The notes under the pieces: model-generated
Told to the model about the DNA's origin: nothing
The model's database searches: none
The model's input: only the letters and a program-made list of their open reading frames with translations
Translations under genes and position numbers: made by a program
Source of the DNA: Methanomassiliicoccaceae archaeon
GTDB taxonomy: Archaea > Thermoplasmatota > Thermoplasmata > Methanomassiliicoccales > Methanomassiliicoccaceae
Length of the DNA stretch: 64,000 bases
Assembly (NCBI GenBank): GCA_963728405.1
Contig: CAVSJV010000002.1
Span: 272,743-336,742, forward strand
Direction: 5' to 3'
Part shown: piece by piece, positions 1 through 64,000 of the stretch
Position numbering within the stretch: the stretch's first letter is position 1
How the letters are laid out: each line of letters opens with the position of its first letter

Positions 1-1545
1 TGAACAATGTCTACGAGACCCTGGTCTGGTATAATGCGAATAGCTCCAGCGAGCTGAAGCCCATGCTTGCCACCGAGGTTCCCACCGTTGAGAACGGGGG
101 CATCTCCGAGGATAAGCTGAACTACACCTTCCATATCCGTCAGAACTGTCAAGTTCCACGATGGAGACCTGATGACCGCCGAGGACGTCCGATACTCTAT
201 CGAAAGGGTCCTAAGAATAAACGACCCCAATGGTCCGGCATGGATCCTGCAGCAGGTCCTTATCCCCAACTTCGTCATGGGTGAATGGACCCCCGAAGGA
301 AACCAATCTCAGATCGATAACGCCATGACCGTTAACGGCAATGATGTTACCTTCCATCTGGTCACTCCCTATGCTGGATTCCTGTACTTGATGGCATATA
401 CTGTCGGGTCCATCGTTGAGAAGTCCTATGTCGAGGCTCATGGCGGCATCGTGAACGACCAGCAGAACGAATGGATGAACCGGCATGAGATGGGCACCGG
501 CCCTTTCAAGTTCGTTGAGTGGGTCCCCTCGCAGTACATGAGGATGGACCGTTTCGACCAATACTGGCAGGGTCCGGCAGCTCTGAAGCATGTCATCATC
601 CGCGAGGTCAATGATATCGGTTCCAGGGAGATGCAGCTTTTCTCCGGCGACGCGGACTGTGCGGCCATTGATACCACTCATAAGCAGGATGTCATCGGCA
701 AGACCGGACTGCGCATCGTTGAAGGCCTTCCAACCTTTACAATAGGGTTTATCGGCCTGAACCAGTTCATAAATGATGGTGTGCACAACATCGATATAGG
801 TGACGTGCCAGCGACCTTCTTCTCGGACGTCCATGTCCGGAAGGCGTTCGTTGCATCGTGGAACTATGAGTCGTATATTCACAATGCGATATTCGACTCG
901 GCTGTCCACCCCAACGGAATGATCCCCAACGGCATGTTTGGTTACAACTCGACCGTTCCAGAACAACAATATGATCTGGCCGTGGCCGAGAGCGAACTTA
1001 AGCTCGCTCTGGACACCAGGACCCCGGACCCGGATGATACCTATTGGGACAATGGGTTCACCCTGAACATATACATCTATAATGGGGATAAGAACGGGCA
1101 GCTGATCTGCGAGATGTTGAAATATTCGCTAGAATCTCTGAACCCGAAGATCTCCATCAACTTTGACGGCCTTGAGTGGGGCTCGCTCATGCTCCCGGCC
1201 CTTTTCAATGGCGAGTTGCCCATGATGGAACTCACCTGGCAGATGGACTATCCCGACCCAGATGACTTCGCCATCCCGCTTGCATCCGTCGGCGGGAGCT
1301 ATTCTAGTCTGTTCGGCCTTAGTAACGCGACCCTGTCTCAGCTGATCAGGGACGCCGCTCAGGAGACCGACCTCACCCTCCGCGCCGAGATGTACTATGA
1401 TATCTCGATGTCGATGTACGAGAACGCGTACTACATATGGGTGGAACAGCCGACGACCTTCCATGTGGAGAGGGACTGGGTCCAGGGTTACTATTACAAC
1501 CCGACCTATTCTGGCCTCTACTATTATGCGTTGTCGAAGGGCTAG
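1..1545 (+). CDS. dppA: Peptide/nickel ABC transporter substrate-binding protein (SBP family 5), 5'-truncated by the window edge, one frameshift near 147
   Basis: NVYETLV...LATE...YTFHIRQ (frame of ORF 63) continues as KFHDGDLMTAEDVRYSIER, GTGPFKFVEW and DYPDPDDF (ORF 172..1545). First gene of a dpp-type operon. Confidence 0.9.
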
Positions 1546-1697
1546 ATCAGTTCAAACCTCTTCTCCGCTTTTTCATATTTACTACTATCTTGATTTATAA
1601 AAACGACTCACGCCACTGTAGATTAATATGAAACGACTTTATTCATAAGATAGGCTATTTATAGCGACATTAAGTTTAGCCAGACGGTGACTGGATC

Positions 1698-2726
1698 TTG
1701 AGGATGCGCACCTACATCATCCGAAGACTTCTACTCATCATCCCCGTCCTGGTCGGTATTTCGATCATCATCTTCTTTCTGACCCAGATCGGGGGAGAAC
1801 CTGCATCGGCCTACCTCACAGAGCACATGTCGAAGGCCCAGGTCGATGCCGTTTACGAAAAATACCATTTCAACGACCCCGTCGAAACCCAATATTTCTA
1901 CTGGTTGGACGGGGTGTTGCACGGAGATTGGGGCGTTTCCAGGACTCAGGGCAGTATGCCGGTCACTGACGCAATAGCCATCCTATTCCCGGCGACCTTC
2001 GAATTGGCCATATTCTCCATGATCATCGCCGTTGTTATTGGCCTCTACTTTGGCACCGTATCGGCGGTCAAAAGGGATACGTTGATCGATCACTCTACCA
2101 GAATGATCGCCCTTACGGCCGTTTCCATGCCCATCTTCGTGTTCAGTTTGATCTTGTTGTTCATATTCTATGCCCAGCTAGGCTGGTTACCGTTCGGCGG
2201 TCGCTATGATGCGATCTTATTCATGGAATATTCCGATGCCTGGCATCAGTACACCGGATTTTTTTTGATCGATTCCGTTCTTAACGGTAATTACGTCATG
2301 TTCATCGATGGGCTGAAACATATCATCCTCCCCGCGGTTGCCCTAGGGCTCTCCTCCTTTGCCCTTTTTACAAGGATGATGAGGTCCAGCATGCTCGAGG
2401 TCCTTGGTCTTGATTATATCAGGAGCGCACGGGCCAAGGGACTCCCGGAGAAGGTGGTCATCAACAAGCACGCCCGAAGGAATGCTCTGATACCCACGAC
2501 GACCGTGGCAGGAATGGCCTTTGGCAGCCTCTTAGGGGGGGCGGTCATCACCGAGACGATCTTTCAATGGCCCGGTCTGGGCCGGTGGTCCACCATGGCT
2601 ATCACCGTGAACGACTCGGCATCGATAATGGGTTTCGTTCTCCTGGTGGCGATCATCTTCATGGTCGCCAACCTGGTCGTGGATATCCTTTACGCCTATC
2701 TTGATCCGCGGGTCAAGCTGGGGTGA
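1698..2726 (+). CDS. dppB: Peptide ABC transporter permease
   Basis: YIIRRLLLIIPVL N-terminus, several TM helices, EAA-like loop DYIRSARAKGLPEK, RNALIP, ETIFQWPGLG, LDPRV end. Confidence 0.95.
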   Translation: MRMRTYIIRRLLLIIPVLVGISIIIFFLTQIGGEPASAYLTEHMSKAQVDAVYEKYHFNDPVETQYFYWLDGVLHGDWGVSRTQGSMPVTDAIAILFPATFELAIFSMIIAVVIGLYFGTVSAVKRDTLIDHSTRMIALTAVSMPIFVFSLILLFIFYAQLGWLPFGGRYDAILFMEYSDAWHQYTGFFLIDSVLNGNYVMFIDGLKHIILPAVALGLSSFALFTRMMRSSMLEVLGLDYIRSARAKGLPEKVVINKHARRNALIPTTTVAGMAFGSLLGGAVITETIFQWPGLGRWSTMAITVNDSASIMGFVLLVAIIFMVANLVVDILYAYLDPRVKLG

Positions 2727-2730
2727 ACAA

Positions 2731-3765
2731 GTGGACAAGGTCAAGAAGGTCGAGAATAGCACCATCCCAATGGGATCGGCAGGGCAAACGTCCCGGTCGC
2801 GTTCGTCCAAATCCATCGCACGGACCAGGAGGTCCCTGTCGCCCCACATCCGAGAGTTCAGGTATGATCTGAGGCTGTTCCGCAAGAGCAAGCTGGCTAC
2901 GGTCGGCCTTACCCTGATCATCATCATCATGGGGATCGCGGTCCTAGCGCCTATTTTGGCCCCCACATTACCAAACCATGATCCGGGGGTTGTGCCAAAG
3001 GATTTTGCCTCGCCAAAACCACCGGGCGCTACCGGATCGATCGACAATAGGGCCTACAATTTCCCATTGGGCAGCGGCAGCGGTGGAGAGGACATCTACT
3101 ACGGTGTCATCTGGGGGGCCAGGACCTCCATTTACACGGCCGTTACTATCGTCGCTATCTCGATGCTTATAGGCATTGTCCTGGGAGCTATCGCCGGCTA
3201 TCGTGGGGGGGTCATCGATGAGGTGTTGATGAGGGTGACCGACGTCTTCCTCTCCCTTCCGGCACTCATTCTGGCCATGGCCGTCGTATCGGTGCTCTCG
3301 CGTACGCTGGACAATATCATATTGGCCCTTATCATCACCTGGTGGCCCGCATACGCACGGCTGGTAAGGGGGCAGGTCCTCTCGATCAGGGAGAGCACCT
3401 ATGTTGAAGCGGCAAGGGCCGTCGGGGCAAAGACGAACCGCATCCTATTCAGACACATTGTCCCGAATTCCTTATCCCCCCTGATGGTCCAGGCCACCAT
3501 GGACATGGGTGTGGTAGTGTTGGTCACCGCAGGTCTAAGTTTCATTGGCTTCTCCCAACCCGGCACCGCCGAGTGGGGAAGGCTCGTTTTCGAAGGCCAG
3601 CAGAACATGTTCTCACAATATGCATACCCGTATCCAGGAGGAGAGCTTTACAACCCCTGGTGGATGTGGGTCTTCCCGAGCATGTTCATCTTCATCTTCG
3701 TCATGGGGTTCAATCTCTTGGGAGATGGCCTGAGGGACATGCTCGATCCAAGGCTCAGGAGGTAG
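2731..3765 (+). CDS. dppC: Peptide ABC transporter permease
   Basis: PLGS..GEDIYYGVIWGARTS, YVEAARAVGA, HIVPN, GFNLLGDGLRDMLDPR. Start probably GTG at 2731. Confidence 0.95.
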   Translation: MDKVKKVENSTIPMGSAGQTSRSRSSKSIARTRRSLSPHIREFRYDLRLFRKSKLATVGLTLIIIIMGIAVLAPILAPTLPNHDPGVVPKDFASPKPPGATGSIDNRAYNFPLGSGSGGEDIYYGVIWGARTSIYTAVTIVAISMLIGIVLGAIAGYRGGVIDEVLMRVTDVFLSLPALILAMAVVSVLSRTLDNIILALIITWWPAYARLVRGQVLSIRESTYVEAARAVGAKTNRILFRHIVPNSLSPLMVQATMDMGVVVLVTAGLSFIGFSQPGTAEWGRLVFEGQQNMFSQYAYPYPGGELYNPWWMWVFPSMFIFIFVMGFNLLGDGLRDMLDPRLRR

Positions 3766-3769
3766 GAAG

Positions 3770-5201
3770 ATGGAAACCGAAGGCATCATACTGGAGATCG
3801 AGAACCTTCACACCAACTTCTATACCTATGCTGGTGTGGTAAAGGCCCTGGATGGCCTAAACCTCTCCATACGGAAGGGGGAGACATTTGGGCTGGTCGG
3901 GGAGACAGGCTGCGGTAAGAGCGTCACCGCTAACTGCGTCCTCCGGCTCATCCCCTCGCCGCCAGGCCGGATCGAGTCCGGCCACATTTACTTCTCCATC
4001 CCTGAGGGAGAGCGAAAGAAGATCAAAGAGCTCGATGCCAAACTCAGCGAGATGGAAGGTCGAAAGGTCGGCGAGGACGATTCAGAATACATGGCCACAA
4101 AGCAGGATTGGGCCAAATTGATCCGAGAATGGGACCTCTTGGCCAAGGACATGGCCTACATGCGGAATATACGTGGAAATCAAATATCCATGATCTTCCA
4201 GGAGCCTATGAGCGCTCTGAACCCGGTATTTACTGCCGGCGATCAGATCTCCGAGGTCATGCTCGTCCACGAGCGCAGGCAACTTGCCCAGAATCGTGCT
4301 AATGAGGATCGATGAACAGATCGCCACTATCAAGGGCCACAAGCATGTGTATGTCCACATGGTCGGAGGCGCAGCGCCTGGCGAGTTCCGGTGCTCGTCC
4401 TGCGCCACGATAGTCCCAATGGGCTCGACGGAGTGCTCGTACTGTGGTGGCAGTTTTGATCATAGGCCACTTCGCCCCCTGTCCCTGGTCAAGCTGACCT
4501 ACCTTCGCCAGTTCTATGTGCGGATGCAAAAGGACCCTGAGGATATCCTCCTTAGGATCTCATCAAGGATCCCCATTCTACGGCGTTACGAGAAGCTCAT
4601 AACGCAGGAGGCCTTGGACAAGGCCGAGGAAATGCTCAGGCTGGTACGCATCCCAGATCCGGGAAACGTTCTCAGATCCTACCCTTATGAGCTCTCGGGA
4701 GGTATGCAGCAGAGGGTGACCATCGCTATGGCCTTGGCTAATCGACCTCGCCTCCTGATCGCCGACGAACCCACCACTGCCCTGGACGTCACCATCCAGG
4801 CCCAGATCCTGAAGTTGATGACGGACCTCCAGGAACAGACCGGTACCTCTATTCTGCTGATCACTCACAATCTAGGGGTAGTGGCGGAGACCTGCCACCG
4901 TGTTGGCGTCATGTATGCAGGAGTCATGGCCGAGATCGGGTCGGTGACTGATGTGTTCAAAGAACCCCTGCATCCCTATACTCAGGGTCTGATGAAATCC
5001 ATACCCACGCTGTCGGCCAGGGTAGAACGTCTGGAGGTCATCGAGGGCAGCGTTCCCAATCTCATCAGGCCCCCATCCGGCTGCCGTTTCAACCCGAGAT
5101 GTCCCTATGCCATGGACATTTGCAGAGCGGAGAAGCCACCTATTGTCGAGTTCAAGGCCGGTCATAATGTGTCCTGCCATCTTTACAAGGGGGCCAACTG
5201 A
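3770..5201 (+). CDS. dppD: Peptide ABC transporter ATPase with helical and Zn-ribbon insertions, frameshift near 4290
   Basis: Walker A GETGCGKS and MIFQEPMSALNP (ORF 3770) join LSGGMQQRV, LIADEPTTALD and C-terminal GCRFNPRC...C...CH (ORF 4284). Confidence 0.9.
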
Positions 5202-5202
5202 G

Positions 5203-6303
5203 ATGGGCTCGGACATATTGATCGAGGCCAGGGGTCTTAAGAAATACTTCCCTGTCCGGGGAGGTCTGCTCCATAAGAAGGTGTCAAGCGTAAAGGCCAT
5301 AGATGATATCGATCTCTACATCCGAAAGGGCGAGACCGTGGGACTGGTGGGGGAGTCCGGCTGCGGTAAGACCACCACCGGCCGATGCATGCTACATCTT
5401 ACCAGGCCAACCGGCGGACACATCTATTACAAAATGCCCTCGAAGGAGCGAGACCGGCTGATCAACCTGGAGAACGAATGGATGGGGATCGAGGGCGGCC
5501 TCGGCAAGGTGTCTGAGGCCGACCGAATCGCTGTGGAGATGGAGGAGATCAACGACAAGTACTCCCTCGAAGCGAAGGATGCCGAATCCCTCCGTCAGAT
5601 AAGGCGGAACATGCAGATCGTCTTCCAAGACCCTTTTTCATCGTTGAACCCCCGAATGCTGGTCAAGGACATTGTCGGCGAGCCGCTGCTGGTCCATGGC
5701 ATCGCCAAGGGAGATGATCGGGAGGCCCGAGTTGTCAACCTTATGGAAGCGGTCGGTCTGGATTCCGAACATCTCTATAGGTTCCCTCACGAGTTCTCGG
5801 GTGGGCAGAGGCAAAGGATCGGGGTGGCCCGGGCCTTGGCGCTAAATCCGGAGCTGGTCGTACTGGATGAGCCGACGTCGGCCCTGGATGTATCCGTCCA
5901 GGCTCAGATCCTCAACATGCTCAATGACCTTCAGGAAAAGTTAGATCTTACCTTCCTGTTCATCTCTCATGATCTAAGTACCATACGATACATGTGCGAC
6001 CGGGTGAACGTCATGTATCTGGGCAAGATCGTCGAGTCGGCCCCTAAGAATGAGCTGTTCGAGCACCCCCTGCATCCGTACACTGAAGCGCTGCTATCGG
6101 TGGTCCCCATTCCGGACCCGGCCCATAAGCGCGAGAAGATCACCCTGGCCGGAGAGGTCCCGTCATCGTTGGATCCGCCGACCGGTTGTCGGTTCCATAC
6201 GAGGTGCAGGTACCGCGACACCATCTGCGAGAGGGAGGAACCAAAGCTCATCAGCGTGGGCGGGGAACACCTTGTGGCCTGTCACCTTCGCGGGAAAAGG
6301 TGA
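5203..6303 (+). CDS. dppF: Peptide ABC transporter ATPase
   Basis: [48 protein letters not shown]. Confidence 0.95.
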
Positions 6304-6306
6304 GAT

Positions 6307-6654
6307 ATGGCTGAGAAACCGAAGATCAGGATCGACCGGGAGGCCAGGGGGGAGGAGCCGACCTATTATGCTCAAGAGGACCTGCCGGAGAAATACCAGG
6401 ACCTATCATGGCGGCTTTGGTTCACCAGGGTCTATGCCAGGACCTTCTTTGTCATCATCTGCCTGTGGACCGATTCGATGATCTGGTTGAACATCCGGTT
6501 CGACCTTCACCAGCCTTGGGAGCTGGCCACATTGATCGCTATCGCGGCAGTGATCCCCGAATACTATTTGTTCAGGCGGCTTTGGGGAAGAAGAAAGCTA
6601 CGAGCAAGTAATGGTGCCGATCTTCCTAATTGCGGGAAGGGCCAACCCCAATAG
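6307..6654 (+). CDS. Small membrane protein (2 TM), last gene of the dpp operon
   Basis: Starts 3 nt after the dppF stop with a GGTGA SD; two hydrophobic segments. Confidence 0.65.
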   Translation: MAEKPKIRIDREARGEEPTYYAQEDLPEKYQDLSWRLWFTRVYARTFFVIICLWTDSMIWLNIRFDLHQPWELATLIAIAAVIPEYYLFRRLWGRRKLRASNGADLPNCGKGQPQ

Positions 6655-6765
6655 GGCCATGCCCGCCCTTAATATGGCTGGCATCCTGTACTGGGATGTG
6701 TGTTTGCTCCCCATCGAGGACTGATGGTCCTGGGGGCACCATCCGTTCGATGACAGGGCGTGGCC
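6655..6765. ncRNA. Candidate structured RNA (closing stem plus three internal hairpins), family not recognised
   Basis: GGCCATGCCC(6655-64) pairs with GGGCGTGGCC(6756-65). Internal stems: GCATCCT/GGGATGT, GCTCCC/GGGGGC extended by AGGAC/GTCCT, and CATC/GATG. Confidence 0.35.
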
Positions 6766-6962
6766 GTCCTAGCCTACCTCGGTCGAATTTTACATTTACA
6801 TCACAATAAGGGGCCGGAACGGACCTGTTGGAAACCGGAAGGACGAGGAATCACGGTACCTTTTTGTAGTCATACGATGATTATCTGTTTCTAAAATTAT
6901 ATACTTTGGCGAGTATGATAATCTGGAAAGTATTATAAGGGCCGGCTTACAATTGTAATTGT

Positions 6963-7358
6963 ATGTCGGTGGTTAGTATGGAGGAGCTTGTCTTAGCGTT
7001 GAAGAATACGCTGGGCAAGAAGGGAATGCAGGAAAGCGACATCGAGCGCTTGGCCGAGTACATAATGAGCTTCTTCGGTTATACCGATTCGGTCATCGAC
7101 AACCGGCTCACCTCGGAGGACCGGGACGTTTTCTACATGCTAGAGGAGGAAGGTTTTGTCACCACGACCGAGGAAGAGGTGCATCTTAAGAAGGGCAAGA
7201 TGTGGCGCATCCATTATTGGATCCTAAAGAAGGACCAGATCTTCAGACTGGCAGCGATACCCGAAGAGAAGCACCAGGAGATGGACGAAATGACATCTAT
7301 CTACGAGAACATATCCAAGGATGTCTGGGCCCGGGAACCTCCTGGCCAGTCGCATTGA
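6963..7358 (+). CDS. Conserved Thermoplasmata-type hypothetical protein (resembles DUF6015)
   Basis: FFGY..SVIDNRL..EDRDVFYMLEEEG...WRIHYW motif; TTATAA TATA box about 30 nt upstream (probably leaderless). Confidence 0.75.
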   Translation: MSVVSMEELVLALKNTLGKKGMQESDIERLAEYIMSFFGYTDSVIDNRLTSEDRDVFYMLEEEGFVTTTEEEVHLKKGKMWRIHYWILKKDQIFRLAAIPEEKHQEMDEMTSIYENISKDVWAREPPGQSH

Positions 7359-7385
7359 TATCTCTTCTACTGATCTTTCGAACTA

Positions 7386-7404
7386 CCCCGCCGTCCGGGC
7401 GGGG
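7386..7404 (+). terminator. GC-rich hairpin after the DUF6015-like gene, possible terminator
   Basis: CCCCGCC/GGCGGGG stem flanked by pyrimidine/T-rich sequence. Confidence 0.35.
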
Positions 7405-7496
7405 CTCTATGTTTCTATCACTCCGCTTGCTCGGGGTACTTTCTGCTCGCAAAAAGGTTAATAGTGCTATATCATTAGAGCGTCCAGAGGGACTAG

Positions 7497-9065
7497 ATGG
7501 ATGGACTTCTTATCGCCCTAGTGATATTGGTCGTATACCTGGTTTTGGTATTCATTCTGAAGACCAAGGGCATTCTCGAAAAGTACAACATGACTACCTG
7601 GGGTCCGTTCATCATGTGGCGGACCAAGCGGGGAAGGGACCTTATCGATAAGCTGGCCAAGCCCACGCGGTTCTGGAAGTTCTACGCCGCTTTAGGAAAG
7701 GGCGTCGTCATCGTGACCATGATCTTCATCATGGCCCTCCTGATCTGGGAAGCGTTCCTCGTACCCAGCATACCGGCGTCAAGCGCGCCGTCACCGGAGA
7801 TGCTGATCGGTCTTCCGGGCATCAACCCGGTCATCCCGCTCTGGTATGGTATCCTCGGTCTGGTGGTCGCGGTGTTCATCCACGAGTTCGCCCACGGCAT
7901 CCTGACCCGGGTAGGGGACATGAAGGTCAAGGCCATGGGGATCGTCTTCCTGGTCGTTCCCATGGGTGCTTTCGTCGAGCCGGACGAAGAGGCGCTAGGT
8001 AAGGTCGAAAAGAAGAAGCGCACATCGGTCTACGCGGTCGGTCCCGCTACCAACATCATATTCGCTCTCATCTGCGCGTTCCTGTTCTCGATGGTAGTGG
8101 TATCGTCAGCTCAGGTGGCCCACGACGGACCGGTGGTCCTGAGCGTCGCCGGCTCCTCTCCTGCCTCGGTGGCGGGCATGCAGATCGGGGACCAGATCGT
8201 GGAGGCCAATGGAGTCGCGGTAGCCTCGGACGGTTTCAACACGATATCCGCACCGAACCCCGGCACCAACACCACGTTAGTGTATTACCGTTCAGGCAAT
8301 AGTATGGGGGCCTCGATGGTCTCGGGCATGTACATCATCTCTACCACCGAGGGAGAACCGGCCAGGAACGCGGGCATCCAGTCTGGCATGATACTCGCTT
8401 CGCTGGACGAACATATCATCCGCAACTACGCGGAGTTCCGTTCCGTGCTGGAAAACGTGACGCCCGGAGCGACTATGCCTATTTCCGTACTCGCCCTGAA
8501 CACGACCTCCGGCCAATATGAGAACGTCTCCTCCATACAGAGCATTTCCACACTCAAGAGGGGGACGGACTCCAGTCCCATCGCCTATCTCGGTGTGGTC
8601 ATCACATACAGCGGTCTGGGCGTGGCCGACCCCGAGGTCCTGCTAAGCGCTATGGCCAACCCATACGCTGATGTCAGTGGTCCCGGCGACTTCGTCACCG
8701 GAACGCTGCGTTACATCGCGCTTCCGTTCCTCGGACTTCAGCCTCTTAGCGGCCCGTTGACCGGTATCCTGGTGCCGGGCGGAATATTCGCCGGGATGTC
8801 AGCCGATACGTTCTGGATCATCGCCAACAGCCTATATTGGATATTCTGGATCAATCTGATGGTGGGTATGACCAACGCGCTTCCAGCCGTACCGCTCGAC
8901 GGAGGCTTCCTGTTCAAGGACTGGCTGGACTCCATCGTCGGGAAGGTCAAGCAGGGCGCCGACCAGAAGCAGAGGGAGCGATACGTCAACGGCATAACAT
9001 GGGGCTTCGCCCTACTGGTGCTATTCCTGATCATGTGGCAGATAATCGGACCACGGGTCCTCTGA
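7497..9065 (+). CDS. Site-2 protease (peptidase M50) with PDZ domains
   Basis: HEFAH zinc motif, AVGPATN, two PDZ-like segments (SPASVAGMQIGD; EPARNAGIQSG), NALPAVPLDGG. Confidence 0.92.
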   Translation: MDGLLIALVILVVYLVLVFILKTKGILEKYNMTTWGPFIMWRTKRGRDLIDKLAKPTRFWKFYAALGKGVVIVTMIFIMALLIWEAFLVPSIPASSAPSPEMLIGLPGINPVIPLWYGILGLVVAVFIHEFAHGILTRVGDMKVKAMGIVFLVVPMGAFVEPDEEALGKVEKKKRTSVYAVGPATNIIFALICAFLFSMVVVSSAQVAHDGPVVLSVAGSSPASVAGMQIGDQIVEANGVAVASDGFNTISAPNPGTNTTLVYYRSGNSMGASMVSGMYIISTTEGEPARNAGIQSGMILASLDEHIIRNYAEFRSVLENVTPGATMPISVLALNTTSGQYENVSSIQSISTLKRGTDSSPIAYLGVVITYSGLGVADPEVLLSAMANPYADVSGPGDFVTGTLRYIALPFLGLQPLSGPLTGILVPGGIFAGMSADTFWIIANSLYWIFWINLMVGMTNALPAVPLDGGFLFKDWLDSIVGKVKQGADQKQRERYVNGITWGFALLVLFLIMWQIIGPRVL

Positions 9066-9299
9066 TCAGGACCGCACCGCGATCAGCAGCCCCCGGTACT
9101 CATTGCACCGGGGGCACAGATCGTAATCTAGAGCGCGGAAGTTGGAGGTGACCTCGTACACCGACCCGCAGTCCGCGCACTTCTTGAACGCCACCATGGC
9201 GGGGGTGAACCGATCGCACTGATCCACCCTCGTACCTTTGTTATAGACGCACAGCTCGGCTGAGCAGTTGTCGCACAGGCTTCGCCGACTGACCTTCAT
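9066..9299 (-). CDS. Small Cys-rich zinc-binding protein
   Basis: CDNC..C...C and CADC-x15-CPRC. Start probably ATG at 9299. Confidence 0.65.
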   Translation of the reverse strand: MKVSRRSLCDNCSAELCVYNKGTRVDQCDRFTPAMVAFKKCADCGSVYEVTSNFRALDYDLCPRCNEYRGLLIAVRS

Positions 9300-10106
9300 C
9301 CAAAGGTGTTCTCCCACCTTTACTCGCCCCATCCTGATCGCCTCGTGTGATAACGATTGTCAATGTGGTGGTCCACTATAAAATGGTTAGACCGAACTGT
9401 TTCGGGTCTGAAAGGGCAACATGGGGCCAGAGGCGTGGCCGAGGTGGTCGGTAAGGCGGGGAATCTGGTGAAATGGTCAGACCTCTTAGGATGGTGATCT
9501 TCCACAATATCCGATCAACACCCTGTTCAACCAAGACTGCCTGACGCTCGAAGTACGGTCCGGGTGGGCCGACACTGCTAGGGGATAGGACCCATACATG
9601 GGTCCCAATAACGAAGCAGCAGCTAACAAAGCCATGTCGATCTACGAACGGCATGAACCGTTCCAGTGACTGGCCGATGTGGCCGTTATCAACGCTTCGG
9701 AAAGGATTGTGCTCGACATGTCGCACTTAATCTTGCCTATATGCATAAGATAATGATAGATAATCACGATATTCGATCGAGGTCGGCCGATGTGGAGAAA
9801 CTGATCAAGGAGGTCAACGTGAAATTTACTTTCAAGGTTGAGTTCAAAGGAACATCCTGAGAATGAGGTCATGTCTTATTTCAGAAGGCAGGAGAACTGG
9901 CCGACCACCTTCAGGAAAAAAGGAAGACGCTGTAATGGGCCCGTATTTTACCTATCATCTCGTAGGCACTTTCCTGTCCTCCTGGCCCAGAGCCCTCTGA
10001 TAGTGGTTCCAGCTCGCATCCGGCCTTACCTTGGCAATGCTCATGGGTCGTGAATAGGCCAATCCTTGACCAAGTTAACGGAGGAAGATGGCCGGAAAGT
10101 GATGCA

Positions 10107-12713
10107 TTACTTTGAAGGGATGCTGAAGTAGAAAGTGCTCCCCTTCCCTGGCTCGGACTCGAACCAGACGCGCCCGCCATACCGCTCGACGATCTTCTTC
10201 ACCATGGCCAGGCCGATGCCTGCCCCCTCGTACTCAGTCTGCGCATGGAGCCGGGAGAACATCTGGAACAGGTGGTCTTTATACTGCGGGTCGATGCCGA
10301 TGCCGTTGTCTCTGACCGAGAATAGCCACCCCCCCTCTCGCCCTTCGGCGGAGATGTGGGACCCGAGGAGTGTCAGGCGCGTGGAATTTTATGGCGTTCG
10401 CCACTAGGTTCTGGAGAAGCTGCACCATCTGGGAGTCGTTGGCCACAACGGTCGGCAGGGAATCGTTGGAGACGACCGCCCTGGACTCCGAAATTGAAGC
10501 GGCGAGGTTCTGCCTCACCTGGTCGAGTACCACATTCATGTCAACGGGCTCGAGGCTCTCGTTCCCCTGATCTATCTTCGATAACTCCAGCAGGTCGTCG
10601 ATCAACTTGGCCATACGCCTACTACTGCACACCACCTGGTCGATGAAACCGCTCGCCCTCTCGTCTAAGATCTTCCCTTTGTATCTGGACTGCAACAATT
10701 GCAGGAACGACGATATTGTTGTTAGAGGGGCCTTGAGGTCGTGACTTGCTAATGTAGGCGAAATGCTGTAGTTCGGTGTTGGAGCTCTTCAAATCATTTT
10801 CCAGCATTTTCAGTCTGCTGAAGTCAGTGAAGACGACTAGACTACCAGTTACCTTCCCATCAAGATTTATTATGGGCAAGGCAGAGGCAAGCACTATCGC
10901 CCGTCCTCCATCCGCTCTCTGTACCTCTAGTTCTTCATTGCTTAGGGCCTCGCCCCTCAGCAAGGCCCGAGCTACCGGCATCTCTTCTGCCGGCAAGGGG
11001 ATGTTGGAACCGGGACGATACACACGAAAGAGGGTGAGATCGGAGAGGCTTCTGGATTGGGCAGAATTTCCCAAATAATCGTGCATGATCCTGTTTCTGA
11101 TGATAATCTGGCCACTAGCGTCCGCCACGGAGACACCCACCGGCAGGGTGTCGAGTATCGTTTGAAGCCGGGAGCGCTCCTCCTCCACCACCCTCTCCAC
11201 AGTCTTCCGCCCAGTGATGTCCTGGGTAATGCCCGACGCCGCCCTAACCCGGCCGTCCGGGCCCCAGGTGACACTATCGGTCATGGCATGCAAGTAGCGG
11301 ATAGACCCGTTCGGCAGAACGATCCGGTAGTCGATGCCTCCCAGCCGCCCTTCCCGTTGCACCGACACGACGTATTCCTTGTACCTCTGCAGGTCATCCG
11401 GATGAATGAACGACCAGATCTGGTCCAGAATGGTTCCAGATTGGGGCTCGAGACCGTAGATTCGATAGGTTTCATCAGACGCCTCGAACTGCCCGGTCTG
11501 GAAGTCGAGGGACCAGCTCCCTAGATGGGCGATCTCCTGGGACCTGGCCAGCACAGTTATATTCTTGTTCAACGCCTCTTCAATCCGCTTCCGCTCGGTT
11601 ATGTCCAAAAGGGAGGAGAGCATGACATCTTCCCCACCAATCGTTAGTATCTGAGCCGAATATAAGGCGGTCCAAACCTCGCCGTTCTTCCTCCTAAGCT
11701 GTAATTCCCTATTATTGATAGATCTGTTCTTCTCTAATTCGAGCACCACATCTTCCCGATCATGGCCTGTCATCCATATCTGTAGTTCAGAGGTGTTGCG
11801 GCCGATGACCTCGTCCCGGGTATATCCCAGAATCTTCAACCCAGTGTCGTTGGCCTCGATGATCCTGCCATCGCTCAAACGGGTGATAAAGGTCGATGCG
11901 GCCGAGCCGTGGAACGCTTTGGCGAACTTCTCCTCGTTCTCCCTTAGCGCTTCCTCCGCCCGCTTTAGCGTGGTGATGTCGTACAATTGGACACAAATGT
12001 TCGGTTTTCCATTTAGGACGATGGGGAACGCGGAGGTCTCGGCATAGATCTGCGTACCATCCTTCTTGATGCCGATGAATTCGATCCTACCCTTGGCTTC
12101 CATCTGTAACCAACCTAGGATCGCATCGCGGGTTTCGGCACTCATCATAAAGTCAAACCCATTCCTTCCAATGATCTCCTCCGGCTCGTAACCGAACATA
12201 TGGGCGAACTGGGGGTTACAGTCGATGATGATCCCCCCCATCATGGAACATTATGCCCTCCGTTGAAGCCTCCGCCAGAGCCCGGAACCGGTTCTCGCTC
12301 TCTTGCAGCTGTTTCTTGGTGCGAAAGGTCTCCGCCGCCCTTCTGATCATGTTGGCCAGCTCGGCATACTGGGCCTCAGGGTCGCTCCCTTTTTGGAGGT
12401 AAAAGCACGCCCCCAGGTTGAGGGCATCCACCGCGACGTCCTCCCTTCCTTTCCCGGTGAACAGTATGAACGGCACCTCGCTTCTCCGTTCATTGAGCTC
12501 CTTGAGCAATTCAAGGCCGTTCATGGAGTGCATCTGGTAGTCCGATACCACCACATCGTATTCGCTCGCTTCGATCTTAGAGAGCGCCTCGTGGGCCGAA
12601 CCCGCCACCTCTACGGACATGTCCTCATTGTCCCCTAGGCAGATCCTGGTCAAGTTAAGATGGGCTGGTTCATCGTCGACCGCCAGAACTTTGATCTTCT
12701 CCATTGATATCAA
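10107..12713 (-). CDS. Hybrid sensor histidine kinase (REC-PAS x4-HisKA-HATPase), frameshifts near 12235, 10745 and 10335
   Basis: REC (VLAVDDE, SDYQM, FTGKGRE), PAS/PAC motifs (DITERKR, AHLGSW), H-box (FAYI..HDL), [29 protein letters not shown]...GSTFYF pieced across frames. Confidence 0.88.
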
Positions 12714-13032
12714 TTCCCCTGTGAGTCCTATTTATTTTTAGCTTTAATAAACACCCTGTCATTGATGGTTTTAGTTGTTATCTCTTTCATGAATGGCCAG
12801 TACTACTTTTCATTAGAGCTGATGGTAAAAACACTATTCTGCGTCGATGCGACACGACTTACGAGATGATAAAAATGGGTTGGACTCGGCTTGGATCAAT
12901 TATCGCTTGAGCTAGATAATGAAAAACGAGGGTCCGATTTATCAAACCTCCCGACCTGGCCAGTGCAGGGTGTACGGGGCTAAAAGGGATTTTCTTTGGC
13001 AAGCCTCTGGCCTTACTTGGGATATGAATGCT

Positions 13033-14157
13033 TTATTTTGGAACGGCGTCAATATTGGCGCAGATGAGATTTTGGCATTCATCTATCAATTCAAGAACGG
13101 CATCCCATAGCACTCCTGCAATAACCACAACTGTCGCAGCCACAGGAACAATCTGATTCCAGAGTAGAACTATTAACTCTCTAATCCCACGGAACATATC
13201 CATCATCATTACCTTGATAATTTTAAGGAAATCAGACAAGGAATCCATAACCTTTCTCAGAGTTACGATAAGGGGGTTTTGTACATTATCTTTCAATGCA
13301 ATGGCGATAATTGAAACCACACCTGCTAACGCCAAAAATCTTTTCAGATATAGTGGCAATTTCTCGTAGGCCTCAACGACCGATGTCGTGATTTTGCTCA
13401 GGAATTTTTTCAAGGATACGAAGACATCAGATAACATATCGTAAAGCAGAGCAATCAGATATTCGACCTTTTTTATTACCGGAATTCCAGCTAGCGATAG
13501 GATGTATAGGGACAAAACTCCTCCTTCTGCTACTAAGACAATGTTGGCGTAATCCCGAATATCCCATCTTTTAACAATTTTTTGACCCTCATAGACCTCA
13601 TGGCCTCTGCTGATTATTGCCTTTGAATTGGATGTTATTGTCACTGCGAGAAATGGGACATCATTCGGGTCGATATTTCCAATTGCATCTGCTGCCGTTT
13701 TCAAAGAACTGGCAGTCGGATCGGACATTGTTCTTACAAGCGACAAAAGATAGTTGGCATGGCTCAGCGCTTTTTGCTTGTCCGCTCCTTTTGGTAAGTC
13801 CTTTTCTATTGCCTCCATCACCTCATTTCGTGTGTTCGTATGGGCGACCAGGTCTACATACGGACAGGAAAATATCCTAGGGGTTGTAGACGGCCTATCC
13901 TTTGCAACTCTGAACGCATCAGCAATAATGATGTTTGAATCGACGCCAAATACAAATCGAAAAGAGAAATCAAATCCGCTAATGCCCACCCATTCAAGGA
14001 TCTCATCTCGGACCTTGCTATGTAATTCGGGTGGAAAATCCTTTGATATTCTCTTTATTTGTGCCCTGCCCTCTCCCCTTAATGCGCTAAAAACCTCACG
14101 ATTTTCTTCAAGATAATCGGTAAGCAATAACCTAGTCGTCTCGTCCCCATCAATCAT
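13033..14157 (-). CDS. PIN-domain (putative RNase) protein with hydrophobic C-terminal helices, visibly AT-rich
   Basis: FVFGVDSNIII (PIN strand 1 Asp), NEV, DPNDVPFLAV, IIS; C-terminal 150 aa has 2-3 TM-like segments. Confidence 0.7.
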   Translation of the reverse strand: MIDGDETTRLLLTDYLEENREVFSALRGEGRAQIKRISKDFPPELHSKVRDEILEWVGISGFDFSFRFVFGVDSNIIIADAFRVAKDRPSTTPRIFSCPYVDLVAHTNTRNEVMEAIEKDLPKGADKQKALSHANYLLSLVRTMSDPTASSLKTAADAIGNIDPNDVPFLAVTITSNSKAIISRGHEVYEGQKIVKRWDIRDYANIVLVAEGGVLSLYILSLAGIPVIKKVEYLIALLYDMLSDVFVSLKKFLSKITTSVVEAYEKLPLYLKRFLALAGVVSIIAIALKDNVQNPLIVTLRKVMDSLSDFLKIIKVMMMDMFRGIRELIVLLWNQIVPVAATVVVIAGVLWDAVLELIDECQNLICANIDAVPK

Positions 14158-14258
14158 TTGAACGCGGATATGGTCCTATGATATTAATCATTTGAAGTGG
14201 TTTTTTAGAATATGCTCTAATTTATATTATTTCAAAAGCATACATCCCTGGGGATCAA

Positions 14259-14687
14259 TTGGAGGATCAATCTCAAATTCCACAACCTGCACCGGCCACA
14301 CCGGGGAAGAAGCTTAGCAGGAATCAGATGTTGGTAATCGCAATTGTAGTGATCATCGCCGTGGTCGTGATCCTGGCCGTTGTTTTATCAACGGCAGCCG
14401 CAATGAGAAGTGACCAGGTAAAGATAATTGTCTCCTATCCGGGTGACTGGTCGGGGACCTATTCTGATGGAAGTAGCTTACACAGTTGGAGCGGATGGGG
14501 AGAGGACTCGGTAATTGTCACCCGATCTTCGGCCACCGCAACCATCTACGCGATGGCGATGTCTACCGAATTTGGCTCTAGCGGAACTATGACATTGAAG
14601 ATAATCGGACCGGACGGTCACACACTTAAAGAGGCCAGCGGATCCTCCGCATTCAATTTAGTAATGGTGTCTTGGACCCCCAGCTAA
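14259..14687 (+). CDS. Membrane-anchored secreted hypothetical protein
   Basis: Basic KK then LVIAIVVIIAVVVILAVVL anchor, followed by a Ser/Gly/Thr-rich beta domain (YPGDWSGTY). Confidence 0.65.
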   Translation: MEDQSQIPQPAPATPGKKLSRNQMLVIAIVVIIAVVVILAVVLSTAAAMRSDQVKIIVSYPGDWSGTYSDGSSLHSWSGWGEDSVIVTRSSATATIYAMAMSTEFGSSGTMTLKIIGPDGHTLKEASGSSAFNLVMVSWTPS

Positions 14688-14935
14688 GGCCTTAGAAACC
14701 CACCCTTAGCCGGAACGCGATAGGAATAAGAGGCCGGGGTCCAAGGACCAATGTCCCCCTTAAGCTCATCCTTTGGAACTTCAAAAGGGTAGAAGTCCAG
14801 GCATATGGCCTTGAACTCTAATTCATTTATCTTGATTCGCCGCTCTCGTTCCATCAGTTTTGATTTCATGCACTCGCGACTCTGGGCAGGGCGTATAGGT
14901 ATCATTTTTCATCCCTATCTAATGCCCCAAAAAGT

Positions 14936-14957
14936 TGTGAGGGGCCGAATTTGAACC
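14936..14957 (-). other. tRNA 3'-end-like fragment (T-loop plus acceptor 3' strand), possible att-site scar
   Basis: Minus strand GGTTCAAATTCGGCCCCTCACA; no matching 5' half of a tRNA; sits at the edge of the AT-rich islet. Confidence 0.4.
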
Positions 14958-15115
14958 ACCTGAGTAATGGTACCTTTTTTCAGTAAGTTACTGAACGTCG
15001 AATGGCTTAGAAATTATTTCTTACCGCTCATTCATTCATAGATAAGTGCACTAAGGTTAATATTTTATATATGGATAACAATAAAGAAAAAAAGAGAAGA
15101 GAAAAGGTTTTGAGT

Positions 15116-17221
15116 CTAGCTGATGGTGTTCCGCAACCGGTCCTTCAGCTCGCCCGTCTTCCCCTTGTTCCAACCCTTGGTCTTGGAGAAGAAGCCCGTG
15201 ACGCGGGTGATGCCCTCGATGTCCGAGGAGCCGCAATAGGCGCATGTCTCTCTTAGGCCGCGGGCGGTCTTGCCGCAGCCGAGGCAAGAGGTGAACTCCG
15301 GGCTGAAGCAGATTTGGGCGTTGGAAGTGTTCTGGAAGGTCTTGATCACGAAAGCGGCGATGCTCTCGGCCGGCGGCTTGGATTCTCCGAGCCACACGTG
15401 GGTAAGGGAACCGGCGTCGATGAGCGGATGGAACCTCCCTTCCTGCTTGACCCTTTCGATCGCAGATATGTTCGCTCCCACATTGATGTATGTGGAGTTG
15501 GTATAGTAGACCTCCCCGGTCGCCTTGTTGCCTCTGATCACAGTAGGGGACTGCAGCGGGAAGTATTTCATGTCCAGCTTTGCGAACCGATAGGCTGTGG
15601 ACTCGGCCGGGGTCTGTTCCAGCGGCATCTTGAGCCCGAACTCCTTTCCAATGCGTTCGGACTCGGTCTTCATGTGGCTGATGACCCGGAGCCCGAACAT
15701 CATGGCGTCCTTGGACTCGTGCAGCTGCTGGCCGGTGTGGTACTGCACCATCTCGTTCAGCCCGACCATTCCGACCAGGAAGGACGACTTGTTGATCCGG
15801 TAGTATGTCTCACCATCCATGTTCATGGTCAGGAGAGACAGCGGCCCGTTCTTGCCCATGTTGAACAATTGGGTGATGAACTCTCTCTTCTGGATATGAG
15901 CTTGTGCGACCATCTCCAGCCTCTGCGTGAGCAGCTCGAACAGCTTCGCATCGTTCTGGTGGGCCTCGTACGCCACCCTGGGTAGGTTGATCGTTACGTT
16001 CTGCATCGCTGAGTAACGCATCTTCCAAGGAGTCTTGGCATCGTCCAGGTCGCTCTGCTCCAGCTTGAAGGACAGGCGGCAGCACTCCGATATCTTGGCG
16101 GTGCCGCCCCGGTCGAACACGAAATAGGTGTTACCCTTCTCCGCCGCGACCTGGGAGATCTTGTTAAGGAACTCCTCGTGTCCCTCGGTCTTGAAGAACT
16201 TCTCGGTCATGTGCACATTGGGCTTGGGGAAGAAGAACGGTCTTCCCATGGCGTCACCCTCCATGTAGACGTCGAACAGCGCGTTCACGAACCGTTGTGC
16301 TTCTGGCAGATAGTCCTCATAGTTCTTGCCGGTGAACTTGCCGTCCGGTCCGATGGCCGGGACGCCTACGAAATGGTCCGGTATCTCCCAATAGAGGTTG
16401 AGGTCGGAGAATATGCTCTGACCGCCTCGTGCCACGGCCTGTTGAGCAAACTCATAGATAAGGATCTGGGCGAGCTGCTTCATGCGCTTGTCATCCACAC
16501 CCACGAGGTAGGGGGCGAGGAACAGGTTGAACGCATCCCACCCGATGGCGCCGGAGAAGTGCCCCTGCAGGGCCGCCGAGAACTTTATGATCTGTTCGAT
16601 AAGGACCTCAGGGTGCCGGGCCGGCTTAGCGATCGAAATGGCGTTCGGCAGGTTAAGGCCGAACCGTTTGACGTACTCTATGCTCTGTCCAGAACAATAG
16701 GGCCGGTCGACCATGCCTAGATCGTGCAGGTGTATGTCCCCGCGCATATGGGCGTCGGCAAGATCCTGAGTGAATACCTCGAGCAGAGCAAACTCCTTCT
16801 TTATGTTCTCCGCAAGAGTAAGGTTGGTCGCTTCCGGACCATGGGGAACGTTGGCGTTCTCCTTGTTAGGCATCATTATTATCTGCCTAGCGTCGTAGAG
16901 CGGAACCCCCAGTCTGGTGTGCTGCTTCCGTATCTTAGATAGACCATACTCGACGAGCTTCGCATTGGTAAGTTCCCTGATCAAGGGGGCAGTTATCACG
17001 TCGATCTCGAGCTCGGAGATCATCTTCTCGACCTCTCGGGAGACTATCGCCGCGGCGTCCTCGCTGATAGTGGTCTCGCGCATCAGGGCATCATATATCT
17101 TTGCGCGATCCCACCTCTTGAGCTCCTCATCGGAGGTTCTAACGAATAAGGATAGCTCGGTCGATTCCTTGTCCGAACATATCTCAGTGGACCTTTGGAC
17201 TGATTCAGTTGCTTTCATCAT
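15116..17221 (-). CDS. nrdD: Anaerobic (class III) ribonucleoside-triphosphate reductase with ATP cone
   Basis: ATP cone (WDRAKI..ALMRET..IRELTNAKL), HMRGDIHLHDL, PYC, ECCRL finger loop, TPAES, YYTNS, CxxC-x10-CxxC, ITRVTGF glycyl loop. Confidence 0.95.
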   Translation of the reverse strand: MMKATESVQRSTEICSDKESTELSLFVRTSDEELKRWDRAKIYDALMRETTISEDAAAIVSREVEKMISELEIDVITAPLIRELTNAKLVEYGLSKIRKQHTRLGVPLYDARQIIMMPNKENANVPHGPEATNLTLAENIKKEFALLEVFTQDLADAHMRGDIHLHDLGMVDRPYCSGQSIEYVKRFGLNLPNAISIAKPARHPEVLIEQIIKFSAALQGHFSGAIGWDAFNLFLAPYLVGVDDKRMKQLAQILIYEFAQQAVARGGQSIFSDLNLYWEIPDHFVGVPAIGPDGKFTGKNYEDYLPEAQRFVNALFDVYMEGDAMGRPFFFPKPNVHMTEKFFKTEGHEEFLNKISQVAAEKGNTYFVFDRGGTAKISECCRLSFKLEQSDLDDAKTPWKMRYSAMQNVTINLPRVAYEAHQNDAKLFELLTQRLEMVAQAHIQKREFITQLFNMGKNGPLSLLTMNMDGETYYRINKSSFLVGMVGLNEMVQYHTGQQLHESKDAMMFGLRVISHMKTESERIGKEFGLKMPLEQTPAESTAYRFAKLDMKYFPLQSPTVIRGNKATGEVYYTNSTYINVGANISAIERVKQEGRFHPLIDAGSLTHVWLGESKPPAESIAAFVIKTFQNTSNAQICFSPEFTSCLGCGKTARGLRETCAYCGSSDIEGITRVTGFFSKTKGWNKGKTGELKDRLRNTIS

Positions 17222-17762
17222 ATCACACTTGCCCCATCCAATCTTGCAATAAGAGCAAAAAGGTCTATCTAGCCCAGGGTTTAAAGGTATTTTTGAACAG
17301 GACCTGGTATATGAGAACTACATAAATGTCCGTTACAATCGTTATTGCATACCATGTTTGTTATCAGATTGATGTGCCAGCATGCCAATGAATCCCGCTA
17401 GTCGGTATATTAAGGCGTGTTTAGGGACGTTTACCCATTCCCATTCCCGATAACTGCAATCGTTACATGAGGTCAGTTAAGATATGTTAAGTAAGATAAA
17501 ATAATATCAATTTATATAATCATCGCCAAGTGATCAAAAACATCCATTGAGTAGAGAGCGACTTCGGATCTACCGGCCGCTCGTACATTTTGGTCTCCTT
17601 TCCCACTATTATCGGAGTTTCTCATATGTGGCCCATATGATGTCACCATATGGTCGATCAAGCAAGATTAGAAACATCCAGATAACAATTCTAATTAATA
17701 ATAATTAATAAAGTTCTCCTAAGTTATTTATTTATCATATCTGTTACCATATTGGTTACCAC

Positions 17763-18362
17763 ATGTTCAACCCAGATAAAGCGCTGAGGGAAAATATTTT
17801 CGACATTTTAAAAAATGACGGAAAATCCATCAGTGCGTTGTCTCGAGAGTTAGAGACACGAGGGATTAGTCTTCATCGGCTCATCCTGACGGGTTACCTG
17901 AGGGCGCTAACGGATTATAATTACCTCCGAGAGAAGGAGGTTCCACCGGCCAAGGTATATGTTCCCGTCAAAGGCAAGGAAAAGGATGTCTACGAGATTG
18001 TCGGCGAATGCTCTCGTAGATTGAGCTCGGGGGCGGAGGCCGACCTGCTAGTCCTGTTCACATTGGGTCGGTTGTTCCACCGCCCAATATATTTTGAAGA
18101 GCTCAAAAGGGCTGGAGTAAGGGACCCTCCTCCTGCCCAGCAGTCGAGCGGCGAGGAAAGACAGGGGGTCAAGAAGTTTTTGCAGAAGGCGGGATTCAAG
18201 GCCCTTGATAGCAATCTCGCTTACACATATGATGACCCGACTATCAGCGAGAAGTTCGATGAGTTGTTGATCATGATCTTATGCGAGCTATTGGGATTCT
18301 CCAATCTGGTCAGGGAAACAAAACAGACGAAGTTAGATCTATCTTCTCCGAGCAGACCTTAG
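17763..18362 (+). CDS. Winged-helix domain protein, divergent from nrdD
   Basis: IFDILK..GKSISALSREL...HRLILTGYLRAL...REKEVPPAKVY wHTH pattern. Confidence 0.7.
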   Translation: MFNPDKALRENIFDILKNDGKSISALSRELETRGISLHRLILTGYLRALTDYNYLREKEVPPAKVYVPVKGKEKDVYEIVGECSRRLSSGAEADLLVLFTLGRLFHRPIYFEELKRAGVRDPPPAQQSSGEERQGVKKFLQKAGFKALDSNLAYTYDDPTISEKFDELLIMILCELLGFSNLVRETKQTKLDLSSPSRP

Positions 18363-18416
18363 CTGGCTTCAAGGGCGCTGGAGAATATATTTAATCCATC
18401 AATCTATTGACTGGTC

Positions 18417-19412
18417 ATGGACCTTCAATCGCTGGCTGATGGTATACGGAAGTATCCGGGAGTGACCCGGAAGAAGACCATCTCCGAGGTCATCCGTTTC
18501 TTCCCACTTATCCCTCAGAGCAACATCCTCGCTGCTTATGGCGACGATGCGGCGGTCATTGGGTTCAACGACGATGTTCTCCTGCTGGCGGCCGACGGGA
18601 TCATGGAATCATTGATGAGGTCCAATCCCTACTACGCTGGATATTTCGCCGTCCTGGTCAACATCAATGACATCTCGGCGATGGGTGGGATCCCATTGGC
18701 CATGGTGGATATAGTGTCGATGAAGGACGAAAAGGTCTGTGCCCAGGTGATGAGGGGCATGGGGGCCGCGGTCACAAAGTTCGGCGTGCCCATCGTGGGC
18801 GGTCACACTCACCCAGATTGCGCCTATGATGCTATCGATGTGGCCATACTCGGAACTGCCCGGAAGGATGGGGTGATCTATTCTCATACCGCCCTGGAAG
18901 GTGACGACATCATTTTTGCCATGGACCTGGATGGGTTCTTCCCTGGCACTCTCCCTTACGCTTGGGACACCACCACCAAGAAGGACGCGGACATCTGCCG
19001 CCGTCAGATGCTGATCATGAATGAGATCGGAAAGCGCCATCTGGTCCACTCAGGAAAGGATATCAGCAACCCGGGGAGCGTCGGGACCTTGGGCATGCTG
19101 CTGGAGACCAGCGGAAAGGGCGGGGTCGTGCATTTGGAGAACATACCCCGTCCAAAAGGTATCGATTTCGCCCAATGGTTGAAGGCATACCAGGGTTGCG
19201 GATTCGCCGTGACCTGCGAGTCAAAGAACTCGCCGAAGGTCGTCGACCTGTTCGATTCGGTAGGTGTCACCGCCGCGGTGGTTGGCAAGGTGGACGGCAC
19301 ACATAAATTGACGATTTCAGAAGGCTCGGAGAGCATGGTGCTGTTCGATCTCGCCGCTGATAGGATCACTGGCTGCGATCCAACGATGCTTCCCGTCTAC
19401 GCAAAGAAATGA
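18417..19412 (+). CDS. Methanogenesis marker protein 2 (PurM/AIR synthase-like family)
   Basis: YPGVTRK, GDDAAVI, LAADGI, LVNINDISAMGG, VGGHTHPD, KDISNPG..GTLGMLLETS. Confidence 0.85.
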   Translation: MDLQSLADGIRKYPGVTRKKTISEVIRFFPLIPQSNILAAYGDDAAVIGFNDDVLLLAADGIMESLMRSNPYYAGYFAVLVNINDISAMGGIPLAMVDIVSMKDEKVCAQVMRGMGAAVTKFGVPIVGGHTHPDCAYDAIDVAILGTARKDGVIYSHTALEGDDIIFAMDLDGFFPGTLPYAWDTTTKKDADICRRQMLIMNEIGKRHLVHSGKDISNPGSVGTLGMLLETSGKGGVVHLENIPRPKGIDFAQWLKAYQGCGFAVTCESKNSPKVVDLFDSVGVTAAVVGKVDGTHKLTISEGSESMVLFDLAADRITGCDPTMLPVYAKK

Positions 19413-19417
19413 GATAA

Positions 19418-19730
19418 GTGCTAGGCCGCGAAGGTTGCCGCTCGGATTAGCGCGAGTGATCCAACCAGCTTCTCAGCCCCGCTCCCCTTTGAGCGTCAGT
19501 AGTCCACGGTAAGGCTGCTCCCGTCAGGGCCTGACCCGTTCCCCGTGACCAGGGACAAGCGTGCGACCCTCCGATCGCACCTCCTGTCCGCCTCCGACCC
19601 CATAGGACGAGGCCTCATAGTTGTTGGCAGGGCCCGCGCTTTTCCGGTTACGGCGTCCCCCACTGTCACCCCCGCTGTCGACGTCTGCGGTGTAAAAGGG
19701 CGTGCCGAACGTCCCGGTCGAGCCTAGCGC
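19418..19730 (-). ncRNA. ffs: Archaeal signal recognition particle (7S) RNA
   Basis: About 310 nt; ends pair (GCGCTAGGC/GCCTAGCAC). Helix 8 GGGTCAGGCCC-TGAC-GGGAGCAGCC, helix 6 GTGCGATC-GGAG-GGTCGCAC. TATA-like element at about 19750. Confidence 0.93.
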
Positions 19731-19878
19731 TCCTGCTAAGATGGTGTACGTATATATCTTTTACTAGTCTGGATGGTCCGCTGACCACTCCCTTAAAAGC
19801 TGCTCTATGCTCTAAGATGATGACCATCGACGGAAGGCCTGGGGGAATTTCTCACAGGGTAGAAATAGCACCGGGGGA

Positions 19879-20124
19879 TTGTTCTTGACCATGCTCGTTT
19901 GCATCACCGCTCCCCCGGACGAACAAACAGCCATCGAGATAGCTGAGAGGTTCCGGAGGGACGGCTTCTGCCCCTTTGGCGCCAATGGGGTGCACATGGG
20001 CTTCGTGAGGTCGGTGAACCAGGGAGAGGGTGGTTTCCTAATCGTGGTCGAGATCAACGAGCCCGAGCTAGAAAAATACTTCAATGGGATGAAGGGTGGA
20101 AAGCGGTCCGAACCCGAACCTTGA
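19879..20124 (+). CDS. Small hypothetical protein
   Basis: Plausible globular ORF in the gap downstream of a TATA-like TTAAAA. Confidence 0.45.
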   Translation: MFLTMLVCITAPPDEQTAIEIAERFRRDGFCPFGANGVHMGFVRSVNQGEGGFLIVVEINEPELEKYFNGMKGGKRSEPEP

Positions 20125-20134
20125 TCTATGATCA

Positions 20135-20425
20135 TTAGAACCGTTTCGGAGTGGTCCTCTCCCCGCCCCGGGTGCAGTAGTGTAGGTTCCTGAAACCGAA
20201 CTCGACGTGCACCGGGCACTTAGGACAAATGCACTTCAGCTCACGAGATATGCAGTCCAGTGACCGACCGTAGAAGCAGAACATCTTTTCGTCCCTTTCC
20301 CCGGCACACTCGGTGTAGGATGGGCACTTTGCGCAGTTGCACTTTGACCGCATCGCCGCGATCTCGGCCTTTCTCTTTTCGGGGGTCATCCGGTTGAGTT
20401 CGTCGATGCTACGCATAATGATCAC
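20135..20425 (-). CDS. DUF2769-type Cys-rich protein
   Basis: CNCAKCPSYTEC...FCFYGRSLDCI...CICPKCPV...YC..G.E. Confidence 0.8.
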   Translation of the reverse strand: MIIMRSIDELNRMTPEKRKAEIAAMRSKCNCAKCPSYTECAGERDEKMFCFYGRSLDCISRELKCICPKCPVHVEFGFRNLHYCTRGGERTTPKRF

Positions 20426-20438
20426 AAATCTCTACGGG

Positions 20439-20732
20439 TCACTTCTTCTCTCGCATTTCCTTCTCTGACCCGACAGTGCAATAGTACATGTTGACCAGGT
20501 CGCCCTCGGCCGCAACCGGGCAATCGGGACACACACAACCCATCTCATCCTTGATGCACTGAGGGCTCTTGCCCAGGAAACAATACAGGAGCTCCTGCCG
20601 GTCACCAGCACACTTATTATAGGTGGGGCAGTCTGGGCAAATGCAATCTCCCTTCAGCCTAGCTATCTCTTTCTCTTTTGCCTCGCCCTGTTTCATTTCA
20701 AGGTCTCTTAGCATCTTCTCGAACGAGTCCAT
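20439..20732 (-). CDS. DUF2769-type Cys-rich protein (tandem paralogue)
   Basis: CICPDCPTYNKC...YCFLGKSPQCI...CVCPDCPV...YYCTVGSE. Start probably ATG at 20732. Confidence 0.8.
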   Translation of the reverse strand: MDSFEKMLRDLEMKQGEAKEKEIARLKGDCICPDCPTYNKCAGDRQELLYCFLGKSPQCIKDEMGCVCPDCPVAAEGDLVNMYYCTVGSEKEMREKK

Positions 20733-20880
20733 CTGGTCCCCGAAACATATTATGGTTGCAGATGCTATTAAAATGTCGCCACAGACCGTTTGGTACCCGG
20801 GAACGACCAATGGGTCGATGGACGTTAATGCAGGCGGTGATTATTTCCACGAGGGCAGATATTTATCGATGGGTGGAGGC

Positions 20881-21765
20881 ATGGTGCAGGAAAAACCGGA
20901 TTGGCTAAGGATAAAGCCCCCCACCGGGGAGAACTTTAGCAGGATGCGCGAGCTGACCAGATCGTGCGGCTTGAGGACCGTCTGCGATGCTTCCCACTGC
21001 CCTAACATCTCCGACTGCTGGTCCCGCGGCCACGCTACCTTCCTGTTGATGGGTCCAAGGTGCACCAGGAACTGCGCGTTCTGCGCGATCGAGAACGGTT
21101 TACCTGGACCGCTGGACCGGGAGGAGCCGATCATAGTGGCGAGAGCGGTCAGGATGCTGGGGCTCCATCATGTCGTCATCACCTCGGTTACCCGGGACGA
21201 TCTGGAGGATCAGGGTGCCGGCCATTTCGCCGAGGTCGTGAAAAGTATCAAGAAAGAGAGCCCGGGCACCCGGATCGAACTGCTCATCCCCGACATGGGC
21301 GCAGCCGAGGAACACCTGTCGGTGGTGCTCGGCTCTCATCCAGACGTCATGGGCCACAACATCGAAACGGTGGCCCGGCTTCAAGCATCGGTTCGCGATC
21401 GCAGGAGCAACTATCATCGGTCCCTGGAGGTCCTCCGGACGATCAAGAGGATCGGCCCGGACATGATCACCAAGAGCTCCATCATGCTCGGATTGGGTGA
21501 AGGGTATGAAGAGGTGATCGAGACCCTACAGGACCTCCGCTCCGCGGGGGTCGAGGCGGTCACCATGGGCCAGTACCTCAGACCTAAAAATGGTCGATTA
21601 GAGGTAAAGGAGTACGTGCGGCCGGAGGTCTTCGACCGTTTGCGGGCCGAGGCGATGGACATGGGTTTCCGCCACGCCGTCGCTGCTCCGTTGGTGCGAA
21701 GCTCCTTTAACGCTCACGAACTATTCGATATGAGGGAGGCCAACAATGCTGACCGACGACTTTGA
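20881..21765 (+). CDS. lipA: Lipoyl synthase
   Basis: KPDWLR, CDASHCPNISDC (Cx4Cx5C), CTRNCAFC radical SAM motif, TSVTRDDL, HNIETV, GQYLRP, RSSF; GGTGGAGG SD before ATG 20881. Confidence 0.95.
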   Translation: MVQEKPDWLRIKPPTGENFSRMRELTRSCGLRTVCDASHCPNISDCWSRGHATFLLMGPRCTRNCAFCAIENGLPGPLDREEPIIVARAVRMLGLHHVVITSVTRDDLEDQGAGHFAEVVKSIKKESPGTRIELLIPDMGAAEEHLSVVLGSHPDVMGHNIETVARLQASVRDRRSNYHRSLEVLRTIKRIGPDMITKSSIMLGLGEGYEEVIETLQDLRSAGVEAVTMGQYLRPKNGRLEVKEYVRPEVFDRLRAEAMDMGFRHAVAAPLVRSSFNAHELFDMREANNADRRL

Positions 21766-22831
21766 TCCGTTGAAAGGGAAGATGCTGCAGGTGTTGGACA
21801 AGGGTGGCAAGGTCAACGAGCCGGCCTTGGAGCCAAAGCTGGACCCCGGGGTGCTCAAGGAGGCATATCGCACCATGGTGCTGGCGAGGACAGTGGACGA
21901 GAAGGCGGTCATCCTGCAGCGCCAGGGTCGTATGGGAGCATACCCTCCTAACAGGGGGCAAGAGGCCGCGTCTCTCGGTCCGGCCATGGCCACGATGAAG
22001 GACGACTGGTTCGTGTGGGCCTTCCGGGAACTGGCCGGTCTGTTGTGGAAAGGTCTTCCAGCGGTAAACTATTATCTCATTTGGATGGGCAACGAGGAAG
22101 GGGGTCGTTTCCCACCCGGGGTCAATGCCATCCCGGCGGTGGTGCCAGTGGCCTCCCAGTTGCCCATCGCGGTGGGCATATCCTACGCCTCGATGTACCG
22201 AAAGGAGAATATCGTGACCCTCGGTTTCTGTGGGGACGGCGCGACATCGGAGGGTGATTTTCACGAGGCCCTAAATGCCGCGGGAGTGTTCAGGACGCCG
22301 ACCGTCTTTGTGGTGCAGAACAACCAGTGGGCCATCTCGGTGCCGAGAAGCCGACAGACCGCGGCCCCCACCATAGCACAGAAGGCCTGCGCCTACGGGT
22401 TCCCCGGCATCCTGGTCGATGGGAACGACCTATTGGCGATGTACATCGCGTCCAAGGAGGCGGTCGACCGAGCCCGGAACGGGGGCGGCCCCACGTTGAT
22501 CGAAGCGTACACCTATCGATTAGGCAATCACACCACCTCCGATGACGCCAAGAAGTATCGCCAGGATGCCGAACTCAAGGATTGGGAATTAAAGGACCCG
22601 CTCATCCGCCTGAGTGCCTACATGATGGGCAAAGGGCTGCTTGATGAGAAAGAGGATGAGGTCATCTGGAAGAATGCCAGGGACCTCACGGAGCAATATG
22701 TGGCCCAGGCCGAGGCGTTTCCCGGTCCGACCATCGATGACACGTTCAAGTATACCTACGCCCAGATGCCCCCCGAACTGGAAGGCCAGCTGGAATATCA
22801 TCGCCGGGAGACCAAAGGGGGTGAGCAGTGA
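21746..22831 (+). CDS. pdhA: 2-oxoacid (pyruvate/branched-chain) dehydrogenase E1 alpha
   Basis: QRQGR, GQEA, GDGATSEGDFHE...NNQWAIS TPP motif, HTTSDD. Confidence 0.92.
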   Translation: MLTDDFDPLKGKMLQVLDKGGKVNEPALEPKLDPGVLKEAYRTMVLARTVDEKAVILQRQGRMGAYPPNRGQEAASLGPAMATMKDDWFVWAFRELAGLLWKGLPAVNYYLIWMGNEEGGRFPPGVNAIPAVVPVASQLPIAVGISYASMYRKENIVTLGFCGDGATSEGDFHEALNAAGVFRTPTVFVVQNNQWAISVPRSRQTAAPTIAQKACAYGFPGILVDGNDLLAMYIASKEAVDRARNGGGPTLIEAYTYRLGNHTTSDDAKKYRQDAELKDWELKDPLIRLSAYMMGKGLLDEKEDEVIWKNARDLTEQYVAQAEAFPGPTIDDTFKYTYAQMPPELEGQLEYHRRETKGGEQ

Positions 22832-23808
22832 TGGCGATCGTGAACATGGTGGGGGCCCTCAATTCCGCGTTGGCCAATGAGTTGGAGGCCGATCCCTCGG
22901 TCGTGATCCTCGGGGAGGACGTGGGCAAGGACGGCGGCGTGTTCCGGGTGACCGACGGGCTGTACGGCCGCTTCGGCCCCGAACGGGTGGTGGACACACC
23001 CCTAGCCGAGAGTCTTATCGCCGGCATGGCCGTCGGCATGGCCATGAACGGCTTGAGACCAGTAGCGGAGATTCAGTTCATGGGCTTCTCATATCTCACA
23101 CTGAGCATGATGATCTCCCACGCTGCCCGCATGCGCAATCGTTCCCGGGGCCGCTTCACCGTCCCGATGGTCATGCGCATGCCCTACGGTGCGGGGGTCA
23201 AGGCGTTGGAGCACCACTCCGAGAGTACGGAGGCCCTTTACGTCCAGATCCCCGGGCTGAAGGTCGTGGTGCCCTCCACTCCGCGTGAGGCTAAGGGCCT
23301 TCTTATCGCCTCCATCCGCGACCCCGACCCGGTTATATTCCTGGAACCGACCAGGAGCTATCGGCTGATGAAGGAGGAGGTGGAAGAAACGGCTTTCACC
23401 CTACCCATTGGTAAGGCGCGCCTGGTGCAGGAGGGAACCGACGTCACGGTGGTCGGCTGGGGGGCCATGATGCCCCTGATCGAAAAGGCCACGGAAGCGG
23501 CAGCCGAGGAAGGCGTCAGTTGCGAGGTCATCGATCTTAGAACGCTTTCGCCCATGGACAGCAACATGGTTGTTTCTTCGGTCAAGAGGACTGGGCGGTG
23601 TGTCATCGTCCAGGAGGCTCCCCAGACCTGCGGTGTGGCTGCAGAGCTGATCGCCCGAATCAATGAGAAGGCGCTGCTGTCCCTGGAAGCCCCGGTAGAG
23701 AGGGTCACTGCCCCCGATATCACAGTACCTTTGCCAAAAGGCGAGAAATATTATTATATAAGTCCAGATAGAATTTACAACGCCGTCAAGAGAGTTGCCT
23801 CGTACTAG
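22828..23808 (+). CDS. pdhB: 2-oxoacid dehydrogenase E1 beta
   Basis: GEDVG..GGVFRVT, DTPLAE, EIQFMGF, EHHSES, IDLRTLSP; ends in TAG. Confidence 0.93.
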   Translation: MMAIVNMVGALNSALANELEADPSVVILGEDVGKDGGVFRVTDGLYGRFGPERVVDTPLAESLIAGMAVGMAMNGLRPVAEIQFMGFSYLTLSMMISHAARMRNRSRGRFTVPMVMRMPYGAGVKALEHHSESTEALYVQIPGLKVVVPSTPREAKGLLIASIRDPDPVIFLEPTRSYRLMKEEVEETAFTLPIGKARLVQEGTDVTVVGWGAMMPLIEKATEAAAEEGVSCEVIDLRTLSPMDSNMVVSSVKRTGRCVIVQEAPQTCGVAAELIARINEKALLSLEAPVERVTAPDITVPLPKGEKYYYISPDRIYNAVKRVASY

Positions 23809-23814
23809 GGTGTT

Positions 23815-25076
23815 GTGATGGTTAAGGAGTTCAGGTTCCCGGACCTCGGAGAAGGGGTCACCGAAGGCGAGATCAAGAAATGGCTGGTCAAGGAAGGGGA
23901 GGTGGTAAAGAAGGACCAATCGATCGCCGAAGTGGAGACCGATAAGGCCGTGGTAGAGATGCCTTCGCCCGTTTCCGGTCGAATGGAGAAGCTCAACTTC
24001 CCCGAAGGGGGGCTCGTCCGGGTCGGGGAGGTGCTCGCGGTCATCGCCGAGGAGCCCGGAGCCGCCCCGGAGCTGCCGGAGAAGGTCAAGGAGTCCGTAT
24101 CGGTGGTGGGCGAACTGCCGGAGTCCGATGGGACCATCATCAGCTCAAGGCCAACAGCACCGGCCATGGGTGCTGGGAAAGGGGTCCAGGCGACCCCCGC
24201 CGTTCGCAAGCTGGCCAAGGACATGGACATCGATCTGACGACCGTGACCGGAACTGGACCGGGGGGGCGGATAACCGCGGATGACCTGAAGAGACACCCC
24301 CTCGTCGCCTCTCGAGGAGAGGAGGGCCTCGCCGGCCGGATTGAAGATGCAGCCGAAGTTCGACCTGTATGGCTGGATCGACCGTAAACCGGTCCGAGGG
24401 ATCCGACGATCGACCGCCAAGCACATGGTGGAGGCGCGGAGCAAGCAGGCGCTAGTGACGACCACGGAGGTCGCCGACGTGACCGATCTGGTGGCCTTGC
24501 GGGAGAAGGTCAAGAAGTATGCGGAGGAGGTCAAAGGGGTCAAGCTGACCTACCTGCCGTTCATCATTAAGGCGGTGGTGGCCGCTCTTAAGAAGCACCC
24601 CTACCTGAACTCTTCCATGGACGAAGAGGCCGAGGATATAGTGTTCAAGAAATACTATAACATAGGAATAGCGGTGGCCACCGAAGATGGCCTGATCGTG
24701 CCAGTGCTCAAGGCGGCCGATCAAAAGGAGGTATTCTCCCTGGCCCAGGAGATCAAGGACCTGGCCGATTCCGCCGCATCGAGGAAGATCGATCTGGCGG
24801 ATCTCAAGGGAAGGGACGTTCTCCATCACCAACTACGGGATCTTCGGCGGGATATATGCAACTCCCATTCCCAATTATCCGGAAGGGGCTATACTGGGCT
24901 TGGGACGGATCCAGGACGCACCATGGGTGAAGGACGGCGAGGTGTCCATAAGGAAGCTGCTGTACCTTTCGCTCACCTTTGACCACCGCCTGATGGATGG
25001 AGCGCAGGCCGCCACCTTCCTCAACGACCTGAAGATGTTCCTGGAGAATCCGGAGCTACCGTTGATGGATCCCTAA
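23815..25076 (+). CDS. pdhC: Dihydrolipoamide acyltransferase E2, frameshifts near 24320 and 24810
   Basis: Lipoyl domain ETDKA, PSBD ATPAVRKLA..GTGPGGRI, catalytic TFSITNYG...LTFDHRLMDG in the third frame, stop at 25076. Confidence 0.9.
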
Positions 25077-25819
25077 CGGGCGCCCGTCCACTCGGGACGA
25101 CCATAGCGTTCGCGGACCAGTTCCGCTCCCCTGGCCACCTCCCAGGGGAGGAGGGGGCGCTCATACCATTCTTTCCATTGACAGAATGAGCGCTGCAGGC
25201 CGGCCAGCAGATCGGCCCGTGTCGCCGAGGTGAGCTCCGACACGGAGGTGACCCGGGCCTCCGGAGAGCTGATGCCCTTGTCCGAGACCTTGTTCTCGGC
25301 CACCCTCAGCAGGGAGAACATCCTGTTACGGTCCAGTGAATACAGGACCGTCCCGTGCTGGATGAACACACCCTCGCGGCGGGTCTGGGCGCAACCGGAG
25401 ATCTTCTTGCCTCCGACCGTTATGTCGTTGATCGGCACGTATTTGGGGTTTAGCCCCAGACCCTTGAGCGCGTCCATGACCCAGTCACACACCTCCTGGT
25501 AGGATGCGGTGATGTCCCTGCCCATGAGTTCCTCCGGAGCGATCACGCTGTAGGTGATCTCGCCGTCCCGATCGTGAAATACCGCCCCCCCGCCGCTACG
25601 CCGGCGAACGATGTCAACGCCCTGACGGTGACACTCTTCGACATCGACCTCATCGAGGAGGGATTGGAAGCAGCCGATCGATATCGCCGACGGCTCCCAA
25701 CCGTAGAACCGGATGGTGGGTGGGGACCTCGATGATCTGACCCCCTCAGCCACCGCCTCGTCCACCGCCATGTTCATAACGGCAGTCTGCCTGATGAAGG
25801 GCAAGAGGCGCCACCTCAA
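25073..25819 (-). CDS. lplA: Lipoate-protein ligase, catalytic subunit
   Basis: NMAVDEA, IGCFQ, RRRSGGGAVFHD, INDI..GKKISGCAQ, HGTVL. Confidence 0.9.
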   Translation of the reverse strand: MRWRLLPFIRQTAVMNMAVDEAVAEGVRSSRSPPTIRFYGWEPSAISIGCFQSLLDEVDVEECHRQGVDIVRRRSGGGAVFHDRDGEITYSVIAPEELMGRDITASYQEVCDWVMDALKGLGLNPKYVPINDITVGGKKISGCAQTRREGVFIQHGTVLYSLDRNRMFSLLRVAENKVSDKGISSPEARVTSVSELTSATRADLLAGLQRSFCQWKEWYERPLLPWEVARGAELVRERYGRPEWTGAR

Positions 25820-26097
25820 GATCTGGCCTCCTTGATGGCCGCGGCCAGGTCAGCTGGCCCGAACCCCAGGATCACCAAGCGGTTCTCCGATAAGACCCCC
25901 TCAACGCGCTTGGCCAGTTCCCGCTCGCTCTCCTCGATGGAGGTACCCAACAGCGCCACTTCCAGCATGGCTAGCCCGTCCTCGGGGTGGAGGAAGAAGT
26001 CCCCGGTGATCATGATCTCAGTTATGGTCGAACCATCATGCTTCAGCCGGACCCGGAGGAGCTTACCTCCCCTGACCTTGCGGCTAGCGGTCCCCAC
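25816..26097 (-). CDS. lplB: Lipoate-protein ligase accessory C-terminal subunit (LplB-type, split ligase)
   Basis: KVRGGKLLRV...ITGDFFLHPE motif, coupled to lplA as in the Thermoplasma split LplA/LplB. Confidence 0.82.
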   Translation of the reverse strand: MGTASRKVRGGKLLRVRLKHDGSTITEIMITGDFFLHPEDGLAMLEVALLGTSIEESERELAKRVEGVLSENRLVILGFGPADLAAAIKEARS

Positions 26098-26104
26098 TTG
26101 CCGC

Positions 26105-26410
26105 CTACTCCTTGGCCCATTTGAGGATCTGGTCCTTCGTTGTGCTCATTCCGCACAACGCTTTTTTGGTCTTCTCATTGAATAGCGCAGGCACGCCCAA
26201 CGACCCGCCGCATGCCTCCTTCAGCACATTGCCGTAGCTGCGCATCAGTTTGGCGTTCTCATCGGAGTGCCAGACCTCTAGCTCCGTGATCCCCCTACCT
26301 GCCTCCTTGGTCAGCTGATCGTTCGCTTCCGTCACTATGGGGTGCAGCTTCGCGCAATGGGGGCATTCCCGCCCCCAGAAGAATAACAGCCTGTTGCCTT
26401 GTTCCGCCAT
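26105..26410 (-). CDS. Thioredoxin/glutaredoxin-fold protein
   Basis: FWGRECPHC, EVWH..ENA, GVP. Start ATG at 26410. Confidence 0.85.
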   Translation of the reverse strand: MAEQGNRLLFFWGRECPHCAKLHPIVTEANDQLTKEAGRGITELEVWHSDENAKLMRSYGNVLKEACGGSLGVPALFNEKTKKALCGMSTTKDQILKWAKE

Positions 26411-26411
26411 A

Positions 26412-26842
26412 TCATTCCCTCTTGACGAAGAGTCCACACCAGCATTCGCCGGTACTCCTTGTAGACAGGTTGGATGAAGAAATTGCAGGGGCAGATGAGA
26501 TTGAGGTCACTCCTCGAGATCTCCGGTAGTTATCCGGCAGGGACAGTACTTAAGGCCGTGGTTCTTTTGGTTCTCCAGCTCTCCCGTTGCTAGCGTCCTG
26601 ACGAATTTTCGGTCGGGGTTGAGCTTGAACGGTTTACCTTCGGCAAACTTCTCCCAGGCCTCAAGAAGCTGATCTACCTGGTCCAACCTATCGCCGCGGT
26701 CGATGATGACCTTCATCGTCTCGGGGTAGTCGATCAGGGTGAAAGCGTTCTTAGCTCCGCACGTGGGGCAGACCGCTGGCCCCTTTACACCGTAGTGAAT
26801 GTCGTTGCATACATTGCATCGCCAGAGCTTCTTTACTGCCAT
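26412..26842 (-). CDS. Ferredoxin:thioredoxin reductase catalytic subunit with N-terminal rubredoxin-like domain, frameshifts near 26510 and 26450
   Basis: WRCNVC...CPTCG rubredoxin, then LNPD, YCPCR; continues as DLNLICPC and GECWCGLFVKRE in shifted frames (CPC/CPC/CxC FTR signature). Confidence 0.85.
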
Positions 26843-27089
26843 TGTAGCCCCCTGTTGACAATGAAATTGAATGAATATAAACAATTGCCAGGGGCAGTGC
26901 TGCGTGATCGTTGATGCGTTAGCCGGCTCATTCCTGGCATTATACCATCGGGTTTCCTGTCCAATATCGGCGCTGGCGCTGCATCGCCCTTTCCCGACTT
27001 CCCAACATTTTCAGGACAGCGGTAGAATTTGGAAGGTCCGTTCCCGCAACGTGTAACATATAAATTGGTGTCCCAAGCACTTTAGATCG

Positions 27090-27665
27090 GTGAAAGGATT
27101 GTTCGCAGTAAGATGTCCAGCATGCAAGGAACGCGTTGAAGGTTCGTCGTCCCAGGATCTCTCTAGGTCAGTGAAGATGCACTTCTCTGAGGTGCATGGA
27201 GTTGGTTCAGGGAGCATGGAGAAGGAACTTGCCCCACCCATGGGTACGCGTTCAACCAGTTCCATGGAGGAGTTCCAAGGCGGATCGGAGAGCAGCGGGT
27301 TTCCCCGCGAAGGCCCCGTTACTCCGGAGGACCGCGCTCCGAGAAGGAAGCCCATCAATCCGACCCCAGGCGGAGGGATCGGGTCGGGGGCCAAGGTCGA
27401 CTACAAGGAGAAGTCCTTCGAGGTAGGGGACACTGGCGCCGGCACGGGAATGGGGGGGTTCGAAAGCGGTACGGTGACCCCGGAGGGAACTGGAGGAAGC
27501 GAGGACACCAGAGGCATAAAGAGCTTCCAGTGCCCGATCTGTGGGGACGACGTAGAGGGTGAATCGGAGGAGGAACTATCGTCCAGCTTCGGTAACCACT
27601 TGATCGGTAACCACCGTGACGAGCCCTTCATCAACCGACTGATGACGAAGATCGGGAGTCGGTGA
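27090..27665 (+). CDS. Twin C2H2 (DUF1059-like) zinc-finger protein with disordered linker (Z1)
   Basis: CPAC-x18-HFSEVH and CPIC-x18-HLIGNH around a G/S/E/P-rich linker. Confidence 0.85.
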   Translation: MKGLFAVRCPACKERVEGSSSQDLSRSVKMHFSEVHGVGSGSMEKELAPPMGTRSTSSMEEFQGGSESSGFPREGPVTPEDRAPRRKPINPTPGGGIGSGAKVDYKEKSFEVGDTGAGTGMGGFESGTVTPEGTGGSEDTRGIKSFQCPICGDDVEGESEEELSSSFGNHLIGNHRDEPFINRLMTKIGSR

Positions 27666-27672
27666 GAACGCT

Positions 27673-28098
27673 ATGGTCGCAGTGCGCTGTCCCTGGTGCG
27701 AGCGTCGACTGGAAGCTGCTGACGGTGACATCCTCTCCGCTGCCCTGACCGTCCATTTTCACCGTAACCATGGTCTGGTCCTCCCGGACCCGGACCTGTT
27801 GACCGGTGGGAGGGAAGGGCACCTCTCCTCCCTGGCCGAGATAGAAGGAACGACCGGGGAGAAAGAAGTGCGAATCGGCTCCGAAATATATGGTTCTCGC
27901 TTGACCGAACGGGAGGGCGACCTCTACGGGGCCAGAGGACCACCCACCACCATAGCCGTTCAGAGAGGTAGGGAGAAACCCTTCGTGGAGTGCCCGCTAT
28001 GTGGGCTGGAAGTCCAGGGCCGCAGCGAGGGTGAGCTATCCAGAAACCTAAAGGAGCACATGAGAAAGAACAATGAGCTGGGGGGCGGTCGGGAATGA
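27673..28098 (+). CDS. Twin zinc-finger protein (Z2); second finger ends H-x4-N
   Basis: CPWC-x18-HFHRNH and CPLC-x18-HMRKNN. Confidence 0.82.
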   Translation: MVAVRCPWCERRLEAADGDILSAALTVHFHRNHGLVLPDPDLLTGGREGHLSSLAEIEGTTGEKEVRIGSEIYGSRLTEREGDLYGARGPPTTIAVQRGREKPFVECPLCGLEVQGRSEGELSRNLKEHMRKNNELGGGRE

Positions 28099-28307
28099 AC
28101 ATAAGTCCCTGCTCTGTTCGCGTCGGGAGCGTGAACGGTGTAGGGAGAGATGAGCCCGGCCCGCTTCCCGTCCCATACCGGGGTAACGAACACAATGGGG
28201 AACGGCCAAAGGTGGCAGTAGCGGGAGGTCGGGTCCGACGACGATTTCTCCGCCCGATCCAGCAATGCGTCTACCCATGGCCTAGGGGAGGAAGACGGGC
28301 GCCATGA
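28095..28307 (+). CDS. Possible small hypothetical protein inside the array
   Basis: ATGA overlap with the Z2 stop; no recognisable motif. Confidence 0.3.
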   Translation: MNISPCSVRVGSVNGVGRDEPGPLPVPYRGNEHNGERPKVAVAGGRVRRRFLRPIQQCVYPWPRGGRRAP

Positions 28308-28343
28308 AATAGTGCCAGTGGCAGACAATGGAGATGCCAGGAT

Positions 28344-28955
28344 ATGACCAGCGTTAGATGCCCGATCTGCGATCGGTCCATGACGTCAACCGACAAGGAA
28401 GGACTGAACGCGATGCTGCGAGGTCATCTCTCGGACGAACATGATATCGAGGTGCCCAAGGCGAGCGACAGTTTCTCTGGAACGTCGACCATGAACGGAT
28501 CGGGAGAGGGGATCGAGGAAGATGCCTCTCCTGTAAGGGAGGGGGGCCGCATCCACCGCGCCGAGCTGCGTCGGGAGGAGCAGTTCTATGCCCCTGAGGA
28601 AGGGACCGCTGTGCCACCGCGTCCGAAGGGATTGGGTGATTGGCTCAGGAAGGCCTTGGGAACCGACGCCGAGGACGGTGGGAAGGACGAGTGGGCCCGA
28701 GGTCAGGGATACCCATTGCTAATGGGGCGGGAGAAGAGCACATATGTTGATCAGCGGCCTCGAGAGCGGAACGAAGGGTCGGTGCTCGCTGCCCAAGAAA
28801 TGCCCCTTGAGGAAAGGGGATCGGGACGGATCAAATGCCCTATCTGCGGTGAGGCCATCGCAGGAATTGATGAGGATGGGCTTTCCGAGGAGCTTAAATT
28901 GCACATGATGGGGACTCATCAGATCGTACGCCGTGAAGCGCTGCCCCGGCAATAG
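28344..28955 (+). CDS. Twin zinc-finger protein (Z3)
   Basis: CPIC-x18-HLSDEH and CPIC-x18-HMMGTH. Confidence 0.85.
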   Translation: MTSVRCPICDRSMTSTDKEGLNAMLRGHLSDEHDIEVPKASDSFSGTSTMNGSGEGIEEDASPVREGGRIHRAELRREEQFYAPEEGTAVPPRPKGLGDWLRKALGTDAEDGGKDEWARGQGYPLLMGREKSTYVDQRPRERNEGSVLAAQEMPLEERGSGRIKCPICGEAIAGIDEDGLSEELKLHMMGTHQIVRREALPRQ

Positions 28956-29102
28956 CTGAATCTGGTGCTGAATGCCGAACTGCTCAACGGCCTGGAATCA
29001 TTGCCATACTGCGGTTCAGAATCGGCGGCCAGCCCATTTGAATGAGGTATAAACGGCCAACGTTCAAATAGGTTCCAATAAGAGATTATTTTGGTATAAT
29101 TT

Positions 29103-29666
29103 ATGACCACCATCAAATGCCCTATATGCAAGGAGAGGATCTCAGGGGCCAGTGGCGCCGACCTCAACGATAGTCTGAGGATACATCTCGTGGATGTACA
29201 CCGGATGAATGAACTGATGGGGTCCCGAAGTGGAACCTCCAGGGAGGTCACTTCCATGGAAAGGACCGTTCCGATGGGGAGGTCTACGGAGCCCGGTTAT
29301 GTCCGCGAGCCGATCAGGCGGGATCCGAGCATCGAGAGAAGGCCTGCCGCCGGTCTGTTCAGCGCCCCGGAGTCCCGGACCGAGCGGGAAGTAGAGACCT
29401 GGAGCTACCGCAGACCAGAGCGATTCCAGTCGGAGTACTACATTCCCCGGGAAGAGGTCCGGCAATGGAGATATCCCGTGATCGGAGCTGGCGGAGAGAG
29501 GGGGCCGGCTAGGGCCGAGAATCTTTTACCAGCCACGATCAATTGCCCTCTGTGCGGTGACCTTGTAAGGGGGAGGGACGAGGACGATCTTTCCGACCGG
29601 CTCCATGACCACATGGCCGATACCCACGACATCCGTCCCAAGATGTACGCGCGGTACCGGACCTGA
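29103..29666 (+). CDS. Twin zinc-finger protein (Z4)
   Basis: CPIC-x18-HLVDVH and CPLC-x18-HMADTH. Confidence 0.85.
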   Translation: MTTIKCPICKERISGASGADLNDSLRIHLVDVHRMNELMGSRSGTSREVTSMERTVPMGRSTEPGYVREPIRRDPSIERRPAAGLFSAPESRTEREVETWSYRRPERFQSEYYIPREEVRQWRYPVIGAGGERGPARAENLLPATINCPLCGDLVRGRDEDDLSDRLHDHMADTHDIRPKMYARYRT

Positions 29667-29733
29667 GCATCAAACCTCTTCCATTTTTCTGCTAAGTATT
29701 ATACCTAGCTGGCTCGCATGGTCCTACGTTAAT

Positions 29734-30121
29734 ATGACCTCGATTACGATGCCCGATATGCAGAGCCGCCATCACCGGGGACGGGGAGGCCGCACTCACC
29801 CATGGTCTCCGGGACCATATGGCCTCGACGCATGAGATCAAGGACCTTTGCGAGATGAACGAGAGGACCATGCCCCAGAATCGTGAGACCAGCTCATCGC
29901 CCCAGGATCGGGGACCGGAGGACTGGGAAAAAATAAAGAAAGGAGCGACCCCATCCGAGATGGAGATCGGCGAGGACGTGGAGCAGAGCGTCCTATGCCC
30001 GTTCTGCGGTTCCCGGGTGTTCGGCCACGACGGGGATGACCTTTCCAACATGTTGCATGATCACATCGAAGATGTCCACGATCTCAAACCGACCCGGATC
30101 ATCCCCCGGCTTAAATTCTGA
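29734..30121 (+). CDS. Twin zinc-finger protein (Z5); N-terminal finger hidden by a +1 frameshift near 29745
   Basis: ATG 29734 MTSI, then after one extra base RCPICRAAITGDGEAALTHGLRDHMASTH in frame with ORF 29819; C-terminal CPFC-x18-HIEDVH. Confidence 0.8.
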
Positions 30122-30658
30122 TCAGAGCTTCCTGATCACCGGGCTGGGGGTACGGAACTCGCCGTCCCAATAGATCAGAGTGTCGGTGCGGTCATAGTCC
30201 TGGGCCACGTCGGTATGGACGACCTTGCCCATGTACCAGATGTGGTCCCAATCAGCTCGATCGACCTGTTCCAGCTTCTTGACCTCGATGTTCAGGGGGC
30301 ACTCCACGATGCTCGGCGATCTGATCCTCTTGCCGGGCTGAGGGGTCAATCCTACCTCGGAGAATTTGTTCATCCTGCTGCCCGATTGTTGGCCGCATTT
30401 GATCACCTGCTCCAGGATGTCCTTGCCCGGCACATTGAGGGAGAAATCCTCGGCCTCCTCGAGCAGCTTGTAGCTGAACCTAGAGGACTTGATACCGATC
30501 CCGATGATGGTCGGGTCGATGGAGAACACATTGAACATCCCGATGGTGGTGACGTTGTGCTCCTTCTCTCCTACCGCAAGCAGCATGACCGGGGCCGGCG
30601 GTAGTTGCATGACCGCTTCTATCGTCCCCATGTCCAGCTTCAGTTTCTCCTCGCTCAT
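30122..30658 (-). CDS. Flavin reductase-like (flavoredoxin) family protein
   Basis: PAPVML, N..TIG, SIDP, FSLNVP, CG..SG..NKF, PSIVECPLNIE, HIWYMGKV. Confidence 0.88.
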   Translation of the reverse strand: MSEEKLKLDMGTIEAVMQLPPAPVMLLAVGEKEHNVTTIGMFNVFSIDPTIIGIGIKSSRFSYKLLEEAEDFSLNVPGKDILEQVIKCGQQSGSRMNKFSEVGLTPQPGKRIRSPSIVECPLNIEVKKLEQVDRADWDHIWYMGKVVHTDVAQDYDRTDTLIYWDGEFRTPSPVIRKL

Positions 30659-30717
30659 GGTAACTCCTTAATATAATGAACCGGCCAGCTAATAATAACC
30701 TGCCCTTACTAGTGCGG

Positions 30718-31191
30718 TCATTGGCAGGAGCGGCAAGCTGCCAGGACGGCGCCGTAGTCCGGCTGGATGGCATGGTCCGGAGCAGTCCAGGCGTACTGGA
30801 CCTTCCGGTTCACGCAAATGACGAAGACCGACCGCTCGGCATGGCCGGCCAGGAAGCGGCCGTCCGGGGTGAGGACGCCATAGCGCGAGGAGACCTGACC
30901 GCCAACATCGCTGAGGAGCCCCCATTCTATGTTCATCTGCTCCTTCCAGGCCCGATGGGATGTCGTCGAGTTGACCGAGATCCCAAGGATATGCGCACCC
31001 GCCCCTTCGATATCCTCGATGATCTCCTGGAAGGCTTTCATCTCCATGGTGCAGATGACCCCCCAGTCCGTGGGATAGAACACCAGCACCACCGTGCCCC
31101 TCCTTACCTCATCGGTCAGTCGAACGGTGCGTTCGGACGCCTCAGGCAGCTCGAAATCGGGGGCGGTATCCCCCACCATTACATGTTCCAT
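30718..31191 (-). CDS. Peroxiredoxin (AhpC/TSA, AhpE-like)
   Basis: VGDTAPDFEL, FYPTDWGVICTME, LLSD, ERSVFVI. Confidence 0.85.
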   Translation of the reverse strand: MEHVMVGDTAPDFELPEASERTVRLTDEVRRGTVVLVFYPTDWGVICTMEMKAFQEIIEDIEGAGAHILGISVNSTTSHRAWKEQMNIEWGLLSDVGGQVSSRYGVLTPDGRFLAGHAERSVFVICVNRKVQYAWTAPDHAIQPDYGAVLAACRSCQ

Positions 31192-31195
31192 CGGG

Positions 31196-31633
31196 CTAGG
31201 CCACCTCGCGGGCCCTTTCCGGCTCGTCGGGAGGGAGGTTCATCATCCTGCGCCAGGTCCGGCGGTCGACATGCTTGATATCTCCCTTCTCATCGTAGTA
31301 GTGGATCTGATAGTAGAACAGCCACCAATTATTGAGCTCAAGCAGCTTCATGCGGGTCTTCACCGCCTTCTCCTTGGGGACCACCACGACCAGGCGGCTC
31401 TTGGCCTGGAGCACTCGTGCATACTCGATCATACAGTGGGGATCGGAGAGGGTAACATCAGTCTCTACGAACTCCTTGCTCACCACGAAACGGTCCTGGC
31501 AGGCGGTGATGACCCCTCTGCCCTTGCAGATCTCGTAGGAGACGGTGGCGTCAGGATAGATCTCCGTGATCTCCCGTTGAGCATCTTTGGCCCGTTTCTG
31601 GGTGACTGCCTCGACGATCTCCTTGCCCGCCAC
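31196..31633 (-). CDS. Hypothetical protein, probable paralogue of 60082..60441
   Basis: RA..YPD.TVSYEI...EFVET...EY..LVVVVP pattern. Start probably GTG at 31633. Confidence 0.65.
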   Translation of the reverse strand: MAGKEIVEAVTQKRAKDAQREITEIYPDATVSYEICKGRGVITACQDRFVVSKEFVETDVTLSDPHCMIEYARVLQAKSRLVVVVPKEKAVKTRMKLLELNNWWLFYYQIHYYDEKGDIKHVDRRTWRRMMNLPPDEPERAREVA

Positions 31634-31744
31634 GGCAGAACAACGATTTCTATTGTATATAACGATAAAGCCAACAACCTTCGCCATAGCTGGAATAGAT
31701 AGCTGGGAACCAACCATTATTAGAGGTGGCCGGATTGGGGGTCG

Positions 31745-32101
31745 ATGGCTCGTCGGAGGAGACTGAGGATCACCCCGGTGGTGTCGGCCTTCGTGTGGGG
31801 CGTCCTCACCGGTCTGGGCATCGACCCGACCCAGATGATATTCGAGACCACTCTCAAGCAGCTCGGCCCCTATGTACAGGTAGCCTCGGTCATTCTATTC
31901 CTGGTGGTCATCTATTTTTCGTACAGCTGGATCATTGAAGGAATACAGCGCTCGAGGAGGGCCTTCCGGATTGCCGGGGCCGTTGGGATCGCCGCCATGG
32001 TCCTGGCGTTCCTCTCCGGGCTCTTCATATTCACCTGGGACAAGGCGGCTATCGTTATGGTGATCGCCGTGATCGCCTGGGTCTACGCCATCTGGAAATA
32101 A
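31745..32101 (+). CDS. Small membrane protein (about 4 TM)
   Basis: Four hydrophobic segments; GIDP motif. Confidence 0.65.
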   Translation: MARRRRLRITPVVSAFVWGVLTGLGIDPTQMIFETTLKQLGPYVQVASVILFLVVIYFSYSWIIEGIQRSRRAFRIAGAVGIAAMVLAFLSGLFIFTWDKAAIVMVIAVIAWVYAIWK

Positions 32102-32131
32102 AAAATGAACCGGCCCGCAGGCCGTAAGGTT

Positions 32132-32413
32132 TCACTGGCTGTCGATGATCTTGATCAAGTGGTAGCCGAACTCGGTCTTCACCGGGCCGACGACCTCGCC
32201 CTTTTTCGCGGCGAAGGCAGCGTCCTCGAACTTCTTGACCATCTGGCCTTTTCCGAAGGTTCCCAGGTCCCCGCCCTTGTTCTTGGAGGGGCATGTGGAG
32301 TACTCCTTGGCGATGGTCTCGAACTTCTCGCCGGACTTGATCCGGGCCAGGAGCTCGTAGGCCTTGTTCTGGTCCTTTACTAGTATGTGCGCAGCATGAA
32401 CTTTGGTGGTCAT
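32132..32413 (-). CDS. ppiC: Parvulin-type peptidyl-prolyl isomerase
   Basis: AAHILV, AKEYSTCPS..GGDLGTF..GQMV..F, PVKTEFGYHLI. Confidence 0.95.
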   Translation of the reverse strand: MTTKVHAAHILVKDQNKAYELLARIKSGEKFETIAKEYSTCPSKNKGGDLGTFGKGQMVKKFEDAAFAAKKGEVVGPVKTEFGYHLIKIIDSQ

Positions 32414-32462
32414 GAGGTCATGGCAGACCTGAACCGGAATAAATAGCTTCGGTCGATCTCTC

Positions 32463-32729
32463 TCAAACCGTGGAGATGTCGGTTATGTAGCCCCTTTGTT
32501 GATTGATCATATCCTTGATCTCCGCAACGCTGGGCACTCGTCCTTGAACCACCAATTTTCCGTTGATGAACAGGGCGGGCTGGGACATCACTCCTCGCCT
32601 CTGCGCCTCCGAGGGGTCCTGCAGCTTATCGACCTCCGGGCTCAATCCCAGCTCTTCCAGGGCAGCATGGGTCGCCACCTCTATTAAGCGACATTTGGCG
32701 CAACCGACCGAGAACACTTCGATCTTCAT
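32463..32729 (-). CDS. Small thioredoxin-like redox-active disulfide protein (MTH895 type)
   Basis: MKIEVF..GCAKC, GVMSQPALFING...GRVP. Confidence 0.85.
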   Translation of the reverse strand: MKIEVFSVGCAKCRLIEVATHAALEELGLSPEVDKLQDPSEAQRRGVMSQPALFINGKLVVQGRVPSVAEIKDMINQQRGYITDISTV

Positions 32730-32818
32730 ATTCTCACGATCTAGGATTGTTCCGCCCTAATAAATAACATCGACCGGAAAGGGGAGAAAGGATTATCGCT
32801 GTCTCCGCATGTTCCGGC

Positions 32819-33493
32819 GTGATGGTCCGCTCTCTTTTCCGCCTGGTGACGAAGCACATCGGACCCACCTACGCGTTGCAAGAGATACTCTATGGGTTGA
32901 TCATGGCCTTGGGTACCATCAGTACCGTGTCGATCGGGATCGGCCTGGATTCCAACTCCAGATATACGCTGATCGTAGCGGCAGTGGGTGTTAATATCAC
33001 CTGGGGGCTGGCGGACATGATCATGTACATGCTCACCAAAAACTTCGACCGGATGAGGCATCAGCAGTTGGCCGACGCCATCATCAGCGAACCGGACGAG
33101 GACTGGCCGCTGGATGTGATCGAATATGATCTTTCCGATACGATAGTGGAGACCCTTGACCCCGCTGACCGCCATCGCATCTATCGGGATATAATGGACT
33201 CTGAGTCCCGGGCGGTCGGCCGCCCCCTCCGGTTCAGCGTGGGTCATTTCTATGGGGGGTTGGCCTGCCTCCTCATCACTATCCTGGCAGCATTGCCCCT
33301 GGTCGTCCCATTGCTGCTCATCACCTCGCTGTCCCTGGGATTGAGGGTCGCCTCCCTCCTAGCTGTTGGCCTGCTGTTCCTGGCCGGCTATCTATGGGCC
33401 CCCTATGCCGGCCTCAGGAAGGAGTGGGCCGGCCTGGGCATGATGGGTGTGGGTGCGGTGATAACCCTGGCAACACTTGTACTGGGTGGTTGA
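32819..33493 (+). CDS. VIT1/CCC1-like membrane protein
   Basis: EILYGLIMAL, NITWGLAD, 5 TM layout with soluble insert. Confidence 0.6.
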   Translation: MMVRSLFRLVTKHIGPTYALQEILYGLIMALGTISTVSIGIGLDSNSRYTLIVAAVGVNITWGLADMIMYMLTKNFDRMRHQQLADAIISEPDEDWPLDVIEYDLSDTIVETLDPADRHRIYRDIMDSESRAVGRPLRFSVGHFYGGLACLLITILAALPLVVPLLLITSLSLGLRVASLLAVGLLFLAGYLWAPYAGLRKEWAGLGMMGVGAVITLATLVLGG

Positions 33494-33535
33494 AGCCCTT
33501 ACAATTATATCTTCGGGCCTCATTCCTCCCTTCTG

Positions 33536-34792
33536 ATGTGGAAGCAGCTGGACATCGAGCAGTGGAGCGTCAGCCGGCGAGGTAGTCTATCGGAGGTCCG
33601 CCCACCGGTCGAGGAGATCATCGCCCAGGTCAGGGAAAGAGGGGACGAGGCCCTTTTCCAGTTGACCCATAAGTTCGATAAGGTCCAACTCGATCACTTG
33701 CGCGTCTCGAGGTTGGAGATCGAGGAAGCCTACCATAAGGTGGACTCCTCGCTGGTGGATGCGTTGAGGCGGTCCAAGGCCAATATCGAGGCGTTCCACC
33801 GGATGCAGCGGCCGGCCGATCTGTGGACCAGGGAGGTCGCCCCTGGCCTGGTACTGGGTGTCAAGAACACACCTCTGGATCGCATTGGTATCTATGTTCC
33901 AGGAGGACGCGCCTCGTATCCATCGACGGTCCTGATGTGCGCCATCCCGGCCAAGGTGGCCGGGGTGGTCAACGTTGTCATGTGCACACCTCCGCCAGTG
34001 AATCCGCTGACCTTGATCGCCGCTGACATCGCCGGGGTGGACGCCATTTATACAGTGGGCGGGGCGCAGGCCGTGGCGGCCATGGCCATGGGTACGAAGA
34101 GCATCTCTCCGGTCCAGAAGATCGTCGGTCCCGGGAATGTGTATGTTACCACGGCCAAGATGTTGCTGCGGGATATGGTGGAGATAGACTCACCGGCCGG
34201 ACCGTCAGAGATCGCCATCCTGGCCGACTCCTCGGCGGACGAGACGTTCATCGCCGCCGATATCCTGGCCCAGGCGGAGCATGACCCCAATGCGGCCTGT
34301 GTCCTGGTGACCACCGACGAGGTGTTGGCCGGAAAGGTCGGCCGTGAAGTGGAAAAGATGGCCGCTCGGGCCGAGCGAAAGGAGATCGTCAGCAAGGCAT
34401 TGCTCAACTCCGGCTATGTTCTCGCTAGAGATATCCATTCGGCCATCGAGCTGGTCAACTACATCGCTCCGGAGCATCTGTCCATCCAGGTCAGCGATCC
34501 GCTGGCGGCGCTCCAAGGCATAAGGAATGCCGGTTCCATCTTCGTCGGCAAGTACGCCGCAGTGGCACTGGGCGATTATGCCTCCGGTACCAATCACGTG
34601 CTTCCGACGGCCGGTTATGCGCACGTGCATTCCGGTCTGGATGTCGCCCACTTCATGAAGCGGTCCTCGGTACAGATCGTTGAACGGGAAGGGCTGGAAT
34701 CATTGAGCGAGACGGTGGAGGCATTGGCCAAGGCCGAGGGCCTGCATGCCCATGCCCGTTCGGTTCGCCTCCGCCGAGAGAGCTCACCGTGA
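33536..34792 (+). CDS. hisD: Histidinol dehydrogenase
   Basis: YVPGGRASYPSTVLM, GGAQAVAA, GPGNVYV, AGPSE, QAEHD, APEHL, GDYASGTNHVLPT, EGLHAH. Confidence 0.97.
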   Translation: MWKQLDIEQWSVSRRGSLSEVRPPVEEIIAQVRERGDEALFQLTHKFDKVQLDHLRVSRLEIEEAYHKVDSSLVDALRRSKANIEAFHRMQRPADLWTREVAPGLVLGVKNTPLDRIGIYVPGGRASYPSTVLMCAIPAKVAGVVNVVMCTPPPVNPLTLIAADIAGVDAIYTVGGAQAVAAMAMGTKSISPVQKIVGPGNVYVTTAKMLLRDMVEIDSPAGPSEIAILADSSADETFIAADILAQAEHDPNAACVLVTTDEVLAGKVGREVEKMAARAERKEIVSKALLNSGYVLARDIHSAIELVNYIAPEHLSIQVSDPLAALQGIRNAGSIFVGKYAAVALGDYASGTNHVLPTAGYAHVHSGLDVAHFMKRSSVQIVEREGLESLSETVEALAKAEGLHAHARSVRLRRESSP

Positions 34793-35575
34793 GACGGTGC
34801 GCCTGAACAGAGCGGTGGTGGCGGTCAAGGTGACCGCCCCTACTGCGATGATGACCAGGAAGCAGGCCCCTATCGTGGCCCAGTCAAAGCCGGTGATTAT
34901 GAGGCTATGCAGTGCATTGGCCACATAGGTCACTGGGTTGTAATTGGACACTGTTTGCACCCATTGCGGGAGAAGTTGTTCCGGCATGACCGCTGTGGAA
35001 AGGAAGAGCAGAGGGAGTGTCGTGAGTAGGCTGATCAGCAGGGTCGATTCTGAGTTACCGGTGGCGAGCGCAATGAAGGTCGATATGCCCGACCAGGCAA
35101 TGCCGAAGGTGAGAGCGATGATCAGGATGAGGACCACTCCGCCGATGCCCGTTATGACCGTTACACCGACCAGATAAGCAAGCGTCAGGATGATAAGTGA
35201 TTGTATAAGGATCCGGAAACCATCACTGAAGACCTTTCCCAGAAGGATGGAGGAACGGTGGATGGGCGCCACTTTCATCTTATCCATGAAACCGGACTCC
35301 AGGTCATCGACCATCCCGATGCCGGACTGGAGGGCGCTGGTGAGGACCGTCTGGATTATCACCGCGGCAGTGAAGAAGGTGATATAGGATGATGTTCCAG
35401 TGATCTGCGCGAAACCTGGAATGTTGGCCACCGCCTGGAACGCTTGAGTGAATAGCAGGAACCACACCAGGGGCTGGACCAGAGAGAAGAACAGGAAGGT
35501 GGGCCGGCGAAAGATCTTACGCACCCATCGCCGGAAGATGGCATATGTTTCCGTTAAGGCGCCCTTCCAGCTCAT
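34784..35575 (-). CDS. ABC-2 type (DrrB-like) exporter permease
   Basis: LVQPLVWFLLF, ESGFMDK..VAP, LPQWVQ..NPVTY. Confidence 0.9.
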   Translation of the reverse strand: MSWKGALTETYAIFRRWVRKIFRRPTFLFFSLVQPLVWFLLFTQAFQAVANIPGFAQITGTSSYITFFTAAVIIQTVLTSALQSGIGMVDDLESGFMDKMKVAPIHRSSILLGKVFSDGFRILIQSLIILTLAYLVGVTVITGIGGVVLILIIALTFGIAWSGISTFIALATGNSESTLLISLLTTLPLLFLSTAVMPEQLLPQWVQTVSNYNPVTYVANALHSLIITGFDWATIGACFLVIIAVGAVTLTATTALFRRTVSR

Positions 35576-36594
35576 GTTCTTCTCCTCGCTCCCGGTCGGC
35601 GTGAAGGCATGGGGCGGGCCTCTTCGACCCTCAGCTTCCGGCCGGTGAATTTCAGGAACACGTCGTCTAGGGACGGCACGGCCAGGGTCAGCCGCTCGAT
35701 CCTATGTCCTTCCTCGTCCATGGCCCTGACCAGCTGGGGGATGATGGCCGGTCCGTTCTCCGCGTAGATTATCAATCCACCCTGGCAAAGAATGCCGTTC
35801 TCGCAACCCCTGACCTCCTTGACCCCGGGCATGCTCCTCAATAGGTCGATGGTCCCTTCGAGCGGTGGCGCAGCTCCCTCGGCGAAGGCTAACTGGACCT
35901 GGTCGGCACCTATCTGGGCCTTTAGCTCTGCAGGCCTGCCCTGGGCCACGATCTTGCCGTGATCGATGATGCATAGACGATCGGCCAGCCGGTCCGCTTC
36001 CTCCATATATTGAGTGGTGAGGAAGATGGTCATCCCGTCCTGGTTCAGCTTCCGGATGTACTCCCACACGACCGATCGGGACTGGGGATCGAGCCCGGTG
36101 GTCGGCTCGTCCAGGAACAGCAACTTGGGCCGGGCGATCAGGGCAGTGCCCAGGTCCAACCTTTTCCGCATCCCCCCCGAATAGGTACCAGCGCGCCGGT
36201 CTGCCGCATCCTCCAGACCGATCGTCCCGATGACCTCCTCGACCCGGGGGGCTATCTCCGCTCGGGCGATATGGTGGAAACGACACTGAAGCTCTAGGTT
36301 CTCCCGGCCGGTAAGGTCATCGTCCAGACCGACCTCTTGAGATGCATAGCCAATGATCGACCTGACATCGGTGGCCTGCTCCTCGAGGTCCATTCCGTCG
36401 ATCTCCGTCCTTCCCGATGTCCGCCTCAGCAAGGTCGTGAGCACCTTGATGGTCGTCGACTTGCCGGCCCCGTTGGGCCCCAGGAAGCCGAATATCTCGC
36501 CCCGGCGGACCGAGAACGAGATATCGTCCACCGCCCTCAGTTCGCCAAAGGACTTGAGAAGGTGCTCGACCACCACAATGTCGTCGGCGCTCAC
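35572..36594 (-). CDS. ABC exporter ATP-binding protein (DrrA-like)
   Basis: GPNGAGKST, YSGGMRKRL, LDEPTTGLDP, TTQYMEEAD, SLDDVFLKFTG. Confidence 0.93.
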   Translation of the reverse strand: MSADDIVVVEHLLKSFGELRAVDDISFSVRRGEIFGFLGPNGAGKSTTIKVLTTLLRRTSGRTEIDGMDLEEQATDVRSIIGYASQEVGLDDDLTGRENLELQCRFHHIARAEIAPRVEEVIGTIGLEDAADRRAGTYSGGMRKRLDLGTALIARPKLLFLDEPTTGLDPQSRSVVWEYIRKLNQDGMTIFLTTQYMEEADRLADRLCIIDHGKIVAQGRPAELKAQIGADQVQLAFAEGAAPPLEGTIDLLRSMPGVKEVRGCENGILCQGGLIIYAENGPAIIPQLVRAMDEEGHRIERLTLAVPSLDDVFLKFTGRKLRVEEARPMPSRRPGARRRT

Positions 36595-37269
36595 GGTCCT
36601 ACCTGCTCATGGCAGAACCACCAATCCAGGCAGCCCTGCCTCCCCTTACGCTGTTCGGCCTCGGCCTCATTGGACGGGGCGTGGAGAAGTACATCGGACC
36701 CTATGAACTCGTTCTCGGGCCAGTTGGCCGGCGTCGCTACATGGTGCTTCTCCACGATCTGCAGGGCCCGCATCATCCTCAGCAGTTCCTTGAGGTTACG
36801 GCCGACCCCCTTCGGATAGTACATCAGTGACCGTACCTCCCCTTTTGGATCGACCATGATGATCGCTCTAATAGCTCCCTTTCCCGAGGCTGGATGTATT
36901 GCCCCTAAGGCCCGGGCGGTGTCCCCGAACGGATCGGCGATGATGGGGAAGGTCGATCTTTACCCCAAGCTTGTCCTTGATCCACTGCGCCCATATGATA
37001 TGCGATTGGACCTGATCGATCGACAGACCAATGAGCTCGCAGCCCAGTTCCTTGAACTCCTCGTGATGGAGGGCGAAGGATGCGAACTCGGTTGTGCAGA
37101 CGGGGGTGAAGTCCCCGGGATGGCTAAACAGCATGAACCATTTTCCTGCGAAGTGCTCGGGCAAGATCAATTGACCATGGGTGGTGGTGACCTCCATACG
37201 AGGAAATGGCTCCCCTATGCAAGGTATCTCCACCCTGGTCCCGTTGTTCTGTGAGCTTGGTCCGATCAT
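36591..37269 (-). CDS. Peroxiredoxin (Prx6/archaeal TdxH type), frameshift near 36950
   Basis: [15 protein letters not shown], then FPIIAD...VDPKG..YYP..VGRN..ELLR..TPANWP...CLDWWFC. Confidence 0.9.
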
Positions 37270-37353
37270 GGGTATCCTCAAATGATTCAACCGGTTCTGA
37301 TAGTTCTTGAGCTTTCGCTCCAAAGGCCACAAGTTTCGAGTACCGGACCGATC

Positions 37354-37913
37354 ATGACTGCCAGGGAGAAGATGGTCGATCTCAGGGATCTCGAAGGGGC
37401 GATGCTGGTATGGAAACAGGTAACGGCCGAGCACCGTTTCTATGAGCTGAAGGACGGGGATGTGCGACTTGCATCCTTGACCCTTTCCCGGAGCATTCGG
37501 TACCTTGGCCGAGGGAGAGTTCGAAAATTGCAGGTATACCTTCAAGCGTACTGGGTTCCTGCATCCGCGGGTCACCATTCGCCGCCTTGGTTCGGAGGAG
37601 AACCTGGGCCTGGTCCGCTTGACCCTGGGAGGGAACGGCACTCTGGAGTTCACCGACGGGAAAAGGTACAGTTTCCACCGCCTTTCCTTTTGGACCAATC
37701 GCTGGGGCTTCTCTGACGAGCAAGGCAACCTGCTCTTGAGCATGCGCATCCACACCCCTTTCGTGAGGCATGATGGGGAGGTAGTACTGGAGGCGGGCAA
37801 GGGGGACCAGTACACCTCGATAATGATACTGCTCGGCTGGTACATGATCGCTCAGATGGCCGAGGAAGGAGAAGATCGCCGCGGTGGGCGCCGCCGGCAA
37901 TATTCTCCATTGA
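37354..37913 (+). CDS. Hypothetical beta-rich protein (tandem paralogue 1), frameshifts near 37485 and 37868
   Basis: [12 protein letters not shown]...[15 protein letters not shown]...G.LEF..G..Y..H...W...ILLGWY; stop TGA at 37913. Confidence 0.6.
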
Positions 37914-37922
37914 GGTGTCGCT

Positions 37923-38392
37923 ATGCCACAGATGTTCGGGAGCTCGGAATGGATCAGACCCCAGGCCTGGAAGCTCGACTGGGAACTGCTCAAGGACGGC
38001 CAGGTCGTCGCCACCATGTCCTCCCCAGGCTGTTCGGAACCGCGGTGGCGGCCACGTTCGGCGAGGATATGTTCTCCCTGAGGAAGGGCGGGCTGAGGAA
38101 GCCGTGTGCGGTCATTCGGGAGCTGCAGGAAGAGGGTGACCTCGCCGTGCTGGAGTTCGATTTCATCGGGAAGGGGACCATCACCGCGGGCACCTCCCTT
38201 TATCAATGGGAACGGATCGGCGAGGGTGAGCAATGGACCCTTTCACAGGAAGGCCGGGGCATCATCTTCACTTTGGCCCGCGATACTCGGAGCAAGTACC
38301 CCACCGGAAAGGTCGAGGTCGATATCGGAGATCCTTTCCTGCCCCCCCTGCTACTGCTGACCTGGTTCATCGTGTCGACCTCTGAATGCTGA
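37923..38392 (+). CDS. Hypothetical beta-rich protein (tandem paralogue 2), frameshift near 38022
   Basis: ATG 37923 MPQMFGSSEWIRPQAWKLDWELLKDG..., then FGT...SLRKGGLRKP...G.I..G..Y.W...W...LLLLTWF, colinear with paralogue 1. Confidence 0.6.
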
Positions 38393-38918
38393 GGCCAGGT
38401 CCGTCCGGTGTGATTCTACATCCTCACTTGGAATGCTGTAATCGCCCTGTTTCCCACCTTATTTCCCAATAGAAGGGGGAGTACAAAGGGACCGAGGCCC
38501 AGAAACAGATCCTGCGGAGCCTCTAGGAGTCCTATCCCATAAAGGTCGACGAGATCGTACTGATCGCCGCGGCCCAGTAACCGATGAAGGATGTCCCTAC
38601 CGACCAGACATCCGGGGATCTGCGCGAGCTCAGGGGCCAGGGGTTGATCGAGGGATCGGCGGTAAGAGCGCCTTCGGGCAGACCGGTACCTATCGATTCA
38701 GATATCCCCGGCTGGGATCGAGTATTTGCAGTCAATGGGGGAGAAGGGCTCCCGGGCTCCTGGTGTTTCGGCCAGGGAGATCTAGTCCCGCCTGATGGAA
38801 ACCTACGACCGGATCAAGGCCGATATGGAATCGATGCGGCAGAACCCGGAGAGCTCTCCGACGGCCTTGGGGAAGGGCAGGGGGGGCAGTCCTTTCTAGC
38901 ATCGCCGAATATGATCAG

Positions 38919-39176
38919 GTGATCAGTACCTACTTCGTGCGGATCATCGAGACCTTAGGGGCGTTCATGGGCATACTCGTCATCCTGGTAGTGGCCATGA
39001 TGGGACGCACGGCCAACTCGTTGACCGTCACTGGGGGAACGGCCATGCACAAGATCGTCGTCTCCTTGGTGTCCTTACTGGGGATATTGGTCATCGTGAT
39101 CGTCATCCTGTTCTATGCCGTCCGGGAGCGGTCATTGAAGATGCCCCCGACCGAACCGTTGACCATGTCCGAGTAG
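38919..39176 (+). CDS. Small 2-TM membrane protein
   Basis: Two clear hydrophobic helices. Confidence 0.55.
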   Translation: MISTYFVRIIETLGAFMGILVILVVAMMGRTANSLTVTGGTAMHKIVVSLVSLLGILVIVIVILFYAVRERSLKMPPTEPLTMSE

Positions 39177-39257
39177 CTGACCCATCAGGCTGGGGACGAT
39201 ATCAAAATCGAGACCCTGGGGTAGCAGAGTTATATTATCCAATGGCGGTCGATACTT

Positions 39258-39989
39258 ATGAACGGCAGTGTCGGGAACACTGAGATCTCGACCTTGAACA
39301 AGGACGGCGAGAAAGAACAACGGCCAAATCCTCACCCTTCCACGCCGGTCCTGGACGATCTCGCTCGGTTCAAGGGATGCAGGGTCATGGTGTTCTCCCC
39401 CCATCCACATGATGACGTGCTCGGCTGCGGTGGTACGATCCGTTCTCTTTTCGAAAAAGGGTGCAATATCTTGGCGATATACATGACCGACGGCCGGTTC
39501 GGCTCACCCGCTCTACCCTTGGAGGAGGTCGCCCCTATTCGCCGGTTGGAAACGGTCAACTCGGCCACCGTGCTTGGTATCGGCAATCTGCAGTTCCTCA
39601 ATCGGCCGGACCTCGGGCTAATGTGCGACAGGACCACCGTCAGAGAGGCCAGGGAGGCCGTGGATGCTTTCTCTCCGACCCTTATATTCACACCCGGCCG
39701 GGAGGACGGACACCCCGACCATCGGGCCGCCTCGCGTATCGTCCAGGCTGCCACCGCCGGGGAAGATATCGCCGTGCTCCAGTATGAAGTGAGAACGGCC
39801 GGGCGTCCAGACCTGGTTGTCGATATCACCGGTACGATGGTTTACAAGGAGCGGGCGATCCGGGAACACCGCTCCCAACTGGATACCGAAGACTATCTCC
39901 ACAGGATCAAGGGGCTCAATTCTTATCGCTCCCTCGGACAAGGGCCAGAGGTCCGCTTCTGCGAGGCGTTCTCCTTCCCGCCAGACTAA
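39258..39989 (+). CDS. PIG-L/LmbE family deacetylase
   Basis: SPHPHDD..GCGGTI, MTDG, RRLE, D.HPDH, K..AI..H.SQ, EAF. Confidence 0.85.
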   Translation: MNGSVGNTEISTLNKDGEKEQRPNPHPSTPVLDDLARFKGCRVMVFSPHPHDDVLGCGGTIRSLFEKGCNILAIYMTDGRFGSPALPLEEVAPIRRLETVNSATVLGIGNLQFLNRPDLGLMCDRTTVREAREAVDAFSPTLIFTPGREDGHPDHRAASRIVQAATAGEDIAVLQYEVRTAGRPDLVVDITGTMVYKERAIREHRSQLDTEDYLHRIKGLNSYRSLGQGPEVRFCEAFSFPPD

Positions 39990-40152
39990 AAGATGATAGG
40001 GAAGGCAGTACTGTAGATCCCTATGGCGCTTGGTACCTGGCTGCCCCCCTCCTCAAAGAGGCTGACCGGCACAGACCGCGTCCGACACGACCTCGACAAT
40101 GCGTTGCCCAGACAGGATAGATTATTGATGGTCCGGACAGATACCATGCTCG

Positions 40153-40530
40153 ATGAGCGAGCGATCAATAGGGCAGAAGTTGCATCTCAAGCCTGGACAG
40201 AGGCGCTCCCTCTCATCACCCCCGGGGAGTTTTTCGACAAGCTCAGAGGGCCTTTTCCACGGCGCCATGGTCAACGAGGTCGAACCGGCGGCCATGGTCC
40301 TGGCGTTCATCAAGGACCGGGCGCACCTCGAACGGGCGGCCCCCCAGCTTAAGCGGCCCATGGACATGGGCGCCGCTCTCTGGGTCGCCTTTTCAAAGAC
40401 CTCATCCGGAATACCCACGGCCAACAACGGGAATAAAATATGGGGGTGGGCACAGACCAATGGGATGGATGCCGTCGCCAATTGCTCGATCGATGATATC
40501 TGGCCCGTTGGAAGACTAAAGGTGCAGTGA
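40153..40530 (+). CDS. Hypothetical protein (DUF3052-like)
   Basis: KL.LKPG...LWVAFSK.SSG..T...SIDDIW. Confidence 0.6.
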   Translation: MSERSIGQKLHLKPGQRRSLSSPPGSFSTSSEGLFHGAMVNEVEPAAMVLAFIKDRAHLERAAPQLKRPMDMGAALWVAFSKTSSGIPTANNGNKIWGWAQTNGMDAVANCSIDDIWPVGRLKVQ

Positions 40531-40536
40531 TCCGGG

Positions 40537-41169
40537 ATGGCTCAACCCGCTCGGAGCCAGAGGGGCGCATGGGATAGGGAATATTCAAAACCGGACCCCC
40601 TATGGAAGGGACCGTCGGGGGGCGACATGCCCTCGCTCAAAGGGAAGAGGGTCCTAGAGCTCGGCTGCGGTAACGGGAAGACCGCGGCAGCCCTGGTCCG
40701 GTCGGGAGAGGAAATCGTGGCGGTCGACTATTCCAGGAAGGGCTTGGAGGCGTGCCGCCGGGGGCTAACATACAATAATCTCCTCCTGGTGGAGGCGGAT
40801 GTCCGTAACTTACCCTTCACCGATGCAACCTTTGATCAAGTGGTGGCTTTCCATGTCCTGGGACATCTGCTGAAGGACGAGCGCAGAGGTGCGGTCGAGG
40901 GGATCATTCGGGTCCTGCGCCCCGGCGGCGGTCTTCTGATAAAGGTCTTCTCCAGCAACGATATGCGGTGCGGTTCCGGAGAGCGGACCGAACCGGGAAC
41001 CTATGTCAAAGGAACGGGGATATCGTGCCATTACTTCGATGCGGCCGAACTGACCGACCTATTTCAGGATCTCCATACGGTGGTCCAAGAGGAGGTACGG
41101 GTGGAAAAGAGATATGATGGCGAGAATAGGGTCAGAGCGGAGTGGGTCGGCGCATATCAAAAACGTTAA
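40537..41169 (+). CDS. Class I SAM-dependent methyltransferase
   Basis: VLELGCGNGK, VDYS, ADVRNLPF..FD, RVLRPGG. Confidence 0.9.
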   Translation: MAQPARSQRGAWDREYSKPDPLWKGPSGGDMPSLKGKRVLELGCGNGKTAAALVRSGEEIVAVDYSRKGLEACRRGLTYNNLLLVEADVRNLPFTDATFDQVVAFHVLGHLLKDERRGAVEGIIRVLRPGGGLLIKVFSSNDMRCGSGERTEPGTYVKGTGISCHYFDAAELTDLFQDLHTVVQEEVRVEKRYDGENRVRAEWVGAYQKR

Positions 41170-41505
41170 CAGTTGCGGCTGACCACAAGCGGTCCGGTGG
41201 GGTTCATCCATATCGGGACAGTGAAGTGGTCCTGCCACGAGGCCCTGTCCCGCTCGGTCGGATCGACAAACTTCGCCTCTATCTGCCGGTGGGCCAACTT
41301 GCCTTCCAGGATATGGCTGGCCTCATTATCGCGATGAACACCCTGGAGAGGCCATTGTCCCCCGATAGGACCATGGCCAAGCTCATTGGCCAGACCACGC
41401 AGCCCATGGTCCCCAGAACATTCCCTAAACCCATCGGTCACTTGTTCATCCCGCGATAAGATTATCCTTTCAATATCTGTAGGGCGTCATGAAAATGCCG
41501 ATCGA

Positions 41506-43290
41506 TCATCCCTTGATGATCTTTCTTTCCTTTCCCGGCAGCTTCCGCAGTTTCCCGTTGTCCAGGGCCCATTGGAAGTTCTCCTTCTCGGATGGGGCGA
41601 CCAGGACCTTGTCGCCGGTGGCGTACTTGACCTTGGAGACCCAATCGGTGAAGCCGGAGATCACTTTGTAGACCTCAGCCTCTTCCACCAGGTCCCGACC
41701 GGAACGGGCCCCTTTGTACTGCGAGTAGTTGCCCTTGAAGAGGGTCAGAGTGCCATCGCGCATCTCGGCCACCTCGTTGCATACCGAGTCTAGAAGATAA
41801 CGATCATGGGTGATGATGATGAACGTGCCGGGATACTCGGCCAGGGATATCTCGACCGCATGCTTGGCCATCAGGTCCAGGTAGTTGGTCGGCTCGTCCA
41901 GGACCAGGAAGTTGATGTCCGATGAAAGGAGGAGAGCCAGGGCGACCCGGGCTCGCTCCCCCCCCGACAGGGTGGAGATCGGTCTTTCCGTGTCCTTTTG
42001 GGTCATCATGAATCGGTACAGGAAAGCCCGGGCCTTGGCCCGGGCATCTCCCACTAACGATTTGTTGATCTGCTCTAAGGAGGTGAGCTTGGGGTCCATC
42101 AGGTCATGTCCCTGGGCGAAATAGCCGATGCGGGCGCCGGGTGCCACCCAAAGCTCACCCTTGGAGGGGAGCTCGCCGAGGATGGCCTTGATCAGAGTGG
42201 TCTTTCCCGCACCGTTCGGCCCGAACAGGCCGATCTTGTCCCCGGTGTCTATGTCCAGGTCGAGATCGTTGAAGATCGTCTTCCCGGCCCGGGTGACCTT
42301 GAGCCTCCGGGCGATGACCATGTTCTTGCCGGACTTCTGGGCTGCATTGATATCGATGGTCAGGTCCTTCTTTTTATCGGGAGCTTCCTTGACCTCCATC
42401 CGTTCCAGCATCTTGAGCCGGGTCTTGTGGGTTGACGAGAACCACAACGCACGGTGCTGCTCGTCGGCGATCTTGGCCTGCCGCTCCCGCTCCTTGAGAT
42501 TCTTGTCAAACTCCTTTTGTTGCCGTTCGAGCTCCATGGCCTTCTTGTCCACGAACTGGGAGTAGTTGCCGGGGTAATGCCTGATCTTCGCGTTCTCCAG
42601 CTCATATACCTGGGTTACGGTCCGGTCGAGGAAATATCGGTCATGGGAGACGATGAGGACAGCGCCCTTGAAGTTCAGAAGATAATCCTCCAGCCACTCC
42701 ACGGCGTCGATGTCCAGGTGGTTGGTCGGTTCATCCAGAATGAGCAGATCGGCCTTATCTGCCTGGCTCAGAACCTTGGCCAGCATGACCTTGGTCCTTT
42801 CCCCCCCGCTCAGTTCAGCGACCTTACCCGCCATCTTGTCCTCGATCCCGAAGGTCTTGAGATGTTCCAGTGCCCTCTCGGCATCGCTCTTAGATTGGGG
42901 TATAGCCCCTTCCTGGAGACGGGCATACTCTAGCGATATCTCGTTCCAGTCCAAGCCCAGGGGCAGTTCTCCCGAGGTCATGATGGTCTCCAGTTCTTCC
43001 ATGCGCTTCTGGGCCGCGGTCTTCTGGCCCGAGCTAAGGGTCTCATGGACGGTGGTGTCGGAATCGAAGGTAGGGAACTGGGAGAGATAGACGATCTTGT
43101 TGGTGCGGACGCTGAGCTCGCCCGAATCGGGGCGGACCTCGCCGTTGATCATCTTCAGCAGGGTGGTCTTGCCGGCCCCGTTGGGCCCTACTAGTGCGAC
43201 GCGGTCATTATCGTTGACCTGCATCGAGATGTTCTTGAGGAGGTCCTTGGGACCGAAGGCCTTGGAGACGCCCTCCAGGCGTACAAGCAT
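41506..43290 (-). CDS. ABC-F family ATPase (twin NBD, ribosome-associated type)
   Basis: Two GPNGAGKTT / LSGGER / LDEPTN / HDRY sets with inter-ABC linker, no TM domain. Confidence 0.93.
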   Translation of the reverse strand: MLVRLEGVSKAFGPKDLLKNISMQVNDNDRVALVGPNGAGKTTLLKMINGEVRPDSGELSVRTNKIVYLSQFPTFDSDTTVHETLSSGQKTAAQKRMEELETIMTSGELPLGLDWNEISLEYARLQEGAIPQSKSDAERALEHLKTFGIEDKMAGKVAELSGGERTKVMLAKVLSQADKADLLILDEPTNHLDIDAVEWLEDYLLNFKGAVLIVSHDRYFLDRTVTQVYELENAKIRHYPGNYSQFVDKKAMELERQQKEFDKNLKERERQAKIADEQHRALWFSSTHKTRLKMLERMEVKEAPDKKKDLTIDINAAQKSGKNMVIARRLKVTRAGKTIFNDLDLDIDTGDKIGLFGPNGAGKTTLIKAILGELPSKGELWVAPGARIGYFAQGHDLMDPKLTSLEQINKSLVGDARAKARAFLYRFMMTQKDTERPISTLSGGERARVALALLLSSDINFLVLDEPTNYLDLMAKHAVEISLAEYPGTFIIITHDRYLLDSVCNEVAEMRDGTLTLFKGNYSQYKGARSGRDLVEEAEVYKVISGFTDWVSKVKYATGDKVLVAPSEKENFQWALDNGKLRKLPGKERKIIKG

Positions 43291-43322
43291 GCAGGCGCCA
43301 TGCGGGCCATGTGGCTTAAGCT

Positions 43323-44273
43323 TTACTTATCGGGCAACTTTTTGAGCATTGAGAGCGCTCGGAAGGTGGTCCATCTGGAGGGCTTCCCGGCCCGCTCGAA
43401 GGTCACCAGGAACCGGCCGGTGAAGAAGCGCTCCATCGGCCACCGGCCCTGCCCGTCCTGCTTGGCCAGGATCATTTCCAGGGCCTGGACCATCCGCTCG
43501 TCCCGGCCGGTCGTCCGGGCCAGGACGTCGAGGACCTCCACCAGATCGGTGTTCCACATAAGGGGAAAACCGAATCGGGTCCATTCCGGACGGACCTTCT
43601 CCTCGTCCCCGGCCGGCAGGCACCTGTCCTTGACGTTCTCCGCCAGGATCGACCGGGCCATCCGGGTCCTTTCATCGGTGAGGTTCGGCGGGATCTCGGC
43701 CAATGCCTTCAGGACCTTGACCGCCCCGGAGCGGCAGCGGACGCATCTCTTGCGGACCTCGATATTCTCCTCCGCCAGCCCCCGCAGGTGGTCATAGGTG
43801 GCGAGCATGCGGGGGTCCTGGCCGAATCCTGACCGGACCAGGGCGTAGGCCATATTGGCGGTGAGGCAGGGAAGGGGTTCCAACCTCCCTCCATCGGGGC
43901 CTCCGAGGTGAGTGAAACCGCCATCGCTCCTTCTTGACCATCTCAGCACGAACTCGCCCGCCCTTAGGACCCTTCCGTCCGCCGGGTCGGCGGCTAGATC
44001 TGCCAGGAGGATGAGGTTCCATACTGTGCCCTTGTACTTGGAGCGGACATAGAAGTCCTCTTTCCGGCCCCAGTGGCCCCCGGCCTCCTGCTTCGACAGT
44101 ATCGTGGCCACCGGTCCGGACCTCATGAGGGCCTTCCTCGCCCCCAGTGCTTCGGTACTATCGGCTGGAACATCCATCAGCTCCGTAAGCACCCGGTATC
44201 GAAGGGAGGGGTCGTCGGACTCCAGCAGCCACTCGGTCGGGTCTGAGCTGAGCAGGGCAAGCCAATCTCTCAC
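43323..44273 (-). CDS. Alpha/alpha-barrel protein (prenyltransferase/squalene-cyclase repeat-like), function unknown
   Basis: WLLE..DPS.RY, ILSKQ..GHW, YKGT.W, FGFP, ILAKQD..GRW, GKPSRWTT.RAL. Confidence 0.7.
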   Translation of the reverse strand: MRDWLALLSSDPTEWLLESDDPSLRYRVLTELMDVPADSTEALGARKALMRSGPVATILSKQEAGGHWGRKEDFYVRSKYKGTVWNLILLADLAADPADGRVLRAGEFVLRWSRRSDGGFTHLGGPDGGRLEPLPCLTANMAYALVRSGFGQDPRMLATYDHLRGLAEENIEVRKRCVRCRSGAVKVLKALAEIPPNLTDERTRMARSILAENVKDRCLPAGDEEKVRPEWTRFGFPLMWNTDLVEVLDVLARTTGRDERMVQALEMILAKQDGQGRWPMERFFTGRFLVTFERAGKPSRWTTFRALSMLKKLPDK

Positions 44274-44590
44274 GATAGTGCAACGTTATGCGGGAATATG
44301 AATGCCTCCATCGGCCCTGCGGACCATAACGAAAACAACCACACCTTTGGCCGACGGTAGCTTGCCGTTCGTGTGCAAGGCCCTCCCGGTGGAAGATAAG
44401 CCCTTGCGCTGCGTTTAACGATCGGGGTGCGCCGCCACCAGACCGCCTGGCAGTTCCATCTAGGCTCCTCCATCCCATTACGGGTATCGATGGTATCGGA
44501 CCCTAGCAGTGTTCAAGGACCGTTCGTCCCTTATGGCGCGGGGGGACCGAAAGGGTCAAATCTAAAAATCTTTGTTGACATAGCGAGACA

Positions 44591-44830
44591 ATGAAGATCA
44601 AGCGGTGTGAACTATTTGCTCACGTGAAGAGCTTCGAGGGCAAGAACAGTATGGAAGGTTTCCTCAGCTTCATCGATTCACCGGTGCGCGACCTCAGGGT
44701 GATCAAGATGCCAGAAGGCCGCATCAGGCTGAAGTACATCGACTGTGAGGATAACATCCATCGGATCGACATCGGTCCCAATGAGGAGGAGGAGATAGAC
44801 TTCCCCCTGGATAGAAAGATCATTGAATAA
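44591..44830 (+). CDS. Small hypothetical protein
   Basis: Typical codon usage, clean ORF with upstream AT-rich promoter. Confidence 0.6.
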   Translation: MKIKRCELFAHVKSFEGKNSMEGFLSFIDSPVRDLRVIKMPEGRIRLKYIDCEDNIHRIDIGPNEEEEIDFPLDRKIIE

Positions 44831-44874
44831 GATCGCCCGGTAACATCAACGGTCGGGTCGACCGGACCATCTCC

Positions 44875-45200
44875 TCAGGTGGGGCCTTCCACATGGCCGA
44901 CAGTATGGCTTATCGAGGGTTGGCAACTCTCGCAATAAGCGCGCAACCGCATCATGAACTCCCGGAACTTGGCCTCGGTCCGCCATTGCCTTATGCCTTC
45001 CTCGCTCTCGAACGGCCAGGAACAGAAGAACCGCCGGGGCTCCCCGAATCCTGTACAAGGGTCCCTTCCAACGCCCCTGCCCTTATTTCCGCGGCCCATG
45101 TGGCGAAATCCTGCCAGGCGGAAATGAATTCCCCCTCCCTCCCGGGCTTGATCATCCATATCGCGATCGAGTAGTTACCTGCCGGTTTCGAGCGCTCCAC
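44875..45200 (-). CDS. Antibiotic biosynthesis monooxygenase (ABM)-like protein, frameshift near 45040
   Basis: W.IKPGREGEFISAW (ORF 44991) joins EPRRFFCSWPFESEEGIRQWR (ORF 44875). Confidence 0.75.
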
Positions 45201-45365
45201 GAGCCCCCCGTTAACGATAGTAAAACGTGTCTATCATTTGATAACTTTATTCTCAGGTCGATTCCTAAAAGAATTAACGGCCCTGGCCAGACCATAATGA
45301 TTTAATCCTGTGACATCCAGTCCAGACCATGCAACTGTGAGCTCCATGCTCCCAGAGAACCCATA

Positions 45366-45644
45366 GTGGACCTGGCCATATTGCTGGAAGAGGCCCTTCA
45401 GGAAGGGGAGGAAGGCTGGTATTCAGGGGATCAGGTAATGGACCTTCATCGGCTGAAGCAGCGTTTGAAGGAGCAGGAGGCTTTGCTAGATGGGGTTCTG
45501 GCCAGGGTCCGATTACAAGGTACTGCGCTCGTGCTCACCACGCCTCAGAAAAAGGACCTGAGGAGGGAGGCCGTTGGCCTGGTAAATGTCTGCATGAACA
45601 TATTGCAGGCCAGCCAGCTTCTCGATCCTGAGATGGACCTCTAG
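45366..45644 (+). CDS. Small helical hypothetical protein
   Basis: Helical ORF, LRREAV.LVNVC resembles a MazG-like tail. Confidence 0.45.
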   Translation: MDLAILLEEALQEGEEGWYSGDQVMDLHRLKQRLKEQEALLDGVLARVRLQGTALVLTTPQKKDLRREAVGLVNVCMNILQASQLLDPEMDL

Positions 45645-46037
45645 CTTTGGGCATTGTGAAGTGCTTCGCCCGTTCAGGCGGAGCTCCTTGCACCATCCTG
45701 ATGGCATGTGATATCATCGCATATGTTCGTAAAGGCGGTCTATCCGCAAGCGTGAGTTCCGGTCGGTCCGACCGTACCTTCTGTAATCCTCGGTCGAGGA
45801 TATTGAACGAAGTGTCACCTCCTCCTTTGTCGACGGGGTCTCCCTTTCCTGCTCTTGTCAGGGCAGATGGGTGATCGGTGAGCGATAGTGTCAGAGCACC
45901 GAATTTCCTTATGAATTTCGTATACGAACGTCGAACGGAGAGGGTAGTGAAAGTGCTCGAGATCGCTCCAATCCCCTAGCCATCGAAGAGGGCCTTCTCC
46001 TAGCTCGAAGATAAATACCGGCCGCTCCGAAGTTGTT

Positions 46038-46547
46038 ATGGTAGAGGCCATGTTGGAAGAGCATCAACCGAATGAAAAGCATAGCCACGACCTAAAGATC
46101 ATCGTGGAGGAGAGGGGAATCCTACCGTCGGAGACCTGTGAAGGTCCCGACTATACGCCCCAGATAGATATCGAGGGGCTGTGGGCCCCCTACCTGGCCA
46201 TCGTGGTCGATGATCCCACCTCAACAGGGGGCTTCACTCACTGGCTGATCTGGAACATACCTGGAATTGTCCGGATTCCCCGCAACATCCCCAAGGCCAT
46301 GGAGATATCGTTCCCCATCTCTGCGCTCCAGGGCCGGAACTCCTTCGGAAAGATCGGCTACTCCGGTCCTTGCCTCCCGGAGGGAGAGGTCCATACCTAT
46401 TCGGTTCGGGTCTATGGTCTGGACGGACGGGTGGACGCCAAGCCAGGGTCGGACCGCGAGGCATTCGAGAAGTTCCTCTCAGGACACATCGTCCAATACG
46501 GCCAGGCCGACGTTAAGTATGGTCGGAGGGCTCCGAGGAGCCCTTAG
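46038..46547 (+). CDS. YbhB/YbcL (PEBP/Raf kinase inhibitor-like) protein
   Basis: TCEG..TP, IVVDDP..FTHWLIWNIP, QGRNSFG.IGY.GPC.P..H.Y...YGLD. Confidence 0.9.
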   Translation: MVEAMLEEHQPNEKHSHDLKIIVEERGILPSETCEGPDYTPQIDIEGLWAPYLAIVVDDPTSTGGFTHWLIWNIPGIVRIPRNIPKAMEISFPISALQGRNSFGKIGYSGPCLPEGEVHTYSVRVYGLDGRVDAKPGSDREAFEKFLSGHIVQYGQADVKYGRRAPRSP

Positions 46548-46587
46548 TTTAATCATCCCCTGGTCCATTCGGTGTTTCGGTAATGTG

Positions 46588-47001
46588 ATGGAAGGCGAGC
46601 TGTCCTCGGACCTGAAGCAGCGGCTGGCGTCGATGAGTTCGGCGCCCTTCGCCCTGCATTGTGATATGGATACATTATCTGTGGGGGACGGGGAGGCGGT
46701 CGTCCGTATGCCCGTCGATGGTAAGTTGAACGCTCTCGGTACCGTTCATGGGGGCGCAATATTCTCCCTGGCCGACCAGGCCTTTGCCCTTGCGGCCAAT
46801 GCCAACGGCGAGCCGCAAGTGGCACTGAGCGCTAGTATTAGCTATCTAAAGCCGGCCCGCGGCACCCTGATCGCTCAGGCCAGGAAGGTAGGGGAGAATA
46901 AGAGCACCTCGATTTATGAAGTCCTGGTGCGGGACGGCGGGGAGCTGGTTGCCATCTTCCAAGGCGTCGGTTACAAACTTCGGAAAACCGAGAAAAAGTA
47001 G
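46588..47001 (+). CDS. PaaI family hotdog-fold thioesterase
   Basis: LNALGTVHGGAIFSLADQAFA..AN, ISYLKP. Start ATG at 46588. Confidence 0.9.
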   Translation: MEGELSSDLKQRLASMSSAPFALHCDMDTLSVGDGEAVVRMPVDGKLNALGTVHGGAIFSLADQAFALAANANGEPQVALSASISYLKPARGTLIAQARKVGENKSTSIYEVLVRDGGELVAIFQGVGYKLRKTEKK

Positions 47002-47029
47002 ATTAGCAGCGGCCTCAGAACGTTCCTGC

Positions 47030-47206
47030 ATGAAGACCTGCATGAAATGCTTTGCAGAGAACGATCAACATCAGGTGATATGCCGGGCCTGCGGGAGCAA
47101 GGAATTCGTCATCAAGAAAGAGAGCCTGGTCCCTTGCAAATATTGTGGAGCGGACAATAAGGAAGGTGACCGGGAGTGCTACTCCTGCCGGCACTCTCTG
47201 GAGTGA
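47030..47206 (+). CDS. Double zinc-ribbon small protein
   Basis: CMKC..N....C.ACG ... CKYCG..N....CYSC. Confidence 0.7.
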   Translation: MKTCMKCFAENDQHQVICRACGSKEFVIKKESLVPCKYCGADNKEGDRECYSCRHSLE

Positions 47207-47304
47207 TGGGGCGGCCAACACTTTTATTGATATAAAATTTTTTTAAATGTCGAGGGGGCTGCCGTGCCCCTAACCCGTGATCGACCGGAAAAGTTAGACC
47301 TTCA

Positions 47305-48648
47305 TCATCGTCTTTCCAGGATGTGTGGCTCGTAGCGACGGACCGGCCGGAACAGGTTATCATTCTCTTTAGAGAGGACCATGCCGCTCAGGACCAGGCG
47401 GGAGATGGAGTCACGTATCTCGTCGGCGGTGACCTTCTTGCGGAGCGCTTTCTTTAGGCCGGCGAATGAAACATAGTCCAGACCGATCTCGTTGACCCCT
47501 CGGTGGATCTCCCTGAGCACCTCCATGTCGTGCGGTCCTTGCCGATCGTGGGAATAGGAGACCCGGATGTCAGAAGCTACCCGGGACGGTCCTCCCGGTC
47601 TCGTGTAGTTCGAACGGAGGTCGGCGAAGAACCGGTACAGCTCCTTGAACCAGGAACGGCTGCGGTCGAGCATAGCCTCCTCCAGGCGGTCCTTGCGATA
47701 TAATCGGCAAAGGGCCATGGCGATCTTGGCCAGTGAGTCCTTATCGAAGCTGATGTTGTAACCGGCATAGGCAGGGTCCCATTCCTCGAGGACCTGGCCC
47801 AGCAGCTTCTCGATCTGGACGAGCATGTCCTCAGTGATGACCGGCCGGAGCGCCAGTCCATACAGCTGGAACTCCAGGATGTCCGGGTCAGGGACTCGGC
47901 TCACCGGCCGGTAGGTGGCGTTGTAGATGATGGTCGGGATATGTTGCGGAAGGGGGTGGTGAGATGGGTCGACCATTTTCAGGTAGTTGTAGGATGCCTC
48001 TTCCACTGATCCAGAGGCGATGCGACGGCGCAGGGCCGAGAGGTCATCGATCGATCCAAGGAAGTCCATCTCGTAGTGGGAGTTGGGCCGGCTGAACTCC
48101 ACCGGAAGGCTGACCTCGATCGAGCGTTTCAGTTCGTCCAGGACCTTGGGTGCTCCCGAAAGGTCGAAGGACTGCGAACCGATACCCCCTGGGCCGATGG
48201 CGGTGCGGGGACAGGACAGCAACTGGAGGGCAATGGACTTATCAAGATGGTCCAGCTCTCCACCCTTCCAGTTGCTCAATAGACGGGCCAGGAAATCATC
48301 GGTGTCCAAGTACGGCCGGGGCATGGGAACGCTGATCGACCGGGCTCCCGCCACCGAGTACACAATCTCATAGTCCTCGGCTAGGGCCGAACCCTTGGCC
48401 AAAGCTCCGACCCGGGCCATCTTCCCATCCACCGACAGCTCGACCAGGTCATCCTCGTTCAGGATCAGGTCGTCTGGCAACAGGTACGTCTTGGTTGGAT
48501 CAGGCGGCAGGAACGGGCTCTTCCTCAGTTGGACCTTCCGTTGGCCCACGAAGCGGACCCACCCTGAATGCCCAGAGGACCCTATGACCTCTCTTTCGAA
48601 CCCCGCCCAGGGGCCGTAAACCCGGTTCCTCAGGGATAATTGCGCCAT
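47305..48648 (-). CDS. Divergent MCM-like protein (OB fold, degenerate AAA+, winged helix) with no Walker motifs
   Basis: KSIALQLL, DILEFQLYGL..RPVITED, DSLAKIAMALCRL and the C-terminal wH all track MCM landmarks by eye. Confidence 0.55.
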   Translation of the reverse strand: MAQLSLRNRVYGPWAGFEREVIGSSGHSGWVRFVGQRKVQLRKSPFLPPDPTKTYLLPDDLILNEDDLVELSVDGKMARVGALAKGSALAEDYEIVYSVAGARSISVPMPRPYLDTDDFLARLLSNWKGGELDHLDKSIALQLLSCPRTAIGPGGIGSQSFDLSGAPKVLDELKRSIEVSLPVEFSRPNSHYEMDFLGSIDDLSALRRRIASGSVEEASYNYLKMVDPSHHPLPQHIPTIIYNATYRPVSRVPDPDILEFQLYGLALRPVITEDMLVQIEKLLGQVLEEWDPAYAGYNISFDKDSLAKIAMALCRLYRKDRLEEAMLDRSRSWFKELYRFFADLRSNYTRPGGPSRVASDIRVSYSHDRQGPHDMEVLREIHRGVNEIGLDYVSFAGLKKALRKKVTADEIRDSISRLVLSGMVLSKENDNLFRPVRRYEPHILERR

Positions 48649-48755
48649 CCGTATGGATATCTGGGGCGAGCATTAAAATGGTTGGCCAGCCACTTCCTTC
48701 GCTGAGCGGCCAAAATTATTAAGACCGCTCCTCCGCCCATTAGGTCCGAAGAGAC

Positions 48756-49388
48756 ATGGAACTGGTGGACCGAAGGATCGAGGATTATGTATATTCCCTC
48801 ATTCCGCCCCTGGACGGGTTGCTGGATGAGCTAGAGGAAATGACCCTATCGAAGACCGCCCACCCCAATTTCCTTACCGGGAGAGTGGAGGGAGCATTGC
48901 TCAGGATGCTCGTACAAATGACCGGGGCGAGAACGGTTGTTGAAGTGGGCACCTATACGGGTTATTCAGCTCTGATGATGGCCTCGGCCTTGCCGGTCGA
49001 CGGAAGGTTGTACACATTGGACATCGACCCGGACATGATGATCCTGGCTCAGAGCTATTTCTCCCGGTCGCCCTATGGCGAGAGGATCGTTCCCATGCTA
49101 GGAGATGCCCGGAGGACCTTGAACGAAGTGCCGGGACCGATAGATATGGCCTTCATCGATGCGGACAAGACATCCTATGAATATTATTACGAGGTCCTTC
49201 TGAACAAACTGCGCCCAGCCGGCCTCATTGCATTGGATAACACCCTGTGGTACGGCAGCGTCCTATCCCCTAGCGATGAGGATTCTAAGGCGATCGCCTC
49301 GCTCAACGAAAAGATATCCCGGGACGAGAGAGTGGAAGCTGTCATTCTTACTATGAGGGACGGAGTGACGTTGGTCCGAAAAAAATAG
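48756..49388 (+). CDS. O-methyltransferase (caffeoyl-CoA OMT family)
   Basis: VEVGTYTGYSAL, GDA, FIDADK..Y..YY, DNTLWYG, RDGVTL. Confidence 0.92.
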   Translation: MELVDRRIEDYVYSLIPPLDGLLDELEEMTLSKTAHPNFLTGRVEGALLRMLVQMTGARTVVEVGTYTGYSALMMASALPVDGRLYTLDIDPDMMILAQSYFSRSPYGERIVPMLGDARRTLNEVPGPIDMAFIDADKTSYEYYYEVLLNKLRPAGLIALDNTLWYGSVLSPSDEDSKAIASLNEKISRDERVEAVILTMRDGVTLVRKK

Positions 49389-49668
49389 GCATACCGTGAG
49401 CCTCGCGGGATCGTGACTGGCAAGTGGAAGGGGCTCGGCCGGGCCGCTTCGGGGAGGCGGATGCATTACCACTGTGAACGGGACGGTCGTCATGATGGGG
49501 ATCGATCTGAAGAGGGCGACGATCTCACTCTTCTCACCTACGAGAGCGGAGGCACAACCATGTACGTTTGGCTGCGGCTGTTACAGCCGGCAGCATAGAC
49601 CATTTCAATTCATATTTTCAGGGCTACACTCAGCAGCGAACAAGCAACGAAGCTATGATGTCCCCCAT

Positions 49669-51606
49669 CTACGGAGCTTGGGGCAGCAACACGACAAAGC
49701 GCGACCCTTTGGTATGGTCTCCGGGCACACGGTCCTCGATCCATATCCGACCCCCTGTTCCCAGGACGATGTTTAGGGCTAGGAATAGGCCCAGGCCTTT
49801 CCCCGGAGCCTTAGATGCACCTCGTTCGCCCTTTCTGAACAATCTGCCCTTCACCTCGTCGGGGATGCCGGGACCATTGTCGGTGACATCGACCCGGATA
49901 TAGTCCTGCCCCTGGAGAACATAGGGGTGGACCGAGATGTCCACCTGGACCTTTTGGGTCGAGTGTTTGATGGCATTGCCGATCAGGTTGAAGAACAGGT
50001 CCCTCAATAGCTCGGTCCCGACCACTGTAGCATGGTCTATGGGGTGATAGACTATCTCCACCCTATTATCCTCTCTGGCCTTGGCCTGGTCGATGACCTC
50101 TCCGAGGACGGCGTTGAGATCGATGGAAGCTTTGTCCAGTGATAGGGACCTTGATTCCTGCACCTTTCGTATGGTATCGATCAGCTTGATCGATTCGTCC
50201 AAGGAGGTCTCGGCCCGTTCGAGCCAGCGCTCGAGTCGCTCATCCAGCCCTCCCGCATCATCCATCAACTGTAGATAACCTGAGACGGAGGCGAGAGAGT
50301 TGCTGATGTCATGGGTCAGTAGATCGATATAGAATTCGGCCCTTGCCTTGGCCTCCCCCAGCTCCCGCTCCAATCTTATCTGTTCGGTGATGTCCTGCTG
50401 GACCCCCACCCCCCCGATGGTCTCCCCCCTCTCATTTGTTATTGGCGCAGCGGAGTTGAGGATCGTTCCGGTCCGGCCATCCATCCGTTCGATGTCAATG
50501 ACGGCCCCCAGTGTGGTCTGCCCATACTTGAGGGCCATGACCACCGGGCATTCGAGCACCGGTTCGCCGGTGTCCGCCCACCAGGCCTTTAGGCTGCACA
50601 GGTCCTCGATGTTCTCAGTAGGTATAGGGTGCCCTCCCCAGATCCTTTCGCGTAAGGCGTTAGATTCCAGCTCTTTGCCGTGGGCATCAGTGATCAGTAT
50701 GCCCACCGGGAGGGTATCCATAATGGTCCGAAGCCGAAACCGCTCTTCCTGCGCCATCTGCTCCGACCGCTTGACCGCCTGATGGGCTTGAGCATTGGCG
50801 AGCCCGCTGGCGATCCTTTCCGCCGCAACCAACATCAAGGAGTTTTCCCGAGGGCTCTCGGGATGAGGGCCGAGCCAATCGACCTCCACCACGCCTCTGG
50901 CCTGACCAGCTATGTTCAAAGGTGCTTTAAGGACGGTCCTTTTCACGCTTCCTTCGCGGTCCCGGAGCTCATAGAAGACCGGCGAGTTGGTGTTGAGGGC
51001 CATGGTGTTGAGCATTCTCTCGGCATCCCGATACTCGGAGGAATCGATGCCCTGGCAATAGCCCACCTCCTTTTTTACGACCAATGCGCCCCCATCCTCC
51101 AGCATCTGGGCGGCCCGGTCGGCCTCCATCTCCGTCATTAGGGTCCTTAGCAACATTTCTAACAGCGATCCCGGGTCGAGAGTGGATCCCGCGGCGCTTG
51201 CTACCCTCTCTAGTGCGTGGAGATCGTTCTCCGTTCGTTTCCGTTCGATGGCGAAGAAGATGGAGCGGACCAGGCTGTTCGGGCGAATTTCATCCTTTAT
51301 CAGGTAGTCTTGCACCCCGGCCTGGATGGCCCTCCGAGCGAAGATCTCATCGGCGCTCCCAGTCAAGATGACCACGGGGGTCGTCGGTACTACTTCCTGC
51401 ACGGAGGCAACAGTATCGAACCCTTTGCTATCTGGAAGGTTCAGGTCCAGTAAGATGACCTTGAACCTTTCTTGGGAGAGGCGAGCCAGGGCGGGCGCTA
51501 GCCGGGGCTCGATATGCAGATCTAGGAATGGGTCTCCAGCCTCCTCCAGGGCCTCTTCCACTAGGCCGGCGTCACCAGGATTGTCCTCGATGAGGAGGAT
51601 CTTCAT
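49669..51606 (-). CDS. Sensor histidine kinase REC-GAF-PAS-HisKA-HATPase
   Basis: ILLIEDNPGD, LDLNLPDS, GAF-like segment, PAS, LLTHDISN, NLIGNAIKH, DNGPGIP, GLGL. Confidence 0.9.
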   Translation of the reverse strand: MKILLIEDNPGDAGLVEEALEEAGDPFLDLHIEPRLAPALARLSQERFKVILLDLNLPDSKGFDTVASVQEVVPTTPVVILTGSADEIFARRAIQAGVQDYLIKDEIRPNSLVRSIFFAIERKRTENDLHALERVASAAGSTLDPGSLLEMLLRTLMTEMEADRAAQMLEDGGALVVKKEVGYCQGIDSSEYRDAERMLNTMALNTNSPVFYELRDREGSVKRTVLKAPLNIAGQARGVVEVDWLGPHPESPRENSLMLVAAERIASGLANAQAHQAVKRSEQMAQEERFRLRTIMDTLPVGILITDAHGKELESNALRERIWGGHPIPTENIEDLCSLKAWWADTGEPVLECPVVMALKYGQTTLGAVIDIERMDGRTGTILNSAAPITNERGETIGGVGVQQDITEQIRLERELGEAKARAEFYIDLLTHDISNSLASVSGYLQLMDDAGGLDERLERWLERAETSLDESIKLIDTIRKVQESRSLSLDKASIDLNAVLGEVIDQAKAREDNRVEIVYHPIDHATVVGTELLRDLFFNLIGNAIKHSTQKVQVDISVHPYVLQGQDYIRVDVTDNGPGIPDEVKGRLFRKGERGASKAPGKGLGLFLALNIVLGTGGRIWIEDRVPGDHTKGSRFVVLLPQAP

Positions 51607-51854
51607 CACCCCCTCCTTAGATCTATGCCTGAGCAGCTCCGAGATCATCTTCCCTACAATTACTTGGAGCAGGGCAGATTTAATGCTAATCAGATGAAAA
51701 GTCAAGACCGTGCTGAACAACGGGATACCTTTACCGGTCGATACGAGGTCGTGCATTAGTCTGGAGTGAGGCTGAATTGCCTTACGAGGGCCAGATCCGG
51801 ACCTGGCGGTATCTATTTTTGCCTCTCAAGCATTACAATAATCGAGGAGATGAC

Positions 51855-53639
51855 ATGGACCACGAACAGAAATGGGACCTATCACAGCTCGTCAAGGATG
51901 TCGATACGGATCATATCATTGCTCAACTGGATCGGCTTGTCGCCGAAGCGGGAAGGTTCAGACAGAAGTACCAAGGCAAGATAGTTGCTCTTGATGCCGC
52001 TGGGTTGCTGTCCTTCTTCAACGAAAGGGACGCTCTCTACCTGAGATTCGAAGGAGATATGACGTACTGCCAGCTGTCGTACTCGGCCAATTCGACCGAA
52101 GTGCTGGCCAAGCGGTTGAACGATGCCGTGCGCAAGGCCGGCACTAGGGCCGGGCAGGAGATGGCCTTTGCCGATATCGAGTTCGGGGAGCTCCTCCGGT
52201 CCAAGCCCCAGCTGGTGGATGACCCCCTGCTGAAAGAATACCATCATTATCTGGAGAAGGTTTTGGCGCGGGTCCCTCATCTCCTTTCGGAGACGGAGGA
52301 GAGGCTGATCATGGCCAAGGACCAGAACGGCGTTGACGCCTGGTCCCAGCTGCAGCAGGACTGGCTCTCCACCCGTATGTTCCACATGGAGGTAGATGGA
52401 AAGGAGAAGGATCTGGCCTACGGCGAGATCGTCAGCTATTACTCCGACCCGGACCCCAAGAAGAGAAAGGGTGCCAACAGCATAGTGTATTCCAGTCTTG
52501 GAAAGGATGAGATAGTATGGGCCTCGGCAGTGCGGTCCATATGCAGCGACCATCTCCAGATGTGTGAATGGCGGAAGCACTCCCATCCCCTCGACCCGAG
52601 CCTGTTGGACAACGATGTGGATCGAGCGTCCATCGATGCGCTCATGTTAACCATGCGCAAGAACGCGGGGATCTATCACCGGTATCTTCATCTAAAGGCC
52701 AAGCTACTTGGCTCGGAAAAGCTGGGCAACTGGGACCTATCGGCCCCGCTGCCGAACGCTCCAGATAAGAAGTACTCATGGAGCGAAGCGCGCAACGTGA
52801 TCACAGCCGCCTACTCCTCCTTTGACCCTCAGTTCGCGGAGTGGGTGGGGGATATGTACGACCGTCGGCACCTGGACGGCGAGCCACGTAAGGGGAAGGC
52901 AAGCGGAGCGTTCTGTAGCTACTGGTATTCGGGCAAGAGCGCCTATATCCTACAGAGCTTCAATGGTCGGCGGAGCGACGTCTACACGCAGGCCCATGAG
53001 CTGGGCCATGCCATCCATGCTTATCTGGCGTCCCGGGCCCAAAAGCTTAGCAACTTCAGCGCAGGCTCGTGCATCGCGGAGACCGGTTCGATCTTCGGTG
53101 AACTGCTCCTTACAGACCAGCTGCTCAAGGAATCGACATCCAAGGAGGAGCGGTTAGCAGTTTTGGACACCGTGTGGGATGAGTTCGGGATGGCCGCCTT
53201 CCAGGTCAGCGCCCGGTTCCACTTCGAGCAGAGCCTGTATGACGCCATCAAGGCCGGCCGGTTCCTGGACGGCGAGACGGTTGCAGAGCTGTGGACAACA
53301 GCCAGGAACGACGTCTATGGTGATGCGGTGGAATGGCTTCCGGAGATGAAGTGGGAGTGGACCATGAAGATGCATTACTACATTCCCAACTACAGGTTCT
53401 ACAACTATCCCTACGTCTTCGCCCAGCTGTTCGTCTTCGCCCTGTACCGCCTGTACAGGGAGCAGGGAAAGGCCTTTGTTCCAAAGATGAAGGCGCTGTT
53501 GGCGGCCGGTTCCAGCCGTTCTCCGGCAGAGCTGGCGGCGGAGCAGGGCTTCGATATAAGGACCGAGGAGTTTTGGCAAAAAGGGATCGATCAGGCTGAA
53601 GAGTTCCTTCAATTGATGGAAAAGGACGTCAAGGGCTGA
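51855..53639 (+). CDS. pepF: Oligoendopeptidase F (peptidase M3B)
   Basis: WDLS.L, GK.SGAFC, AHELGHAIH, AETGSIFGE, HYY..FYNYPY.F. Start ATG 51855 after GAGGAG. Confidence 0.92.
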   Translation: MDHEQKWDLSQLVKDVDTDHIIAQLDRLVAEAGRFRQKYQGKIVALDAAGLLSFFNERDALYLRFEGDMTYCQLSYSANSTEVLAKRLNDAVRKAGTRAGQEMAFADIEFGELLRSKPQLVDDPLLKEYHHYLEKVLARVPHLLSETEERLIMAKDQNGVDAWSQLQQDWLSTRMFHMEVDGKEKDLAYGEIVSYYSDPDPKKRKGANSIVYSSLGKDEIVWASAVRSICSDHLQMCEWRKHSHPLDPSLLDNDVDRASIDALMLTMRKNAGIYHRYLHLKAKLLGSEKLGNWDLSAPLPNAPDKKYSWSEARNVITAAYSSFDPQFAEWVGDMYDRRHLDGEPRKGKASGAFCSYWYSGKSAYILQSFNGRRSDVYTQAHELGHAIHAYLASRAQKLSNFSAGSCIAETGSIFGELLLTDQLLKESTSKEERLAVLDTVWDEFGMAAFQVSARFHFEQSLYDAIKAGRFLDGETVAELWTTARNDVYGDAVEWLPEMKWEWTMKMHYYIPNYRFYNYPYVFAQLFVFALYRLYREQGKAFVPKMKALLAAGSSRSPAELAAEQGFDIRTEEFWQKGIDQAEEFLQLMEKDVKG

Positions 53640-53678
53640 TCGGAGAAGGCGAAGGATCTGGGTGAGGGAAACGACGGC

Positions 53679-53935
53679 TCAGCTCCTCCGCCTTATGAAC
53701 AGCAATGCAACGGCAGCAACGGCGGCCAGAACTCCGGCCGGAAGCTCCATCAATATGGCCGTTCCCGAGTGAATTGCCAGGACCGTTCCGACCTCGAAGA
53801 GGCCAAGACCTTTGTCCAGGACGAGCAGGATGAGCACCGGGAACAACGGCCGACGATGAACCAGCGAGTGGTCTAGTCGATGAGGTATGCCCTCAGCAAG
53901 CTCTTTCCAGGGTCGGCCCCATCTTCCTTGCTCAC
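53679..53935 (-). pseudogene. MFS transporter remnant
   Basis: ..RAYLID(TAG)TTRWF.. then frameshift to FPVLILLVLDKGLGLFEVGTVLAIHSGTAILMELPAG (MFS TM1-2 pattern) joined directly to a C-terminal-like LLFIRRRS stop. Confidence 0.55.
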
Positions 53936-54166
53936 GAGCTGGTTATCGCGGTCCGGTTAATGATGGATGAAGATTGCGTTAATGTAAGAACGTTCGGAAG
54001 GAATCCTGGACCGAGGTACCGCGCTGGTATGGCCGGCCAGATGGAGAAAACAATCATGGCCGTACCTGATTCTCTTGCAGACACATTGGGAAGGGCCTAA
54101 ATGGGCTGAAAATTCGAAAGGATGGAGCTGGCGAGAGCCACCCGAAACAACAGGAGAGAAAGGGAC

Positions 54167-54253
54167 ATGGCCACCAAATCGATCCATGAGGATAAAGTCG
54201 AAGCCGGCCAGGAAGGGGAATCGGCACCTCATGAAAGCCTTGGACGCGAATGA
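54167..54253 (+). CDS. 28-aa mini-paralogue or remnant of the downstream Em/KGG-like protein
   Basis: MATKSIHEDKVEAGQEGESAPHES aligns with MSNRSTHEKLSDAGRKG...PHEA; both share a CAGGAGAGA leader. Confidence 0.4.
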   Translation: MATKSIHEDKVEAGQEGESAPHESLGRE

Positions 54254-54543
54254 ATCTATCCCCCCATAATGGGGGAAAGTGAGGGACAGGGGGCGTCAAC
54301 CATTCCAACTTTTGATTTTATTTGTCACTCATTGTTGTGCGACCATCGAGACAACAATTTCAAGAAGCCAATCCTCGTCCTTGAGCATCCCCTTTCGCCG
54401 CATCATATCATCGTTATCCTGGCCGACCTCTGCGATATCTGCGAATGGGCGACCTAGGCCCCCGCAGACCTTGCGGTCAACTCATTTATATGGTGAGGGT
54501 GGACGTGGTTCTGACGGGCCAAACCGTCAGGAGAGAGGAATAG

Positions 54544-54990
54544 ATGTCAAATAGATCAACGCACGAGAAGTTGTCCGACGCCGGACGGAAAGGGGCCGAG
54601 GAGAGGTGGTCAGAGGGGCGGGAGATCAGCGACAGTACTCGGGCCAAGCTCTCCGAGGCCGGAAGAAAGGGCGCAGAGGCCCAGCCGCACGAGGCCAAGG
54701 TTCGAGGGGGCGAAAGAGGCGCAGAGGTGAGATGGTCCCAGGGTAGGGAGATATCCGATGAAACGAGAGAAAAACTATCTCAGGCCGGCAGGAAGGGTGC
54801 TGCCGCCGAGCCTCGCGAGGCCAAGGTCAAGGGTGGAAAACATGCCGCGGAGGAACGCTGGGGGCCGGGAGGTTCGGGGATCAGCGAGGAGACCCGCGAG
54901 AAGCTCTCTGAGGCAGGCAGGCGGGGAGCGGAGGCTCAACCTAGGGAGGCCAAGGTCAAGGGTGGCGAACGGTCTCACCATAATGACTGA
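54544..54990 (+). CDS. Hydrophilic repeat protein (Em/LEA-5, GsiB/KGG-like)
   Basis: Three 42-43 aa units AEERW..GREISDETREKLSEAGRKGAEAQPREAKVKGG. Confidence 0.8.
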   Translation: MSNRSTHEKLSDAGRKGAEERWSEGREISDSTRAKLSEAGRKGAEAQPHEAKVRGGERGAEVRWSQGREISDETREKLSQAGRKGAAAEPREAKVKGGKHAAEERWGPGGSGISEETREKLSEAGRRGAEAQPREAKVKGGERSHHND

Positions 54991-55111
54991 ACCGTTCCGG
55001 AAATGGGAGCATCCGCTCTCAAACCTATTCTCACTGCCCATAGGTGAATGATCAAATGACATTGCTTATGAGAAAGGCTTATTTTGAACAGGCTCACAAA
55101 GGAGAAGACCA

Positions 55112-55507
55112 ATGGTAGGTAGCCAACGGGGAACGGTCAGGGCCAAAGCCTGGACCGCTCTTGGAACGCTCTTCGTAGGCTTTGGGGCCGTAGGCATTTT
55201 CCTGCCCCTGTTGCCCACCACACCATTCCTGCTCTTGGCCGCGGGCTGCTTTGCGAAGGGGTCGCCCAGGGCATATCGCTGGTTGACCGAGAATCGTTTT
55301 TTTGGTTCCCACCTGAAGAGCTATCGTGAGGGTCGCGGTATCTCCAGAAGAGGCAAGATCGCCTCTCTGAGCTCACTTTACTTGGTATTGGGGCTCTCCG
55401 TCCTCCTGATGCAGGTCGATCTTTTGGGAGCCGTTGTACTGCTGGGCGTGGCGGTAGCCGTCAGTTTACACATCCTGACCCTCAGGACGGCCGAGGCCCT
55501 GGAATGA
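55112..55507 (+). CDS. YbaN/DUF454 membrane protein
   Basis: GIFLPLLPTTPFLLLAA.CF..GSPR..RWL...FG. Confidence 0.9.
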   Translation: MVGSQRGTVRAKAWTALGTLFVGFGAVGIFLPLLPTTPFLLLAAGCFAKGSPRAYRWLTENRFFGSHLKSYREGRGISRRGKIASLSSLYLVLGLSVLLMQVDLLGAVVLLGVAVAVSLHILTLRTAEALE

Positions 55508-55522
55508 TGGAGGTCCGATCGT

Positions 55523-55951
55523 TCATACTGGCGGCATCAACACGGTATCGATGGCGTGAATGACTCCATTCTTAGCAGGGATGTCGGCATGGATAACGGT
55601 TGCTTCATTCACCTTCACGCCGTCACAGGTATCGATGCGGAGCGTGGCCCCGTTTACTGTTCTGGCAGTGTGGTTCTTGATGGTGTCAACCGCCATGATC
55701 TTACCCGGGACCAAATGATAGGTCAGAACATCAATGAGCTTGGTCTTGTCCCTCAGGAGGCTGTCGACGGTGCCTTTGGGCAACTTGTTGAACGCCTCAT
55801 CGGTAGGGGCAAAAATAGTGTAAGGTCCCTCATCCTGAAGTGTTTCTTCCAGCCCGGCAGCGCGAATGGCAGCAATGAGCGTTTTAAAGTTACCCGCCTC
55901 TAAGGTTGTCTGGAAAATGTTCTTTTCCTTAAATCTGCTGAACAGTGGCAT
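55523..55951 (-). CDS. Fasciclin (FAS1) domain protein, no obvious signal peptide
   Basis: FKTL.AA..AAGL, GPYTIFAPTDEAF, LTYHLVPG, NGVIHAIDTVL. Confidence 0.93.
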   Translation of the reverse strand: MPLFSRFKEKNIFQTTLEAGNFKTLIAAIRAAGLEETLQDEGPYTIFAPTDEAFNKLPKGTVDSLLRDKTKLIDVLTYHLVPGKIMAVDTIKNHTARTVNGATLRIDTCDGVKVNEATVIHADIPAKNGVIHAIDTVLMPPV

Positions 55952-56140
55952 GTACTCCCTTATATATTTCTATGGCTGGAGAATAGTAATAAGGATTTTG
56001 TTATAGCCCCCTATGGGCCAAGATGGAGTAAGCTGTGCCACTCAGATCGGAAAATGGCCGTTCGTTCTATTTACAGTGTGATCATTTAAAAAATGATCAT
56101 TGACCTTGATACTTCTCGACCGACCCATATAAAATAGAGA

Positions 56141-56494
56141 TCATTTTTTGGGTTGCTCCAAGATCCTGCCCAGCTCCTCGTCCAGCTTCTTCAATGTCGA
56201 CCGTACCACCGCCGGCGGTCTTACTTCCATCGCGAGCGCGTTCCTGGGACATAGGTGGGTACATCGACCACATCCCCTGCAAAGGCGTTCGTCGATGACG
56301 GCTCGTCTGTCCACCACGGAGATCGCATTCATGCGGCAGAATCGTTTCTTGACGCAGGAACCACAGCCGGTACAACGTTCCGGCCGGACGAGGATGTGCA
56401 TACCAGGAACCCGGGCGTATCTTAGGGCCAGGTCCTTGGAGAGGTTGGCGACGGACCGCCCGATAACGGCTATGGGATCATTGACCATGGACAT
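56141..56494 (-). CDS. 2x[4Fe-4S] ferredoxin-domain protein
   Basis: CTGCGSC....C and CRGCGRC...CP. Confidence 0.8.
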   Translation of the reverse strand: MSMVNDPIAVIGRSVANLSKDLALRYARVPGMHILVRPERCTGCGSCVKKRFCRMNAISVVDRRAVIDERLCRGCGRCTHLCPRNALAMEVRPPAVVRSTLKKLDEELGRILEQPKK

Positions 56495-56607
56495 CAGCAA
56501 TTGTTGGCCGATCACCACCCCGGGACCGGACCTTCTTGTTCTGAGCACGAAGAACGTACTTATGCCTGACTACAAAAGGACTTGAACGACGAAATGATCC
56601 TTCATGA

Positions 56608-56850
56608 ATGCACCATGTTCGGGGGTTGACAACTTTTCTATACACTACTAAGATAGCGGATGTGGCATTCCACCTTATGATGGGTCCGGGATCTTCGAGC
56701 AAGGATTCGGGAAAGGCACCAGACTCGGCCATTTCCTTTCAAGGGAGATACTCGCCATTACAGGGACCAAGATCAAGGAGACCAGCCGATCGGGGGAAGG
56801 TGCTCGGTTCAAGTTGACGATCCCCCAGGGCAAGTATCGGTTCGGAACCA
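56608..56850 (+). pseudogene. Decayed histidine kinase HATPase C-terminus
   Basis: DGSG-IFEQGFGKGTRLGHFLSREILAITGTKIKETSRSGEGARFKLTIPQGKYRF matches the methanogen HK tail pattern GFGKNTGLGLFLSREILSITG...GARF; GLGL is degraded and there is no upstream gene body. Confidence 0.65.
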
Positions 56851-57173
56851 TGGTCGAACAATCGATTGCCTGCAGCGATCTTAAGAGCATTGCTATTACG
56901 GCCGCGATCGCATGCAACTGATCGTCGCTGTGACCCCATCTATTTCGCAGGGGAAAGAACTCACTCACTTTTGGACACCCCCTGATAAGAAGATTATGTG
57001 TCGCGGTCACCAAGCTAATCTTTCATTCTATAATAATATCTGATTTTGAAAACAGATATGACTGAAGAGAGGTGCATCAATTAAAAGAACAATATTATTA
57101 CAAGACATGGTTAATAAAACAATCGAAAATGATGTTGAATAATGTCGATTGGTCATGACACAATTATATTTAA

Positions 57174-57869
57174 ATGACCTCAGTTAAAATATCGGTGGTA
57201 TTGATCAACGGAGTAAAATGCCCGATATGCCAAGAAAGGCTCACCGGTGATAATGCCGAGGAATTGAGCGCTAGATTGAGAACGCACATGGCCGACCTTC
57301 ATAAGATGAAGGAGATCTCAACGCCCATGGGGGAGAGCGCAGGCACGAAACGACCTTCGTTCACCGCCCCTGAAAGTAAGACCGAGCGGGAGGTTTACAC
57401 CTTCAGCGGAAAGAGTGAGTCCGACCTCAGTCCCCGTGCTGTGGAACAGAGGCAGGAGGTAACCCAATTCCGCGAACCCGGGAGAACGGAGACCCAGTTG
57501 GAGAAGGAGGTCACCACCTTCAACCGGAGCGATACCTCTGAAGACTCCAAGCTTCGTCAGGAGGTTGACCGGTGGAAATACCCCACTGGGCAAGAGTCGA
57601 AGACGGAGAAGCAAGTGGAAACATTCTCTGGGAGAGAGCCGAGCATGGAGAGTGAGGAAAAGCGTCTCAAGAGCGAGGAGGTCGATGAGTGGAAGTATCC
57701 CCGGACCGGTCCGGAGGGTGAGCGCGGACCGATAACGAACCGCAAGCCAATGGCATTGATGCTAAACTGTCCGATCTGCGGTAACCCCGTATACGGCAGC
57801 GACGACGAGGACCTTTCCGACGAGCTTCGCTTCCACTTCAAGGACCTGCATGGCATCCGGCGCAAGTAA
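57174..57869 (+). CDS. Twin zinc-finger protein (Z6) with triplicated linker repeat
   Basis: CPIC-x18-HMADLH and CPIC-x18-HFKDLH; three ES.TE.EV.TF...EV..W.YP units. Start possibly TTG at 57201. Confidence 0.85.
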   Translation: MTSVKISVVLINGVKCPICQERLTGDNAEELSARLRTHMADLHKMKEISTPMGESAGTKRPSFTAPESKTEREVYTFSGKSESDLSPRAVEQRQEVTQFREPGRTETQLEKEVTTFNRSDTSEDSKLRQEVDRWKYPTGQESKTEKQVETFSGREPSMESEEKRLKSEEVDEWKYPRTGPEGERGPITNRKPMALMLNCPICGNPVYGSDDEDLSDELRFHFKDLHGIRRK

Positions 57870-57922
57870 GTGCGCCAGACAAACTCTTTCCACCTTTTTT
57901 GACCAGCGCCCTATGATCGGGG

Positions 57923-58877
57923 TCACGCCGCCGTGTATCGAAGGAGCAGCTTCACCCCTCCGGTATTGGCGTCGCAACTTACCTCAAAGTTCGAAGTGCC
58001 CGGATAGTTCTGCGATGTCAGATCGGCACTTGTGCCATTAAAACCGGTCTGCTCGACCACGTTCACTCCCCCCAGGTTGGCATGCGAAAGGACATGAGCT
58101 GAGTTGTCTCCCTGGATGTTCATGGTGAGGTCAACTCCCCCTAGGTTCGTGGAGGTGCTGACGGTCACGTTCCCTCCCAGGGGTTCAGCCTGCGTAAAGG
58201 TGGCCTCGACCCCTCCTGTCGACGCTTTCAGATCGATGCTGGCACTGTTGGTGGCGTGCACATCGGCCCATTGCAGGACAACCCCTCCCAGGGATGCCTC
58301 CATGTTCAGGGGACCGCTGAGGGTCGAGTTACTGGCCATCATCAATCGTGACCCACCGGTGGATGTCCTGATGTTGACCGAGGTCAGCTCTATCCCGCTT
58401 CCCGCCTGAACATCCACACTGCCCAGATCATTGGTGATCGTCAGCGCTGTCCGTAGCTGCCTGGATATGAGCACCGTGCAATTGATCTTATTAGTGGAGA
58501 ACGGTCCGAGATCGCCCGCGCATCTTGAGCGACGAGGAGACCGTGGTGGTACTCCCTTCGGTGCCCTCCGACCAGGTCACATTCATTGGTTGGTCCGTTC
58601 CCAGCAGACCAGAACGCTGGCTTCCGGTGACGGACAGTGCGACGGCGTTGACGGCATCATCGACGAAGAGCACCTCTACCTGACCCATATCGGTGGTGAA
58701 GGTGAAGTTCAGCGTTTCCACACCTGATCCCAGGGCGGCTTGGCGGGACTCGTTGATCTTGACCTCCCGGAACGGTATGACGACCAATGCCAGTATGGCG
58801 AGAATGATGATGACCACCACAACGATGGCGATGATCGCACCGATCAGTCCCCGGCGGTCCTGGGAAAGGTGGGGCAT
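57923..58877 (-). CDS. Membrane-anchored beta-repeat (DUF4097/adhesin-like) surface protein, frameshift near 58520
   Basis: DRRG-LIGAIIAIVVVVIII N-terminus (class III signal-like); repeated ..T.TGGV / NLGGV beta units. Confidence 0.7.
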
Positions 58878-59018
58878 TACCTTTGATACTGTAGGAAGAT
58901 TGCCTTTAACTTTATGCGAACGAAGCATTATCGGAAATAATGATCCTGAAAGGGTGCGGGCTTGGATCAGGATCTTATGTGGATAGGATAAAGACACTGT
59001 TGTCTTATCCGAGGTCCT

Positions 59019-60072
59019 ATGGAAAGGCCCGAGCTCCACGGGGAGATAGAGACCGAGCTTACTCTGACCAAGGGACAGATGGAGCTGCTGAAGGGACGGT
59101 TCGTCCCTTTGGGAAGAGCGGCGCTGGTCCTGGTCGTCCTGGCCGGCCTCAACCTTCTTGCTTTCATCCTGACCCCTTCGTATGGTGCCATCTGGATCGC
59201 CTCCTCCCTTCTGGTCTGCCTGGTCCTGTCGGTCCTGGCGTTCCTGCCGACCACCCGCTCGACCGCGGGCATCGGGGGCATATTCGTACCGTTTAACAAG
59301 CTCCGCAACATCCGGGGGTCCAACAAGAAGGTGCTGGCCGCACTATTGCTCTCCTCGTTCCTGGTGGGAGGTGTTCCGATGGTACCAGGTATGCTGGTCC
59401 TGCTGGGCCTGAGCATCCTGTTCGCTCTAGCCGCTCTGCTGACCGTCCCCTCGCTGTTGCTACCCATGGCCTGGATAGTTGTACAATCCTTGCTGATGAT
59501 AGGCTTTTATCTCTGGCTCTTCCGTCTTCGTCCGTTCTCGGCGGATTTTCTGAAATATGTTGTAAACACGGTACTTAGGCTGAGAGAACGGTCAAAAGGG
59601 CGGAATCTCCGTGGGGAGGTCGAGTTCGGGCTTTTGATCATATCCTCGGCGGCCCTCCTCATCGGGGTGTTCATCCTCCCGGGCTTCTCGCTCAAGCTCA
59701 TCGCCATGGAACCAGGGGATATCCTGGCTCATTTTGTAGCGCCGTTCCTCCTGGTCATTGCGACCCAGATGATCATCGTTCGGGGCTGGCAAGTCGAGGA
59801 GAGCAGGAGGTGGGCCGAGGGCTTCCTCCTGAACAAATTGGACATATTGCAACGTCTGAAGGATGAAGCTGGCATCGGACGGTACCGACCTGGAACAGTT
59901 AAGGGAGCGCTTGCTGGTCACAAGGATCCTCCGTCTTCAAAGCCACGATATCTTCGGCCACCTACCGATATTCTCGTTCTTCCCAGACCTTGAGATCCTG
60001 CTTAACAAGGACCTCCAGGAGGAACTCGCGGGCATTACTCCTGATGAGGCGTTAAGGACCACTGGTTTCTGA
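59019..60072 (+). CDS. Multi-pass membrane protein, frameshift near 59870
   Basis: About 6 TM helices in ORF 59019; continues in ORF 59863 (HDIFGHLPIF..FPDL). Confidence 0.65.
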
Positions 60073-60081
60073 TCGGCCGGA

Positions 60082-60441
60082 TCAGGATCGGACCATCGGT
60101 GCAATGCCCATGTCACTATAGAGGTAGGTCGAGAAGCCCTCTCCGCCCCGATCCACGGCCGAGCGGCGGAACTCCCGGAAGACGTTGTCAGGAATGACCA
60201 CAGCTACTGGATAGCCCTCATCGGCGGCATTGTTATAGTCCCTGACCGCCCCAGGCCTTCTCCAGCTTTCCTCGGACTCGAAGAACTCTAGTCCGATGAC
60301 CTTCTCGTTCTCGGTCAGAATGCTTAGTATGCCCCACTCCGTGCGGTCATCAGTATATATGGTATATCTCACGGCTAGATCGGGGTTCCTGGAGGCCACG
60401 TTCTCGGCCCGGATAGACAATGCTTTTCTTAGATCGAACAT
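60082..60441 (-). CDS. Hypothetical protein, probable paralogue of 31196..31633
   Basis: RA..V...PD..VRY.I...EFFESE...P....Y...G.PVAVVIP...Y.YSD. Confidence 0.65.
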   Translation of the reverse strand: MFDLRKALSIRAENVASRNPDLAVRYTIYTDDRTEWGILSILTENEKVIGLEFFESEESWRRPGAVRDYNNAADEGYPVAVVIPDNVFREFRRSAVDRGGEGFSTYLYSDMGIAPMVRS

Positions 60442-60493
60442 GCGTATCCCGCCATGACGTCCGTGCTCATTGTATAATTAGGTTGCTTGTCAA

Positions 60494-61747
60494 CTAGAAC
60501 GGTCGGACCTTCTGGCAATCCAATGGAAGATAGTTGATGAACGATTCCAGGGCGCGCCTCGTGACCGCTAGGGGCTCTTCATCGTCCTGGTATCCCATGC
60601 TCACCGACATGGTGCCGTTGAACGTGGAGATGACAAAACAGGTGGTGGGCATATAGCAACCGGGGTAGCAGATGTACGCATCCCTCAAGCCCGGCACCAT
60701 TGGCAGTTCCAGTCGACCGGGATTGGAGATGAAAATATCCGCCCATCCTTTGTCCTGGAGGTCAGCCATCTCCCGGACCATGCGCTGCATCGAGACGCCA
60801 GCGGGATCACATCCTCGGTCGAAGGCAACCTGCTCCCTGATACCCAACCGGCGGCTTTTTAGCCTGACGGTCTGGCAAATGATCTTGTCGAGCACCCCGC
60901 ACATGCCCTCTCCCCTGTCCCGGGTCAACGGGAAGCCAACGTTGACAGCCTGATTGCTCATGGACTTCGAGCCTTTGGGAAGATATCGCCGAAGGTCCAC
61001 TGGGAAGAACACATTCTGCGGGCCAAGGTGCCCAGTGAGGTCGCTCATCGATAGGAAATATGCGGCCATCAGCACATCGTTGATCGTGCCCCCATGGGCG
61101 TGAGCTAGGCTTCGTATGTTCTCGATACCTGTGGACGAGATCACGGCCCGGTGAAATGTCGATGGCGCTTTGGACGGCCCGCACGGGCTTGGCCACATGG
61201 GATCGATCATTTTCAGGCCTTCGGAGTGAATCTCATTCTCGCTATCCAGCAGGCCTTCCGTCCATTTGGTATCCCGCTCTGGGAGCGCACCGTTCGCCGA
61301 GGGGACCGATCGTGGTTCCACATATGCCTCGAGAAGTGCGCGGCACAGCACCTTGAGCCCATGGCCGTCGGCAGCGGCGTGGGCGAGATTGATGGCAACC
61401 GTATCCGATTCCAGCGATCTCAGTAGGCGGACCCTCACCTGCGGCGACCTCCTAGGGTCTACCGCGTCTATTAAGAAAGGGCGAACGTCCTTGCTGCCGA
61501 TGTCAAGAACCTCGACGCGGTCGTCGCCGTCAGCTCGACCCAAGGGCTCCCAGAATGCCGGCCCCCCGTCACGGACCAACCGGGACGATAGGATGGGAAA
61601 GGCGTCCAGGCATCTCGACAGGGCCCCCCTCAGCTTCTCGATATCTAGCTGCCGGTCGAACTCCAAGACGGAGATCATGGTGGCATCCCCCATCAGCCGG
61701 ACCGAGTCGGTGAAAAGGTCGAGGGACGAGGCAGGCTGGGATTGCAT
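60494..61747 (-). CDS. Stand-alone condensation/CoA-dependent acyltransferase domain protein
   Basis: FPILSSRL, HAAADG (HxxxDG), GTINDVLMAAY, PVDLRRYL, ISNPG. Confidence 0.8.
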   Translation of the reverse strand: MQSQPASSLDLFTDSVRLMGDATMISVLEFDRQLDIEKLRGALSRCLDAFPILSSRLVRDGGPAFWEPLGRADGDDRVEVLDIGSKDVRPFLIDAVDPRRSPQVRVRLLRSLESDTVAINLAHAAADGHGLKVLCRALLEAYVEPRSVPSANGALPERDTKWTEGLLDSENEIHSEGLKMIDPMWPSPCGPSKAPSTFHRAVISSTGIENIRSLAHAHGGTINDVLMAAYFLSMSDLTGHLGPQNVFFPVDLRRYLPKGSKSMSNQAVNVGFPLTRDRGEGMCGVLDKIICQTVRLKSRRLGIREQVAFDRGCDPAGVSMQRMVREMADLQDKGWADIFISNPGRLELPMVPGLRDAYICYPGCYMPTTCFVISTFNGTMSVSMGYQDDEEPLAVTRRALESFINYLPLDCQKVRPF

Positions 61748-62042
61748 CAACCAGCAAAGATGCGTGAACAAATAAAAGGACTTCGTTGGTAACGGGGGGT
61801 TGTGACCCATCTGCCGTTACCATCCATACGGGTCGTAACAGGCTAAAAGCATCCACCAGAGGAGCGATCCAGCTCTAGGCCGTCGATAATGGGCATGAGA
61901 TGAGCGTAAAAATGCCGTGCCCCCCCTCCCAACCGGTGGGCGAGAACATGTCGATATCTCCAAAACGATGTACCTAATAATGGCAATAATCGTAACTTTC
62001 AGTTAGTGACTATTTCCAACATAATAACGCTAGGTGGTAGAA

Positions 62043-62191
62043 ATGGCGGAAAAGAAAGTCAAGTTCGAGTTCGACGACAAGCTGAAGGAAGAGGCCAGGA
62101 AGGTGGGAGAGGAAGTAAAGGAACATGGAGGAGAGCTGAAAAAGGACATCACCGATATTGGTGGGGAAGTCAACAGAAGATCAATGGATGA
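62043..62191 (+). CDS. Small highly charged (LEA-like) protein, probable frameshift near 62172
   Basis: GGTGG SD; MAEKKVKFEFDDKLKEEARKVGEEVKEHGGELKKDITDIGGEV.(Q)KING. Confidence 0.5.
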
Positions 62192-62286
62192 ATGGCAAAT
62201 AACCAGGCGGTCCATCGGCTTATTGGTTGCCCCATTCCCTATTGTGTTAGGTGATCGGCGATCCGATCTCGAAATCACGATATCGA

Positions 62287-62702
62287 TCAAATGCACAAAG
62301 AAGTTAGGGCATCCTTAAGATTCTCGATGAAAGCGTCGATCTCCCCTATGGTCATTGGTTTGACCAGATATCTATTGGCTCCATTCCTTTCTGCTCTCTT
62401 GGTGTCCTCAGGCGACTTGGAACCGGTGTAGATGACAACGCAGGTTTTGGCGGTGCCCTCACGCTGTCGAATGAACTCAAGGACCTCATGTCCACTCCTC
62501 CTCGGCAGGTTGAGATCTAAAAGACGAGATCTGGCCTTTCCGTTTTCCCCTTAACGACGCGTTCGAAGAACTCGATAGCCTTCTCACCATTGTCAATCCA
62601 GTTGACCTCGACATCAAGGCCGGTTTGCTTGATGTATTCCGCAGCGAGATTAGCATCGGCCAGATTATCTTCGACGAAAAGAACTCGGAGAGATTTATTC
62701 AT
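62287..62702 (-). CDS. Single-domain response regulator, frameshift near 62520
   Basis: [37 protein letters not shown]. Confidence 0.85.
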
Positions 62703-64000
62703 CGTTCATCTCACTTACACGCTCTTTTGGTATGGTGAAGAGAAAGGTTGCTCCCTTTCCTTCTTCCGATTCGACCCTGATGCGGCCGCCATGCCGTTCG
62801 ACTATCCTCTTGACCAAGGCTAGCCCTATGCCGGTGCCCTGATATTTCTCTTTCGAGTGCAGGCGTTGGAACATTTGGAAGATCTTGTCTGAGTAGGCCG
62901 TGTTCAAACCGATGCCGTTATCCTTTACGGCAATAGTCCCATTCATTCTCCTCTTGGGAAGCGGAAATATGGATCTTCAGCGGCTCCGGTCCCTCGGAAC
63001 TTGATGGCATTGGCGATCAGATTCTGCATCAGCTGCACCATCTGTGACTCGTCGGCTATGATCGTGGGTAGGGGATCGGTAATCGATTTCCGCCTTAGCC
63101 TCCTCGATCGGTACTTTTAGGATCGCTAGAGTGTTCTTGACCACAGTATTCATGTCCACTGGGACAAAGGACCTGTTCACCATATCGGCCCTGGAGTATT
63201 CCAGCAGATCGTCGATCAGTTCCCTCATTCTTTCTCCACCTTCCAAGGCGAAGGTCATGTACTCTTTGGCAGTGGGATCTAACCGGTCCTGGTACCATCT
63301 TCCAAGCAAGGAAAGATGGCTTACCACCATCCGCAAAGGCTCTTGGAGGTCATGCGATGCCACGTAGGCGAATTGTCGAAGCTCGGCGTTAGAACGGGAG
63401 AGCTCCCGGTTCCTCCGCTCGAGTTCTCGTTCCAACTCCTTCCGATCGGAGATCCCGTCATCACTGCAACAGCACCTATGGTGGCCCCTTCCTTATCCCG
63501 GACCAATGATGTGCTTGACAGGATAGTGCCGAACGTCCCATCGCCCCTATGGATGACCACCTCTTCATTGGAGGTCACCTCACCTTTGAATAGCGCCTTA
63601 GCTATCTGCTCTTCCTCCACACCCAGAGGGCATCCATATGGATGGGGCGCTTTCCTGTTCAGATACTCCTTGATGTTCGACGAGGGCAGGAAGGGATGCC
63701 GGAAGATGCGTTCCAGTGTTCTATTGCCCATGATTAGTTGGCCGCTCGGCGCTTCGGCCACGATGATGCCCGACGGCATCTGATTGATCACCGCTTCGAG
63801 GCGAGCATTGGCCTCATCCGTTTCCCGCTTAGCTCTTAGTTCTTCGGTGATATCGATCAGAGCCGACCGGATGGAGATCTTACCATCCTCCTCCACCATT
63901 GTGCTGATGATCCTTACTTCTATCACCTTCTGATTTTTTAGAGTGATCTCGCTGCTCTGTTTTTCTCGGGTCTCCAATACCCTTCGGACATGAAAGTAAA
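62695..64000 (-). CDS. PAS sensor histidine kinase (partial, runs off the window), frameshifts near 63450, 63080 and 62945
   Basis: [58 protein letters not shown]. Confidence 0.88.

Follow-up and report, generated by a model that had tools for sequence, protein, structure and literature searches.

Twin-finger proteins with motif-bearing linkers form a paralogous family in the archaeal order Methanomassiliicoccales

What are the products of five small, co-oriented genes that lie side by side among redox genes in the genome of a Methanomassiliicoccaceae archaeon? Archaea commonly encode small zinc-finger proteins, and, to our knowledge, a role is known for almost none of them. We analysed a stretch of 64,000 nucleotides (the window; contig CAVSJV010000002.1), to which all coordinates refer. 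A preliminary description of this DNA had reported five co-oriented genes and a sixth copy at 57174, all sharing one finger-linker-finger architecture, and the ORF listing and alignment bear it out. The five genes, Z1 to Z5, span 27090-30121, and Z6 lies 27 kb from the array:

27090..27665, + strand: Z1, twin-finger protein of 191 aa
27673..28098, + strand: Z2, twin-finger protein of 141 aa, 7 nt after Z1
28344..28955, + strand: Z3, twin-finger protein of 203 aa
29103..29666, + strand: Z4, twin-finger protein of 187 aa with the conserved linker motifs TEREVETW and REEVRQWRYP..GERGP
29734..30121, + strand: Z5, twin-finger gene with a one-base insertion; the ORF list contains its 3' part as 29819-30121
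57174..57869, + strand: Z6, twin-finger protein of 231 aa, with five copies of an acidic-x-V-x-x-[FW] motif in its linker

The start of Z1 is uncertain by about three codons, being either GTG at 27090 or TTG at 27099. Z1 to Z6 are paralogues, small and for the most part acidic. Two more twin-finger genes lie on other contigs of the same genome, giving eight paralogues in total with Z5 included. When every six-frame ORF of 45 aa or more from the 2.73-Mb genome was scanned with a loose regular expression, 48 ORFs matched and 7 matched twice. All seven double matches belong to the twin-finger family (Z1-Z4, Z6 and the two genes on other contigs), so the twin pattern is not due to chance. Only the finger-coding core is common to the paralogues at the DNA level, with 63-77% likeness in a DNA repeat comparison, which speaks for neither duplication nor gene conversion having happened recently; the family grew by old tandem duplication. 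Calling the array a system, as had been proposed, overstates the case, since this is a paralogous gene family and nothing shows the five genes acting jointly.

Every Z protein carries the pattern C-P-x-C-x18-H-x4-H near its N-terminus and once more near its C-terminus, and the x18 spacing recurs in all 12 fingers of the window. The invariant columns are C, P, C, L, H and H in the first finger and C, P, C, G, G, L, S and H in the second, the helix of which starts G-x-D-E-D-D-L-S. Among 97 twin proteins, both Cys and the first His were conserved in 100%, and the last His in 100% of N-fingers and 93% of C-fingers. The C-terminal finger of Z2 does have Asn as its fourth ligand, as had been noted earlier; Z2 orthologues likewise lack the last His and have N or G in its place, and several relatives have CPxDG or CPMGD instead of CPxC. 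With ligands missing from some fingers, zinc may be dispensable in parts of the family.

The fingers are predicted to adopt a beta-beta-alpha, C2H2/BED-like fold, in a DUF1059/BED-like branch. An AF2 model of the whole Z4 protein gave pLDDT values of 86-90 for the fingers and 36-57 for the linker, and a finger modelled singly had strands at residues 2-4 and 11-13 and a helix at 17-32 (pLDDT 89.6). Foldseek searches with the Z4 model and the single finger returned no match at E <= 0.001; the lists consisted mostly of C2H2 fingers, many of them DNA-bound, and BED fingers, all with E >1. Searches of 48,161 chains with VIA-align (best Z 3.9, nothing coherent), of the ESM Atlas (best score 0.87, under the lead threshold of 0.9) and, by sequence, of solved structures returned nothing significant. 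The finger helices had also been described as acidic, and acidity holds for the C-terminal fingers, with net charges of -3 to -6 (0 in Z2). The N-fingers are neutral and favour K/R at three positions of the hairpin; the tails at the C-terminus carry a basic charge of +2 to +3. Whole-protein pI was 5.1-5.8 for five of the six Z proteins, the exception being Z4, which is near neutral to basic (pI 7.7) and has a linker of pI 9.8.

Between the fingers runs a long linker, as first described, although the range is slightly wider than the roughly 55-130 aa given then: 50-151 aa by our segmentation. The accompanying picture of plain low-complexity sequence was not sustained, because the linkers show purifying selection and conserved motifs specific to each paralogue. 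Relative to orthologues in the closest relative, L008 (66% identity for Z1 and 61% for Z3), dN/dS ranged from 0.06 to 0.25 across the array: 0.18 for Z1, 0.06 for Z2, 0.25 for Z3, 0.20 for Z4 and 0.12 for Z5, the last over 123 codons. The linkers alone gave 0.08-0.27. These substitution ratios show that Z1 to Z5, together with their linkers, evolve under purifying selection. The conserved linker motifs are specific to each paralogue, many of them acidic-aromatic and repeated, and an alignment of 24 relatives contained invariant E, W and P within the linker. The motif acidic-x-V-x-x-[FW], which was defined after looking at the data, occurred in 32 of 97 linkers as compared with 2.0 +/- 1.4 in shuffles. 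Linker motif copy number differs between relatives.

The earlier suggestion that the neighbouring genes are redox-related was confirmed by Pfam, which assigned FeThRed_B, thioredoxin-like, Flavin_Reduct and AhpC-TSA domains to the genes flanking the array:

26105..26410, - strand: thioredoxin-like protein (CPHC), conserved in synteny
26412..26842, - strand: ferredoxin:thioredoxin reductase (FTR) gene of the catalytic-subunit type with a rubredoxin-like domain (FeThRed_B), divergent from Z1
30122..30658, - strand: flavin-reductase-like (flavoredoxin) gene, convergent on Z5 (Flavin_Reduct, E 4e-24)
30718..31191, - strand: peroxiredoxin (AhpC-TSA, E 1e-32), one of five in the genome

The thioredoxin-like gene likely starts at ATG 26410, directly after the FTR stop, and a parvulin-type isomerase and a second thioredoxin-fold gene also lie around the array. 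Rfam held no family within 24000-34000 of the window. A promoter and terminator scan, which was of a bacterial type and applied to an archaeal host, found no more sites than in shuffles. Aligning the upstream region over five genomes revealed no shared operator, the only conserved element being a TATA-like box on the FTR side.

Z5 requires separate treatment. The reading frame shifts after its ATG at 29734, and both fingers lie in the downstream frame, 29738-30121. Repair of one frameshift had been postulated for this gene, and alignment to two relatives supports it, with a single surplus base located within codons 4-5 (at about 29743-29749). Intact orthologues encode 128 aa in L008 and 119 aa in L009. 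The neighbouring FTR gene is broken by two similar single-base insertions, near 26509 and 26454, as judged by alignment to relatives, which makes an assembly error the likely cause of the Z5 frameshift. Programmed frameshifting was rejected for both genes, as the relatives carry plain in-frame sequence.

The twin-finger family is confined to the order Methanomassiliicoccales. It was present in 23 of 23 genomes of its own family, Methanomassiliicoccaceae, in 9 of 47 genomes of a second family and in none of the other 130 genomes of the order, and a library of 1.84 billion proteins contained only 161 matches to it. The twin architecture thus recurs in related genomes, and the position of the array was kept in six of them. 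The order FTR-Trx, array, flavoredoxin-Prx is found in L008, L009, L011, L012 and L013 and partly in L015, with twin gene copies numbering 5, 2, 4, 4, 4 and at least 3, respectively. Orthologues of Z6 have conserved flanks in L010 and L014.

Redox genes also occur near twin-finger genes elsewhere. In the same genome, a twin gene on another contig (C5) lies about 3.5 kb from a further AhpC-TSA gene, such that two of the five AhpC-TSA genes are within 3.5 kb of the four twin loci. In the second family, a response regulator, a peroxiredoxin and an AhpD-like CMD gene stand beside the twin gene of L022, and a CMD gene lies 17 nt upstream of that of L025. FTR, Trx and flavoredoxin genes did not adjoin the twin genes in 10 loci of this second family, and 6 of 11 scanned non-array loci had no redox or signalling genes as neighbours. 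Synteny with FTR/Trx was observed in a single taxonomic family only and might there be due to common descent.

How might such proteins work? We tentatively propose that they are zinc-dependent, bivalent protein adaptors tied to thiol or peroxide stress, a reading that we regard as possible but short of probable. Judging from the ligands and the predicted fold, each finger would coordinate one Zn(II) with two Cys and two His. The finger would be a protein-docking handle rather than a base-reading one, and the short acidic-aromatic linker motifs, often repeated, would recruit partners specific to each paralogue. Docking fingers combined with partner-recruiting motifs would make each Z protein a bivalent or multivalent adaptor. 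Its placement in the thiol/peroxide stress response comes from the recurrence of twin genes beside Prx, AhpD-like, thioredoxin/FTR and flavoredoxin genes; the Cys2His2 sites could be zinc switches that respond to oxidants and are reset by the neighbouring thioredoxin system. The acidic C-fingers and the low pI of five of the six proteins were counted against base reading. Points that speak against the adaptor reading are the ligand-less fingers, the basic tails, the K/R preference of the N-fingers and the limitation of the redox synteny to one family, as well as the fact that most C2H2 and BED fingers bind nucleic acids. A more elaborate version, in which multivalent scaffolds use fingers and motifs to cross-link partners or each other into assemblies or condensates that are peroxide-gated and thioredoxin-reset, appears quite unlikely. 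A complex prediction pairing the N-finger (1-42) and C-finger (140-187) of Z4 scored 0.20, the mark being 0.32, which speaks neither for nor against contact between the two.

Nucleic-acid binding is the main rival to the adaptor reading. Here, the proteins would be regulators whose two tethered fingers bridge two DNA or RNA sites, the array being a regulator set. The dominance of DNA-bound C2H2 fingers in the Foldseek lists, a BED finger included, is what one would anticipate, as are the passing of the zf-BED cut-off by 11 of 73 relatives, the K/R preference of the N-fingers at three hairpin positions, the basic tails and the charge of Z4 and its linker. We nonetheless consider this rather unlikely. 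The C-finger helices carry a D-E-D-D run and a negative net charge, five of the six proteins are acidic, the best zf-BED score in the window was 15.5 bits against a cut-off of 20.6, every structural match had E >1, and the aligned upstream region contained no conserved operator-like element. Greater doubt attaches to redox holdases of the Hsp33 kind, in which an oxidant would free the CPxC zinc, the fingers would unfold, the aromatic-motif linker would bind clients and thioredoxin would restore the resting state. The thioredoxin, FTR, peroxiredoxin, flavoredoxin, parvulin-type isomerase and second thioredoxin-fold genes around the array would suit such a cycle, as would the recurrence of Prx and AhpD-like genes at other twin loci and the predicted flexibility of the linkers. 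However, the only match to Hsp33 in sequence or fold was a weak Foldseek row (rank 10, E 3), the sites are Cys2His2 rather than all-Cys, some fingers lack a Cys or His, and paralogue-specific motifs suit specific partners better than general client binding.

Two further explanations were considered. The automatic source name "predicted small metal-binding protein", attached to 8 of 24 listed relatives and to 4 of 10 that were looked up, suggests metal buffers or metallochaperones that chiefly store or deliver zinc or another metal, and two four-ligand sites per protein together with a His-rich linker segment (HGGG.GHR) in many Z6-type orthologues agree with it. Two sites per 140-230 residues is nevertheless a poor storage ratio, structural beta-beta-alpha sites hold zinc tightly and are not known to hand it over, the Z6 of the window lacks the His-rich segment, and the twin genes have no recurring neighbours for metal transport or metalloenzyme maturation, all of which makes this reading very unlikely. 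That the ORFs are spurious or decaying and without function is scarcely credible. The frameshift of Z5 in the assembly and the ligand-less fingers might invite this view, but it is opposed by the low dN/dS of all five array genes, the retention of the array position in six related genomes, the presence of the family in every genome of its own taxonomic family and the intact Z5 of L008 and L009; moreover, the two equally odd single-base insertions in the conserved FTR gene point to assembly error.

The twin-finger family is unusually tractable, with a clear architecture, a series of eight paralogues with differing linkers and a narrow range, and its recurring peroxiredoxin/thioredoxin neighbourhood points to oxidant exposure as the condition worth examining. 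If the fingers proved to be protein-binding or redox-switched, they would provide a first function for DUF1059 and a case of multivalent scaffolding by short motifs in archaea. Should they instead bind DNA, they would constitute a lineage-specific regulator family related to BED fingers.

Comparison with known systems returned no characterised family for the Z proteins in Pfam, NCBIfam, PADLOC, PHROGs, solved structures or the literature. NCBIfam gave only rows far below cut-offs, none of the six proteins matched the anti-phage defence models of PADLOC, and PHROGs gave only rows without an assigned function at E 1e-4 or weaker, with no annotated phage family. No published description of a twin-finger family was found in the full-text library, and the passages of it that mention DUF1059 name it only in passing.

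Several known finger types are similar in part. A classical C2H2 finger reads C-x2-4-C-x12-H-x3-5-H; the Z fingers have its Cys2His2 ligands and, by prediction, its beta-beta-alpha fold, but a spacing of 18 rather than about 12 and acidic helices. Among solved structures, the best full-length sequence match to the finger profile was the Di19-type finger of KCMF1 (residues 89-122, E 0.004-0.1), whose ligand spacing nearly equals that of the Z fingers, although the match was below every significance threshold and KCMF1 is a eukaryotic E3 ligase of unrelated architecture. Correspondingly, zf-Di19 (PF05605) was represented by weak Pfam rows, the best being 19.1 bits (Z3) against a cut-off of 27.5, and by one weak Atlas lead. 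The Rad50 zinc hook (PF04423) was not reached either (Z6 20.9 and Z3 17.2 bits; cut-off 24.3), despite two relatives passing. Its CxxC pair is shared between two chains and has no His ligands, whereas the Z fingers carry their own two His. Haloarchaeal proteins of the HVO_2753 type or Brz are small and have CPxCG zinc knuckles, some with two sites, yet they are four-Cys ribbons, about 60 aa in length and lacking a long linker, and similarity was not significant ("HVO-2753-like" chains at E 0.9-3.8, Zn_ribbon_Brz weak). Hsp33 and other zinc-thiolate switches share only the idea of a Cys zinc site by a flexible segment in a thiol-redox neighbourhood. There is no homology, and the Hsp33 zinc site is all-Cys rather than Cys2His2, making this an analogy and not membership.

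BED fingers, too, have a long spacing between C-x2-C and H, and the Z fingers are likewise predicted to form a beta-hairpin, whose knuckle bears two Cys, and a helix that bears two His. On the Foldseek list, ZBED2 and many C2H2 fingers had TM values of 0.5-0.65 (E >1). None of the window proteins reached the zf-BED (PF02892) cut-off of 20.6 bits (Z2 15.5, Z3 15.2, Z6 12.5) while 11 of 73 relatives exceeded it, so the twin family straddles the zf-BED border.

Kinship to DUF1059 (PF06348), the resemblance noted at the outset, withstood comparison with the Pfam gathering score of 21.1 bits. Four of the six window proteins scored above it (Z1 24.1, Z2 25.5, Z4 23.4 and Z6 29.4 bits), Z3 fell below at 17.9 bits and Z5 had no match; the score applies to the whole protein and sums two fingers, and single stretches rarely pass alone. 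Of 73 further twin proteins, 32 also exceeded the cut-off. The fingers match positions 11-46 of the 56-position profile, with positions 47-56 mostly unmatched. The tiny stand-alone DUF1059 proteins, mentioned in the preliminary description, are represented in the same genome by members of 66-71 aa with the same ligand pattern as the Z fingers. DUF1059 proteins are small and single-domain, whereas the Z proteins are 127-231 aa long and contain two copies joined by a long, motif-bearing linker. The finger domain family itself is known, and what sets the Z proteins apart is the placement of two DUF1059/BED-like fingers on a long linker that carries conserved motifs.

The array claimed in the preliminary description, five co-oriented genes sharing one finger-linker-finger architecture with a sixth copy at 57174, was borne out by ORF listing and alignment:

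27090-27665, plus strand: Z1, co-oriented with the array
27673-28098, plus strand: Z2
28344-28955, plus strand: Z3
29103-29666, plus strand: Z4
29819-30121, plus strand: Z5, ORF covering the 3' part only
57174-57869: Z6, outside the array

All six aligned proteins (6/6) carry C-P-x-C-x18-H-x4-H near both the N-terminus and the C-terminus. In the second finger a G following the knuckle is conserved as well, and the helix opens with G..[DE]..LS. The last ligand of Z2 is indeed Asn, as had been described. We applied a loose ligand pattern to every six-frame ORF of 45 aa or longer across the 2.73-Mb genome, and 48 ORFs matched. Only 7 matched twice and all 7 were twin genes, namely Z1-Z4 and Z6 plus a 157-aa and a 138-aa gene on other contigs. 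Counting Z5, the genome holds eight twin genes, along with several stand-alone relatives of 66-71 aa.

Departures from the ligand pattern recur among relatives. The Z2 C-finger (window 27979-28092) is without its fourth ligand, as are all Z2 orthologues, with Asn or Gly for His (L008, L011-L013, L015); a Glu one position further on, found in 6/7 Z2-type sequences, may be a substitute ligand, judging from sequence. The first two genes of the four-gene arrays in more distant relatives (L011 2774-2887 and 3420-3533; L012 and L013 alike) have additional cysteines in their fingers (CPVCxC ... C.H.HFCEEH, and CDC where the helix begins), which hint that a second site, for metal or redox, is present. 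Elsewhere the C-terminal 'finger' has one Cys (CPxDG or CPMGD, not CPxC) and retains its helix and His residues (L020 5420-5788, L021 4958-5326, L022 8050-8412 and the relative protein P0035).

The start codon of Z5 is the ATG at 29734, and the fingers sit in the next frame. Compared with two relatives, codons 4-5 of the window copy contain one surplus base; in the closest relative the gene is intact and 128 aa long. Its dN/dS was 0.12 over 123 codons, so Z5 was constrained until very recently. A conserved rubredoxin-domain gene of the ferredoxin:thioredoxin reductase catalytic type (FTR) lies 3 kb upstream of Z5 (minus strand, 26412-26842). It occupies three frames, since a single T is inserted behind GAG near 26509 and again near 26454. 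Both insertions are absent from three relatives, and CPCR...CPC...CWC is uninterrupted in L008, L009 and others. Because three single-base insertions fall within 3.3 kb, in otherwise well-conserved genes, the alignments point to assembly or sequencing indels; the broken FTR gene either results from misassembly or became a pseudogene very recently. The adjacent thioredoxin-like (Trx-like) ORF (minus strand, 26105-26437) is listed as 110 aa, and its upstream portion runs across the 3' end of FTR in a different frame; its true start is probably the ATG at 26410, two bases past the true FTR stop.

The family has a narrow taxonomic range. With a full-length profile and 201 genomes of the order, including the genome under study, twin proteins were found in 23/23 genomes of Methanomassiliicoccaceae and 9/47 of a second family; none was found among the 130 genomes sampled from the other five families, 114 of them from the largest. 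A finger profile at E ≤ 1e-6 matched 5/5 genomes of Methanomassiliicoccaceae and 0/395 others among 400 sampled from the phylum. Among 1.84 billion representative proteins there were 161 matches at E ≤ 0.001 and 88 at E ≤ 1e-10, and 102 of the best 150 had exactly two matched stretches. All named records were Methanomassiliicoccus, Methanomassiliicoccaceae or Methanomassiliicoccales, except one MAG labelled Methanomicrobia. Two family matches in a same-genus genome (G021:C25:109731-109838 and 94137-94583) contain in-frame TAG or TAA. The order uses pyrrolysine, and the TAG codons might be read through.

The resemblance to DUF1059 held: Z1, Z2, Z4 and Z6 passed the Pfam cut-off, Z3 fell below it and Z5 had no match. 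We also scanned 73 of the 97 collected twin proteins, leaving out 24 relatives of which 14 were already annotated PF06348. DUF1059 was passed by 32/73 and zf-BED by 11/73 (8 by BED only), while 3/73 matched other finger families and 30/73 had no Pfam match at E ≤ 1e-4. AlphaFold2 predicted strand-strand-helix for both fingers of whole Z4 (24-row alignment; pLDDT 86-90, linker 36-57), and a single finger reached pLDDT 89.6 (40-row alignment). Foldseek returned no significant structural match to the finger models; its non-significant lists held mostly C2H2 fingers, together with the BED finger of ZBED2. The top row was a chain of 57 residues from the cytoplasmic lattice of the mouse oocyte (TM 0.75, rmsd 1.1 Å over 33 columns, E 1.1). 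Among solved structures, the best full-length finger-profile match was the Di19-type finger of KCMF1 (E 0.004-0.1). On these Pfam, modelling, Foldseek and profile results, the domain is predicted to be a long-spaced C2H2/BED-like beta-beta-alpha finger, filed by Pfam under DUF1059.

N- and C-fingers resemble each other across proteins (36% identity) roughly as much as fingers within each class do (39-40%). The acidity reported for the finger helices applies to C-fingers (net charge -3 to -6; Z2: 0), which favor G after the knuckle and D-E-D-D ahead of the conserved L-S, and not to N-fingers (-1 to +1), where K/R is favored at three hairpin positions. C-terminal tails carry +2 to +3, and whole proteins Z1-Z6 have pI 5.1-5.8 (Z4: 7.7).

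The linkers of Z1-Z6 span 50-151 residues by our segmentation, close to the 55-130 aa first given, with 28-52% Gly+Ser+Pro+Thr; across 97 twin proteins they range from 9 to 193 (median 92). Their description as plain low complexity did not survive alignment. The 24 Z4/Z6-type relatives share invariant E, W and P and the long motifs TEREVETW and REEVRQWRYP..GERGP, Z1-, Z2-, Z3- and Z5-type orthologues each retain their own motifs, and linker dN/dS was 0.08-0.27. Many relatives have tandem short acidic-hydrophobic-aromatic units differing in copy number. The motif acidic-x-V-x-x-[FW], defined post hoc from the same data, occurred in 32/97 linkers, at least twice in 29 of these, versus 2.0 ± 1.4 shuffled linkers. 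By these sequence patterns the linkers are more than spacers. Most Z6-type orthologues have a His-rich segment, HGGG.GHR.., directly before the C-finger that is absent from the window Z6 (57174-57869 vs L010 5962-6693). Linkers at L016-L019, in the second family, consist of 3-6 near-identical tandem units, e.g. IDEVTRF..PSGG or EKVIESGK.

Redox genes flank the plus-strand array, as had been proposed. On the minus strand, lipoate ligase, Trx-like and FTR genes lie to the left, and flavoredoxin, peroxiredoxin (Prx) and a 173-aa gene to the right, followed by genes for a small membrane protein, parvulin and a thioredoxin-fold protein. This order recurs at L008, L009, L011, L012 and L013, and partially on the short contig of L015, with 5, 2, 4, 4, 4 and at least 3 twin genes, respectively. 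Since all syntenic loci belong to or sit near the same family, shared ancestry alone could explain it. The 173-aa protein (31196-31717, minus) and 118-aa membrane protein (31745-32101, plus) stay beside Prx in all related loci, and neither matches a Pfam family.

Beyond the syntenic loci, results were mixed. A tblastn search of 10 loci in 9 genomes of the second family detected no FTR, Trx or flavoredoxin. A Pfam scan covered another 11 twin loci (L005, L026, L016-L023, L025). A response regulator, Prx and AhpD-like (CMD) gene directly adjoin the twin gene of L022; at L025 a CMD gene lies 17 nt upstream. Twin genes at L016-L019 adjoin PAS histidine kinases or response regulators, those of L005 and L023 lie near URO-D-type methyltransferase genes, and nothing suggestive was seen among neighbors at L020 and L021. 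In the genome under study, the twin gene on contig C5 is ~3.5 kb from a Prx, and of its 5 AhpC-TSA genes, 2 are no more than 3.5 kb from one of the 4 twin loci; by a rough estimate, about 1.4% of random loci would have one that close. This recurring redox context outside the array synteny is suggestive, not proof, and some instances may be what is left of a single ancestral gene order.

What the data show of the family is its architecture, the conservation of its ligands, a predicted fold, purifying selection, linker motifs particular to each paralogue, a narrow taxonomic range and a redox neighborhood that recurs. We propose that each finger binds one Zn and, because the helices and the proteins overall are acidic, that the fingers would be protein-docking handles. 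Linker motifs would be short, partner-specific binding motifs, making the proteins bivalent or multivalent adaptors in the response to thiol/peroxide stress, and their zinc sites may be sensitive to oxidants. We hold this adaptor reading as a whole, stress role included, tentatively and at less than even chances.

Fold kinship and the basic hairpin and tail would instead fit nucleic-acid binding, which we regard as possible if somewhat unlikely. The redox neighborhood and flexible linker are also what an Hsp33-like redox-switched holdase might show, an improbable identity here, and the automatic name and His-rich linker segment would suit a metal buffer or chaperone, which seems more doubtful still. 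It is very hard to credit that the genes are spurious, as the frameshift and missing ligands might suggest. The remaining probability falls to explanations outside those named.

DUF1059 was mentioned only in passing in the full-text literature searched. We found no description in the literature of the twin arrangement with motif-repeat linkers, its eight-fold expansion or the conserved tandem array, in a family that is clean, lineage-specific and experimentally approachable. The domain itself is already known, as an uncharacterised Pfam family of the C2H2/BED fold class.
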